Assembly: GCA_977030845.1 (NCBI GenBank)
Contig: OZ365115.1
Location: 28,272,001 to 28,336,000, forward strand
Direction: 5' to 3'
DNA: 64,000 nt
Origin: Fimbriosthenelais zetlandica
Lineage: Eukaryota
Shown: positions 1 through 64,000 of the stretch, piece after piece
How the letters are laid out: each line of letters begins with the position of its first letter
Position numbering within the stretch: position 1 is the stretch's first letter
Position numbers and translations under genes: made by a program
The notes under the pieces: model-generated
What the model saw: the letters and a program-made list of their open reading frames with translations, nothing else
What the model was told of the DNA's origin: nothing
Database searches by the model: none

Positions 1-3000
1 CCATTTGCTGGAGCTGGAGTCCGGGTTCAAGTACACGAACCTGACGTACCAGCAAACGTAAGAGAGCAGGGTCAAGCTTTCTCACCCGGTACCAGAGGCT
101 TCATGGGTATCTCTATCATAGAGGTATGTATAAGCCGCACCTGCCTATAAAGCGCACCCCCTGGCCGCTCGGGTTAAAGTATCATGAACGTCAGGGCCCC
201 ATTTCAAAACAAAAATTAGCCATTGACTTAGCATTGCTAATTTTTCTTTTAAAATTGACCCCTGATACATTTTCTTCAACTATATGACCATATATCCTTG
301 TAATTAGTTCAGTCCCAAAGGTAGTCAGATTTCAATAGTAAAGGTCACAATCGAAGTGGTCTAAATGACAATTGATATGTCATATCAAATAGAATACTAT
401 CATGTATGAATATATGTACAGGAGATACAATAATGCCTCCCGGCTGCAGGGCAGAATTGTGAATTGTCCTATCAAATATTGACAATCTTCCCTACTTTTG
501 AATGTGACGATTCATAATGTCCCTTCTTGATATAATTTACACATAATAATGTGTAACCAACATCACACTGACATCATTTTCACCAAAGGATGTCACAATT
601 TCAGGTTGGCGATTTGGAACCGCCTTTTGGCGAGTGTAGAAATGGGAAGAGACTGAAAACCTTCAGTCGTTACACTAAACAAGCCTGTTTGGACGAGTGC
701 AAAGAAGCACATGTTGCCAAGGCCTGCAAGTGCCACCATAGCTACCGTGTTCCTGGAGTGAATGTAACCAGAGGTAAGACCTATCAATGAAAATGGCCTC
801 CAAATTACCTCTGGAGAGTAGAGATTAATGAAGCTCATACTGGCTACACTGTTACAAGATTACATTTTGTGGGGTAGTCCACTGAGTTTTTTTTTCTTTG
901 CGGGTGATGTGATCTCCATCAACTGATCTAAAAAATATAGACAAAATATTCGTCTTCGGGGAGAGTAAGACAGGCTCAAAATATAACCCGTGTGCTGTAA
1001 TACCTGAGAGGTATTAATAAAAATGGGTTACATACATTAAATTGCATTTGATCACATCGTGTATGGTTGATGCAAATACTGCATAGATCTCCAAATATTT
1101 TCTATTGCTTCAGGTGATTTGCATGTGCAGTACCCTGAATGCACTCTGGGCCAGCATTTGAGTTGTGTCATGCCAACTATTGGTAAGTATGAAAAGCCTT
1201 GTCAAAACTAAAAGCCACTTTTGAAAAAAACAAAAAACACTTAGAAAAGATTTTAGAAAATAACCCAATAATAACCCGGATTTGCCCAATAATTAAGATT
1301 AATGAAAGCATTCGCCGTATTTCACTGGGAGGGTTAATTGTGTCAAGTTTGAGTCCCAACTTTGGACGGGCATAATTCTGAAGTTGATTTGTAATTGCTA
1401 TTCCAGATGGCATGGATAAAATCAAGAGTACATGTGACTGTCCCCATGCATGTCAGAGAACCATTTACCAAAGCACAATATCCTATGCTTCTAATTCAAA
1501 CTTCGGTATGGATGGTACACTCGCAACTCTTGATAGAGAAAGCCTGAGTGAGAGATATCACCAAACCAGAGACACACGAGAAATGTTTGATCCATCCAGA
1601 AGAAATAAAGATATTCAGGAAGCTAAAAAGATGAAAGAACTTATCAATAAAATGGACATTTTACTGTCACTTCTACTACATAAAGGATTCCGCCTGAGCC
1701 ATTTTATAGATGCCAGGAGAAAGGAACTTGTCCAACGTATGGATTTCCATGTTCTAAATGGGCTAGAACACGTCAAATCACTAATTGAGCACTATTACAT
1801 CCATCCGTGGAATTATCTTGATGAAAGTCTCTTTCAAGCTCTGACAAGTGGCATTCGGGATTTTGTCACTGACTTTGAAATGATGACAAAACTTCTGCGG
1901 TCCGTGTATTTGGATGAAACTGCGCTTAATAAACAGTTATTGTGGAGCACTGTTGATAGAAATCTCAATATGCTCTCCTCCAAAGCTGAAACGGCTAAGA
2001 GAGAACTAACTAATGTATATAAAGCATATACCACTTCAAACCCAAACCTAATTCCCCAGCTGGGGAAAGTAAGTCTAACAAACGATGCCTTTTACGTACC
2101 TATGGATGTCCTGTTGATTGAACCTCAAAAACGAGAAGATTCCTACACCAATGCCATGGAGGTTTTAGACAATTACAAATATGAAATAGATGCATTGAGG
2201 AAACATGGAAATGACATAATATTGAAATCCAATATTTCTGAGAACATTAGTGATATGAATAATATCACTGCCAATTTCCTCATTGCTGCTAAAGATATAC
2301 ATAATCGAATTTATGAATTTAGTCAGCGTGTCGTCCATCAACCCACTTTTGTCCTGGATAATGCTGTTTTGAAATTTCAAGAAATTCAGACCCATTTCCA
2401 GTATGAATATAATGAGGTGAATCATGTAATACGTGCTGGACGACATGACATTAACCAACTAAAAGAAAAACACTGGGAGATAGTACATAATGTGTCGAAC
2501 ACTTATTCCCAGTATGGCCTGGCGAATAACGTAGATTACTTGTCCAAAAGTGACATTGTCAGTGTGTTCCTCTCAAGAGATTTAAAGGATGCCTTGACAC
2601 ATGTTAAAGAGTTGTTCTCTAATCTTCGGTTCAAAGCTAACAAATTATACCACACAAGCGAAAAACTACGAGACGCATCTCTTCGTGTCATTAGCACTAT
2701 GATGCAAGATAAGTATACAAAACCAATCTATGGTTTAATACATGAATATTTCACTCATTATAAAACATCTGGTTTAAATTCAACTCATTTCGAAGAGTGG
2801 TTCGCTTCCATGCTCAAAGAGGAACCAGAAATGATTAGGAAAATGACAGTTGAAGAGCTTGAAATGAGAACGAATGTTGATATTGCATCTCGAAATGTCA
2901 TGGAAAAGACCGCAGAGATGACATTGACTTTTAATGAATACATCAAATCAGACGCTGATATACGTTCGGATATTGGGAATAATTATGATGTGGAATTTTT

Positions 3001-3710
3001 AAGCACAGTGGAGGAAATTCAGCACTCTATGGAGCATTATGATAAAGCAGGAGAAATAGACTACACATTCCTCAAGTAAGATAATATAATATCAAATATA
3101 TGATTGTGTATTCAATTGTTAAATATTATATTTCGTCCTATTAATCTTATTCGGACTTAATTATCATTGTAGTAATATCTTAATTGTAACTGGTATCCGC
3201 TTATCTTTTCAAAACATTTACATTATAAAAACATTATCCTTTATTCTAATAGGGATAATTATCTTCATCTGGACATATACATGGACAAACTGATCTATGA
3301 GAAAATAAGCAAACACCAATCTTATAGTTTCTTCAACCTGCTCGGTGAGTCTTGCGGTTTCCAGTATTTAAAATCATTTTGATCTATTAATAAGGTATTT
3401 CAATATACGTTGCTCTGAGGTTTTATCTAATTGTCCGGTATTTATAATGTATAGTACATATTTAATTTCAGGTGATATTGGTGGGTCCCTCGGCCTCTTC
3501 ATCGGTGCTAGTGTGCTTAGTATATTTGAAATAGTTGACATCCTCTTCCTGACTTGCATCAAGGTGTCAAGAGTTAAGTTTATCGAGACTAAAATTAAGA
3601 AGATGAAGAGGAAAGGGGAAAGCTGCTCTCAGTACGCTGTGGACATGAAGGAGAACTTCCCAGAAAAAAATAATCCTGACAATGGTGGGGCTACAGAGCA
3701 AACGTGTTAA
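1..3710 (+). CDS. DEG/ENaC/ASIC-family sodium channel, 5'-partial; exons <1-123, 605-773, 1114-1182, 1407-3075, 3253-3344, 3472-3710
   Basis: All junctions are GT-AG and phase-consistent. Spliced peptide reads GVRVQVHEPDVP..PG..GISIIE|VGDLEPPFGEC..YTKQACLDECKEAHVAKACKC|..C..C|..CDCPHACQRTIY..|KDNYLHLDIY..|GDIGGSLGLFIGASVLSIFEIVD. This has the ENaC/ASIC thumb cysteines, the TM2 GDIGG motif and the GAS selectivity filter. Confidence 0.95.
1407..3075 (+). CDS. Giant internal exon of the channel gene, carrying a helical insert of about 520 aa
   Basis: Acceptor ttccag at 1406 and donor AA|gtaag at 3075. The exon is open for 555 codons, starts with CDCPHAC and rejoins the conserved beta strand KDNYLHLDIY in the next exon. 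Confidence 0.9.
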
Positions 3711-6700
3711 ACCGGATCACCCAACCTCCTCACGTCAATAGGAGGTGGGTACCAAACAACGGGATGCTTAGCCAAGGCAATCCTACCCCACCTGATCATC
3801 AAATAACTTCTGCAATTTGCTGATTCATTGACAATTATTCCATTGCGCCTGAATTGCTGTGCACTGAACTATATTTGTTGGTGGTGCACAGGATGGATTT
3901 CTTTTGTGGTATAAGCAAGAGAAGTGGACAAGAGTTAATTAGATTTATGGCAGGATTTGAAAGTGTTGTGCCTCGTCGGTACTCTTTAATCTATTGGCTT
4001 GAGCACTGCCTGGGAACTATTGTCGTTGCATTTGATGCAGAAAGATCGATGTAGAATTATATGATAAATCTACAAGTTTCTATTTGATTATCTTATTGTA
4101 TAGAATGTGATGATATCAGGCATAATGAAAAAGTCAATAAAAATACAATAAGAAATAATTGTCAGATACATTATTTAATCCTGATCACTGTCTTTTAAAT
4201 CTCAAAATATCAGAATAATTATGTTCTTATCTTTTCATTGGAAGATGGATTCTGTTATTTCTATCTCTCCTAAATTGGTCCAACCAGATTCAGGGGTAAA
4301 AACTGGGACGATCTTCTTGCGCTAAAAAGACGTCAATGACAGCTTGCCATTGTCATTCCCAACTCCCATTGCAATCGGATTCTGGCGATATAATTGGCCG
4401 GTCTAATTGGATGCTGGGCAGGGACTGCCATAAACAGTATTATTTTGTCACATTACATGGTGGTGAATGGCACCTGTGTAGGGACTGTTCCATAATAAAA
4501 AATGTTCCATCGGGAATTGGGAGACGTCAAGGGTCTGATGAAGTCTGAGGACTTGAGTTTTTCTTATTTCAAATTGAGGGACATAGTCTAAAATAGTCTT
4601 ATAATCTACAATAAACTCGACAATAGTTGAATTGCTTTCCTACGAGTACTTTTGACAATTTAATGGAGGCGAGAAGTAGAAGAGGGCAATATTTTTTGTA
4701 AGACAACCCCATTGGAGTCTTTCGTTGACTGCCATTTTCCGCTCACCATTCGAATGGAAACTGTGAATCAATTATTCTCCCTAAGTGTTTAAATGGATAA
4801 ATATCCCTCGGGTAAAAGTAAGTAGTGTCTAATTTAATATTATTTTGACACAGATTTATTATTTACAGGCCTGTCAATAGAACTTAGCATTATCTGTCAT
4901 CCCCCCTGACATTACCCTGCATTTAGTCCATACCTTTCCCCATAAGAACAGGGCCATTTCTTTTTCATGAGAGCTCAGAAGTTCCATTCCCCGAACAAAA
5001 CCCCATCACAACTCCGAGGGATTATATTCTGTCGCTACAGACTATACGCACAGCTGGTGGGGATCACATACGGCACAGATCAATACGCCATCTCTCATCC
5101 AATCAGTGGTCAGGAAATCTAAACCTAGCCTCGCTTTGGACCTGGCTTCCGGTCCCTCTGGTAGTTGTTATCAGAGCTGCCAGAGGGCGGGCATATTGAC
5201 CCGTTACAACAGTTTCATCGGGTGCAGGTACATAGGAAGTCTCTGTACTCTTTTCATTGATAATATAGTTTAGACATTTATCTGATATAATGCAGAATAT
5301 GGGAGGCTACGATCTTGGGAATCAGTTTTAAATTGTTATACCCTTATTTTTTTGTACCAGCTACTGGTCTGTGCAATCAAAGTCAAATTGAACGACCAAA
5401 AATTGCCTCTGATAGTTGGGAGGGTATACTTGCTCCCGCAGCATCCGTTAAAGCATGCAATGTCGATATGAAATTGAATTTAGATGAACAATCTTCAATT
5501 CAAATCGTGAGCACCTGTGCCTCATGAACATTGTCTACTATATTAACTATGAGCTGTCCAATACTACCACTGAGTACTCCCTTCCCCAAAAGCATAATTC
5601 GAGCAAAGAGGTCCTATCTCATGCTCAAATGATTCTAGGCTGCGGTACATTTACTTTAATAACGAACACTCTCAGCTTGTGTTGACCTAGAGTGGTATCC
5701 CCTATCTGTATCGTTCCCACGAGATGGCAATAGATGATTGCCATCATGGTTCCTATTATCCCACTCTTTTCTTCCCAGCTCTGAATTCCTAGCTCTGTGA
5801 GATAGCTGCTTTCGGGAGCTTGTAGTACACCAAAGTCTTGAACACACATCTAGGCTATATACTTGTATATTAAAGTTATTTTAAAGAAATTTATTCCTAA
5901 GGCCATAATTATAGGCCCTATATAATTTAGCTCATTGAAATAGTCAAGTGTTTTGTGTGAAAGCATGCTGTAAGGGCAACATTATTGGACTTTGTGGGGC
6001 CTTTGGTGCAGCTCCCGAAAGCATTCCCATTGATAGCTCCGGGTAGGCTCTGCTTGTAGTAATAAAGGACAACTCTTCATCAAGGGTAATGGATTAGAGA
6101 TCAAAGAAAATGCTTTTGTTCAACACCCACTCGGAAGACCACCAATCTACCAGCTCCCTGCCTGCTTAAAGGCTTTGTCTCATGCACGGTCCCCGAGTCA
6201 GTGAACACGACCAGCAGTTTCAGTGCTTGTATGCTCGGAAGGAATTGCTTCTGGATAATTTATTTGAATTTTGGAGTAATATAAATTAATGGAATTGTGA
6301 TTTGAGAATTTTAAGTTCTGTCATTTAAGATTCAGTCCTCAGCAAAACTAATTTAAGATGTTATATTTTCCAAATGTTTTATAGTCTCCCAACTGTTTAA
6401 TATCTTGAATTTTGCTTTCGAACCTTGATCTCCGTATCTCTCTTCTCTATTTCTGCTTAAATTGCTTAGTGTAAACAGAAATTCATGTAACCATTCCTGA
6501 ATGAATAGCTATGTTAACAAGTGCAGGGAACATTACAAAAACGGAGAGCATCTCATCACACAAGCTACTCTGATGACACCTTTCAGACCTCCTCTCTTTT
6601 AATTAACCTACTTTAACACGTTTCCTGATCGATGGACTCTTCTCTAAGAAACCCCCCACCATCCATCCTCCCTCCCATCCTGCCCTCCCTTGGACTCCCA

Positions 6701-9700
6701 CTCATATTAGCCCGAACAAGACTCTCTCCGCCCCCCCTCTCTCTCTCTCTCACTCCTTCCCCACCCCCCTCGACTCTCCCCTCATATATTAGCCAAAGAG
6801 CAGCCGACCTTCAAGGAGTCCTTCCTTCTCTACCTCACTCTTCCCTTCTCTTCTCTCCTTCCTCTCTCTGGTACAGGGAAATGTTCTCCCTCCCATCCTC
6901 TCAATTATATGCTATACTACCTCTAAAGATCTCTCTCTCTCTCTCTCCTTCTCCCCCCCGCCCTCTCTCTATAGCTACCTCTTCTAACCTTCTGTCCCTC
7001 TCTCATCCAATCTAAATTCTCTCTCTTCCGCCGTTTTTCTTTCACTAATTGACCACAGTTGGACTTCTTGCAGCCATTAGAAAACTCCCAGAAGCTGGGG
7101 AGGGATCATTATTCTTTCACGTCCGTTTTCCTCTTAGACGTTAGGTCAAACTGCACTATAAGCTTAATTAATTTGGCCAAAAAGCAGACCTCTCGTCGTG
7201 TATCTTTGCTCGAATAGGGTACATACATATACATGTACCTCTTCGCTTGGGTTCTTTTGCCTTTTCTAGCGATTTTTATAGGCCACAACTGCCACATCTG
7301 CCACACCCATCGCAGTTTACACTCGCGGCAGATGCGATATTTGTGACAGAAATTCAAATGGAAATATAGCTGCCAATCTCTATAATAAAGGGACCAAATT
7401 GTTGATTGATGACTTAATAACATCTTTCTGGGTTTGTGTTATTCCTTTGGCTGAAGCTATAGACCCTATAGGCGTGCAGACATGAAATGGAAATTAATTA
7501 CTTTCCATGAAAGTGATGGTGCATAAAAGGAATGAAATGGGTTTGAAATGTAAAGATCATGATGAATTAGACATAATATATCACTCTTCAAACCAAGGAT
7601 TCTGTCTACTTCTTTACTGTGAAAGGCTTAAGTTGTCGTCCACTGAAGTCTTCTCAGCATGCCTGAGCAAAGCCCAATGCCCCTCAAGGGACGGCCATTC
7701 TTCTCGGCGAATCTCGTTTGGGAGCGAGAACAGGCTGTCAGAAGGGATTATGGGTAAGAAAGATGTCCACGTGATGGCTGTATTGTGTTGTTAGGGAGAT
7801 GACATAAGCTAGCGTCTTCACCCTGTCAACTTACCTCTCAGGAATCTGTAGAGAATAGTCTGGGAAATGTCACAGACAATGTGATTGGACGAGGGCTATC
7901 ACGTGGAAAAAAGTAGCCAATGAGGAAGTGTGATGCATTGGAGGTCTGGGATTTAGGCTCAGGGATTCGCTATAACTGCTTTGGCATGTCCAAGTGCACT
8001 GGGGATGGGGAGTTGGGTGGGGTCTTTGAATAAGTTATGTTTTGCAAATCCCCACTCTTCAAACATCTCTTCTCCACCCTCTCCCACCCATCCTTGCTCA
8101 GACCACCCAGCCCTATATCTGGCCCCATCCGCAACACACCCACCCCAACCCCCAACCGCACCACCACCACAACCACACTCCAAACATCTCCTCTCCACCT
8201 TCATTTATTCTTAATTCTGAACCTCTTCCATGGGAATGATGTGGAAAAACAACCAATGATGAACTTCGATACCATGTTATATACATAGATGTGAAAATAT
8301 GAAAACATAAACGATGAAGAGTCAGATTCTATCAACAATTCATTAACCCTTGCTCGAAGTGGATGGGTTCTTGTCATTGCAACGAGTATCGTTGGTCAAA
8401 TGTTGTGAAGAATGGTCCTGTTGATTATGTACTTCAGGGGTTAAATTCTCAGCTATCCGTCCTGAATCTGGACCTGAACAATATCAGTGTCAAAACTCCA
8501 GGGAGCCAACACACGAGAGATGAGCAGGTCATGAATAGCTCATGAGCTGCACGCCTAATTAACCCAATTACAAAGGCTAATGGCTTTCATAATCAATAAT
8601 AACCAGACTTTCTAGGACTAAATGTTATTAAAATGACTAACAGTCTTCGATGGACAGACTAGACTTCAGGTTCTTGGACACTCTCCATTTGATCAATGCT
8701 TTGGGGCTGATTTCCAAGTCTATTTATGGATTGGTCAGTCAGATATATAATAGCTCACGATTGCATAATGTCGTTGGTTCAACCAACGTTGATATTGAGC
8801 CAAAGTTTGCATTCACTCCCTTGGTTAATTCATGTTCATTAATTAATCAGAGGTAGCCCTATCCAAAGTGGATGAATGCGTGAATTAAAGGCTTTTTTAT
8901 GTAAGGTGGACATCCATATTTAACAGGTGTTTAATATGGTAGCGATCTGATCACGAATCGGATTTGAAATCAGACGCAATTTTAACATGGACCTTATCCA
9001 TAGAACACTTCTATGCCTTACATATATAGAAAAAATAGCTCTTCAATCTGACCATGCATCAATAAATTTTAAAATACAAACGTTAAATGTTATAATGGAT
9101 ATTATCTGTTCATGCACTGCTTACTTCCCAATCCCATTCCTGGTATTCTTCTAATTACTACTAATGTAAATGATAATAAGATGTGGATGTGGTGGTTGGC
9201 GGGTGGTGGTGGGTGGTGGTGGTATTCCTTGTGGTGAAGGTGGTGGAAGAAGTGATGGTATGGAGAGAGAGATGATTCTAATAATGAGAATGGACGGTGA
9301 ATTATTCAGTATGATTTTCCTGCTCACGCCACAATAAGAACATGCCACAATAGAACCATCTCCTTCCTACTATCTCTCCACCAATCTTCTTGAGTTATTG
9401 TCCTACGTTGTAGTATGTACATGTATTATGTACCAATGCTAGGCCTATTTGGGACAATCCGTAATAAATTAAGTTATGAAACGGCTACAGAGTATATATA
9501 GTACAAGTGGAAATCTCAGGTAATGACTACAATGGATGTTATTTGAGACCTTTCTAAATTATCACTTGCTCCAGTTGTTATGTTACAACCGATAATTTTA
9601 AGCAGTTTTCTGTCAAAACCTGCAGTTATAGTTCATCATAAATCGTTGGGACACACTATAAGCAAACCATCAATGTACTCAATAATTTGCCATTGATTTC

Positions 9701-12043
9701 TTTTATCAAAGTGTAAGCAATAGTTAAGTACAATATGCCATTATTTTCCTTGATTTCAACAGTATGTCACTTTGCCCAGTTGCTCCCAGAACCAATGCAA
9801 TGTGCAAGCCATGGAAAAATGAAATTTATGTTATTTGCTGGCTTAGTGCAACCGAGCCTATTTTATATTCAATGAATCGGTGCTGTGTTGGTACCGGAAG
9901 CTTGGACTGGAGGGGAAATTGAGAATGAAGTTTATATGGACCCATATTGCCCCTCAAGTACGTGGTGCCTCGTGTAATTAATGGATTTCTATCAATTTGA
10001 GAGCCAGCCTTCAATATAAAACAGGAAGGAAGGAAGACTGCATCTCCTATATCTACTACAAAGAACTTGTTCTACCAGTCGGATTTTCCATTCCACTTTG
10101 CAGATGTTTATGCATATTATTTGCTATCATATACACTACGTGTACACTGTATTCAAATCTGATCATTGGACACTTACAACTTTGTCCAACCCACTTACAA
10201 CGTTTCAAATAGGTAATATAAACAGTTATAAATTTGATGTGCTTTCAAAGGGAAATTGGTACAATGAATAAAGGCCAGAAGCGGCAATTTAGTTTCCTTA
10301 TATAGCGGGTGATTTGAAGACTGAGACATGCAGATTTCTAAAGCCAAATACTTATAGACATGAAAGACAAAGGAGAACGGGTGGGAGAGGGGAAGCTGTC
10401 GAGAGCTTAAAGGCACATAGATTAATCAGGTGCACTATGTATTGGCTTCAGATTTTTCACTCTATAATACAGTCTTAGTGCAGCACTCCAAAACGAGGAA
10501 AATGATGGATGGAGGCGGCCCTCTAATACATCTGCTGATGTCAGTCTTGAAATAAGGGCATTTCAAGGCTAAAAATGCTCGAATATCCCCATAGTTTCTC
10601 CAGGCTACTATAGCAGATTTTGTAGAGATGTATGTCAAATGCAGTTTTGATCTGTGTGTATTTTTTTCGAAGCATGGATGACATTCAATAAGTATTTATC
10701 ATTGAGCCTTCCATCCACCCTGGAATGTTTTGAATATTAGGTCTATTTATGATTAATTTATGAAGTAGATAACTAGACCTCTATAGGGACAAGTTACAGA
10801 AGCTATAATTGCATTACACCTATCTAATTACGAAACTTCATGCTGATAGGAAGCAATGGCGCTTAATCCAATTTTACAATTCCTCTATTCCTAACCAGTC
10901 AGAAATAGAGAATTGTTGTCCCTGTTACACAAGTTAGTATTGTACATATCTTAAAAGCCAATAACTAATGTTTCACAAACAGTAGATAAATAAAACCCAA
11001 TTTTTCTATGTAACATAGCATGCTGTATTTACTAAAGAAAACCTATGGGTTTGAACAGAATCAATAGAGGGATGAATCGATGAGTCCTGATTGTCCAAAT
11101 GACAGGGTGTTCTATTGATTTTTAACCCTTTCCCTCCTCTGTCAGTTTGTCAGTCGATCTGTCATCATGTCAGTACATCAGCTTGATCCTTGTCATGTTG
11201 GTGTTCACCTAATCGCCCATGTTACATCCCATGATCCTGACACTCTGGACTATTAGATCTGCTTATGGAGGCCCAGTGACAAATTGCATTGCTCCTGGGG
11301 CAGCCAATGCACAATCATGATTACAAAATAACCTGAATTATCACTGTAGTAGCCAGATTGGGAGCTTTTCTCCTGGAGGACACACCTATTCGGCAAATAT
11401 GCTAAGAAAATATTAAACGATGTTGACCATTAGTGGTCTTGCATACTTCATTCCAACAATCCCTGAATTATACTAAAAATATCCCTGAATTATTGTCTTT
11501 CAATAATATTCAGAAATTCGATTAAAAGTGTGTATAGGCCTATTATATCATCACTGAGGTACCGAGGCAATGATAGTCCAATTCTAGCAAACCGACATAA
11601 ATTGCACCAGAGGGACATTTTAGGTGTTCGGGACAACTTGGTCATGACCTAGGCATTTAGCAGACACGATGGTCATTCAGCTGACCTATAGGTCAGACTA
11701 CAATAGAGACACAGACTACAGAAAAGCCTGCCCACTTCTGCCAATGTTAGGGAGGCTTTATGAGCATGGCTAATGCTTATTCATCAGGGCTTGTATAAGG
11801 AACTGGATCTGGGACCTTTCCCGTGCATAACATTATTTGTCTTGCATTACTCAATGATGACTCGAACATTGCTGATATTCGACTTACTGAATCAGGCTAC
11901 AGAGAAATGTAATGTTAAATGTCAGTGACCATTGTGACGGTAGATCTGGTTCTATTATAGATCTAGAAAATAAAGTATCTATCCATCACCCTAGATATTG
12001 ACAGGCATTTTGCACCCTCAAGGACATTGTTGTTTATATATCT

Positions 12044-12130
12044 GGGGCCTTTTTCAAAAGAAACAGTAGCTTAGAAGAGCATATAGTACAATTTCAAATA
12101 GTATCGCAACTTTGTTCTGAAACAGGCCCC
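12044..12130. mobile_element. Short MITE-like element, GGGGCC.TTTCA...TGAAACAGGCCCC family
   Basis: Terminal inverted repeats flanked by CTG on both sides. The same termini occur at 43871-43939, 56769-56836 and 57009-57077, with partial copies near 194-240, 50836 and 59578. Confidence 0.6.
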
Positions 12131-15100
12131 TGATGGATCAGAGAGAACTGATAAGACACCCAGCCTTGACACGGTTTACAAGGTACCATACATCAAAGCT
12201 AACACATGATTTATCTGACAGTCATGAATAGGACACTTGATCGTTGCCTTGGAAACAGGCTTTGTTGAAGGATTCTCTAGGATACAAGGTTCCCTTCTTT
12301 CAACAGATTGCGAATATCACAGTTTTGCATATTATGTACTATATGTACATTATAAGATAAATTATTGCTGTTGCATTGAGATATGCTACTGCCAATGTAG
12401 ACCTAATGTAAATGTAAATGCATTCAGGGAGGCCTGATAAGGAATTTCAGAGATTGTGAATGTGTCATTCCTGCTTGTTTATTTTTATAACTGTAGCTGC
12501 AATTTGGTTGTCAAAAGGAAATTACATTTCTATATCATTTCCTTGCTTACCTTATACGACAACTCCTCCACCCACTCTTACTCGCCTGTCTATCAGTATG
12601 AGCAAACAACAGAAACTTTCAGAAGATATTTCTACTTATTTCTAAGATGCTGCCATTTTTATCCCCAAATGGCAGATGAAAATTATTTATTATACATTGA
12701 TCAGAATCTAAGAGTTATTATTATTTGTCCTTGTAATAAAGTGGGGTGATTGGGGAGTGGAGGGCGGGCCACATATATTTGTAGGCCTACGAGAGAAGAA
12801 AATGTCAGAGCCTGATAATTTTCCCTGGATAGCATGTGTGTACACTGCCAGCGAGGAATGTGCAATGTGGAAAGGTCGTCTTGTGGAAAGGGTCGATGAC
12901 TAAAATAGGGTGCATTCAGTCTTGCCATATATATAGTCTGCCAGTTTGAGTACATAGTGCTGATCAGGAAGGGGCAATCATATATGGACATATTTTTGCT
13001 GAATTTTCACAGTACAATATTGCAATGAAAACCCTCAGAAACCTGGCTTAAAGTGGGAGAAATGGCAATGTCCTTACATCCCTTCTCAAGAATTGTTTAA
13101 TATGAATATTTCCATATGTTCGCATAATTCCATTGAATTTCACAGCCATAACAATCTACATTCCTTAGAATTTACTTGTTTACATTGTATGCTTCATTGA
13201 TCATTGATTGTAGATGTAGTTAAAGTATAACTTTAATCACCTTTATGGATATAAAGTGCATTGGTACCCAGTATTCTCATGTATCGAATCCTCATGCCAT
13301 TAACAAATTGCAATCATTAAAAGTTTACAATACCCATGCATTGAGCAATCCAACATACACCATATGTGAACAAAAATATTGACAATTACAATACACAACC
13401 TCAGTATTTTTTCACTTGAGAATGACATTTGCATTGACATTACATATTCATGCATTTCAACATTAAACGGTTTACTCTTTCATGGTAAATTAAAGGATAT
13501 ATCACTTACCTCTCTCAAAGCCCTCTTGATTGCTGCCCTTTATTGCAGGCCCTTAACAGCTTTGTAAATGCCACTCCTGCCCGTGTCTCATACACCTCTA
13601 GGCAGTCCAGCCTCCTCCTCCTCCTCCTGCTCCTTCCTCCTGTGTTAGGGATCCCACACACTGTATAGTCCTTTAAGGTATAAACAATTCCCTACCACCT
13701 GTACTCCTCCACGAGGGAACAAGCAAAGCAAGCCTTCTTCCACTTTCAGCAGCAGCAAGCAACTGGTGCTGTCTTGGCCTTGTATTGTACGTATGCACAT
13801 AAATAGAAGCTACCAGCAGCTAGGGCTTTCGTATTGGTATTGAGCCTTCTCACTTTTGTGGCTGGGGTTTAATGTCAATACTGCTGCGGCATACTGCGGA
13901 CACGAGGAAAGCTTGTTTGGCAAGAGGAGAAACTGCAGGTGTGATACTCGCAATGTGTATTCAGCAGTGTTCTGAATGGAGACTGCGAGAGAAGCTCCCA
14001 ACTGACTGGGGCTTTGAGCTGTTCCAAGCTCGAGCGCTTGGGCTGCTATGTAGCTTGGCTTCCTGTGAGCTACTGTGTGGAGATTTTCCAGTCTCTTCTT
14101 CTACAGATTATCTTTATTCCATTCTACATGTATTCTTATTGTACTTATATCTGTTTGGTACATTTCCCCCATTGCAGAAATAGAACTGAAACGCAATGAA
14201 CAGGGAAGGTTTTGGGACAACCCTCGTATTTCCGTTAAAAAAAATACAATAAAAATGAATAAATGAAATCTGATCATAGTTGACCATGGAATATGAAAAC
14301 AGCTAGGGTATTTTTCATTTCCACCTCTGTAACTGTGAAACTGTAAAAAAAGGGTCTGTTGTAAATGAAAACAACAGACCTTCTATGTTACGTTTATCCC
14401 ATTCTATTATGTGAGGATATTTTTCCCCTTTTTTCAATATAGGGGTACTTGTGAACAGGCAAAATCTCCTTGTTTTCTAAGAAAATGGGTCCTATTTTGA
14501 AGGTAAAATTCTTCAAAATTGTCTGTATGTGTAGATAGTGAACAAGTATTTACCCATTTAGAGGTACCCACTTTGATTCTGAGTGCCCCTCACCCAAAGG
14601 ACGTGACGAGGAAGGTATTTCCGAAGTGATCCAAAAATGCACACCTTGAACAAGAATATTGCTAGTCAAGTATGTTACATAAATGAAAGCTAGCAAGCTT
14701 GGCTTTCTGGTACTGCTTGGGAGCTGGTCAAGTCAATAATAATTAACTGAAGTTAACTGAAGTCTTATATAATAATAGTATTTTCTGTAATAATAACTGT
14801 CAGGGCTTTAAAACTGAGCTAAAACTGGTGCATTAGGTAAATAAAACCCTTATAATGCAATTCTGGAGATTATTTTGACTTTTTTTGCCTCTTTCACCCC
14901 TTTTTGCGGCTGTTTTGTACCCCAGGAATATAGAATGAGGACCAAAATCGGCCTGAATTTAGAAAAACCCGAGAGGCCATCCCTCTCCAACTTATATAAT
15001 AATAATACGAACGTTAATAAAAACTCGAAAAACTCTATCCACCTCTTAGAGATCATAGCAGTGGTGAAAACAACTTTGTACAACACGATATGCACGATTA

Positions 15101-16524
15101 CAGGGGGACACTTTGTGCTTTTGTATTCTTTTTCATCGTTTTAATCTTGGGAATTGTCGCCCCTCCTGGTGCCTCCTGGTGCCTCTTTGTTTACATAATT
15201 TACATAAATGTCGTCCCCAAAGTTGACACTTCCGGTGGATTCCGCGATCACTAAACCCTCCATAAACTTCATAAATACATCGTGTAACCGTTATTCATCA
15301 TATGACATGGACAGATTGACATATCCACAAGATCATCTGTAAGATAGCCTGTTTAAATCCCAGTATTTGTCGAGAAATGAGCTTCAATTCATCTGAAAGT
15401 CATGGGCCAACTTTATTATTAGTGTTTACTGACATGTTCAAACGCTCATAATAAGTAATTTGCGGAGGTTAATTTTGATATTGCTGTTATGTCTGGCTCA
15501 AATTTATCATTACGAGCCTACACAAGACATATTCTGGGTTCACTTTGCAGAAGATCAGCTTTGGGGGTAGTTTATTTATGCAGAAATTGAATAAAAACGC
15601 CAATGTTTACTCTCGTTTCATCGTTTGCTTGTCAACAACAAGGTTATAAATGACCTTTAATTTTACCGGGTGCGCAATGGGAGGAGTGTTTAAAGGAAGT
15701 GTCATTATTTATGGCCGGGGTTGGGGTGGTGTCTCAGAAGGGGCGTCGGGGTTGGGGGGTGGGGGGCGAATTTGTTTTGACCTATTCTTCGAAGGGGGTG
15801 TTTTTTTTGTATAATTATTCATGTGGGGGGGGGGCTTATTTTTTATATGTAATATATCGACAGAAGTTGGGGGGTGTGGGGGGGGGGGTGCAATATATTA
15901 TTGTAACACATTCAAATGGGGGGGGGGGATTTTTTAATAAATCTAGGCCTGTTATACGATATAGGCAGGCTAATAGGCCTATGCCATAGGCCTAGCCTAC
16001 TTGGATTTTCATTAAGAAAGGGGATAAATTAGATGTATGCCTATAAACTGACCCTTTTTTAGTGAAACGTTGTTTATTGACGTTCAAATTAGATCCACTG
16101 TAGACAGTAGGTTATGTATAGGCCTATGCTAGGACAAGAAATTATGATCACTACATATTTTGCCTAGCCTCGGTAATTCAGGATTCGTAGGCCTTAGTCT
16201 ACCTGTCCTGGAAACCTGGAAATGTGCTTATATAGGGCATCCTTTTTAAAATGAAAAGTCCTGGTCCTGGAAAGACGGGTGTAGGCTTATTTTTAATGCT
16301 AGGCCTGGATCTAGCTTCCCTGAGGCCTGAAAGCCTGCTTAACTCAGGGCCTATTATTAAGCCTTTCCACCATTGAAAACCATATTTTCAATAAGCCTTT
16401 ATATTCCAATCTCATCTTTCTCTGTTACCAGATAATAGGAAAAATATTTTTTTTTTTTTTTTTTTACAAAACTAGGCCCAATTAATTGCAAGCTAGAACC
16501 GGACTTCAGTCCGGTTCTAGCTTG

Positions 16525-16817
16525 TAATAATAATAATAATAATAATACCGGATTTTTATAGCGCCCTTTTCATGTATAAAACATGCTCAAAGGCGCTTTA
16601 CATAGAGTAAATTATAAAACATGTAAAAGTTTATAAAATTATAGAATAAGACACAAATAAAATGCCACAAACATGGCAAACAGTAAGAGAGAAAATAATT
16701 AAGAAAATCAATTCAAGTAAGATTTCTTAAAAAGGTGAGTCTTTAAACGGCTTTTAAAAGTGGCTAGTGTGTCAGTGTTTGTAACATCCAGTGGTAGAGT
16801 GTTCCACAGGTTTGCTG
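16525..16817 (-). mobile_element. 3' fragment of an L2/CR1-clade LINE with a (TTA)n tail
   Basis: Minus strand reads ANLWNTLPLDVTNTDTLATFKSRLKTHLFKK, a typical C-terminus for L2/CR1 ORF2. It is followed by a 3' UTR and a trinucleotide tail at 16525-16547. Confidence 0.8.
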
Positions 16818-19800
16818 TCAAGTCAAGTCAAGACAAACAATCAATGACAAATGTCTGTAACGGCATAACAATCAACTTCATAGAATACTCAATTGGATAG
16901 ACGATATCACTTGGTTGTTTGGTCGTGGTAGAACGTAAATCGAGACCAGGTAGGCTTGGACTTCAGGCAATCTTCGGGTCCTTTGACCCACCTCGGGCCG
17001 CGATTCAAGTATATTACTCTCAAAACTAGTCTCAAATATGAACCGGATTCTTTTTCGGATTCCTAACCAGAAATATCATGGATATTTCGTCAAGAAGGGA
17101 CTATAAGGCATTGCTCTAGGTAAGTTGAACTTTGGGGAAACTTGGGGAACTTGGGGAAATTTGATTGTTATTTGGTGGACTGTGGGGTGGTGTGGTTTGA
17201 TCAAGCATGGTGGAATGGTCCACGACACGAGAGCATGTGTTTGTTGGTCAGTGCATCAGAGTACATGCAGCACAAAAGTTTCTAGTCGAAAGTGGTCATG
17301 AATATTTTCCCTTATAAATGTTATGATTTATAGGTCACGGTTTGTTTCACTATTAGATCAATTACTCGACCAGATCATTTGAAAGCTCTTAAAGTGGCAT
17401 TACAATTTATAAATATTCAAGATCATTCGTTTTTGTTTTTCAGTTGATGTAAACCTGCTGTAAAGCTTAACTGATAAGCCTGTGCTAGCGAGATCTGGCC
17501 CGCTACATATCACTCATCATCCGTCCGAACTACTAAAGCTAAACTACCAATGTAACGCTCATGGTAGAACTCGTGGTTGTAAATGACTTACTCATGGATG
17601 TCAATGACTTACTCATGGTTCTCAATGACTTACCGTCAGAGAACACCTGGATCAAGAACGAAATCTCTCCCGTGAATCATCTAATTTCTCACACACAAAG
17701 GACAGTGAATGAACTCTGAAGCTAAATGCTCATTTGTGCATGACGTGTATAGTCGATCCTCGGGGAGGGGCAGACCGTCGCTGGATCAGGAACAACTAGA
17801 CTAGAGAGAGTGTGGTATATGAAGAGGTTATGGAGAGTAACTCTTACTGACTGGAAGGAGTTGGCCCGCCTACCACACGCTTTAGGTGAGTTTGTTTTAA
17901 TATTTTGTGAATATTTTTTTAATCTTTAATTTAATTTTGCTTTCATTGGATTTTTTAATTTTTGGAATATTGGAATATCTAGCAGTCCATGATCTTTGTA
18001 AAATTAGTGAATTAATCAGGGTTATTTTCTTTCTTTGCAGTCTGCCCCCTCCCCGGTCGCAGTGAGTAACACATTAACTTTTAGGGCCTGCCTTTTTGTT
18101 GCGTTAATACTAACTTCGATTTTAAAACTTGTATTGCTCAAAATGTGATTTTATATCTCAACAAATGGGAGGTATCAATCCATAGGTAAACTATGAATTG
18201 AAATTTTAAGTGTAAACTTCCAATCTAACTTCCTTGAAACTTATATGAAAAATATTTTTGAGCAATACAATGTTAATTCTGTTTCCTTGTCATTCTTTTG
18301 CAGGCGTTTCTTAACATTGTTCTTAGTGGGTTTTGATTTCGTTTTGGCAGGCCCCCAATTGGTTAGGGGAATAGCACCGGCAGCTTAGGCAAGCATCTAT
18401 GCTCTTTACAATGGGAGTTTGGTGGTCCCAATGGTGATATCGTGGGTCCTAATGTTAAGTTATAAGTTGAGTCAGGCTAGGTCCTGCTGCCCGGTGCTTA
18501 CAGTGTCGCCTGTTAGAAAGCTTAGGACGGGGGGAGGGGGAAGGGGGAAGGGGAGGTTGTAGAAATCGTAGGTAGCCAGTCCTCCAATTAGACTAGACCC
18601 TTGACGAAATGAAGAGTGAAGAATGTCACAAAGTCTATCCAAACTAACTTGGACCGAAACGCCATAGAAATGTACACCGTGGTCTCGGTCCAAGTTAGTT
18701 TGGGCAGACGGTATGTGCCAAATGAAATTATGATGAATTTTTTTTTTCGTGATGCATAGAACTTTTACAAAAAATGATAAGAACACGCAAGTACATTGGC
18801 AAATGAAAATCATCAAATACACATTCTTAAGAAATGGATACAAAGGTGAACATAAAAAATATCTATGAAATGTTACACTGTAACAATCTCGCTACACGAA
18901 CGACTGCGCGAAACTGGAAAAACTACAAATTGAAAATAAGGTGGAAAATCAATGTGATCGACTACACCAAACATTGCGGAAAAAGGAACAAGGGTAGAAA
19001 AATACATCTGCGACTTCTCGAAACGTTTTTGAAAAAATAAGGTGGAAAATCAATCTCCGACCAAAGTTCTATTCAAACCACTGGAAAAAAAATAGGAATG
19101 AGAACTTTTCCAAGTCCCTCCTGAACAAAGGTTTTCCTTTTCAGCTATTTAAGAGCTGTTTATTTAAATATAAACGGCTCTACAGGTTCACTAATCATGT
19201 GTGTTTTATTCCAGCATCCTCAATGTTTAAACAAGGTTATGTAACTCTATATTTTTATTTTCATTGTTGACGAGTTTGTGGATATCACCACCCTAGAAAG
19301 ATCACCACTAACGACCCAGGTGAATATAATAATTAGGAATATTTCATTTTGTAAATTAATTTTGAGATCGCATCTGATTAGGACATCACTGATCATTGTA
19401 AAACTGCTCAATACTTTTGCTAATACTTCTCCAAATCTTATTTTCGCAGATATGGTCAATACGGAATGACCGAAAACGTTACACTGGTTCCCCGAGCTAC
19501 CACTACGCTTATGTGGCGCGGGATCCGTGGAATTTAAATCAGGACGTGGGGACCAGTCTACGAAAACGTATCCACACTGAATTCGTTATGGCGGACACCG
19601 GGCATGCTGGCGCCACCACACGAGACGGCCAGTAACGGAACTAGAGAACGCATGCGCCCGTCCTCGGTCAAAAGCCCCTATTATCGCTCACAACAAAACT
19701 GCTTCCATTCTCTCCCCGATTACTGGCTTACAAACAGTGTAGCTCTGTTATATTGGATGTGATAAATTCTTAATGGAAATCTACCGATGGATATTAATTT

Positions 19801-20022
19801 TGGTTCATATGGGTGCTTTCATAAATTCACAAACATCGTCTGAACATTCCTAGCGGCGCTGCACCGGCCCTGTCCTGGGCGCTCAGCTGATGGTGGTGAC
19901 AAGAAACAGTGCTGGCACCTGGTGGTTTACCGCTGAAGTAAAGGCGCGGCGGAGCTCAGTTCACTCGCGTGGCACAAGGTGGCAGGACCAGATATCGCAT
20001 CAAATAGCTAGGTTCCTTACTC

Positions 20023-20112
20023 ACGGCTCTACAAGTTACGGCTCTACAAGTTACGGCTCTACAAGTTACGGCTCTACAAGTTACGGCTCTACAAGTTACG
20101 GCGCTACAAGTT
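20023..20112. repeat. 15-bp tandem repeat, 6 units (ACGGCTCTACAAGTT)
   Basis: Five identical units plus one unit with a single change, read directly from the sequence. Confidence 0.95.
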
Positions 20113-23100
20113 GTGACTTGGTAAGTTTCTTGTTTTTAATATGTTCTAAGGCTGTAGGCCTATATGCTACATTAAAACATAGAAAACATTTGGTCCTCTG
20201 TGCATGGTGCACCTAGTACAGTGTCGACACCTATGATCATCTAACAGCATTAAGCATTGCATGGTCAGTTCCACTGTTGCGCCGAGACGCCACCTATTGT
20301 CTTTTAGGAGTAATGTTGCAATGGGGAGATGGTAGCCTATATGACAAGCCTAGAGCAGAGACCCTAATACATGTATAAGGTCTCTGCCTCGACTCCCAGC
20401 GACAATAGCCTCACCAGGACAGATACTCCGTCTTAGGAGATCGAGGCCTTTGAATCGTAGGCCTGATATTAACATTTCGAATAAATAACCATTCGAATAG
20501 GCCTATAATGTAAGCCTATAATTGTTATATCAAATATTGACACTTTGACTTCATTAATAATTGGTCCTACACCTACAGTATTCCTATTGATAAAGACTAG
20601 ACGCCAAGTAGCTAGTTGCTAGTTTTTATTAAAAAAAAAATTATAATGGAATGTAGGCTTAGAACCTGTTATATAACATCCTAGCTTAGCAGCACTTTCA
20701 ATTTTGACTTATTAGTTGATCCTCATCCCATATAATAACAATTTTATATGAGAACAATGCAATAAATCAATGAAGTTAGAGCAACATTAGACATTATTTC
20801 TTCTTAGAACAACAGCCATCTCTAGACTTGAAAGAAGGCTGCTGCTGCAGCACCAGACATGATAATATTGATCCAGTTTGCGACCCTCCTCATCTCTCCT
20901 CCTCTCCCTCTCCCATCCACCACCACCACCACCAAGTCTGAGCCTGTCTCTTTCCCCCAACACCACCACCACACCACCACAGCAGCACCACCACCACTCT
21001 ATAGTCTGGTGGTAATAATATATGAGACGTCTAGCCTCCCGACCAATCTACAAACTCTACATAGATTATACACTAACCTGCTCCCGCCCAGACTTCCCCT
21101 ATATCCCGAGCAATAGCTATAACCTATGAGCATATGGAACCGATTATTATTGACTTGCCTATGGCCACATCCTCTATTATCGGCCCCCTTAACTCCATGG
21201 TCAAAATGGCCCTATTTTCCTAATCAGACTGCAGTTATCATTCTGGAAAGGAAGGGTTTTATTGTCGTTCTATTTTTAGTTTGGTCGGCAGCCATAGTGG
21301 AGCAATATTGACTGCATAGGCGAGAGCTGCTGCAGCCTCCCTCCCCATTCAATGTAGACCCAGTCTGGACGAGTGGCAGGGGCCTGGGCGGGAGGGGGTA
21401 AAGTCGGGAGGGGGTGGGCAGAAAAGGGGGGAGGGGAGGGGATATGGATGTTTGGATGGAGTAGACTGGGCTTTGCTGAGGGCCCGTGGTTCGAGAGACA
21501 AGGGCAGTATCTAAGGAATAGAGGGGAGAGGGACATAGCAGCTGTAAAATATCTTTTGGAAATATTGCCGAGAATTTGATCCAAACTCCCCGAGTAGTTA
21601 GCCACATATGGTAGAATCTACTGAGTGAATAGCATGGAATATTGCTGCCATATTGGTAGCACATGAACATGCGTGGCTGGTGGTGGTGGAGGTGTTGGTG
21701 GAAGAAGAGGGCATCGGGGAGGGAGACCGGGAGGACCGAGCCCAGCACACGGGCTCCGCTCGAGGTCCCCCGGTAAAAATCACCTCCCTCATACTGCCCT
21801 CCTTCCATCCATCCAATCCAGGTAATATTGGAGGGAGAAAATATCATTAAGTCATAAGATAGAAGTGGAGGAAGAAGAAGAGGAGGAGGAGGTGGTGGTG
21901 GTGGAGGGAGGGCCCTACAGATATACACACGGACACGTGCACGCACGTTCCCCCTATACCGTGCGTGCGTGAGAAAAGGGCGGGAGGAGAGGTAGTGGAG
22001 TTGCTCAGGAGACTAGGGCAGCCACGGGCAGGTAGGTTTCAATATTCTACCAATATTAAATCTACCAAACATTAAACCACTTTTATAACTCTTAACCAAT
22101 ATAGATCCTCAATCAAAAAGAGATTAGGGCTATCTATGCCGAGAATCATATTTACCCTTGTCCCTTTATTAGATCCATATTGGTTCAATATCTATTTCAT
22201 ATGGATAGAACCACCAGTTGAACATCAGTTGATTTTCTTCTGAGACTCTATCCAAAACTACGCTAAATCCCAACCGATATTGGTATTAAAATATTACTTT
22301 CCAGAAAGGTTCTATATTCATGTTTTTACAGTTTTAAAGATTCTATGATCAAGTGAAGAATATGGCACCATAATGTAACAATTCAAGGCTAATAATAGAT
22401 TTCCCGGTGTATGGTGTAGACAATAGAATGTCAGATGGATGGTATTTTATACCAATGCTCAACCGTATCCATTCTTTAGATAGGTAAGAAGATGCAGCAG
22501 AAAGACTATAGAGGTTATTTTGCTAAGTCTTCATTGCCTTTAGCCACCAGTCTGAACTCACACATTGAACTCACTCACTTCACACAGACACTCACTCAGA
22601 CCCTGTGCCAATATTGCGCGCCATAGCAAACATCCCAGGAATTTCCTGGCTTAAGGTAACTCCGCACAGAGCCGCGTTTGCGTTTGAAATTGAAATGATT
22701 TCATATGAAACTGTGGTTAAAAATTGCCATTGACTACTTACACTTTAGGATATTGACTTTAATACCATTGAAAACCGTATGGTAGGTTTTCGTATTTTCT
22801 TAGATTCAAATAGAATTCCATTTCTACGTGTAGAGATACATTAAAACATTCCAACTATTGTTACTCACTGCATTATGGATTTCTGCTTTATGTTCTGAAT
22901 TCAGGACAGGATTGTTTTACATAACTGCAATAGTTTTACATAACTGTCTAATAGGAGTCAATTTAAAATCTTGACTCCCTAACCCAAAATGACCAAAGTT
23001 TTTACTGACGGAAAAGTAGTTTAGAAATGCCAGGTAATACCCGTGTCAAAATCCAGACCTCCACACCCTGTATATTAATATCATGTAATGAATAGAATGG

Positions 23101-26100
23101 AAACTTGTATAACGGTCACATCACTATAACAAATATCTCACATAACGACCATTAATAAGTTTAATGTTTGAATATCCATGTCTTCACAATTGCGGTCACC
23201 TCGTATAACAGTCAGAAAAACATTATAGAACAAAGGCATCTGGCAATACGATTAGTGATGTTCCAATGTATTAGAAAAGGCCAATTTATTATGGACATAT
23301 CCTCAACGCAAAATGTGTGTGAATGACCTTAAAGTCTGTTCACTAGCCAATAACAAGAGAGAGGTGGGAGCGGGAGGAGGAAGGGCTGGTTTTTACACCC
23401 GAGGGAACTTAGAGCTCTGTGGTTATATTCTGGCCAGTCTACAGCTATAACATGGGCAGCTATACAATGGTCTAGCCAGCCTGCATGTGTGCTCGGTTTC
23501 ATAATTAAAAGTTGCGCAGAATATTCGAAGAGACAAACATGCAGTAAAAATGATTAATGAGAAATGCCAAACAGGAATAAATATTTTTTGAAAATAACTA
23601 GAAAATTAAGAAAATAATTGATTTTTAATTAAAATTGAAATTGGGTTTAATTCCGATTTTGCAGAATGATTCAATCACAACTCTTGTGCACTATGTTGGA
23701 GTAAATGCTTTAGTTCTATTTAAAATTAAAACCAATGGAAAATAAACTATTGCCATAATACTTATGTTATTATGAAACAGCCCCCCAGATCGAGTCGTAA
23801 CTACTAGTATTATAGGCCCATCTTGTGGCCTCCCACATCGGACCTCTCTATTAGACACATAGCATAATTTCCCCCTGTCATTACCTCTCTATATTTCTCC
23901 ATATAATATACATGGCCGATATATGAGGCTTCCACCAGCTTCCAGGAGTATTAAAATCTACATTATGGTGTAGACCATGCAGTCTACCGTGATAAAACCT
24001 GGACCAATATAATAAATCTGAAATAAAATGTATTGGTTCATGGAATATTACTGTTTTATAGGTTACGTTTATAGATCACATCCAAAGAGAATTACTATAT
24101 AATATATGAATTACTAAAGGGATCATTTTGAACGAGTCAATTTCGTGCCCACTTAAACATTTTGCCAGATTTTCCATAAATGAACTGCAACGGAAAGAAT
24201 AATATTTCACCATTTTCTTAAATACATAAGAGCTATTATACCTTTAATTAAAATAACGAATGAAGAGTATATATTGTATCTTTTATTGTTTTAACAAACC
24301 CAATTTAAATTTATCATTCCATGCTGTTCAGTAACAAATCTTATTTAATTCAACAATAAATCATTATGCTATAATATAATGCATACAGGGTCCCATTCAT
24401 CTTGGAACAGAATCAGGATTATGTTCTTTTCCGCCCATTTTCCCTCCTGCCCTTTTCCCTCTCCACTCCAGTTTCCTCCCATCCCAGCAGTCCAGTGACA
24501 ATCCTCCTTATCTCTGTCACACAGGCCTTGCTACTAACCACACATCCTGTCCCCGCCCCCCCCCCCCCCCCCAATCCATGCCCCCCCCCCCCCCCCGCCC
24601 CTTTCACCAATAAGCCCGTTACCATGGCAACACTATGGTCAAGAAACCTGTAAAAGCCATGCAGTCTCAGATTGTTCTTCTTGTTCTCTTCCCTCTCTCC
24701 ATTTTCCCTCTCCATTTTCTCTCGCACTCCCTCCCTTATTCCTTTCACTCTCCATGCATCAATCCTACTTTTCCTCTCACTAATTTTCCTCTCCCTTATT
24801 CACCTCTTACTCCTCTCAAATCCTATAATATTATCTCCTCCATTTCTCTTTTTCCCTTCCCTCCGGTCTTCTTTTCAATCACATTAATACACTCTCTCGA
24901 TCTCCTTTTCTCTCTCTCTCAAAATCATAATTGACTTCATAACTTTCTAGGAATAAACAATTTTTCAAAATTAATGTCCATGGACTAGGCCATTTTTACG
25001 TGTGTCTTCAATGTAGGTCTTGAAGTCTGGGCAGCTTATATTAAAGCTTCAATCTCATATTGTGAAGTGATTAAAGGTGCGTTTATATGTATAATATGTA
25101 CATGTAAAACTTCTTCAAATCTCAAATGGGACGCCCACAATGTCCACAGCTCCTCGAGATACACACAGGTTTTGCTAAAATTCTTATGTGACTGATCAAT
25201 ATTTTGTATGTTTCATCATTCTCATTAATGAAATTTGCACCTTTACTATACCATCACGGCGTTTTTTGTTTTTGTTTGACACTTCCAATTTTACATTATA
25301 GTGACATACGTCTATAATTGCTTAAATCACTGATCTTTTAAAAGATAAAACATTTTATGAGTACATTATAGTATCTGATTTTAACACTGAAAAGAGCCAT
25401 GAGACAATTATTTTAAATCCATTTGAAAACTACAGGTATACGCACTAATGTCGGTTCTGCTGCATGCCAGTCGCTATTGAGGTAGACGAGCGCTCGTCCC
25501 TATAACAGACTAACCCCTCCTCCTACTACCCGTGTGAGGATCATAGGTGATTCCTCAGTCGAGGGGGGAAGTGACTCAAATTGAGTTATTTTTTTTCTTC
25601 TAAAGTTCTTTAAATAAAATCAAAGACTTGCGCAAGTCTACTATTGAGGCAGTACCAATGAATAACGATCCTTTTTGTCCTTTGCAGAAGAAACATCATA
25701 ATTATTAATGGTTAGGCATGATAAATGCCAGAGAATGTCAAAGGAGACGCATGAGAAACTGTTGCAATTTTATCTGACTCTGACAAATAGGATATATTTT
25801 GCTAATTGAGTTTAGACGTCAAGGTTGTCTGGAGGCCTTCTTTCATTTGTATGAATCGAAGAAAGTATATGGATATATGAGGGGTATATATCATAATGTT
25901 GAAGATGGGATGGAGTGTTGTTTTCTGTAAGAAGACATTGCTTAGACTCTACCTAGGGATGCTGATAGTGTAGATAAGCAATCAATAAGAAGGCTTGTCT
26001 GCCTTTGCTTGTTCTCCGTCTCTACACTCTCCAGCCAGCTAGACAGTTTCACAAAAATACAAGCTGTAGGAAGGTGCCGTGTTAATGGCCTGGGACGAAG

Positions 26101-26116
26101 GAATTATAGGAGGATG

Positions 26117-26135
26117 TTTCTTTCCTTCCTTCCGT

Positions 26136-26183
<48 letters not shown>
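26117..26183. repeat. (TTTC)n microsatellite at the start of a pyrimidine-rich block
   Basis: Direct reading. Confidence 0.9.
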
Positions 26184-28118
26184 TTCCTCTTTTCCTCTTT
26201 TCCTTTCTTATTCCCTTCCTCACACCTCCTGACCGTCTCCCTCTTCCATTAAAAATCGATTCATTCATTCATTCTTTCAATTTTTCAATCTTTCATTCTT
26301 GTATCCATGCATCCATTCATCCGTTCATTCATTCATCTCCCATTCCCACTCTTCCATCCATCCACACCTACAAATTGTCCAGCAGATCCATCCAGCAATT
26401 TGCTCCATTGATCTACACCTCTCACCCCAGCTATTCACCTTTACATTCTCTCATCGATATCCTTATCTTCTTCCTTCATTATTATCAATTGCATATTTAA
26501 TTTACGAAAGTTAATATACATGATAAAATCCGTTACCAGTTTTTCATTGATTTCATTATTGCCCTGCAGACAAATATTGATTTATATAATAATGACACCC
26601 CACCCCCACTTCTTATGTACATGTATTTTCATGACATAATTGATTGATGGGGACGGAAACTGAAGGCCTATAAGGTGTGTAGACCTACTGTACAGTATAG
26701 CTAGCTACATGCATTATTATAATGCGATATACTTATTATTGCATTCCAGATTGCGCGTCATTTCATTTTATATTTTAATTTGTTTTCTCCCTGCTCGCAA
26801 CCTGTGCCTCCTGAGTCCGTTACACGACTCCACAGGGTGAGGTCATTATTTCTTAAACGAAACTCAAAGATATGTTGGGCTGAGTGGTATATCTTGCAGT
26901 TCAAAATTATCTGTTTCAAAATAGATTTGCTTTGGGGCCGAGGTAGCGCGCATCTTCTCGTGAAACTGGATCCTTCGTCCTATAATGTATTTTTTTAAAA
27001 TTTTAATAAAATACTGTGTATCTGTTCTCCAAAGGTTCTCTGGCTTATTTCTCACTGGAGCCAAAATGACTTCCATTAAAGGAAATCCAGTGAAAAATAA
27101 TGTTACCCCGATCAAGGGACATACAGAGCATACAAAAGGAAAAGTTAGTCAGTTGCATAAGTCTTTCAGTGATATCTCTGTAAGTCTTGGAGTCTCGTCC
27201 TCCCTTATTGTCTCCACCACGAAGTATCATAATATCGACATGGAGACATGTATCCAATATTCGGCCAATAAGATAGGCTGTCTGAAAATAATATGCCAGA
27301 CAGTCTGGCCAAAGAACCAGTTATTACGGCTGGCCAGGTTTTATCGGGTGTTGTATTTCACCATTGTGGCCCCGGCTTCCTGTTACTCCAGCAGTGACAT
27401 TTAGGTGTCGCCCCTTCTCCTGAGATTCTCGGGAAAGCTATTCATTCTTTCTGTGAGCACTGGAGACAGTTGGAAATGTATATAATGTAAGATCTTCTTA
27501 TAATAGAATCATTGTCATGATTAGGCTGCAGTCTGTTCAAAATAAGTTGATCCGAAACCACGGTACCAATGTTCTGTGGATCAACTTATAAATAGTTTGA
27601 ATTTACTGTAGTATACTATAGGTGCATTTTACAAAAGTGCAATCATCTATTAAAAATGTATAATGTCTTGAGAAGACATTAATGTGATGACAAGACGATC
27701 TAAAAGTATAGGTCTACCTAGATTTTTCTAAATTCACCTATATTATATGATATAGATCTATAGGCTAGTCCTTTCTGGAACCGCCTTAGGAAAGATGCGC
27801 GCTACTCCCAATTTGCTTATAACTTATAATTACTTATAATTGGTTAATAATGTAGCTGAATAATTAAAACAAAATCATATAATTATGCATACTGCCATGC
27901 ATTATAGTGGTCTAGATATGTTATATATTGTTTTTTTAATGATAAAATGGAAAAATGAACCAATGAATTTCTTGCATGTTTTAGGCGTATATTTGAATAA
28001 AGTGAAGGGGAAATCTGCTTTTATTCCAACAGTTTGAGGGGGTTTTGTCTGGGGGGAAAAAGTGAAGGGAAATCTGTGAGAGGGACAGATGGTGGATTTC
28101 GTCCCCTCCCACGTCACA

Positions 28119-28200
28119 GGGTCGAGGTCATGACCCCCAGTGGTCAAGGACTATTGTCATGTAGGTCAGAGGTCAAGGTTAGCATTGTGGGGTAAGGTCA
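28119..28200. promoter_or_regulatory. Candidate nuclear-receptor response element cluster
   Basis: AGGTCA at 28125, 28163, 28170 and 28195. These form AGGTCATGACCC (IR0) and AGGTCAgAGGTCA (DR1), followed by AGGTTA. Confidence 0.45.
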
Positions 28201-29149
28201 TCGGGCAGAGATTGACGGGAGGAGTGTGCCAACGGTGTGTGTTTACCCGAGCGTGAAATCCAAACCATTAACCACAAAACTCCAATACCCCTACAATTTA
28301 AATTTAAATTTAAATTAAAAAAAAAATGTTATCAACAAGATATCTCCACAGTTTTTATGCACCTTCCGAACCCCCTCAAAGTTTATAAGAGGTTTTGAAC
28401 ACTTCTTCTAATCACATAAGAGAAAAATATGATAATTTAATATTTTAATTTAATATTTAACTGAATTTAAATTATGGATCTGAAGGTTTAATAAAAGAAT
28501 ATAATACTTGATTACTTGATTTTCTTTAAAATATTAGTTTTTATCAACATAATATTAGACTTAATTTCCCCCTTGGTTGCCAAGTAAAAATAATTAACTA
28601 AATCATAAAATGTATGTACTATATAACCTTGTACTCTAGTACTTATCCACTCAGCATTGGCTCCACGGCCACGGTGCATATGCTCGCACCTGCCCATTGC
28701 AATGTAACTGGGGTGTGGGGGGGGGGGGGGGGGGGGAGGGGGGAGTGGGTAGGCGCACGTGCCACACCTTCCCATATAAGGAAGCGGAGGACAGTCGGCA
28801 TGTGGCCTCAAAAGAAATGAAATTAAAAATAACGTTGACCAAATGCTGGTACTATTTTTCTGTTCTTTCCCTTCGTTATTTTTATTTACAAGTGTGGGGA
28901 ATTTTCGATTTCCACGTCTGCATTGTAAAAATTATTGATTGCATGATAAAAGCTGGCTTGATATTAAAGTTAGTAGGTTTTATTAAAATATCTTTTTCAG
29001 AGATTCAAACTGCCAGAAACTGCATTAGTTTTGAGTTGGATACAGATATATGTATACATTTCCAATTTGTAAATTGAATTTACACAAATGAATTTAAAAA
29101 TTCATATTTCATTATAGTATATCGTTTCATTCCTAAACCAACACCCTCT

Positions 29150-29300
29150 ATACCCTGCCTCCCGCATCCACCTAACCTCCCTCCCACCCCATTGGCGTTT
29201 CCTCCCACATTTAAGTGCTTAGCCTTTCCTCATAAAGGCAGTCCCTCTCGTAGGGGAGACAGATAGAACAAGAGGAAGAGAAGAAAGAGAAGTGAGAAAC
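29150..29300 (+). promoter_or_regulatory. Possible promoter or first exon of the zinc-finger gene
   Basis: C-rich boxes, a reverse CCAAT (cattgg), an AT-rich TATA-like element near 29208-29236 and an Inr-like GCAGTC, followed by a purine-rich leader. Inference only. Confidence 0.2.
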
Positions 29301-32300
29301 ATGGAAGCATACTATTATTTACTGCAATTTGGAACCTCCCTGGAATCCTACCATAGTAGAACCATGGGTATAAACATCAGGAAAAAGCGAGATAAGCAGA
29401 ACTAGAAAGAACAGAGTAGGCCTAGTATTTTCGACTGGATTTCTTACCATTGGAGCTCCATTAGAACAGCAGCTACTGGAGGCTTAACAGCAGGTGCTAC
29501 AACTAATACCAACTTATATTCACCTTTCTACCAGCGCTCTACAGGTGTGGGTCTCTATATATGGAGGCAGGCCTACATGCATATTAACTGGTAGAAGTCC
29601 AAAGAGTGGAAGGCATAAATTAACCTCATAAGGCCCTCCGAGAAACACACGTTGGTTAAAGCTACATGATAATAGGGATTGGAAATCCCAACTTTATATT
29701 TAAAATCATGACCTTTATATGGAAAGCCTGAACGCAGGTATATCCAGGAAAAATAGTTTTGGTCCCTACTTATATTGACCAACATATTGAATATGTTTCT
29801 AAGATGTCCGCTTCTAAATCAACTTAATTGAATTTGAAAGCCGAGGATGAAATAGAAATCCATGAGGAATTTTAAATGCATAGCCTGCCAGCAATGGACA
29901 CGTTATAAAATGCATTGTCAAGTCTAGGGAAACCTTGGATTCTATTCAGCTTCATATCTTATAAGATAAGATGGAGATAAATATATATAGTGACAACATT
30001 GTATTTCTCACTAAGATGTATTTTTCTATAATTCAAATCCATTCAGAGGACAATGCCTCAAATACCTTGCATTCAAAAGCATGTTAAGTCTATTATATGG
30101 ACTTTGCATTAAGAGATTAACATCTATGGATTGGACACATTTTGCTCCATCAAACTACATCAAGACAGAACAAAGGATTATATTTTCAGTAAAAACACCA
30201 GAACTTTTTTCTGGAAAGCTAAGTAGTGATTGTTCCCAATTGCAACTGTTCATCAACATTCTGAGCCACCATTTTGTGTCACTAGTCTTGAATTAAAGGC
30301 ATAATAAGCAAGGACATCAAGAATGGAAACCTAATTTGAAAATACAACTACTATATCTTTTATATTAATCCTTGATTAACGGATTAAACATTTGACAACT
30401 AAGGATTAACACCGAATTCCTTTACGATAATCCAAACTGCATATGACTTATAAATGATTTATAGTATGAAACCCAACAATTAGTGCAAGGAATTAAACAA
30501 TATTTATACCTGTTACTGTGGACCTTCATGGAACTTTACGATCTATCTTTTTTCCTCGCTAAGTCATACATTTCTTATGTAAGATATCTATATAATCAAG
30601 GATCAACGATTTTCTCAAAATTTGAGTTGGAATCATTCAGGCAATATTTATTTTAACACATTTGAAGAAGGTCAATCATCTATAATAGCCAGCTGGAATA
30701 CCCTACAACGATCCATTTAACAGTGGAACCACAGACACCTGGCATCCATTCAACATTAGTTGTCCCTTCACAATAACCTGGCATGGGGTACTGCCAGACG
30801 ACTGACCTCCCAGGAGTTAAACAACAGTCTCTTGTACTCGCTGCACACCCACCTCACAGTCACTGACCACACCACTGGCATTCTTTTCCATTGTGTGCTT
30901 TCAATATGATCATTCACAGGGTATACCACTGACGTCTTTCTCGGATCCTATTTTTCATATTATACCCCTTCTCATGCCATTTTACATATAACACTAAAGC
31001 ATCAACACCCTGTGTAATTGTCAAGCGTCGAGTATTATAGACCAGGAGTTTTAAGTATTAAATCTCTTGTGTACCTAAGATTCAGTGAACCAAAACACTT
31101 TTAGCACTGACTTGCACCTCTTACACACCTGGCACACTGGAATCATTTATTTGACTTGGAGAACTTGGCACAAAGTGGTAAGAAATTGCATTTGATTGTG
31201 GGATTTCCCAGCTTGGTCTCCCCAATTGCTGTGAAGGAGCAAAGAAGATGAACCAACGCATTGCCGTTGATTTCCATGCAATTGTTGCTGTGACATAACT
31301 ATTGACCAGTTGAGTCTTTTTAATTAGTGGATATTCATATACAAATATAACCCTACAAGAAGTTCTGATGTTCTACAGATTGACACAGGACTTTTAACAA
31401 TACTATTACTGACCTGTGGATACAACAAAATCATATTGAAGTTGGAACAAAGATAATTGCAAAATCAATTGCACATAAAAGTTAATATTTTTCCTAGCTT
31501 ATGCAGAGAACAGATTTCATCTTCTTCTTTGTTTTGCTAGGAAAAGGTCAGATTGAGGGAAAATTGTATCACGAAAGGACAAGAAATAGTTCAAGGAGTT
31601 ATACACTGAACTTCTCATAAAATCAGTTAAAATCAATGGATCAGAAAAGTATACTCAGGGGCCTCTCACATTGGAAATACAAGCTACTAGAGCATGTTCC
31701 TGGCCAATTACCAACAGCTGATAAACAGTGAAGAGCTTTATGCAAGATCTTGGTTTTTCATTCAATTTTCCCTATAAATACAATCAGAACATTTGAAGTT
31801 GAGGTCTTTTACAGACGTTGTAACTTCCACCTAAAATGCAACCAATGCAATGTGTCAATTAAAATCGTAAAATATTGAAGGTATGTTTGTGAATGGCATA
31901 TACATCCAAGAGGTTTTATTACCACATAAAATTAAGTTTGATGTGAAAGGAATATAATGGAAGCAAACACATTCATGACTAATAGTGAAAACGTCTGAAT
32001 GTGATCTTCTCGGACGGAATTCGCCTGAATTTAAGGTCAAACCACCTCAAACGATAATGCTTTCAAAAAGTCATGCAGAAAATAACCTAATCGGAACGGA
32101 ACAGACAGGACAGGACCAGAAAACAATGTGAACAATTGCCGATAGGACTAAAATGGATTTTGAGCCAATGTAAAATTGTGCCCGGAATTCTATAATTCTA
32201 TAGTTCTATTCGAACATCTAAGGGCAAGTGGAACCTATATTCGTTCTGCCTTTGGAAAAAGACCTGCTGATAATGTATTAGCTGGAACTGTAAAAAAAGA

Positions 32301-32438
32301 AAGAGCTAAATATCATATGAAATCAGTTATTAATGGGATTATATACCATGGACCTATTGCAAAGCCAGTAGATTCAAGGGCCTCAGAGAGATGCCCTTAT
32401 ATTCTGCCATTATTAAAAGGCCCTCAGCTGGCCTTTAG

Positions 32439-32608
32439 GAAGACACGCTGGCTGACCAGGCTGTGGTCATTCCGGCCACCCCTCTGGGGTCAGCTGGCCC
32501 TCCTCCAGGTGGTATTCCAGGCTTTCCTAATGGCATCTCTCCAGTGGTGCCCACACCTGTGATCACCTGGGAGGATATAGATGAGTCTCTTAACAATGGC
32601 CACCATTT
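32439..32608 (+). CDS. Candidate upstream exon of the zinc-finger gene
   Basis: Acceptor cctttag|, donor TT|gtaagt. The 170 nt are open (EDTLADQAVVIPATPLGSAGPPPGGIPGFPNGISPVVPTPVITWEDIDESLNNGHH). The phase-2 end joins in frame to the acceptor at 35807/35808. No ATG in the exon. Confidence 0.55.
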
Positions 32609-33039
32609 GTAAGTCTACATTAAAGATATTATCTAATTTCTTAATGTTTTTTTAATCTGAATTATTTAAAATTTTGATAACAATGATATGCCTCATAATT
32701 TATTAGTTTGTATTAATAATATTATTTACATGTACACTAGGTATTTTATAACATTCTTTAAGAATGAATTTGGTTGTTTTCGGGATTTCCCATTAAATAT
32801 GTCACCAGTTAAAGTATTATTTTGTTCATATAGATATATTTTGTTCATATAGATCTATTTCCTAATTCAGTGTTTTCTCTTGTAAATACTCACATGAACT
32901 TACGTTTCCATTTACATCCAATTCCATAGATTATTCTAGAAGTAAGTGTAACAATCTGTGGCTTACAATAGTATTTTGATTTTGCTGAAGGGGTGGGTCT
33001 AAAATATGGATGGCTTGCATATGGATGGGTGTTTGGCTT

Positions 33040-34000
33040 TTAAACGAATTAAAGCTAGAGGAGGAAGAGGAGCTAGAGGACGGGATAAGAGGTGTAAGGT
33101 GGTCGGCGGCGGGGGGGGGGGGGGGGGGGTGTCTAGGGAGGTCTCAGGTGCTGGGTACAGACAGAGTGATGAGCGAGACGGAGGAGGAAATGTGGGATCA
33201 ATGAGTAAAATACATCAGGCAGTAATACATGTTTCTCATAGAACCTATACCAGCTGAGACGTGAGATGAAAAGGGGGAGGGAGAAATTGGAGGGAGCGGA
33301 GAGAGAGAAATGAGAAAACAAGGAGGAATGGAAGATAGAAGGGAAAGAATAATCTTGACGGGATATGGAATATTTTGGTGAAGGAAGATAGAAGGAGGAG
33401 GCGAAAGACAAAAATATTGGCGAAGGAAAGATTAATACAGGAATGGATCAAGAATGGGGGGGAATTATTGGAGGGTGCGGAGGGGTGGAGAGAAATGGGG
33501 GAGGGGAGGAAGGTGGGGAGAGACACAATGAGGATGAAGAGGGAAAGGGAGGCGAAAGGATGGGAGCGATGAAAGGAAGGAGAGGAGAAGCGAGGGAGGA
33601 GCGGAAGGAAAAGGAAGGGGAGAAAAAAGGAGGGAGGACAAAAGGAGGGAGGAAGGAGGCATGGTAGAGTGTAGCCTGGAGGTATAAAACAGTAAGGGAT
33701 CCGATTGGGGAAGTATGAGGGAGCGAGGAAGAGGCAGGGGGATGGGGATGGGGAAGTAGATGGCAGGAAAGGAGGAAAAGGAAGTGGCAGGACTATAGAT
33801 GTATAATGGATATTGAGCAAGCAAAATATTATCAGTATAGAGGACGGAAATGAGGGTAAAAGGAGGAATGTAAGATCGAGGGGAAAGAAGAGTCTTGACT
33901 GACAGGATGGAATGTTTTGTAGAAGGGAGATAGGAGAGGATTTTAAGAGAATGATAAAATTGTCGGCGAAGGAAACATTAATGCAGGGATGGATCAAACT
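33040..34000. repeat. Purine-rich low-complexity block with a diverged internal direct repeat of about 130 bp (about 33330-33455 vs 33870-34000)
   Basis: Strong G/A strand bias. Shared motifs include gaaagaa.a.tcttgac and ggcgaaggaaa.attaat.cagg.atggatcaa. Confidence 0.65.
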
Positions 34001-35859
34001 AATAGCGCCATCTGCATGTCGAATCACAATAGATACATAAATATATGATTCATTAAATACTTATAATTACAAGAAATATAAAAAAGTGGATACAGTATAA
34101 ACACAAATACAGCAATTATACAATATAAAGGCTATATATACACGTACAGTGACCAAGTGTTAATAGAGCTCTGTATTGTTCTTTCTATAAAAGTTATTTA
34201 TTAGGACATCAAGAGATAATTGTCATATTTGAGTCTATATGACTGATATAAAATGACAGGCATAAAGACCCGTTAAAACATCTATTCACACCCACTTTGC
34301 CATTGACCTTCACACCTTGACCTCGCCCCACCGCCCCCCCCCCCCCCCACCCCCATCCGCTTTCCCTTACCCTCTCCAGTCCAAATTCCAATTTTCCTTC
34401 AGCACCAGCTATATCCCTGTCATCCCTTTCGTTAAATTGCCCACCTCTGCCATCTAGAAATGAACCCCTTTCATAGCACCCCCACCCCATAATCACCAAA
34501 ACACACTACAAGTACATGACGTATACCCCCTCCCCCCTTTCCATCTTTACTACCCCAATGGGAACGCTAACAGCAATTTCTGCTTAGAGTTGCTATGGCG
34601 GCCGCCAATATGGTCTTCTTCGTCAGATATCTTTTCCAATTTAAGTTTTCACTTTTTGTGACAAAGATGGGGGTTTATGTTAGTCCTAGAAGAATGTGGT
34701 GTGAATCCGTTCTGTGAATCAGTTCGATCTGTGAATTACAGTTTTCTTAATCCAAATTATGATGGATCAACTATTTTAAAGAAGCTAGATTTCTTATAAA
34801 GTCATTGTTCCAATTCGATATCAAATTTGTCGAAAACATATTAATTCCCGGAAATTATGCGAGACTGGATACATTACAGCATATATATCATTGCGACTGA
34901 GTTTCCAATAACAGGCAGGTGGGAGTTGGCCTGGGGATGCAGGGATAGCCCTTCTAGGAAGGGAGGTGTTGAGGTGCAAGCACGAGCGCCCTAATAAGAG
35001 GGATGGGTCGGGAGAGTGGGCAGGGAGGGGGTGGGGTCAAACCAGGGGTTGTGGAGGGGGTATTACTAGGTCAATCAGTTGTGATGGACAATGGCCAGAC
35101 CATCTGCAAAACCATAACAATGAGCCCCGAGCCAGGACATAGACCTACTAAATTTGGATTTATTTTACTCTTATACACCGTCCAAATGGTAATGTACAAT
35201 TTTGGTATAGTCTGTTTCAAAGAGAGTATTATATCGACGCTCTTCGTGATGCTAAATTGTTTGGATTTTAATATCAATCATTGTTACGTTCTGTAGTTTT
35301 AAGCTTTCCATCGGACCCACATGTGCGACATACCGGGCCACATGTATGCCTGACCTAAAGATTTGCCTTGTAGGAATATATTACGCCTACTAGGCCTAAC
35401 AGGGTGCCAATGAAGTTCACTATTGGTAAATATTGGGTACATAATCTTGAATTAGAAAATATTGACTTATCAAGGTTCTGGACTGTCTTAATTCAGTTGA
35501 ATACAGGCGAAAGGTCGCCCTTAATTAGAACCATATAGAGCTCAAATTGTATATGAGACAATTTTAGTCAGTCGACTGGATAATTATGGTTCCAGTCTTT
35601 GTAGGAATAACACAGGAGCGTACGCAGAGAAAAAGCCAAAACGAAAAACAAATGTTTTATTATGTCTTGGCAATAACAGATGGAGAGATCTGTTTCTTGT
35701 AACGGGTCCAATTGAATCCTTTGACGCTGACCTTTAAGCATGACAATTTGAATCTTTCCATTCTATTCTTTCCAATTCCCTGAGCAGCTCTCCCTTTCTG
35801 ATTCCAGACCAGCGGAGGCGGAGGAAGCCACCGTCGAGGGTGCTGCACCCTGGTGTAAC

Positions 35860-37857
35860 ATGGAAGAACCACGGCCTGTGGAAGACCCACACAGACCACA
35901 GCAGCTCCACCTCGTACCAGACCCTCACACTCCAGCCATCCCAGTCCGCCATCTAGTGGAGGAAGCCAACAACCATCATCCCCATCACCCACAGCAGCAG
36001 CGCCCCCTCCCGACTCCACTAGATACTAACTTACAGCTGCCAGATGAGCAACAGCAGAGACACCTAGGGGAGAGTCCGCCGGAAGTGACACGTCCCATCA
36101 TTGGCAATGGCGACGTGGGTAACAATACGAGTGGGCGCGGAGGCCAACAGTACCTCCGTCTGACGCAAGAGGACATCAATGCGATAACTGAAGCTGGGTC
36201 CAAAGGTGGGACCTTTACGTGCACACTATGTCAGAAAAAGTTTGGCTACAAGAATGGTCTGATCAGGCATGTCCGTTTGACGCACGTTGGAGAGAAGCCA
36301 TACCAATGCAACATCTGCCAGCGGCGTTTTGGTTACAAACACATACTAATGGAGCATCAGAATCTCCACTTTGGCAATAGACCTTATGCCTGTACGCTCT
36401 GTGATAAGAGATTCGCTGCCCGATCGAACCTGATCCAGCACCGTATGGTGCATAAACGCCCGTTCAACTGTAGCCTGTGTAACAAGAGGTTTGACCGAGA
36501 GGACCAGCTCAAAAAACATTTGTTTGCCCACCCGCAGGCTCTCCTTACGTGTAACTTTTGTACTTATGCTGCAGCTGCCCAGTCTGATTTAAACAAGCAC
36601 ATGGTGGAGCACCATCCACCGCAGGTGATGGAAACGCGGGCCCCGCCAACACGACGTGAAAGTGGAGAGAACGGTGAGGGTCTGGAGGAGGACTCAGCTG
36701 GGGAAGATGGAGGGCGAAGTAGCACAGAACAACCAAATCAAGACATGACGTCGCCTTTACTTGGGCAACAGCCACTCACTTCCCAACCGCTGTCCTCACC
36801 CCTGACTCCCACCTCCACTTCGGCAGCCATTGCTGCCCAGAATGCTCTGAACTTTGCCTTGAGAGTGACGAATGAACAGGGCGGCCGGGGGCAGAGGGTA
36901 GAGAGCATCTGTAATCAGCTCAGCAGTCTGTCTGGTACCTCCTCGGTCTCCGCAGCTAACCAGGGTGTCGTCTTACACCATCAACATGGGGCGCCTCCAG
37001 AGGTACCCATACAAGGTGTGATAGTGAAGAAGGAAGCTGAGGACATGGACTCATGTAGTGTGGGGAGTACAGAGCTGCAGCCACTGCCAAGTCCCCGCAC
37101 ATCAGTCAGTCATAACCACACAGATCCACCCTACCCTCACCCTCAACAATATCCCATGTCAGCAAGTGAACCACCCCGCACCCCATCCTTCTTCTCAAGC
37201 CCGTCTCAAACAATGCCGCTGTCATCTCACTCGGAATTCTCCCGGTCAACACCGTGCTACACTAGTGTTCCTAACTGCACTGTGAACAACAACATTAACA
37301 AAGATTCTAAACCCCACACTTTACCCGGTATTCATGAGGTGTTTTCACGCCGCAATCAACGTGTCCCACCAACTTTCACCAGTTTTGGACTACCAACTCT
37401 GCTATCAGACCCTAACCGGTTACCCCTACCCTCTCATGCTGACTTACCTCTTTCTTTACTTTCCCCTCCAGCATGTACACCAACCTCCTTTACTTCTTCC
37501 CTCCCTGTAACTCCATGCATAACCACCCCATCATCAGGTATAAGCACACGCCCAATGGCGCAGTTACCTCCAATAACGCAAGTCCTACGGCCAAGCAAAG
37601 ACGTTGCCGTACAACATACAGCACCCATACCCGGCTTTCCTTCTCTTGACGACGTCCTCTCCTACTACCAAGGCCAGGGACGCCTCTTCCGTTGCCAACA
37701 TTGCAACATTCTCTTTTTCGAGAGAGGCATGTACTTTCTTCATGCATCACTTCATGGGCCTTCCTCTCCATGGGAGTGCTCCATATGCCACAAAGTCTGT
37801 TCCGATAAAAATGAGTTTACTCTTCATTTTGTTAACCAGCAACATAACTCGGTATAG
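35860..37857 (+). CDS. C2H2 zinc-finger transcription factor (665 aa from this ATG) with 5 N-terminal fingers and an Ikaros/Hunchback-type C-terminal finger pair
   Basis: Fingers FTCTLC..HVRLTH-VGEKP-YQCNIC..H-FGNRP-YACTLC..H-KRP-FNCSLC..H..LTCNFC..H. The C-terminus FRCQHCNILFFERGMYFLHASLHGPSSPWECSICHKVCSDKNEFTLHFVNQQH resembles the Ikaros dimerisation fingers. Strong Kozak context (aacATGg); splice acceptor upstream at 35807. Confidence 0.95.
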   Translation: MEEPRPVEDPHRPQQLHLVPDPHTPAIPVRHLVEEANNHHPHHPQQQRPLPTPLDTNLQLPDEQQQRHLGESPPEVTRPIIGNGDVGNNTSGRGGQQYLRLTQEDINAITEAGSKGGTFTCTLCQKKFGYKNGLIRHVRLTHVGEKPYQCNICQRRFGYKHILMEHQNLHFGNRPYACTLCDKRFAARSNLIQHRMVHKRPFNCSLCNKRFDREDQLKKHLFAHPQALLTCNFCTYAAAAQSDLNKHMVEHHPPQVMETRAPPTRRESGENGEGLEEDSAGEDGGRSSTEQPNQDMTSPLLGQQPLTSQPLSSPLTPTSTSAAIAAQNALNFALRVTNEQGGRGQRVESICNQLSSLSGTSSVSAANQGVVLHHQHGAPPEVPIQGVIVKKEAEDMDSCSVGSTELQPLPSPRTSVSHNHTDPPYPHPQQYPMSASEPPRTPSFFSSPSQTMPLSSHSEFSRSTPCYTSVPNCTVNNNINKDSKPHTLPGIHEVFSRRNQRVPPTFTSFGLPTLLSDPNRLPLPSHADLPLSLLSPPACTPTSFTSSLPVTPCITTPSSGISTRPMAQLPPITQVLRPSKDVAVQHTAPIPGFPSLDDVLSYYQGQGRLFRCQHCNILFFERGMYFLHASLHGPSSPWECSICHKVCSDKNEFTLHFVNQQHNSV

Positions 37858-38109
37858 TCAGAGCACGAGTCTCGGCAGGCGCAGATTTAGACTGGGAACA
37901 ATGGGGTAGGTGCACTAGAACGGGTTTTACACTTCATAGAAAGTCACCAGGTTATCAAACGTAGCCAAGAAGACGATAGTAACAGTCGTTAAAATGTTTT
38001 TATTTCACAATTTCAATTGGATTAAAATGTTTCTTTCACAATCTTTGGTGCATGTACATACATTTTTTTTTGCAGGATTCCAGTTTTAGAGGAGGTACTT
38101 TAGGACTTA

Positions 38110-38340
38110 AGCCCGACATCCACCAGCCCGATTTTCATCCCGATTTTGCGATCTTAAGCGATCACAGGCGATCGGGACCCCCAAGACAGATGATCGGGCT
38201 GGTGGATGCCAAAATCTTGGGATCGGCGCCGATTTCTCAATGTTAAATCAATAGAGAAATGATCCGGAACGATTTTATTTTGATCTTTGCCGATCAGAAA
38301 AAATCTGTTTTTTCAAAGATCGTACAGTGGATGTCGGGCT
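38110..38340. mobile_element. MITE of about 231 bp, TIR AGCCCGACATCCA, TTA flanks (PIF/Harbinger-like)
   Basis: Terminal inverted repeats and a TTA duplication. A reverse-complement copy lies at 49671-49900. Confidence 0.8.
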
Positions 38341-41300
38341 TTAATTTAAGATATAATTACTAGCAAATTAGTTAGTTGTAATCTCAGGGTTTAATGGTGC
38401 ACTAGTTCCATTGGTGGTCTGACTCTGCCCTGCTCTGACTTCCTGCTGTGGTCTATGTTGATAACACCAAAACTAAAGTATCCAGGGCTAAATTTATAGG
38501 GCTGTGAATAATAATGACTATAAGGGGTTGTTCGGGTGGTACAATAGATCTCTCTCACCTTAGCGGGTTCATGTAATTTGTGGACAACATGAACCAAAAA
38601 GCCCCCCCCCCGATAACTTGTGCTGCAGGACCTGGAAATATTACGTGCATGGCATTTTTGTGGGGTAGAATTGTACCTTGCAGATGTTCAATCTAGAGTT
38701 TAGTTCCGAAATGTTATGCGTTCTGTTCCTGGAAGTGCTTATACACAGAAATAGGTAATTGGTTGTAATTGATGTTCCCTGCTTGAAGCAAATGTGGATT
38801 TTATGATCTCTAAAATTGGATAGCTTTTATAAGGTATGAATAACAATTCAAGCAAAGGATCTAAAGAGTAAAAACCTTTATGATAACATCAGATAAATTG
38901 CAGTTCTACTAAAAAAAAACCCTGACATTCCGGTGTTAAAAAAGATTCATGATTTATCGTTTAATGGAGTATTGTCTCAAACTATATATGGGATCCACTT
39001 ATGCTACATATTATATATAGATCTATATACGTATAGATAAACTGGCAATGGTTGTTCATGAGATATAGTGACATGCTTTTTAATGGTTATATGGTTTGTA
39101 TTGACATGTTAATTACTCACATGAAAACATTGTGATATATATTACAATTATTGACGATGTTATGCAGACATGTTTAAAGTTGCTGCTTCAATTGATTGTT
39201 GTCTTAAAGGACCTGCAAGTTCCTTTAAGGGCCCACATAGATGGATATACTGCATTGGTCAGTTTATATATATTATATGAATTATGGTGGTCTTTGATGC
39301 AATGTGGTGACCCTAAAAGTGATTTTGAATAGAAAATGTTGAAGAAAGGTCCCATGATGTTCACTTCATTGTTCCGGTGGTTAATGCAAAATCTTTCCCT
39401 TCTCAAATATAATTATAAACATTGTTGGGAATAAGACTATCCATTGTGAAGAATGCAAAATGAAAAGAAAGCTTTAGAACATTTGGTTCTTTCTCTTTTC
39501 CATTTCTTCTCAGTTTTAGTTTACAAACAGTTCTAGTTCCCTCAATGAGTATGGATTGGAATTCCTCCCGTTTCGAACCCTTGACAACAAATGTCCTTCA
39601 TTCTCAGTTGATATTAGAAAACTAAGAGTGCAATATTTTGTTTCCAGACAAGTGTCTTTAAACATTGTTAAATTGTTTTAATATAATATCCGAAACAACT
39701 CAAGTGGACCAAAGGAAGTCTGAAGAAAATATAGGGTGAAGCCTGGAATTTGTGAGTGAACATTTTGCCCTGGAATCAGCCATCTTACAACCAGTATTGT
39801 CATTATAAATGGTCGGTATAATCCTGTATTGTATCAGTTTAGCTATTAAATATAATTATCCTCCTCCATTCAGCAAAGTGGTCACTATAATACTAGAAAC
39901 AGTGATGTCTTTCCTTGACTAGTGAAACTATGTCATAATGATAACGAAGATGCTGATGGCTAATTGAGATCCATTTTGTGCTTGATTTCTCCTCAAGAAC
40001 ATAATGCAAATTGCTGTAAGATGTGTTTGGTAATGTAACCTATGTTAATATATGATGTGCTGCAAGTACAGTTGTGAAGCAACAATGACGTACCCTTGTG
40101 AAACTAAAGACATACCTGATAAAAGGAAGGTCTACATGCTTTTGACCATTGAAAGATGAAGGTCTTAGCATCTGAAATGACAGCAAAACGACTCTATCTA
40201 GCTTTCCTCTTGTGCATGGTGTAGTGATGATAGAAATATATTTTCACCACCTCATATAGGTGGGTCAAGGAGTGTTCTCGACAAATGATTTTATGACACA
40301 GAAAGCGATTATTATGGCACAAGACCGATGCATTTCCATGTACACCCAAATCTACCATTCTAGCATTACGTGTAACTGTAAGACAATAACCACCTATAAT
40401 TGCTTTGTATTGATGCTTTGAAGGTGGTCAACTATAGTATTGTTTCTACAAAGACTTGTGTAATTTATTAATCAAATTCGGGGGTGAGTTATATAGAAAG
40501 ACTCCTTCGAAATCTGGTCATTACTTAGCTCCATGAGAAGTAACTACCTCCCTAAAAAGCATTGTTGGTGTTGATGTGTGCTCAAAGCAGAGGGCGAAAT
40601 GCCCTGGTTGCTGAATACATGTTGACTGCAAAACCAACTATAATTATAGTAGTGCTATTTGGGAATACCAAAAGTCCCTGTTTGTCAATTTCCCGAGTGA
40701 TCCTGCAGTTTGTATTCAGCCAGAAACTGGTACTGGCAACAGCTTTAATTTGTGTTGCCAAAAATCATATAATTTAGGGACCTAATCCCAGAAAGGTGGA
40801 CTTGGAATTTGTTGAGTGGTGAAGAGAAAAAAATGAAGGCTGAGCCTTCTCCGATACCTGCAAGACTGATGTAGACTTGATAGTTACGATGGTCAGAGAT
40901 TTATTTGTGTTTCTAGCCTAAATAATCTTCAGACTGCTTCAACATTTGAAAAATGCTTATTGTGAAACAATTATAAATTGTGCAACAAAGACATGGAGAA
41001 AATAATATGATCTAGAGATATATGTATGTTTATGAGCATATACGTAATTATACATTAAATAACTGTGACATTGAAAAGCTGCAATTTTATTCCACTTGAA
41101 GTAAATATGAAAAAAAACAAGATTTCTCACGTGCTTCATTGTGGAACCTGTGGAAATGATGTCTATTTTTCTTAATTTTTACAAAGTAGTTAGAGCAGAG
41201 AGATTGTAAATGCGATGTACTATATTTATTCTCATACTAATGTTTTGTGCCAAACATACAAAAACCTAAAAAGTAGCAGACATTTTAAACTGTGACGTGT

Positions 41301-42029
41301 CTTCCAACATAGTGTTTATGTCATGCCATCGTCACTTGCTCCTGGAATGATTTTTAAACAATCGTTTAAAACCTGTGCTAATAAGTATCTTCTTTAAAGG
41401 TAAAACAAACTTGTGCATTATGAAAATTATGATAATGTGTTCTTGTAATCTCTTTAAGAAACTTGTATTATCAAGGTATTTCCTACATCCATTTAAAACT
41501 TACCTTGGATATAGGAATGTATAACAGGAAATTAACGGAATTTCTTACACTTTTAGTTAATCTTCCCGGTTCTCATGTCAAACCTATCAGTGCAAGATTA
41601 CTTACAAGGAACCTTAATGAAGATACAGATTAGCATTTGAATTATGTGCTTAGGTAAATTAATTCGAGATAAAAACAAGACAGATCTTCCTTCAACGTGA
41701 CTTGTACCAGTAGTCTATGTGACTAGCTCTATGCCTTCCCCAGCTGATACCAAAAATATATTTTGCTTTAAGGAGACTATAGATTGTATATATTATATAC
41801 TTGGAATATATTGTGATGTAAATGTCTATTTATGTGGGCAGTTTTTGCCTTGAGTGTTATAAAATGTGGAAAAAGAACATTCTGACTTCTGATTTCTGTT
41901 TCAAAATAGTTAAAATTAGGAACGCTTTCAATGGAACAGCCACCACCCCAGTAAGCGTTAAGTGCTTATTTAAGGTCTTTTAGTTTGAAGAACAGAAAAC
42001 TGGCAGGCCCTCATAAAGAACTTTGTGCT

Positions 42030-43810
42030 CATCCGTCCAATCTAAGGGTCGCGGGTCCAATCTATGGGCCGCGCGTCCATTCTAAGTGCCGCGCGTCCAT
42101 TCTAAGTGCCGCGCGTCCATTCTATGGGCCGCGCGTCCATTCTAAGGGCCGCGCGTCCATTCTAAGGGCCGCACATCCATTCTAAGGGGTGCACATCCAT
42201 TCTAAGGGGTGCACATCCATTCTAAGGGGTGCGCGTCCATTCTAAGGGCCGCTCGTCCATTCTATGGGCCACGCGTCCATTCTATGGGCCGCGCGTCCAT
42301 TCTATGGGCCGCGCGTCCATTCTATGGGCCGCGCGTCCATTCTATGGGCCGCGCGTCCATTCTATGGGCCGCGCGTCCATTCTATGGGCCGCGCGTCCAT
42401 TCTATGGTCCGCGCGTCCATTCTAAGGGCCGCGCGTCCATTCTATGGGCCGCGCGTCCATTCTATGGTCCGCGCGTCCATTCTAAGGGCCGCGCGTCCAT
42501 TCTATGGGCCGCGCGTCCATTCTATGGGCCGCGCGTCCATTCTAAGGGCCGCGCGTCCATTCTAAGGGCCGCGCGTCCATTCTAAGGGTCACGCGTCAAT
42601 TCTAAGGTTCGCGCGTCCATTCTATGGGCCGCGCGTCCATTCTATGGGCCGCGCGTCCATTCTATGGTCCGCGCGTCCATTCTAAGGGCCGCGCGTCCAT
42701 TCTATGGGCCGCGCGTCCATTCTAAGGGCCGCGCGTCCATTCTAAGGGCCGCGCGTCCATTCTAAGGGTCACGCGTCAATTCTAAGGTTCGCGCGTCCAT
42801 TCTATGGGCCGCGCGTCCATTCTAAGGGCCGCGCGTCCATTCTAAGGGTCACGCGTCCATTCTAAGGGTCACGCGTCCATTCTAAGGGACGCGCGTCCAT
42901 TCTATGGGCCGCGCGTCCATTCTATGGGCCCCCGTCCATTCTATGGGCCCCCGTCCATTCTATGGGCCCCCATCCATTTTATGGGCCGCGCGTCCATTCT
43001 AAGGGCCGCGCGTCAAATCTAAGGGCCGCACATCCATTCTAAGGGGTGCACATCCATTCTAAGGGGTGCGCGTCCATTCTAAGGGCCGCGCGTCCATTCT
43101 ATGGGCCGCGCGTCCATTCTATGGGCCGCGCGTCCATTCTATGGGCCGCGCGTCCATTCTAAGGGCCGCGTCCATTCTAAGGGCCGCACATTCATTCTAA
43201 GGGGTGCACATTCATTTTAAGGGGTGCACTTTCATTCTATGGGTCGCCAGTCCATTCTAAGGGCTGCGCGTCCATTCTAAGGGTCACGCGTCCATTCTAT
43301 GGGTCACCCGTCCATTTTAAGGGCCGCGCGTCCATTCTATGGGCAGCGCGTCCATTCTATGGGTCACGCGTCCGTTCTCAGGGCCACGCGTCCATTCTAT
43401 GTGTCACCCATCCATTCTAAGGGTCGCGCGTCCATTCTAATGGTCGCGCGTCCATTCTAAGGGCCGCGCGTCCATTCTAAGGGCCGCGCGTCCATTCTAA
43501 GGGCCGCGTGTCCATTCTAAGGGTCACGCGTCCATTCTAAGGGCCGCGCGTCCATTTAAAGGGCCGCGCGTCCATTCTAAGGGCCGCGCGTCCATTCTAA
43601 GTGTCGCGCGTCCATTTTCTTTGGGCGTCAAATATAAGGACCGCACATCCATTCTATGGGCCGCACATCCATTCTATGGGCCGCGCGTCCATTCTAAGGG
43701 GGTGCGCGTCCATTCTATGGGCCGCGCGTCCATTCTATGGGCCGCGCGTCAAATCTAAGTGTTGCGCGTCCATTCTATGTGCCATGCGTCCATTCTAAGG
43801 GCCGCGCGTC
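42030..43810. repeat. 20-bp CpG-rich minisatellite (GCGCGTCCATTCT[A/T][A/T]GGGCC-type), roughly 88 units
   Basis: Direct reading shows no spacers. It includes variant units (GCACATCC, GGTCAC) and a 180-bp higher-order duplication. Confidence 0.97.
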
Positions 43811-43870
43811 TACCATAGAGAATCTATAGGATATCAGACGCGTCTACCATAGAGAATCTATAGGGTATCT

Positions 43871-43939
43871 GGGGCCTGTTTCAGCGTATAAATTTCCCAT
43901 AGACTTAGCATTGCTAATTGTTGTTCTGAAACAGGCCCC
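43871..43939. mobile_element. Short MITE (GGGGCCTGTTTCA...TGAAACAGGCCCC) inserted in a repeat of about 32 bp
   Basis: Perfect 13-bp TIR. The interior is near-identical to the copies at 56769 and 57009. Confidence 0.7.
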
Positions 43940-46336
43940 AGATGCGTCTACCTTAGAGAATCTATGGGGTATCAGTAGAAAAAAAGTGTAACTCGCTTAT
44001 GAAAATATTTATTATTACAAATCTACATTTGATACAACATTTGTTAAATTTATGTTGCAGGCAACCGAGAGATTATTTTGGGTAATTCGGGCACATTTCA
44101 TAAACAATTTGGATGTCCTTTCCACAGGTATATGTTGTATAAATACAAGTACCTTAGGTATGCCAATATGTTAACAGAAAGGCGCAAGCGAAGTTCCTGG
44201 CTGATAAAAGTAAGTAAGTACTAACGACACCTGAATCAATAACATAATGATATCAAAATAGTTAACTCAATGATGTAACAATTTGAGAAACAATAATAAC
44301 ATTTGGCCTATCTAATCTACGTAAATAATAAAATAATAAAATCTTTCGATAAAAGAGACTACCTATATAGGATGTGAGAGCAAATTCGAAAAATAAAACA
44401 TCATTGAATATGTTAATTAAAGCAGGGACTTCATTGCTGCGATTTTGCTTGCAACATTACTGCGACGAAAGTGATGCTTATATCCCAAAGGAGAACTGCC
44501 TCAACGCCATAATAATTATTATGTCTTCAACCAGTTTATAAATTTTATTGCGACACAAGCATCACCTTAGTTGCAGTAGTGAAAAAGAGTGTAAATTATT
44601 CAACAATTTTTTTCATCCAAATTACTTACTTATCAAGATTGTTATGATATTAAGCAACATGAAAACAATCTAATATGCTCTGAATTTTGGGGGTAGCTTT
44701 GGCATGTTCCTAAATTAAAATGAAATTGAAGGTTAATGCTATAAATATTTTGTATTTAAGGAGTATCATTTCAACAAAAATGGAGACGTGTATACATATA
44801 TTATATCGATCAATATAAGCAGAAAAGATATGTAGCCATAAATATCTTTACGGGACTAAGTCACTACTATTAGATATACTAAAATACAATGCATTTACAG
44901 AGAACATTACAATATATAATCTTAAAAATTTGCAAAAGGATACACAACAATGAGATTGCATGACCTAACATTATATTTGTTTTATACAAGCGTAACGTTT
45001 TGATAAAATGAAAAAGAGGATTTCTTAGGAATTTCAGAAAAAAAAGGTAAAAAAAACCCACCATGAAATGGAGGAATTTTTCCCAAATGACTGTCCAAAC
45101 TGTTTGCCTTTAAAGCGAGAAAATATTAAAAGGGAAAATATAATCATTCCATTGGGACCTCGAAAAGTCACCTATGTCTGAGGTATTTGAGGAATTGAAC
45201 ATTTCAACATAGTAAAGCAAAAATGTAAACATCTTTACAGTAAAATTCATCTTATCAAATAAAAGTTCCTGTATTAGTTGATTTTTCACAAGACATTTAT
45301 ATGTGCAATGGCAGTAATAGGCCTACATATTATATAGATCATACATGGATCATACACATCTATAATTATCTGGTATATACACTTAGACAAAGTTACATTC
45401 CAAACATGAATAGGTATATATACATAATATTCATTTTGTTATACAGTATCTCTGTCATAGAACAGAAAAAAATATTCTTCCCTCTAGGGGATATTCAATA
45501 TAACCAATCCTTGGTAGTGTAAGTCTCTTTAAAATCAGGCGATTAAAATTTCTATTTTCATAATTCACATTCTTACAATGGTACCACATATTTATTTGAC
45601 TCCAATTCAAGATTTTAATTCGGCATTTTTTCATGTGAAATTTTTCATGTGAAAATCACAAAATTGAAATACACACAAAATATACCAGACATGCAGTACC
45701 AGATATTGGTCTGAACTCGTCCTGGCAAACCAAGCTAAAATAATTTCATGCTGAGATAACTCATTATGATAACAGAGCAGTCAAATCATGAAGTAACAAT
45801 GAAGTAAGTCTTTGAAGTACATATATCCCAGTATCATTTTTTTTGTCCTGGGCATAATGCCATTGCCAATCCTCAGGGCAACTCAACAGTCGTTATATTT
45901 CTAATATTATGTTTCTTCAACTTGCCGAAGTCCATTAATTTTTATCCTTATTAATATTATTGTGGAAGTTTGTATTATGGTGACCAGAAGGTACTAGTTC
46001 CACAACCTCCGGGACCGCTTTATTCTCCAAGGTCTCCTATGAAGTCAGTCATATGACTTGAGACATGGGTCTTTAAAACCACAGCTCAAATATTAGTACA
46101 TACCGGGAGCCATTAGTTTTAGTGTAAAGCAATACAAGCTTGATTTGGAGCTCTCGCCTTGCAACAGGGTTTGATTCAAATCCTCCGCTTTTCTTCGTTC
46201 TTCTCTTTGCACATCGGCCATCCTCTTTTTCTTCTCTTGTTTCTGCCAAGTTTTTGAGTCCATGAGATGCCTTAATATAATGGCCTTTCAATCAGCCAAA
46301 ATATAGGATTTCTAAAATGTTTAGGATGTTCTCCGA

Positions 46337-49300
46337 TTACCAGACGGAACATTTCTTTCCTGGATTCATTTCACTACCAACAGGACATTTGTATGCCTCC
46401 GCAAAGTCATGTGAATTTGACAGTGCTCCAATTACCCTGTATGAAAAGAGAAGTAAAGTCTATCTATAGGTGCTGTCACCTGCTGTCAGAGTGAGCAAGA
46501 AATTAGGCTATTGTTTCATTTTGAAAATCATCAGGCGAACATACTCACCTGAATTTTCCTGGACTGTGCCTACCGGAAGAAATGGCTTGTATATAACTTT
46601 GGGGCCTTGAGTTACCACACCAAATCTAAATCAAACATAAGATAATCTCACGTTACATTGTTTCATTCATTTCTTTTAGTTAGAATTTTTATAGAGCCTG
46701 TTATGGGTGAATACCAGCTCACACTCTTGATTACACATTCATCATGTGAATTCTCACCCAGTGTCACCAAATTGGATGAAGTTGTATTTATAAAATATTG
46801 GTATATTTCTACCTGTGCAAAATTAAGGAAGAAGAGTTGGTTGTGTGTGAGGTCAACACCAGGTAAGAGGTCTTCCTCTTTCCCTTGCCTCTCCACCCAG
46901 CTTCTGTAAGCCTGCAAGTACAAAAACATGATTAACAAATTGAAAATCTAGAAGTAACTCTTAAGTATTTAGTGAAGCACTAGTGACGCAAAGACTGTTT
47001 TGATTGAGTGATTCAATCCCTGGTTAGGCAACTGTATCTCCTTAGATTGCATTGTTCTTGATCACCAGTTATCGTGATAAGAAGGAGGTGATGACGCAAA
47101 CTGTATTGAAGCAAACATCTGACTAGTATTTATGTTAGTATGAATTAACAAATGGCGCTTACCCTGAAAGCTTGTTTTAAGCCTCCGTTGTCTGCTATAT
47201 TCTCCCCTTGTGTATTTCTTCCATTGAGCTGCAATGGAATTCTTCGTGTTTATTCTGATATATTTGATAACGAGAAACTGTCAATTGGAATTGTCAATTT
47301 TCACGCAAAAATGTTACCATTGCCCAACCGCAAACTAAGATATTGAGTGGTACGTACGGGTGCGATTTTAAATGTATAAGTGTAGAAGTTTAAACAAATC
47401 CAGTATAGTGCTCTATAAATTGTATTTCTCAGTAAGAACTCACAGTTTTGTTGACCTCCACCACCAAGTAGTTGTCGTACTGGTCAATGATGCATTGAGC
47501 TTTACTCTTGAACTTCTTAACCACATCGTCTGACCACCATTGTTTCAGGTTCCCATTCTTGTCAAACTGGCGACCTAATTAACAAAAAAGATAGTAATAT
47601 AGTATTACCTCCAGTAGGCCTACCACGATAGCAATCTATTTTCTGAAGTTATTCCAGTAAGAGTTTATATCATATGGCTGGAGGCCCTATAATTTAAAAA
47701 TTAAAAATTATATTAGGCGTATTTCACAGATAATCTATGATATTTCACTATTTAATGCACATTCAATTATCAGAATAATATTTATACTTCCTTTGAGTTA
47801 TTTTTGTCCATACAATTAAACATATTACTTTTTCCCATGAAATGATATAAAATAGAATTTTATAATACAAAAATTGAAGCGGCAAACGTTATATTTATAT
47901 ATACATTGCAAATATACATTGTGTAACAACAGCAAGAAAAAGGCAGCAAAGTATCTTACCAGATTAGAACCAGCAGATATCAAATTCACTAGTGTTCAGA
48001 TGAGAAAAATAGTATCTACGTTTTTTTCCATAAGAAAGTGACTAAGTAAATAGCAGAGACGAGTATTTGGTAGGTGGTGGGTGCGACAGACAAAACATTC
48101 ACAAGCACAGTGAAAATGAAGAAAGACATGGATTGATTTTACACAATTAATGGGGTTAGAATGTACAGAACGAAGTAGGATATCCTTTCAGTGAGTCAAT
48201 AATATTGCAAGTCTGTTCAACATTATTCTATTTTTTGAGTAAACTATAATAATGGGTTACGTCGATTGCATGACAGTGTAAAATTTGTTTTTAGTTAGTA
48301 GTCAACCATCTATAATCAGAGAAATATAGGCTATGACAGGACATAATTATAGTATGCTTTTCCGTAAGAATAACATGGGTTCCTGGTATCCTGGAAGCAG
48401 GAAATATTAGTTCCAGTATTCCCCACTCAGTGTGGACTGGTTTTGCCCTAGCTTCCGGTGCTCTGACGTCACACAATGACATTCAAAATGGCCGTTGAGG
48501 TTTAGAAGTGCTCATTCGTCGAGAGGAGACTATTGAGTATTATTGAAATATTCATTCAGTCATGGTTCGCATTCGCATTTTGTCATGGTTCTTGAATTTT
48601 TCATTTCTATCTCGGTAGATCCAAACTAGTTTGAATGCTACTCTTCCTTCAAGGGCAGTATTATGACACAGATGTTAAAGGATCCTGTATTCTACACGGC
48701 ATTTTATTCTTATTATGAGCAATTCCTAATAAAAGTTGGAAACATGGAAGCTAAATGATATTAAGCTTCAATTGCTTCATATAGTATATATTTGGCCTTT
48801 TGCACATGCAAAGATATAAGCATCAGCTTTAGTTAAAGTTCTGGGCAAGCGTCTACATAGACTTCTGGAAAAACTAAGTGAAAATAAAAATAAAATAATA
48901 AACATTTTTAAAAAGAAAAGTCTCTCCAGAAGTATCATATGTAGACAATTGAGAAAATCAACACGTTTGATGCAATCAGGTTGATTTTCTTTAAAAAAAA
49001 AAAAAGACGTCGTTTTGGCAAACATTCCAAGCTCTTCATGATGTTCCCACTATTTTACACATTCTATTATATACATTTTGCTACAGGCAAAATATTTCCA
49101 AGACATTTGTCAATCCAATTTAGTGATTTTTTTTCTGAGCTGAAGTTTGTAGGCCAAAATATTCAACTTTTTGTTGTTTTGGTCGAATGGACAATACATT
49201 TTATTGTTCAAGGACATTGGATCTTTTCAATGACTGTAGCCTACAATCATACCTTTGTCATCAAACCCATGGGTTATTTCATGTCCAATCACCACAGCTA

Positions 49301-52300
49301 TACCTCCATAATTGATGGACCTGATGAGGATAATGATGATGTTTAACAATAATTCAGAAATATAAGCCTTTTGATCTTATGTTATCTTCATCCGCCCACT
49401 TGCACCAAAAAGGACGAATTGCACTGTTATTTTGCAGTATCATTCCTTACATGACCAAGTGTATGTTTTATGAGCTCTGAAGTCTTCCAGTTGTATGCAC
49501 TATTTAAATCCCTAGCAGGTTAATTATGCATTGGGTCTTAGATTATTGCTTTGTAAATTTTGCAATATACTCCTGGTGCTACAATGTGTAAACGAAAGTA
49601 ACAGGGATACAACACAAGTTACACTTTACCGTTAGTACACACAATTATTAGCATCTACATGTGAAACTAAAGCCCGACATCCACTGTACGATCTTTGAGG
49701 ACACCGATTTTTGTGATCGGCAAAGATCACAATAAAATCTTTACGGATCATTTCTCTATTGATTTACCATTGAAAAATTGGCGCCGATCCCAAGATTTTG
49801 ACATCCACCAGCCCGATCATCGGAACGGATCTTCTTTTTGGGTCCCGATCGCCTAAGATCGCAAAATAGGGATGAAAATCGGGCTGGTGGATGTCGGGCT
49901 TTATTCGCCATATGAATTATTGTGCCTACTATACCGAGGAAGCAGTACTTTTGATTATTACTAAGCTCGATCGTTAGTGTTCTGCGTATGTTTCTGCGTA
50001 AGTTTCACAGTGCCATCAGCTATAATATACATGTACCTCGATCATCAAATCCATGGGTCATCTCATGACCAATCACATTACCGATGCCACCATAGTACAT
50101 AGATCTTAGAGGATAGATGGAAATAAGAAAATAAAATCAAAAAAAGATAGAGGTAGGGAGAAAAACAGTAAATATGAAGCACATCTATAGCCTTGATGCT
50201 CTGAAAATTGATCTCGGAGTTTCCCAATGTTTGCTGCATTATTGTTATTCGCATAAAAACAGAAACTTCCGAATACACCATTCAATGAATTAGCCATGGA
50301 AAACCTTTTAAGGAACAACAGAAAAAAAGGGATCATCTATAGCATTGAACATGTTATGAAACAGAATTGTTGGAGACTTAGGAATATGCCTACTAATCGA
50401 AATACTGCTAATTAAGAGAAACCGAGAAGCAGAGTTTTCTTTTCTGTTAGTTGAAACTGCAGTGGGCTTTGACCATTATACCTACATAGTACATGTACAG
50501 TATTTTGGAATACTGCCAATCTTTTCAACAAAGCAGAAAGAAGTTTTGGTTATATTCAGCTATTATTGTCAGCCTAAAATCCTGTCACCGAGCCTTATAG
50601 TATGTTTTAAATTAGTGTACGGCGTCTTGTGAACCCTTTTATTGGGACAGCTATACCTTGATCATCAAATCCATGTGTCACTTCGTGGCCAATGACAAGA
50701 CCGATGCCAGCATAGTTCATAGATCTTAATATGGGAGAGATGAGAAGACTCAATATGAGAAGACGCAACATTAAAAAACCCACAAAACAATTGACATGGA
50801 ACATAATCATTGAACACTGCGATAAGAAGTCCTGTGGCCTGTTTCAAAAAGCATAATATTACTTGGGAATGATCCGTTATTTCTTAAAGATTTGAAAAAG
50901 AAACTTAGAATGTGAACAAGTTGTATTATAGCTGAAAGGTCAAGGGAAAGGTAAAGGGATTTGTGTTTGATGTCAGTTTGTACATAAGGAAAATAATGTG
51001 TAATTTCATCAGGATTTCATTAGGAAAATAATGTGGATTTTCTACCCTCATCACTCATCCATAAAGGGGATTTTAGGTTTGTATGTAAATTCTAATAATC
51101 AAGTGCTCATCGTTCAGCAAGGAGGAAAATAACCTGTCACAAAGTCCTCTATACATACATTATTTTAAAAATCGTGTACCAGATCATAAAATCTCTCACT
51201 CTCAAATCCTCTTAATATATATTATACCTTCATCATCAAACGCATGGGATACTTCATGGCCAATGGCAAAACCAATGCCTGCATAGTTCAAAGATCTTAC
51301 AGGAAAGAAAACAAATTAAAAAAAACAATAAGAAAAATACACATAATATAGGACATGACATTGTAGAACCTGCGCAAATCACTCGGGATGTTCATTTCTG
51401 CGGTTAAAGGAATTTGTGCTAAAACTGCTTGGTAGGAGGTCCAATCAATTAGTCAGAGGAAAAGTGAAATATATAGGCTTGAAGGATTCTTTAGCACTCT
51501 TAATAACATTAAATGTGTCGTCAACTATGTTGGAGTCTCTTACATTAAGATCAGATGGGGATAGTATATGTGTGCAGATGATTTGGCATTTTGGGCTGAT
51601 GTTGGTTCTATAATATAATTCTTATATCAGAGAAGGGGGTCTGGACAACAGAAGTTCATAAAGGTTGAGCGAAATTTTGTTTGTGGTTAGTTCAATTTGA
51701 CACCCAACATTATTCCAGAAAAATAAAAAAGGAGTTCAGTGTTGTAGGGAAGTTCTGTCACCAAGCCCAATGCATTATTTTAAAATAGTGAACACAGTCT
51801 CTTTAATTCTGCCTATCGCCCTCTTGCATAACTTCTGCGAGACTCCGCTGAAACTCTCGCTGCCAAGTCTCGCTATAAAAGAAATTTGTAGAACAAATCT
51901 GGCAGACCTTTTGCAAGTGGGAGCCAACAAACTGTCGCTGGGGTGCTAGCAACATTTTCCTGCATTTTCGTTTATCAGCGAGACTTGGCAGCGAGAGGTT
52001 TAGCGATGGCTCGCAGGTGTCATGCAAGGGGGTGATTTTTGAGGGCATTTTCTAATACCTTGATCATCAAATCCATGGGTAACTTCATGGCCAATCGCCA
52101 TACCAATGCCACTATACTTCAAAGAGCTGATGGGAGAGACGAAAAAAGATAATAACAAAAAGAAAATGAAGCAAAACACACAAAAAAAATAGTCAAAACA
52201 TGGAAACCTAGTATGATGAAATTCATTTGATCAATCCAATAGTCAAATGATCTTATCTTAACCCTATTTTCTGATGGTGTGCAATTAATTAGCTGTTGAA

Positions 52301-55300
52301 AACAGCTATATATCTGTTGTATTTAGGGTTTAGGATACCCGTTTGATCAGAGAGATTTTAATGTAGGCCTGGTGTCTTTAAAGAGATGTTAGAATTCAGA
52401 AAGTTCATCAGGAATAACACTCTGTGTTAAAATGGATTTGTAATAAAAAGGTGTCATAGGAACAAAGGGTATATGGGTCACCAAACAAAAATGACAAAAT
52501 CATACACTCACACAGATCTTAGAACCTAACGACTACGTGGCTAAAATAAAATAAGTCAAGGTGTGTTGGATATCAGTGCCATTGGTGTTAAGGTATCTAC
52601 CAGTACTACAATCATACAGAAGAAAAAAAACACAACTAGAAAATATAATCCAGGGATCTTAAGTGAGTTCTTACACTTTTTGGAAGCTCAAGGTTATTCT
52701 ATTACCAGTGTTTGTCAAATTCATGAAGGATGCTTCAAGTTTGGACAGTAGTAGTTTATTTCACAGTTGGTGTGAGCATGGTGAGGAGCAATGACTCATT
52801 TACTCGAAAATCATGACGCAATGAATAAGGAGTAAGTATTGCACAACCTACTCAGTTACTCAAAATGGTGATGCAATGGATAAGGAGTATGGTGTGCAGA
52901 CTTTTTTTATGGCATGCAGACGTTTTTATTCACAGTTTGTAGACTTTTCTCAATCTTATATGTTCATTTTCAAATCCTATTTGACATTTTACATCACTGT
53001 CAACATGTACTTTTCTCATTCAATGCTCAAACGAGGAAATTGAACTAAATTGGACTTTTGAGATATCCTTCATGAAAAGAAAACATGCAGCTAGATTGTG
53101 GTTTAGTAATGATTTATTCATAAACATGACAATAAGTCTCCACAATTAAAAATGTAAAAACAATTTTTTTAATTTTTCTCTATTTTCTACTATCATTTAC
53201 TATTATTTACTATTTTTCTCTATTATCTACTATTTTTTTAATATTATTTACTATTGTTTAATATTAACTACTTTTTTTTTTACTATTATTTACCATTTTT
53301 CTCTATTGTTGTACTATTATTTCCTATTATTTACTATTGTTTACTATCATTTACTATTATTTACTATTTTTCTCTATTATCTACTATTTTTTACTATTAT
53401 TTACTATTTTTCTCTCTTTTTTACTATTTTTTACTATTTTTTGCTACATTTTACTATTATCTACTATTAAGTACTATTTTTTACTATTATCGACTATCAT
53501 TTACAATTTTTTACTATTATTTAATATTTTTCTCTATTATCTACTATTTTATACTATTATTTACTATTATTTACTGTTTTTCTCTATTTCATACTATTAT
53601 TTACTATTTTTCTCTATTATCTACTATTTTTTACTATTTTTTGCTACATTTTACTATTATCTACTATTAAGTACTATTTTTTACTATTATCGACTATCAT
53701 TTACAATTTTTTACTATTATTTAATATTTTTCTCTATTATCTACTATTTTATACTATTATTTACTATTATTTACTGTTTTTCTCTATTTCATACTATTAT
53801 TTACTATTTTTCTCTATTATCTACTATTTTTTGCTACATTTTACTATTATCTACTATTATCTACTATTAAGTACTATTTTTTACTATTATCGACTATCAT
53901 TTACTATCTTTTACTATTATTTAATATTTTTCTCTATTATCTACTATTTTATACTAATATTTACTATTATTTACTGTTTTTCTCTATTTCATACTATTAT
54001 TTACTATTTTTCTCTATTATCTACTTTTTTTTACTATTATTTACCATTTTTCTCTATTTTTGTACTATTATTTACTATTATTAGTAAATACTATTAGTTA
54101 ATAGCAAAAAATAGTAAAAAAAATTGAAAATGATAGTAAATAATAGTAAAAAAATAGTAGAAAATAGAGAAAAATAGTAAATAATAGTAAAAAATAGTAG
54201 AAAATAGAGAAAAATAGTAAATAATAGTAAAAAATAGTAAAACATAGTAGATAATAAAGAAAAATAGTAGAAAATAGAGAAAAATAGTAAATAATAGTAT
54301 GAAATAGAGAAAAACAGTAAATAATAGTAAATAATAGTATAAAATAGTAGATAATAGAGAAAAATATTAAATAATAGTTAAAAATAGTAAATGACAGTCG
54401 ATAATAGTAAAAAATAGTACTTAATAGTAGATAATAGTAAAATATAGCAAAAAATAGTAAAAAATAGTTAAAAAGAGAGAAAAATAGTAAATAATAGATA
54501 TATCCTTATCCATTGCATCACCATTTTGAGTAACTGAGTAGGTTGTGCAATACTTGCTCCTATATTCATTGCATCATGATTTTTGAGTAAATGAGTCATT
54601 GCTCCTCACCATGCTCACACCAACTGTGCAGTAAACTACTACTTTGGACAATCATTCTTGTATTACTGTTCGAGACACATTCAACAGAAACAACAATGTT
54701 CTCGACATCAATATGTCAAAAATTATGGAAAGAAACATTTTTCACAGAAAATTTCCTTCAGAATATAACACATACTATTAAGAGATATACTTGAGCCTCC
54801 ATATACAAAGGGTGAAAAGGTATATGGAAAGCCAATAGACGATTCTTTGCATGATTTACAACAACATTAATTTCCCAGGGAATACAAACCTCTGTCATCA
54901 AAACCATGTGTTATTTCATGGCCTATGACCATACCGATTCCTCCGTAATGAAAAGACCTGTCATAAATCACAAGTTGCAAAATGGAGCATCCTGAATATC
55001 GTCCCACACTTCATTTCGGTGGCAATTTGTACATGCAATTGTACATGTTTTTTCAAAATTACTTTGTTCCAAATTTTATTAAAGAAAATAGGGTATACTC
55101 TCTTGAGAATTCAAATAATTATGATTGTAATGAGGATTGTTACGTTGTTGGTGGTAATGGCTTGTCATTGGGAATTTCTAATTACTTCCTTGATTTTCAA
55201 AGATTTTTGGTTAATGAGGAAAATAAAATGTTACTTGATAAGGCCTAGTTAAAATTAATGAAGATAGTCTCGGTGATAATGGTTGAGTTAGTATCAGGTT

Positions 55301-58300
55301 CTACATGTACATTATACAATTGATGATGAAATATTATACTTCTACAAATAATTTTGACTATATGACAACTAAAAAAACATACAATTAAATGATTATCACA
55401 TACTATGCAAAGGTAATGTAAATGACAGAAGTAATAATTTTAAACTTTGATACAAAGTTCTTAGGTGGAACTGTTCATAATGAATTAATAGAATAGATGA
55501 TATCACATAATACAATATTAAAATCTACTTACTTGGGATATGTATCGAGGTAGAATGGTGGTTGGAATATAGCTGCCGGGAACACTGAATATGTATGAAC
55601 ATGATGCAATTATTCAATGATGAGACCCTATTTAATATCTAAGAAAATATAAGATAAATTTTCATACAAATAATCAATCAATCAAAAATTGTGAATCCTA
55701 CTTACTTATTTGATTTTTGGTAGCACTGTAGAAAGCGTTGACAATAACTGGCGTGGTTGACCACCTGAATGGCACAGATGGAAATGGTAGGCCTTATTTC
55801 AATGATAATTGTATTTACATCTTTTATCAAAATCCACTTTTATTATGTCAGACATGTCTTCATACTGTGCTAAAGTAATAATATTTAAAGTAGGCTTTTG
55901 CCAGGTTCTTCGGGCCCATGGGGATCGAGTGGTGCACCCCAGCCTGCAGGCTTTGTGCACCTATCCCTATTCTTTATTCTTCCCTCAACCACTTTCATCA
56001 AAGATCCACATAGGACATTTCAGTGAAATGGTCATACTCACTTTGTTCTGTCTACGAGTTTGGGGAGATTTTTCAGGTTCTGTTGCGTGGCTATATTTAG
56101 AAGTTTGAGTACATTCTCAAAATATTTCTCAGGGTCCATTTCCATCTGAAAAAATATTGTTCATGTATGAATAAATGGTTTACTTTACACATATTTCACA
56201 GTCACATAACTTTTTAGATTGAAGTGACCAACTCAGTGTGAATCATTCTCAGAGACACCACTCTATAATTTGTTTTATTAAAATGTATACAAACATGTGG
56301 TTTAGTAACTTACCCCGTCATAGTCTAGATCAAGAGCTGTGTTGTTGAGGATGTAGTCAGGGTAACCAATCTTCCCCTGTATAGCGTCTGCCTAACAGAG
56401 AGAACATCTTTCACACTTCATATTAATGACAGAAATAACGTTAACATTGTAGCTTCACTGCCGCAAATGACTTGAGCACTATTTGCGAAGGTTGACTATA
56501 TTGTGCTCTAATTACAAGTGGTTGCAGTTGAGGCCATGGCAAAGTTAGCCATAACAAAACAGCAAAATTCACAAGGCAAAAGAACACGAGTGGAGCTACC
56601 CCAAAACCATTTTTAAAACGCTGGATGTGTTACAATTAGGCTCAAATAAACGGAGGTGAGAGTCTCGATTTAGAAAGTGTCCTTGGCCCTTTTCCTCTTC
56701 AGTGCCTCACTAATTGGTAAATGCTGCTGTCAACAGGAAGATGTTAACCCCCTAAGGAAAACCAGCCCGGGCCTGTTTCATCGTAGACATTTTCCATAGA
56801 CTTACCATTGCTAATGGTTGTTCTGAAACAGGTCCCTGGCCTTTTTTTCACATTGGTCTCCTTCAAGAATCTATTAATACTCATCAGACCATAAGAGACC
56901 TTTTCAAATGCATCATTTATAGTCTGGCTTGAGTGCTTTCTATGGACTTTTTTTCCGTAACTCCAATTGGAAGCCAAGACCTATACAGTTTCCCAAACTC
57001 AGTGACCTGGGGCATGTTTCAGCGTAGACATTTCCTATAGACTTAGCATTGCTAATGGTTGTTCTGAAACAGGTCCCTGGACATTTTTGACAAATACAGA
57101 TTTCAGCAATTGAGTTATAAATGCGCAATTGAGTCATATATGAGCGCAAACCCAACCAAGCTATAGTACCCACTTACGGCACAGCCTGGAGATCAACCAC
57201 TGACAAAATGTCTCATGTCATAAAAAGCCCTGTTCACATGTGGAACTTATTTCCCATGATGCGCTTACATCAATGTAATGGCAGCTCACTTCTACAGTAA
57301 CAGAGCGTTGCTGGTAATGCACACGTACATTCGGGAACAAGAAATGGGGGCAAAGAGAGCATTTAGAACATTGAGAGGTGGAGTGGACACTTCAGCAGAT
57401 ATAATGATAATGTATATTGTACATTAGAGACTGTGGTTGGAGCAAAGACTGACCTTTTCCCTGGCGACCTCACGTGTCATTTCGTCCATCCACGACACGT
57501 CTGTAAGGAGCTCATTAAAAGATGCCCGGATGTTCGTAATCATTTCGAGAGCCTGAGAGAACATGACAGACATGAGCATCATTATACAAAAGACTATTAT
57601 ATACACCAAAGTTGTATATAACTTTATAATGATAAGTAGTAGGAAATAATGAGGAATATGTGTAGTGTCCGTTGGCAGTCGTCAATGTATAAATGTGCAT
57701 TAATTTATGTTTAATAATTATATGGAATCTTTATGACGTGGAATCGATGTAACAAAAATTGGGTGTATATTTTGTGAAATATGGGCGAACTGGAATTGGT
57801 ACAAAATCAATCAATTAGATTGGTTAACATTTTAGAAAAAGTGGACAAAGTTGAACTTTGTTTCTCTGAAAATCAGAAGCCTTCTGAGAAGGTTCAGTAA
57901 CTATTAATAATAATTGTATTAGTTAGAGATATGTATTTCATATATTGGTCAAAATATTGACGTGACATATACCAGAGACACCCAATCCATCACTGCAATA
58001 GCGGGTCAAAAAAGAGAGACAATATACTCACACTTGTTTTAGCTTCCTCATTGAAATATTTCTGGACAAATATCCTGCCAACGGCCATCCCAAAATTATC
58101 AATGGCGTAATTGACACACGTGCGCCATCGGGCTCGGTCGGTGTCTGTGCCATAGAGGACCTGAAAGGAGCATATGTTTACATGCACTCGGTGGGACATA
58201 GATGGAATCTGACGGTGTATAGAAAAGCTTCAGTGCTAATCTATAGAAGGGTGGCATGTCTGTGCTTTGTGGCATTCGCCCCACTACAGAGGGAAGCCAT

Positions 58301-61300
58301 GGTACCGTTCTCCCTTTGTGGTTCAGCCTTTGGCAGAAAGGGGTATGATTGCTTGAATGGTGATGAAGTTCAAAGAAGCAGAAAATAAGCATCCATGCCA
58401 GTATACATGCATTTAATGCAGAGTACCGGTATATATCATAATATTTTATGGATACATTTTAAGTCTGGTTATGAAACAAACTAAGGTCAGCAATAGTTTT
58501 TTTTACTGAATTCAACTGAATACCCCGTGAAAAATATTTAATTTACTCAACATTTTATTCGCGTGTTTTTTTTAATACCATGAAGTTTCACCATTAGGCG
58601 TTGTTCCTTCCTCTTCCTGTTTACTTACTTTGTTGTACTGTCTTCTAAGGTCCAAATACTTCTGTGGCATGTTGCTAACACGGTTCATTACAATCCTCCA
58701 GTTCATGTAGTTGGCAACCGTTCTAAGAAATGAAACAACAGGTAAAAATATTATCATTGTGGGTGAAATTTTAAAAGCTGTATATATACATGTATGAAGC
58801 TACCAAAATTCATGACATGTTCATTATATCTGAGTGGATGTCAGTCTACCTGTGAACTGTTTAGAACTGGTATAACTCCAATGTTTTTATTGAATTGCTT
58901 GTATTGCGATTTTTGTTGTGGCAAAACCTAGCAACTGACTTTTCCTCGGGCAATTTCGGCAGCCTCCCCTGACTTGCAAGCCGGCCATTTTCTGGCAGAA
59001 ATATCAAGAGCATTGCCTTTTGGGCAGTAGCGAGTCAGTTGCGAGGTCCTTGCGAGTATGTATATCTCTATTGCCACAAGTGAGACCTCTTCCAAAATGC
59101 CGCAAAAACGCAATACTTGCAAGGAAACAATATGCTACTGGAGTCAGCCCATTCAGAGCAATTATAGTCAGGTCAACCTGATAAAATATCAAGGAAGATA
59201 GGGTCATGCAGTTCACTTAGCCTAGTAGAGAGCGCAAACATGTTTGATCACAATGAACGAACTATGATAGTGCCCATTGCTCACCTTTTGGGCGTGTTCT
59301 TCACAAGGATGGCCAGTTCCCTGAGGAAGTCTGGAGCATACACGATGACTTCATCGTCCATGGTCAAGTTGATACTGACATTGTTAAATATCAGGTTCAG
59401 ATACCGGTGCCAGTCTATCTCCTGAATTCAAAAGTTTTGAGCACGCACACTACATTATTGAAAAATACTCTGAGAGCAACAAAATATATTTTGGGCCATC
59501 TGTGTGAAAAGTTCCAAGAATTTTTCACTTCATCATGCTGGCAATTTTTTCAGGTAATGAGAAGTGCAGAGATTCCAGGGGCATGTTTCAAAACGAATAT
59601 ATTTGGTATATCTGGTTTGTTTCGGCTTCAATTAGTATTAAAATTAATGTTGAATATGGACTCTTTGGATATCAGACTTACATCTGTGACATTGGAGTAG
59701 AGGTCTCCAATGGTCATCTTGTTATAGAGAGCTTCTGTATCGCGCCGTTCATCGTCTGGTACCGTCAACTAAAATGATCAGATCATCTATATTATAACTA
59801 TATACATTATGCATGTTTGTATGGATGAGATGGAGGTAAATGAGCAATATTTATGAGTACTATAATCATTCTAAGATATACTTTACATTTGCCACTTCTG
59901 TTTCAAATGCCACCATTTCTTCCATCTCAGAAGCAGCTGTTGCTCGATTAGCACCAAGCGCTTCGGCCACCGACCTGGCATAGCGTTTGTATGCATTGAC
60001 CTGTTCACGATCTTCCTTCAAGAAATAGTCCCTGCTAGGCATGCCCAGTTGAGTCTGGTCAAGCTGAATTAACAAGTATAAAAAGAATGTGACTTAAACT
60101 TAAAGTCGGTTCAAGACATTGCCTGGGTAAAAGTAGTTTAGTTTCTAGTCAAAATGCCAAACCTCCTAGCTGCATTGCCAAGATTATGGCAAGTTGTGCT
60201 ATTTCTTACTGTCTTTTTAAGAATAGGCCAACTTTTCGCCTTTTGTAGTGTGGCTAGAAGTAGAACTATATATGTACTGGCTTGTGCTTCTCAGATACTC
60301 TCATCAAACATAAGACCTTGAATCTGGGTCAATAATTCTGTTGCGGTCATAGTCCTGAAAGTCAAGGGCTAACCGCAACAAAATCGAAACACTCACAAAA
60401 GCAAAAGAACCGCAGAAGGGTTAACATTTTAGTGAAAATTTGAATGATTGAGAAACTGTTTTCACACCTACTTGTATGACATTGACACTTGAGTTTTTGT
60501 CATCCGATGACACCCATTGGTTGATGAGGACGCGGTTGTTAAGGAGGCGGAGCGTGGCCGCCTGTGAGACCCAATCAAATTTGGACTCATCCCATGTGGC
60601 GTCCAACACCGGCCAACCACCGATGTCTCGGAGGAGCTGTTTCAGGGGAACGTCTCCACGATTCTCTATCTGGTCTATGGTAAATATGAAGTAAGGGTAA
60701 TTCAGTTTCAAAATATATTTTACAGTTTAATCTCAAACTTGCTTCCCTGTTCACTTGAATTTTAACTGAGGCATGTTTGAGTTCAATCACATCCTAATCC
60801 GGGATCCTAATATCGAGTTAGGGATAAGGGAAGTTGTAAATTCGGTAGTCACCCACAAATTATAATGACACTAGGAAAGTCGGAGTGAGAAATGACATTT
60901 ATAACAAACTGCTGCATGGCTGGAGGAATAATTATGGTGCCTGAACACTGAAAACACATAAAATCCCCACCAACTTTGCCAATTTACCAATAGAAAAGGA
61001 ATATCCAAGGGTTCCTCCAAATTCCCAATGAACATGAAGATTGTTCAAGGCCAGATTGATCTAGAGAAATTCACTGTAATTCTTACTTTAATATCATGTA
61101 ATCGATTAGAAAGGAAGGGGAAGTCTATCTATATTTTTTCTTTATACTTTATCTGTTTAAACCTACCCATATCAAGGCAGGACGTGTAGAGGTGCTTGGC
61201 ATTCCTAATGCCAATTGCTTCATCTTCTGAAATTGGTGCCTCTAACAAGCCTGGAAAATATAATTTATAATGTAAAAAGGTTAGATATGAACCAGCTCAT

Positions 61301-62558
61301 ACACAACGAGGAAAAAAAGAAGCTGAGAAGTGCATGAGATTGTGCACGTGGATTATGAACTATGAACTCTTGAACCGAGTGTTATATAATGCCTTTTGTT
61401 CACCTATGAGTTCCCCAACAGCTAGTGGGGCTCATAAGAGCTCAGCTCATAAGAGCTCAGCAATATCAGAAGAACCTTATGAGATCTTACAAGACCTTTA
61501 CGCGAACCAAAGCCTTTTATTATACTAAGTTATATACAAATAATACCTTTGAGAATGACTTGGAGCTCGTCCCTGAGTTTGCTAAAGGTGTTGTAGTGAG
61601 ACCTATCATCTGGGATGATGTTCTTCCTGTTCCATGTTCCACATGCATACTGGAAGAAGTCATCGCAAGGATCCACTGTCGTGTCCATTGCCTCTAGTAC
61701 ACGACTCGCTTTACAGAAGAGCAAAATCAATGGTCATTCTTCATCATCAATTCAGAGTAATTCAACTATAGGGGTTTTTCATTATTACTTTTTGTAGCAT
61801 ATCGTTAGGACTTTTATTGTAGTGGATTGACACACTCGCAACAACTTATGAGCTTGTGGCACCTTTGGTTGATGCGATTGTCACATAATCAGGAATGGCA
61901 AGCGCTTACTAGTTGAGTTACATTTGCAAGCAGTAAAAATCCAAGTGGAGCTATACCCCAATTAACATATAGGACAGGTAAACGATTATTTGGGGGTCTC
62001 TAGCTGCACTAATGCGATTTATAATCAATAATATTATAGCTGGATATGGCTTAGGGAATTAATATTGAAAATTTCAGTGAAAATATCTACCTGTCGACAC
62101 ACAGTTTGCTGTCATGCATATCTTCTGTCCATTTTTTGTTGTTTCACTAACGCTGCCTGAAAGCAATGAATAGTAAATGCACTTTAATAAAATCTCAATT
62201 TTAGACTTAGAAAGTGATCACAATTTGCAGGGCCCTGCCAGTGGTAGTCAAAATGCATAATATAAAGTGATTTGATATGAACAGAAGCGTTGCCGCGATC
62301 TTGGTCCGATTTGGGATGAAGTTAACCAAATTGGCACCAAAGACCTCAGGCAGAAGAGAGAGCGGGCTTGAGGCAATAAGACAATACATAATTTATTGCC
62401 TTTAGATGAAGCCAATCTGGAGCCAAACTTGCACTGTACCTTTGCTTTGAGATGCCAACAGTATGATGGTAACCAAGGCAATGATGAAGAAAAGAAGAAG
62501 AATGAAGAGGAGTATTCTCTCCAAGGATGTTCTCCTTCCCCACCAGGATCGCCCCGAC
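46337..62558 (-). CDS. M13-family membrane metallo-endopeptidase (neprilysin/ECE-like), 5'-partial
   Basis: Constitutive exons in transcript order: 62558-62440 (TM), 62156-62091, 61708-61547, 61250-61167, 60674-60472, 60063-59887, 59768-59682, 59421-59285, 58722-58629, 58160-58032, 57552-57454, 56391-56314, 56145-56042, 55764-55706, 55584-55533, [one HExxH exon], 47574-47444, 47228-47163, 46911-46813, 46625-46549, 46436-46337. All are GT-AG and in phase. Motifs: [27 protein letters not shown], GHExTHGFDD, [21 protein letters not shown]-terminal KCSVW*. Confidence 0.97.
49253..49320 (-). CDS. HExxH exon variant 6 (last in transcript): (K)[22 protein letters not shown](G)
   Basis: 68 nt, cag| ... 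|gtatga, phase 2 to phase 1. Confidence 0.88.
49671..49900. mobile_element. MITE of about 230 bp, same family as 38110-38340, in opposite orientation
   Basis: TIR AGCCCGACATCCA/TGGATGTCGGGCT; the interior is the reverse complement of the 38.1-kb copy. Confidence 0.8.
50037..50104 (-). CDS. HExxH exon variant 5: (K)[22 protein letters not shown](G)
   Basis: 68 nt, aag| ... |gtacat, same phases as the other copies. Confidence 0.85.
50657..50724 (-). CDS. HExxH exon variant 4: (K)[22 protein letters not shown](G)
   Basis: 68 nt, aag| ... |gtatag. Confidence 0.86.
51228..51295 (-). CDS. HExxH exon variant 3: (K)[22 protein letters not shown](G)
   Basis: 68 nt, aag| ... |gtataa. Confidence 0.86.
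51816..52035. mobile_element. Inverted-repeat element of about 220 bp (MITE-like)
   Basis: Perfect 21-bp inverted repeat at 51854-51874 and 51977-51997, with imperfect arms extending to both ends. Confidence 0.75.
52059..52126 (-). CDS. HExxH exon variant 2: (N)[22 protein letters not shown](G)
   Basis: 68 nt, cag| ... |gtatta. Confidence 0.86.
52748..54642. mobile_element. Foldback-type non-autonomous DNA element, 1895 bp
   Basis: TIRs of about 140 bp (52748-52886 and 54503-54642). TTTGGACA is duplicated on both sides (52740-52747 and 54643-54650). The interior has an AT-rich tandem array (about 53165-54095) and its inverted copy (about 54097-54500). No transposase. Confidence 0.88.
54890..54957 (-). 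CDS. HExxH exon variant 1 (first in transcript): (K)[22 protein letters not shown](G)
   Basis: 68 nt, cag| ... |gtttgt. Closest to the canonical neprilysin [17 protein letters not shown]. Confidence 0.88.
55295..55310 (-). promoter_or_regulatory. Candidate RNA docking site for the exon cluster (transcript sense GUACAUGUAGAACCUG)
   Basis: Partly complementary to short sequences located upstream of each variant exon's acceptor (see findings). Confidence 0.4.
56769..57077. mobile_element. Two copies of the ~69-bp GGGCC-TTTCA MITE (56769-56836, 57009-57077)
   Basis: Near-identical to each other and to 43871-43939. Confidence 0.7.
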
Positions 62559-64000
62559 CTGTGAGAAAATGAAAAATTCATTTGAAACAAATTTTCTCTC
62601 AGATTATAACAGCCATTCCCCAGCCATGCATCGACATGTCACCTAATTATAGTCAAACCGATTACATTATAAATAATAAATAATATTATTTTGGACATTT
62701 CACTTTTCATTTGAACATTAATATATCCTTATGCCTTGACTGCTCTGGCAGAAACAACAGTGTAAAGACTTTCCTGTGGTAGCCCCTCACACAATGGCCA
62801 CCTCTCATGCAGTAATGCCTAGGCTTTAACGAAGTTTATTGTAATTACTCCAATATTTTACCACCTCTCAATAATTACCAGCTAAACTTAAAGTCTTGAT
62901 ATTTAAGGCCAACGGCATTTCTAACGGATCATGCCGCCTCACAATGCCACTGATTCCACCTAATTTCCTTCTTTTAATTCATTGATAGCATTTTTGCCCA
63001 GCATTCCCATGACAAGCAGCTTAATCAGGGTCTCGGTTTTTTATCACTTTCTATAATCTGTTTCGGGGAAAGGGAGCACGTAACGATTGCAGCCACAATT
63101 AGGATCCTTTAACGGACCTGATTAGGTTTCTCAGCTTGCTTTGGGAACGTTCTAAAGGTTGGGTTTGGTCTGGCATTCAAAAGGTTAGCCTGGACCCCAG
63201 CTTTCTGAAGTCTTCTATAGTATACGGAGATACCTGCTTCAAACTATGATCGGTTGACTGAAGCCTGATTCACACACTGTGCCCTTGATGTTTCATCAAT
63301 TATACTGCACCTTCTATGTTACGATCCGAAAAAAACATTGGTATTTGACCATTGACAACTGTTACAGTGGAGCGCCGTCACTGTGACGAAACAAGTGTGC
63401 AAAGCAGTACTGTGGCAGTGACTGTTGGTCATTCTATCAGGCCATTGTAGAACCAATATAATACTGAGATATCAGGTCATTTTACAACCAGTAGGTATAT
63501 ATACTGAGATGTTGCATGGAAGTAATAAATAACAATAAGCGTATACATAGTTTCGGGAACTCCCTATTAAAGACAGACCCTGTATGGTAGCCATTAACTG
63601 CGTATAATATAATTATCATTATGTGACGTTAGTTATAAGACGTTAGTTAAGACAATAAAAGCGCCATGAAGTCCTGTAACAAATATTATACAGAATACCC
63701 TACAGTTTGGGTGTGGCTTGATTAAGAATAATTATATTATACAGAAGCCAAACCATTCTTTGAACCCTTGTGTAAATCTGTCGGCTGCCTGAGCACTTAA
63801 GGGCCAAAGGTCATCTTAGAAGGTCATAATTTTAGCCTAGAGTCTTTTTAAGTATCGCAGTGATATGGATTTACCAACATGAATGTTCTCCACCACGGAC
63901 ATTAAACGCAAACTCTCTACTCCAGTGGCAATTCAAGTCAATGCTTTTTCTGCATAATCCGGGAAGTAAATACAACTTATTGTTAGACATGTTTTTTCTC

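What the first reader, a model, noticed from the sequence alone, without database searches (positions are those of the whole stretch)
49253..54957. Six tandem, intact copies of the catalytic HExxH exon: a swappable active-site cassette in an M13 peptidase
Seen in sequence: between single-copy exons 55584-55533 (..[10 protein letters not shown], ends phase 2) and 47574-47444 (GRQFDKNG.., starts phase 1) there are six 68-nt exons. Each has AG/GT ends, the correct phases, no stop codon and invariant S-x-x-Y-x-G-I-x-x-x-I-G-H-E-x-[TS]-H-x-F-D-D. No other exon of the gene appears duplicated. Because 68 is not a multiple of 3, skipping all copies or including two or three shifts the frame, so one per mRNA is the natural productive outcome. 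Invariant residues show many synonymous codon differences, which fits purifying selection rather than decay. Established knowledge: in neprilysin this segment carries zinc ligands H583/H587, catalytic E584, D590, and S1' pocket residues M579/V580. The copies vary at that pair: MV, MA, FA, LV, NV, VV. Inference: one gene makes up to six enzymes with different cleavage preferences through mutually exclusive splicing of the active site. I do not know of a described case of this in M13 peptidases.
Basis: partly seen in the sequence, partly recalled or inferred. Interest (0 to 1): 0.93.

Follow-up and report, generated by a model that had tools for sequence, protein, structure and literature searches.

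The report
Six alternative active-site exons, M13 peptidase
One neprilysin-like protease gene, probably from an annelid worm, carries six intact interchangeable copies of the small exon that builds its zinc catalytic helix, so it could make six enzymes with different substrate pockets, but no RNA data could be obtained to show which copies are used.

Summary
On the minus strand an intact 21-exon, 727-aa M13 (neprilysin/ECE-like) gene spans about 62581-46337. All have AG/GT ends, none has a stop, and there is no seventh or decayed copy.

Only one copy per mRNA keeps the frame. Skipping all copies, or including any two or four, gives an early stop more than 370 nt before the last junction.

The copies are old: dS is 0.3 to saturated and the flanking introns no longer align. 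They are also constrained: 17/22 third codon positions vary against 13/44 first and second positions, and the catalytic residues are invariant.

Related genomes carry the same array between the same flanking exons:
- five copies in one unnamed assembly and four in another;
- two in Owenia (annelid);
- two in Lineus (nemertean), where RefSeq isoforms X1 and X3 differ exactly in this 22-aa exon;
- a single copy in Ridgeia and Mytilus.

No sequencing run was listed, so use of copies 1-5 is unproven. The only close transcript uses the copy-6 type. No docking/selector RNA pairing was detected.

Verdict: a real, probably functional mutually exclusive exon cluster, and a new member of a known kind. 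An earlier scan note on this same stretch (s1-189686) proposed docking/selector pairing, which my tests did not support.

The parts
46337..62581 (-). Complete M13 (neprilysin/ECE-like) peptidase gene: 21 exons and 727 aa when one HExxH exon is included. It encodes a type II membrane anchor and the NAFYS, HExx[10 protein letters not shown] and HSPGKFR motifs, and ends in CSVW.
   Evidence: The spliced model has GT-AG at all 20 introns. Its exons hit Pfam PF05649 and PF01431. It is 88% identical to the Logan transcript protein P0248 and 67% identical to Ridgeia P0166. The true start may lie further upstream, because P0248 has a longer N-terminus.
55533..55584 (-). Constitutive exon 15 (..[16 protein letters not shown] plus 2 bases), with a strong donor CAA|GTAAGT.
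54890..54957 (-). HExxH exon copy 1 ([22 protein letters not shown]; pocket pair MV); donor GAG|GTTTGT.
52059..52126 (-). HExxH exon copy 2 ([22 protein letters not shown]; pair MA).
51228..51295 (-). HExxH exon copy 3 ([22 protein letters not shown]; pair FA; the HAFDD segment matches ECE-1).
50657..50724 (-). HExxH exon copy 4 ([22 protein letters not shown]; pair LV).
50037..50104 (-). HExxH exon copy 5 ([22 protein letters not shown]; pair NV).
49253..49320 (-). HExxH exon copy 6 ([22 protein letters not shown]; pair VV). This is the 'GGIA..DDK' type found as the last copy of the arrays in L002 and L004 and as the only copy in Ridgeia; the close transcript L005 carries the GGIA form ending in DDR.
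47444..47574 (-). Constitutive exon 17 (G|[13 protein letters not shown]...VEVNKT).
53172..54497 (.). Two opposed 10-nt-period minisatellite arrays inside the intron between copy 1 and copy 2. They could form a hairpin with arms of about 350 nt in the pre-mRNA. Any role in splicing is unknown.

Best explanation
The six 68-nt exons form a mutually exclusive exon cluster made by tandem exon duplication. Exon 15 is spliced to one of the six copies, and that copy is spliced to exon 17. Each choice gives a 727-aa type II membrane zinc peptidase that is identical except for 22 residues. Those residues are the active-site helix, which carries both zinc-binding histidines, the catalytic glutamate and the Asp equivalent to neprilysin D590. 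The two residues equivalent to M579/V580, which face the S1' pocket, differ between copies.

Because 68 is not a multiple of three, an mRNA with zero, two or four copies runs into an early stop codon and should be removed by nonsense-mediated decay. Only single-copy mRNAs are productive.

Copy 6 is the ancestral type. Copies 2-5 arose by duplication within this lineage.

Shown here: the anatomy, the frame logic, selective constraint on every copy, arrays in related genomes, and annotated exon swapping in a nemertean orthologue. Inferred: that copies 1-5 are actually spliced in, that the choice is regulated by tissue or stage, and that the isoforms differ in substrate or inhibitor preference.
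For: - All six copies have an intact AG, GT, length, frame and catalytic residues, and there are no decayed copies.
- Only single inclusion keeps the ORF. The premature stops lie 373 nt or more upstream of the last junction.
- The duplicates are old. Pairwise dS is 0.3 to saturated, dN is 0.10-0.26 and dN/dS is 0.05-0.65, while the flanking introns share no detectable similarity.
- 17/22 third codon positions vary against 13/44 first and second positions, Fisher p = 0.0005.
- The same array lies between the same flanking exons in two other unnamed assemblies: L004 with five copies, all AG/GT, and L002 with four. Owenia has two.
- Lineus longissimus RefSeq isoforms X1 and X3, both 771 aa, differ only at residues 593-614, which is exactly this exon. 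Both 68-nt exons are present in tandem in its genome.
- All six alternative donors lack the consensus A at +4, against 13/19 constitutive donors that have it, and they score lower overall (Mann-Whitney p = 0.015). Weak donors are typical of regulated exons.
- V580 is a documented S1' contact, and single active-site substitutions change neprilysin specificity by orders of magnitude.
Against: - There is no transcript evidence from this species. No sequencing run was listed, and no protein of the window's species appeared among the listed hits.
- The only close transcript (P0248/L005) carries the copy-6 type.
- Single-copy orthologues also have that type, so copy 6 could be the only one commonly used.
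- Within the young clade of copies 2-5, the codon-position signal alone is weak (p = 0.10) and dN/dS reaches 0.65 on only 22 codons.
- L002 copy 2 has lost its acceptor, so copies can die.
- No cis element that would enforce exclusivity was found.
Confidence: 0.65

Rival explanations
1. Only the last, ancestral-type copy (copy 6) is spliced into mature mRNA. On this reading copies 1-5 are silent or very rarely used duplicates that have not yet decayed.
For: The one transcript from a close relative uses the copy-6 type. The single-copy Ridgeia orthologue and an intronless retrocopy also carry the GGIA type. All alternative donors are weak. L002 copy 2 has lost its AG.
Against: The introns around the copies have diverged beyond alignment and synonymous sites are near saturation. 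Even so, all five upstream copies keep their exact length, both splice sites, an open frame and every catalytic residue. A rough estimate uses a neutral rate of about 0.25 substitutions per site per copy. It gives well under 1e-5 for keeping H, E, H, D and the four splice-site bases in five copies by chance; this figure is my inference, not a tool result. In Lineus the upstream copy is used in an annotated isoform.
Confidence: 0.17
2. The copies are spliced, but largely non-productively. Inclusion of two copies, or of none, would be used to send transcripts to nonsense-mediated decay and so tune expression. On this reading the array does not exist to make six enzymes.
For: Every zero, double or quadruple inclusion gives a premature stop in a position that should trigger decay. 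No exclusivity element was found.
Against: A purely regulatory poison-exon role would not need conservation of the catalytic residues and the reading frame in each copy, nor the excess of synonymous change.
Confidence: 0.1
3. The array is an assembly or haplotype-duplication artefact.
For: None found. Raw reads could not be examined.
Against: The copies are only 71-84% identical and lie in distinct unique introns of 503-2763 nt. There are no N runs in the window. Independent assemblies of other species show comparable arrays.
Confidence: 0.01

Closest known systems
Lineus longissimus (Nemertea) orthologous M13 gene, RefSeq isoforms X1 (XP_064642717) and X3 (XP_064642721)
   Same: It has the same exon (68 nt, same phases, same flanking exons) duplicated in tandem. 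The annotated isoforms have equal length and differ only in these 22 residues (MVI against VVV before GHE).
   Different: It has two copies, not six. The isoforms are automatic predictions, and I found no paper describing them. The Lineus gene also has a second alternative cluster at the HSPG..R exon, which is single in the window.
Arthropod mutually exclusive exon clusters (Dscam1 exons 4/6/9, Mhc, 14-3-3zeta), chosen through docking-site/selector RNA pairing
   Same: Both are tandem arrays of homologous exons of the same length, made by exon duplication, with one exon expected per mRNA.
   Different: No docking/selector complementarity above shuffled controls was detected here, and no conserved intronic element is shared with the arrays of related species. 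The swapped segment here is an enzyme's catalytic helix, not a binding domain.
Human neprilysin (MME), MMEL1 and ECE-1
   Same: They belong to the same family and fold. ECE-1 (3dwb) and neprilysin (1dmt) are the best solved matches. The HExxH, D590, M579/V580 segment is homologous, and from my own knowledge the motif lies in one small exon in the human gene too.
   Different: The vertebrate genes have a single HExxH exon. Known ECE-1 isoforms differ only in the N-terminal tail through alternative promoters (Bland et al., PMC2259306, mention four isoforms). Other invertebrates diversify this family by gene duplication, not by exon arrays.
Enzymes whose active site is switched by mutually exclusive exons (for example coq-2 exons in helminths, annelids and molluscs; ketohexokinase A/C; pyruvate kinase M1/M2), from my own knowledge
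   Same: One gene makes enzymes with different catalytic or regulatory properties by swapping one homologous exon.
   Different: Those are two-way switches. Here there are six alternatives, and the exon carries the metal ligands of a protease.

Membership tests
Peptidase family M13 (neprilysin/ECE) | Pfam Peptidase_M13_N (PF05649) and Peptidase_M13 (PF01431) domains | tested here: met
   Single exons of the window hit PF05649 (E 6.5e-15 to 3e-10) and PF01431 (E 3e-8). Three tested HExxH copies hit PF01431 positions 31-51.
Peptidase family M13 (neprilysin/ECE) | Zinc site made of HExxH plus a downstream Glu in GENIADNGG, with the NAxY, HSPxxxR and C-terminal CxxW motifs and a type II membrane anchor | tested here: met
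   All are present in the spliced 727-aa model: [30 protein letters not shown], and a hydrophobic stretch [20 protein letters not shown] near the N-terminus.
Peptidase family M13 (neprilysin/ECE) | Peptidase activity | not testable with these tools
   This needs expression and an enzyme assay.
Mutually exclusive exon cluster from tandem exon duplication | Adjacent homologous exons of equal length and phase, each with its own functional-looking splice sites | tested here: met
   There are six 68-nt exons, all AG/GT and all in the same phase.
Mutually exclusive exon cluster from tandem exon duplication | Exactly one exon of the cluster in each mature mRNA | not testable with these tools
   No sequencing run was listed. 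Indirect support comes from three results: only single inclusion keeps the frame, Lineus isoforms swap the exon, and the related transcript L005 holds one copy.
Mutually exclusive exon cluster from tandem exon duplication | Each alternative is kept by selection | tested here: met
   dN/dS is 0.05-0.65 with saturated dS and unalignable introns, and third-position variation is in excess with p = 0.0005. The signal is weaker within copies 2-5 alone (p = 0.10).
Dscam-type docking-site/selector competing RNA structures | One docking sequence in a flanking intron that is complementary to a selector next to every variable exon | tested here: inconclusive
   The best duplex windows are no better than their own shuffles. 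The count of windows complementary to 4-5 inter-copy introns equals that of dinucleotide shuffles. Sensitivity is low without closely related genomes.
Steric-hindrance or U2/U12-incompatibility type of exon exclusivity | Introns between alternative exons too short to splice, or mixed spliceosome types | tested here: not met
   Introns between copies are 503-2763 nt, and all donors are GT with no U12-type ATATCC or GTATCC consensus. By contrast, the two Owenia copies are only 55 nt apart.

The most novel reading that the evidence does not exclude
One gene makes six catalytically distinct ectopeptidases by regulated mutually exclusive splicing of the zinc-binding helix. Each isoform would have its own S1' pocket (M/F/L/N/V at the 579 position, V/A at 580) and would be deployed in different tissues to process different neuropeptides or hormones. 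This would be an exon-level route to the diversity that insects and nematodes reach with 20 or more M13 genes. Arrays of this exon occur in at least two lophotrochozoan phyla (annelids and nemerteans); whether they arose once or repeatedly is unresolved.
Probability: 0.35. Interest if true: 0.78.

Novelty: new member of a known kind. Interest (0 to 1): 0.6.

Why it matters
Mutually exclusive exon clusters are a known way to diversify proteins. Cases that swap the metal-binding catalytic helix of a protease are not described in the literature I could search. If the six isoforms are expressed, one gene supplies a panel of neprilysin-like enzymes that differ at pocket positions.

That would be a natural experiment on what sets M13 specificity, which bears on neprilysin inhibitor and enzyme engineering work. 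It would also be an alternative to the gene-family expansion seen in insects and nematodes.

The comparative data (2, 4, 5 and 6 copies, or a single copy, in different lophotrochozoans, plus a second cluster at the H711-R717 exon in Lineus and Lingula) suggest this gene is a hotspot for exon-level diversification of the active site. This can be tested with ordinary RNA-seq.

Tried and rejected
- RNA evidence: the look-up of sequencing runs on 47400-55600 (rna) and on 46000-47600 (any) listed no runs, so read laying could not be used.
- Protein searches for isoforms of this species found only one close transcript protein, P0248, in a cluster with a single member. A search with the 43-aa downstream exon found four genomic fragments.
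- Docking/selector pairing: sliding 22-nt windows of the intron before copy 1 and the intron after copy 6 were tested against the inter-copy introns with RNAduplex. The best windows were not better than their shuffles. A count of 12-16-nt complementary windows hitting 4-5 introns equalled dinucleotide shuffles. I rejected this as unsupported, not as disproved.
- Conserved intronic elements between the arrays of the window, L002 and L004: none found.
- UGCAUG (Rbfox-type) motifs looked 4-6 times enriched against mononucleotide shuffles. Their density equals the rest of the gene and is close to the window background, so I rejected this lead.
- An exon tree across species resolves only one clade, window copies 2-5 (support 93/92). 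Orthology of the other copies cannot be settled with 68 sites.
- The house-spider venom paper that mentions an ECE gene with 22 transcripts (PMC6700725) and the Schistosoma paper do not concern this exon.
- The Lingula locus look-up failed because the service was busy.
- Structure prediction was not run, because the tool returns no coordinates for pocket measurements.
Full report
**What is there**

A motif scan finds six HExxH segments on the minus strand at the stated places. Reading the flanks shows six exons of exactly 68 nt: 54957-54890, 52126-52059, 51295-51228, 50724-50657, 50104-50037 and 49320-49253. Each follows a pyrimidine tract plus AG and is followed by GT. The residue pair four and three positions before the first His is MV, MA, FA, LV, NV and VV. 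Profile searches of the whole window, at DNA and protein level, find these six and nothing else better than E about 2. There is therefore no seventh or decayed copy.

**The gene**

With homologues found through one N-terminal exon, tblastn shows every other exon once only. A splice-aware assembly gives 21 exons, all introns GT-AG, and a 727-aa open frame. The model has a membrane anchor and the NAFYS, HExx[17 protein letters not shown] and terminal CSVW motifs. Individual exons hit Pfam Peptidase_M13_N and Peptidase_M13. ECE-1 and neprilysin are the best solved relatives.

The protein is 88% identical to a transcript-derived protein from a Logan assembly (P0248, run ERR14707600). It is 67% identical to a protein of the annelid Ridgeia and 53-60% identical to proteins of molluscs, a brachiopod and nemerteans. 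The window most likely comes from an annelid. The real start codon may lie upstream of my exon 1, since P0248 has a longer N-terminus.

**Frame logic**

Each of the six single inclusions gives the full ORF. Skipping all copies stops at codon 552. Every pair or quadruple stops at codons 573-581. These stops lie at least 373 nt before the last exon junction, the classical position for nonsense-mediated decay. The statement 'one copy per productive mRNA' is therefore shown from sequence.

**Age and constraint**

- The copies are 71-84% identical.
- Pairwise dS runs from 0.3 to saturation, dN is 0.10-0.26 and dN/dS is 0.05-0.65. The 300 nt on either side of the exons share no similarity beyond chance.
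- 17 of 22 third codon positions vary against 13 of 44 first and second positions (p = 0.0005). For copies 2-5 alone the contrast is weaker (p = 0.10).
- A tree of all copies from five species resolves only one clade, window copies 2-5 (support 93/92). At least these four arose within this lineage.

Unused exons that had drifted as far as the introns would not be expected to keep length, frame, both splice sites and all catalytic residues in five copies. That last step is inference.

**Relatives**

| Source | HExxH exon copies | Notes |
|---|---|---|
| L004 (ENA ERZ25069296, unnamed) | 5 | all AG/GT; same flanking exons |
| L002 (ENA ERZ21781341, unnamed) | 4 | copy 2 has lost its AG |
| Owenia fusiformis (annelid) | 2 | only 55 nt apart |
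| Lineus longissimus (nemertean) | 2 | RefSeq isoforms swap the exon |
| Ridgeia (annelid) | 1 | GGIA type |
| Mytilus | 1 | |

In both ENA arrays the last copy is the 'GGIA..DDK' type, like window copy 6. That type is also the only copy in Ridgeia. The close transcript L005 and an intronless retrocopy (L008) also carry it. Copy 6 is therefore the ancestral form.

In Lineus, RefSeq isoforms X1 and X3 have the same length and differ only at residues 593-614, which is exactly this exon. This is the closest thing to transcript-level support that I could obtain, and it comes from another phylum.

**Mechanism of choice**

- Introns between copies are 503-2763 nt, so steric hindrance does not apply here. 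No donor is U12-like.
- All six alternative donors lack A at +4, against 13 of 19 constitutive donors that have it, and they score lower overall (p = 0.015). Their pyrimidine tracts are as good as or better than those of constitutive exons. This fits regulated exons.
- Two tests for a docking sequence complementary to every inter-copy intron gave nothing above shuffled controls.
- No intronic element is shared with the other species' arrays.
- An apparent UGCAUG excess vanished against proper background.

What enforces exclusivity beyond the reading frame remains unknown.

**Function**

The exon aligns with neprilysin residues 571-592. Position 579 is the most variable (M, M, F, L, N, V), and 580 is V or A. 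Reviews list V580 with F106, F563 and W693 as S1' contacts, and M579 as a ligand contact in docking. Engineering work shows that single active-site substitutions change neprilysin specificity by orders of magnitude (PMC4121237). Different P1' preferences of the isoforms are thus plausible but are inferred.

**Literature and novelty**

Five full-text searches and the main M13 family survey gave no description of alternative HExxH exons. Automatic RefSeq models already contain the two-copy Lineus case.

I class this as a new member of a known kind, the tandem mutually exclusive exon clusters. It is notable for its size and for swapping the catalytic helix of a protease. First-reader notes list many other candidate clusters in this genome (unchecked), so the mechanism may be common here.

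The main weakness is the lack of any RNA data for this species.

Noticed in passing
window 53172-54082 and 54100-54497: The intron between copy 1 and copy 2 holds two opposed minisatellite arrays. Their units, ATTTTTTACT-like and AATAGTAAAA, have a 10-nt period and are reverse complements of each other. They form inverted repeats of 345-388 nt at 73-90% complementarity. The pre-mRNA could fold into a very long hairpin there.
   Followed up: partly
L007 22783-25780 (Lineus longissimus); Lingula isoforms P0348/P0195: Orthologues in a nemertean and a brachiopod have a second alternative cluster. Equal-length RefSeq isoforms differ only in the exon for the segment equivalent to neprilysin H711-R717, which includes position 714, where an engineered G714K changes specificity. 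That exon is single in the window.
   Followed up: partly
L009 46633-46700 and 46756-46823 (Owenia fusiformis): There are two tandem 68-nt HExxH exons separated by an intron of only 55 nt. This spacing might enforce exclusivity sterically. The two Owenia protein models in hand (P0184, P0387) both carry the second copy.
   Followed up: no
L008 1001-3334 (ENA ERZ25072999): An intronless 777-aa copy of the orthologous peptidase, probably a retrocopy. It carries the GGIA-type active-site segment.
   Followed up: no
L002 about 18109-18176: Copy 2 of the four-copy array has CA instead of AG before the exon and a poor pyrimidine tract, so it is probably dead. This shows birth-and-death turnover in these arrays.
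   Followed up: no
window 57173-56943, 56980-56747, 43996-43847, 331-194 (minus strand): An interspersed repeat gives similar open fragments (..[13 protein letters not shown][IM]GNVYAET..). Two copies lie inside an intron of the peptidase gene.
   Followed up: no
window 62435-62640: The related transcript protein P0248 has about 19 more N-terminal residues, plus 8 extra residues between my exons 1 and 2. The first exons of my gene model may therefore be incomplete.
   Followed up: no
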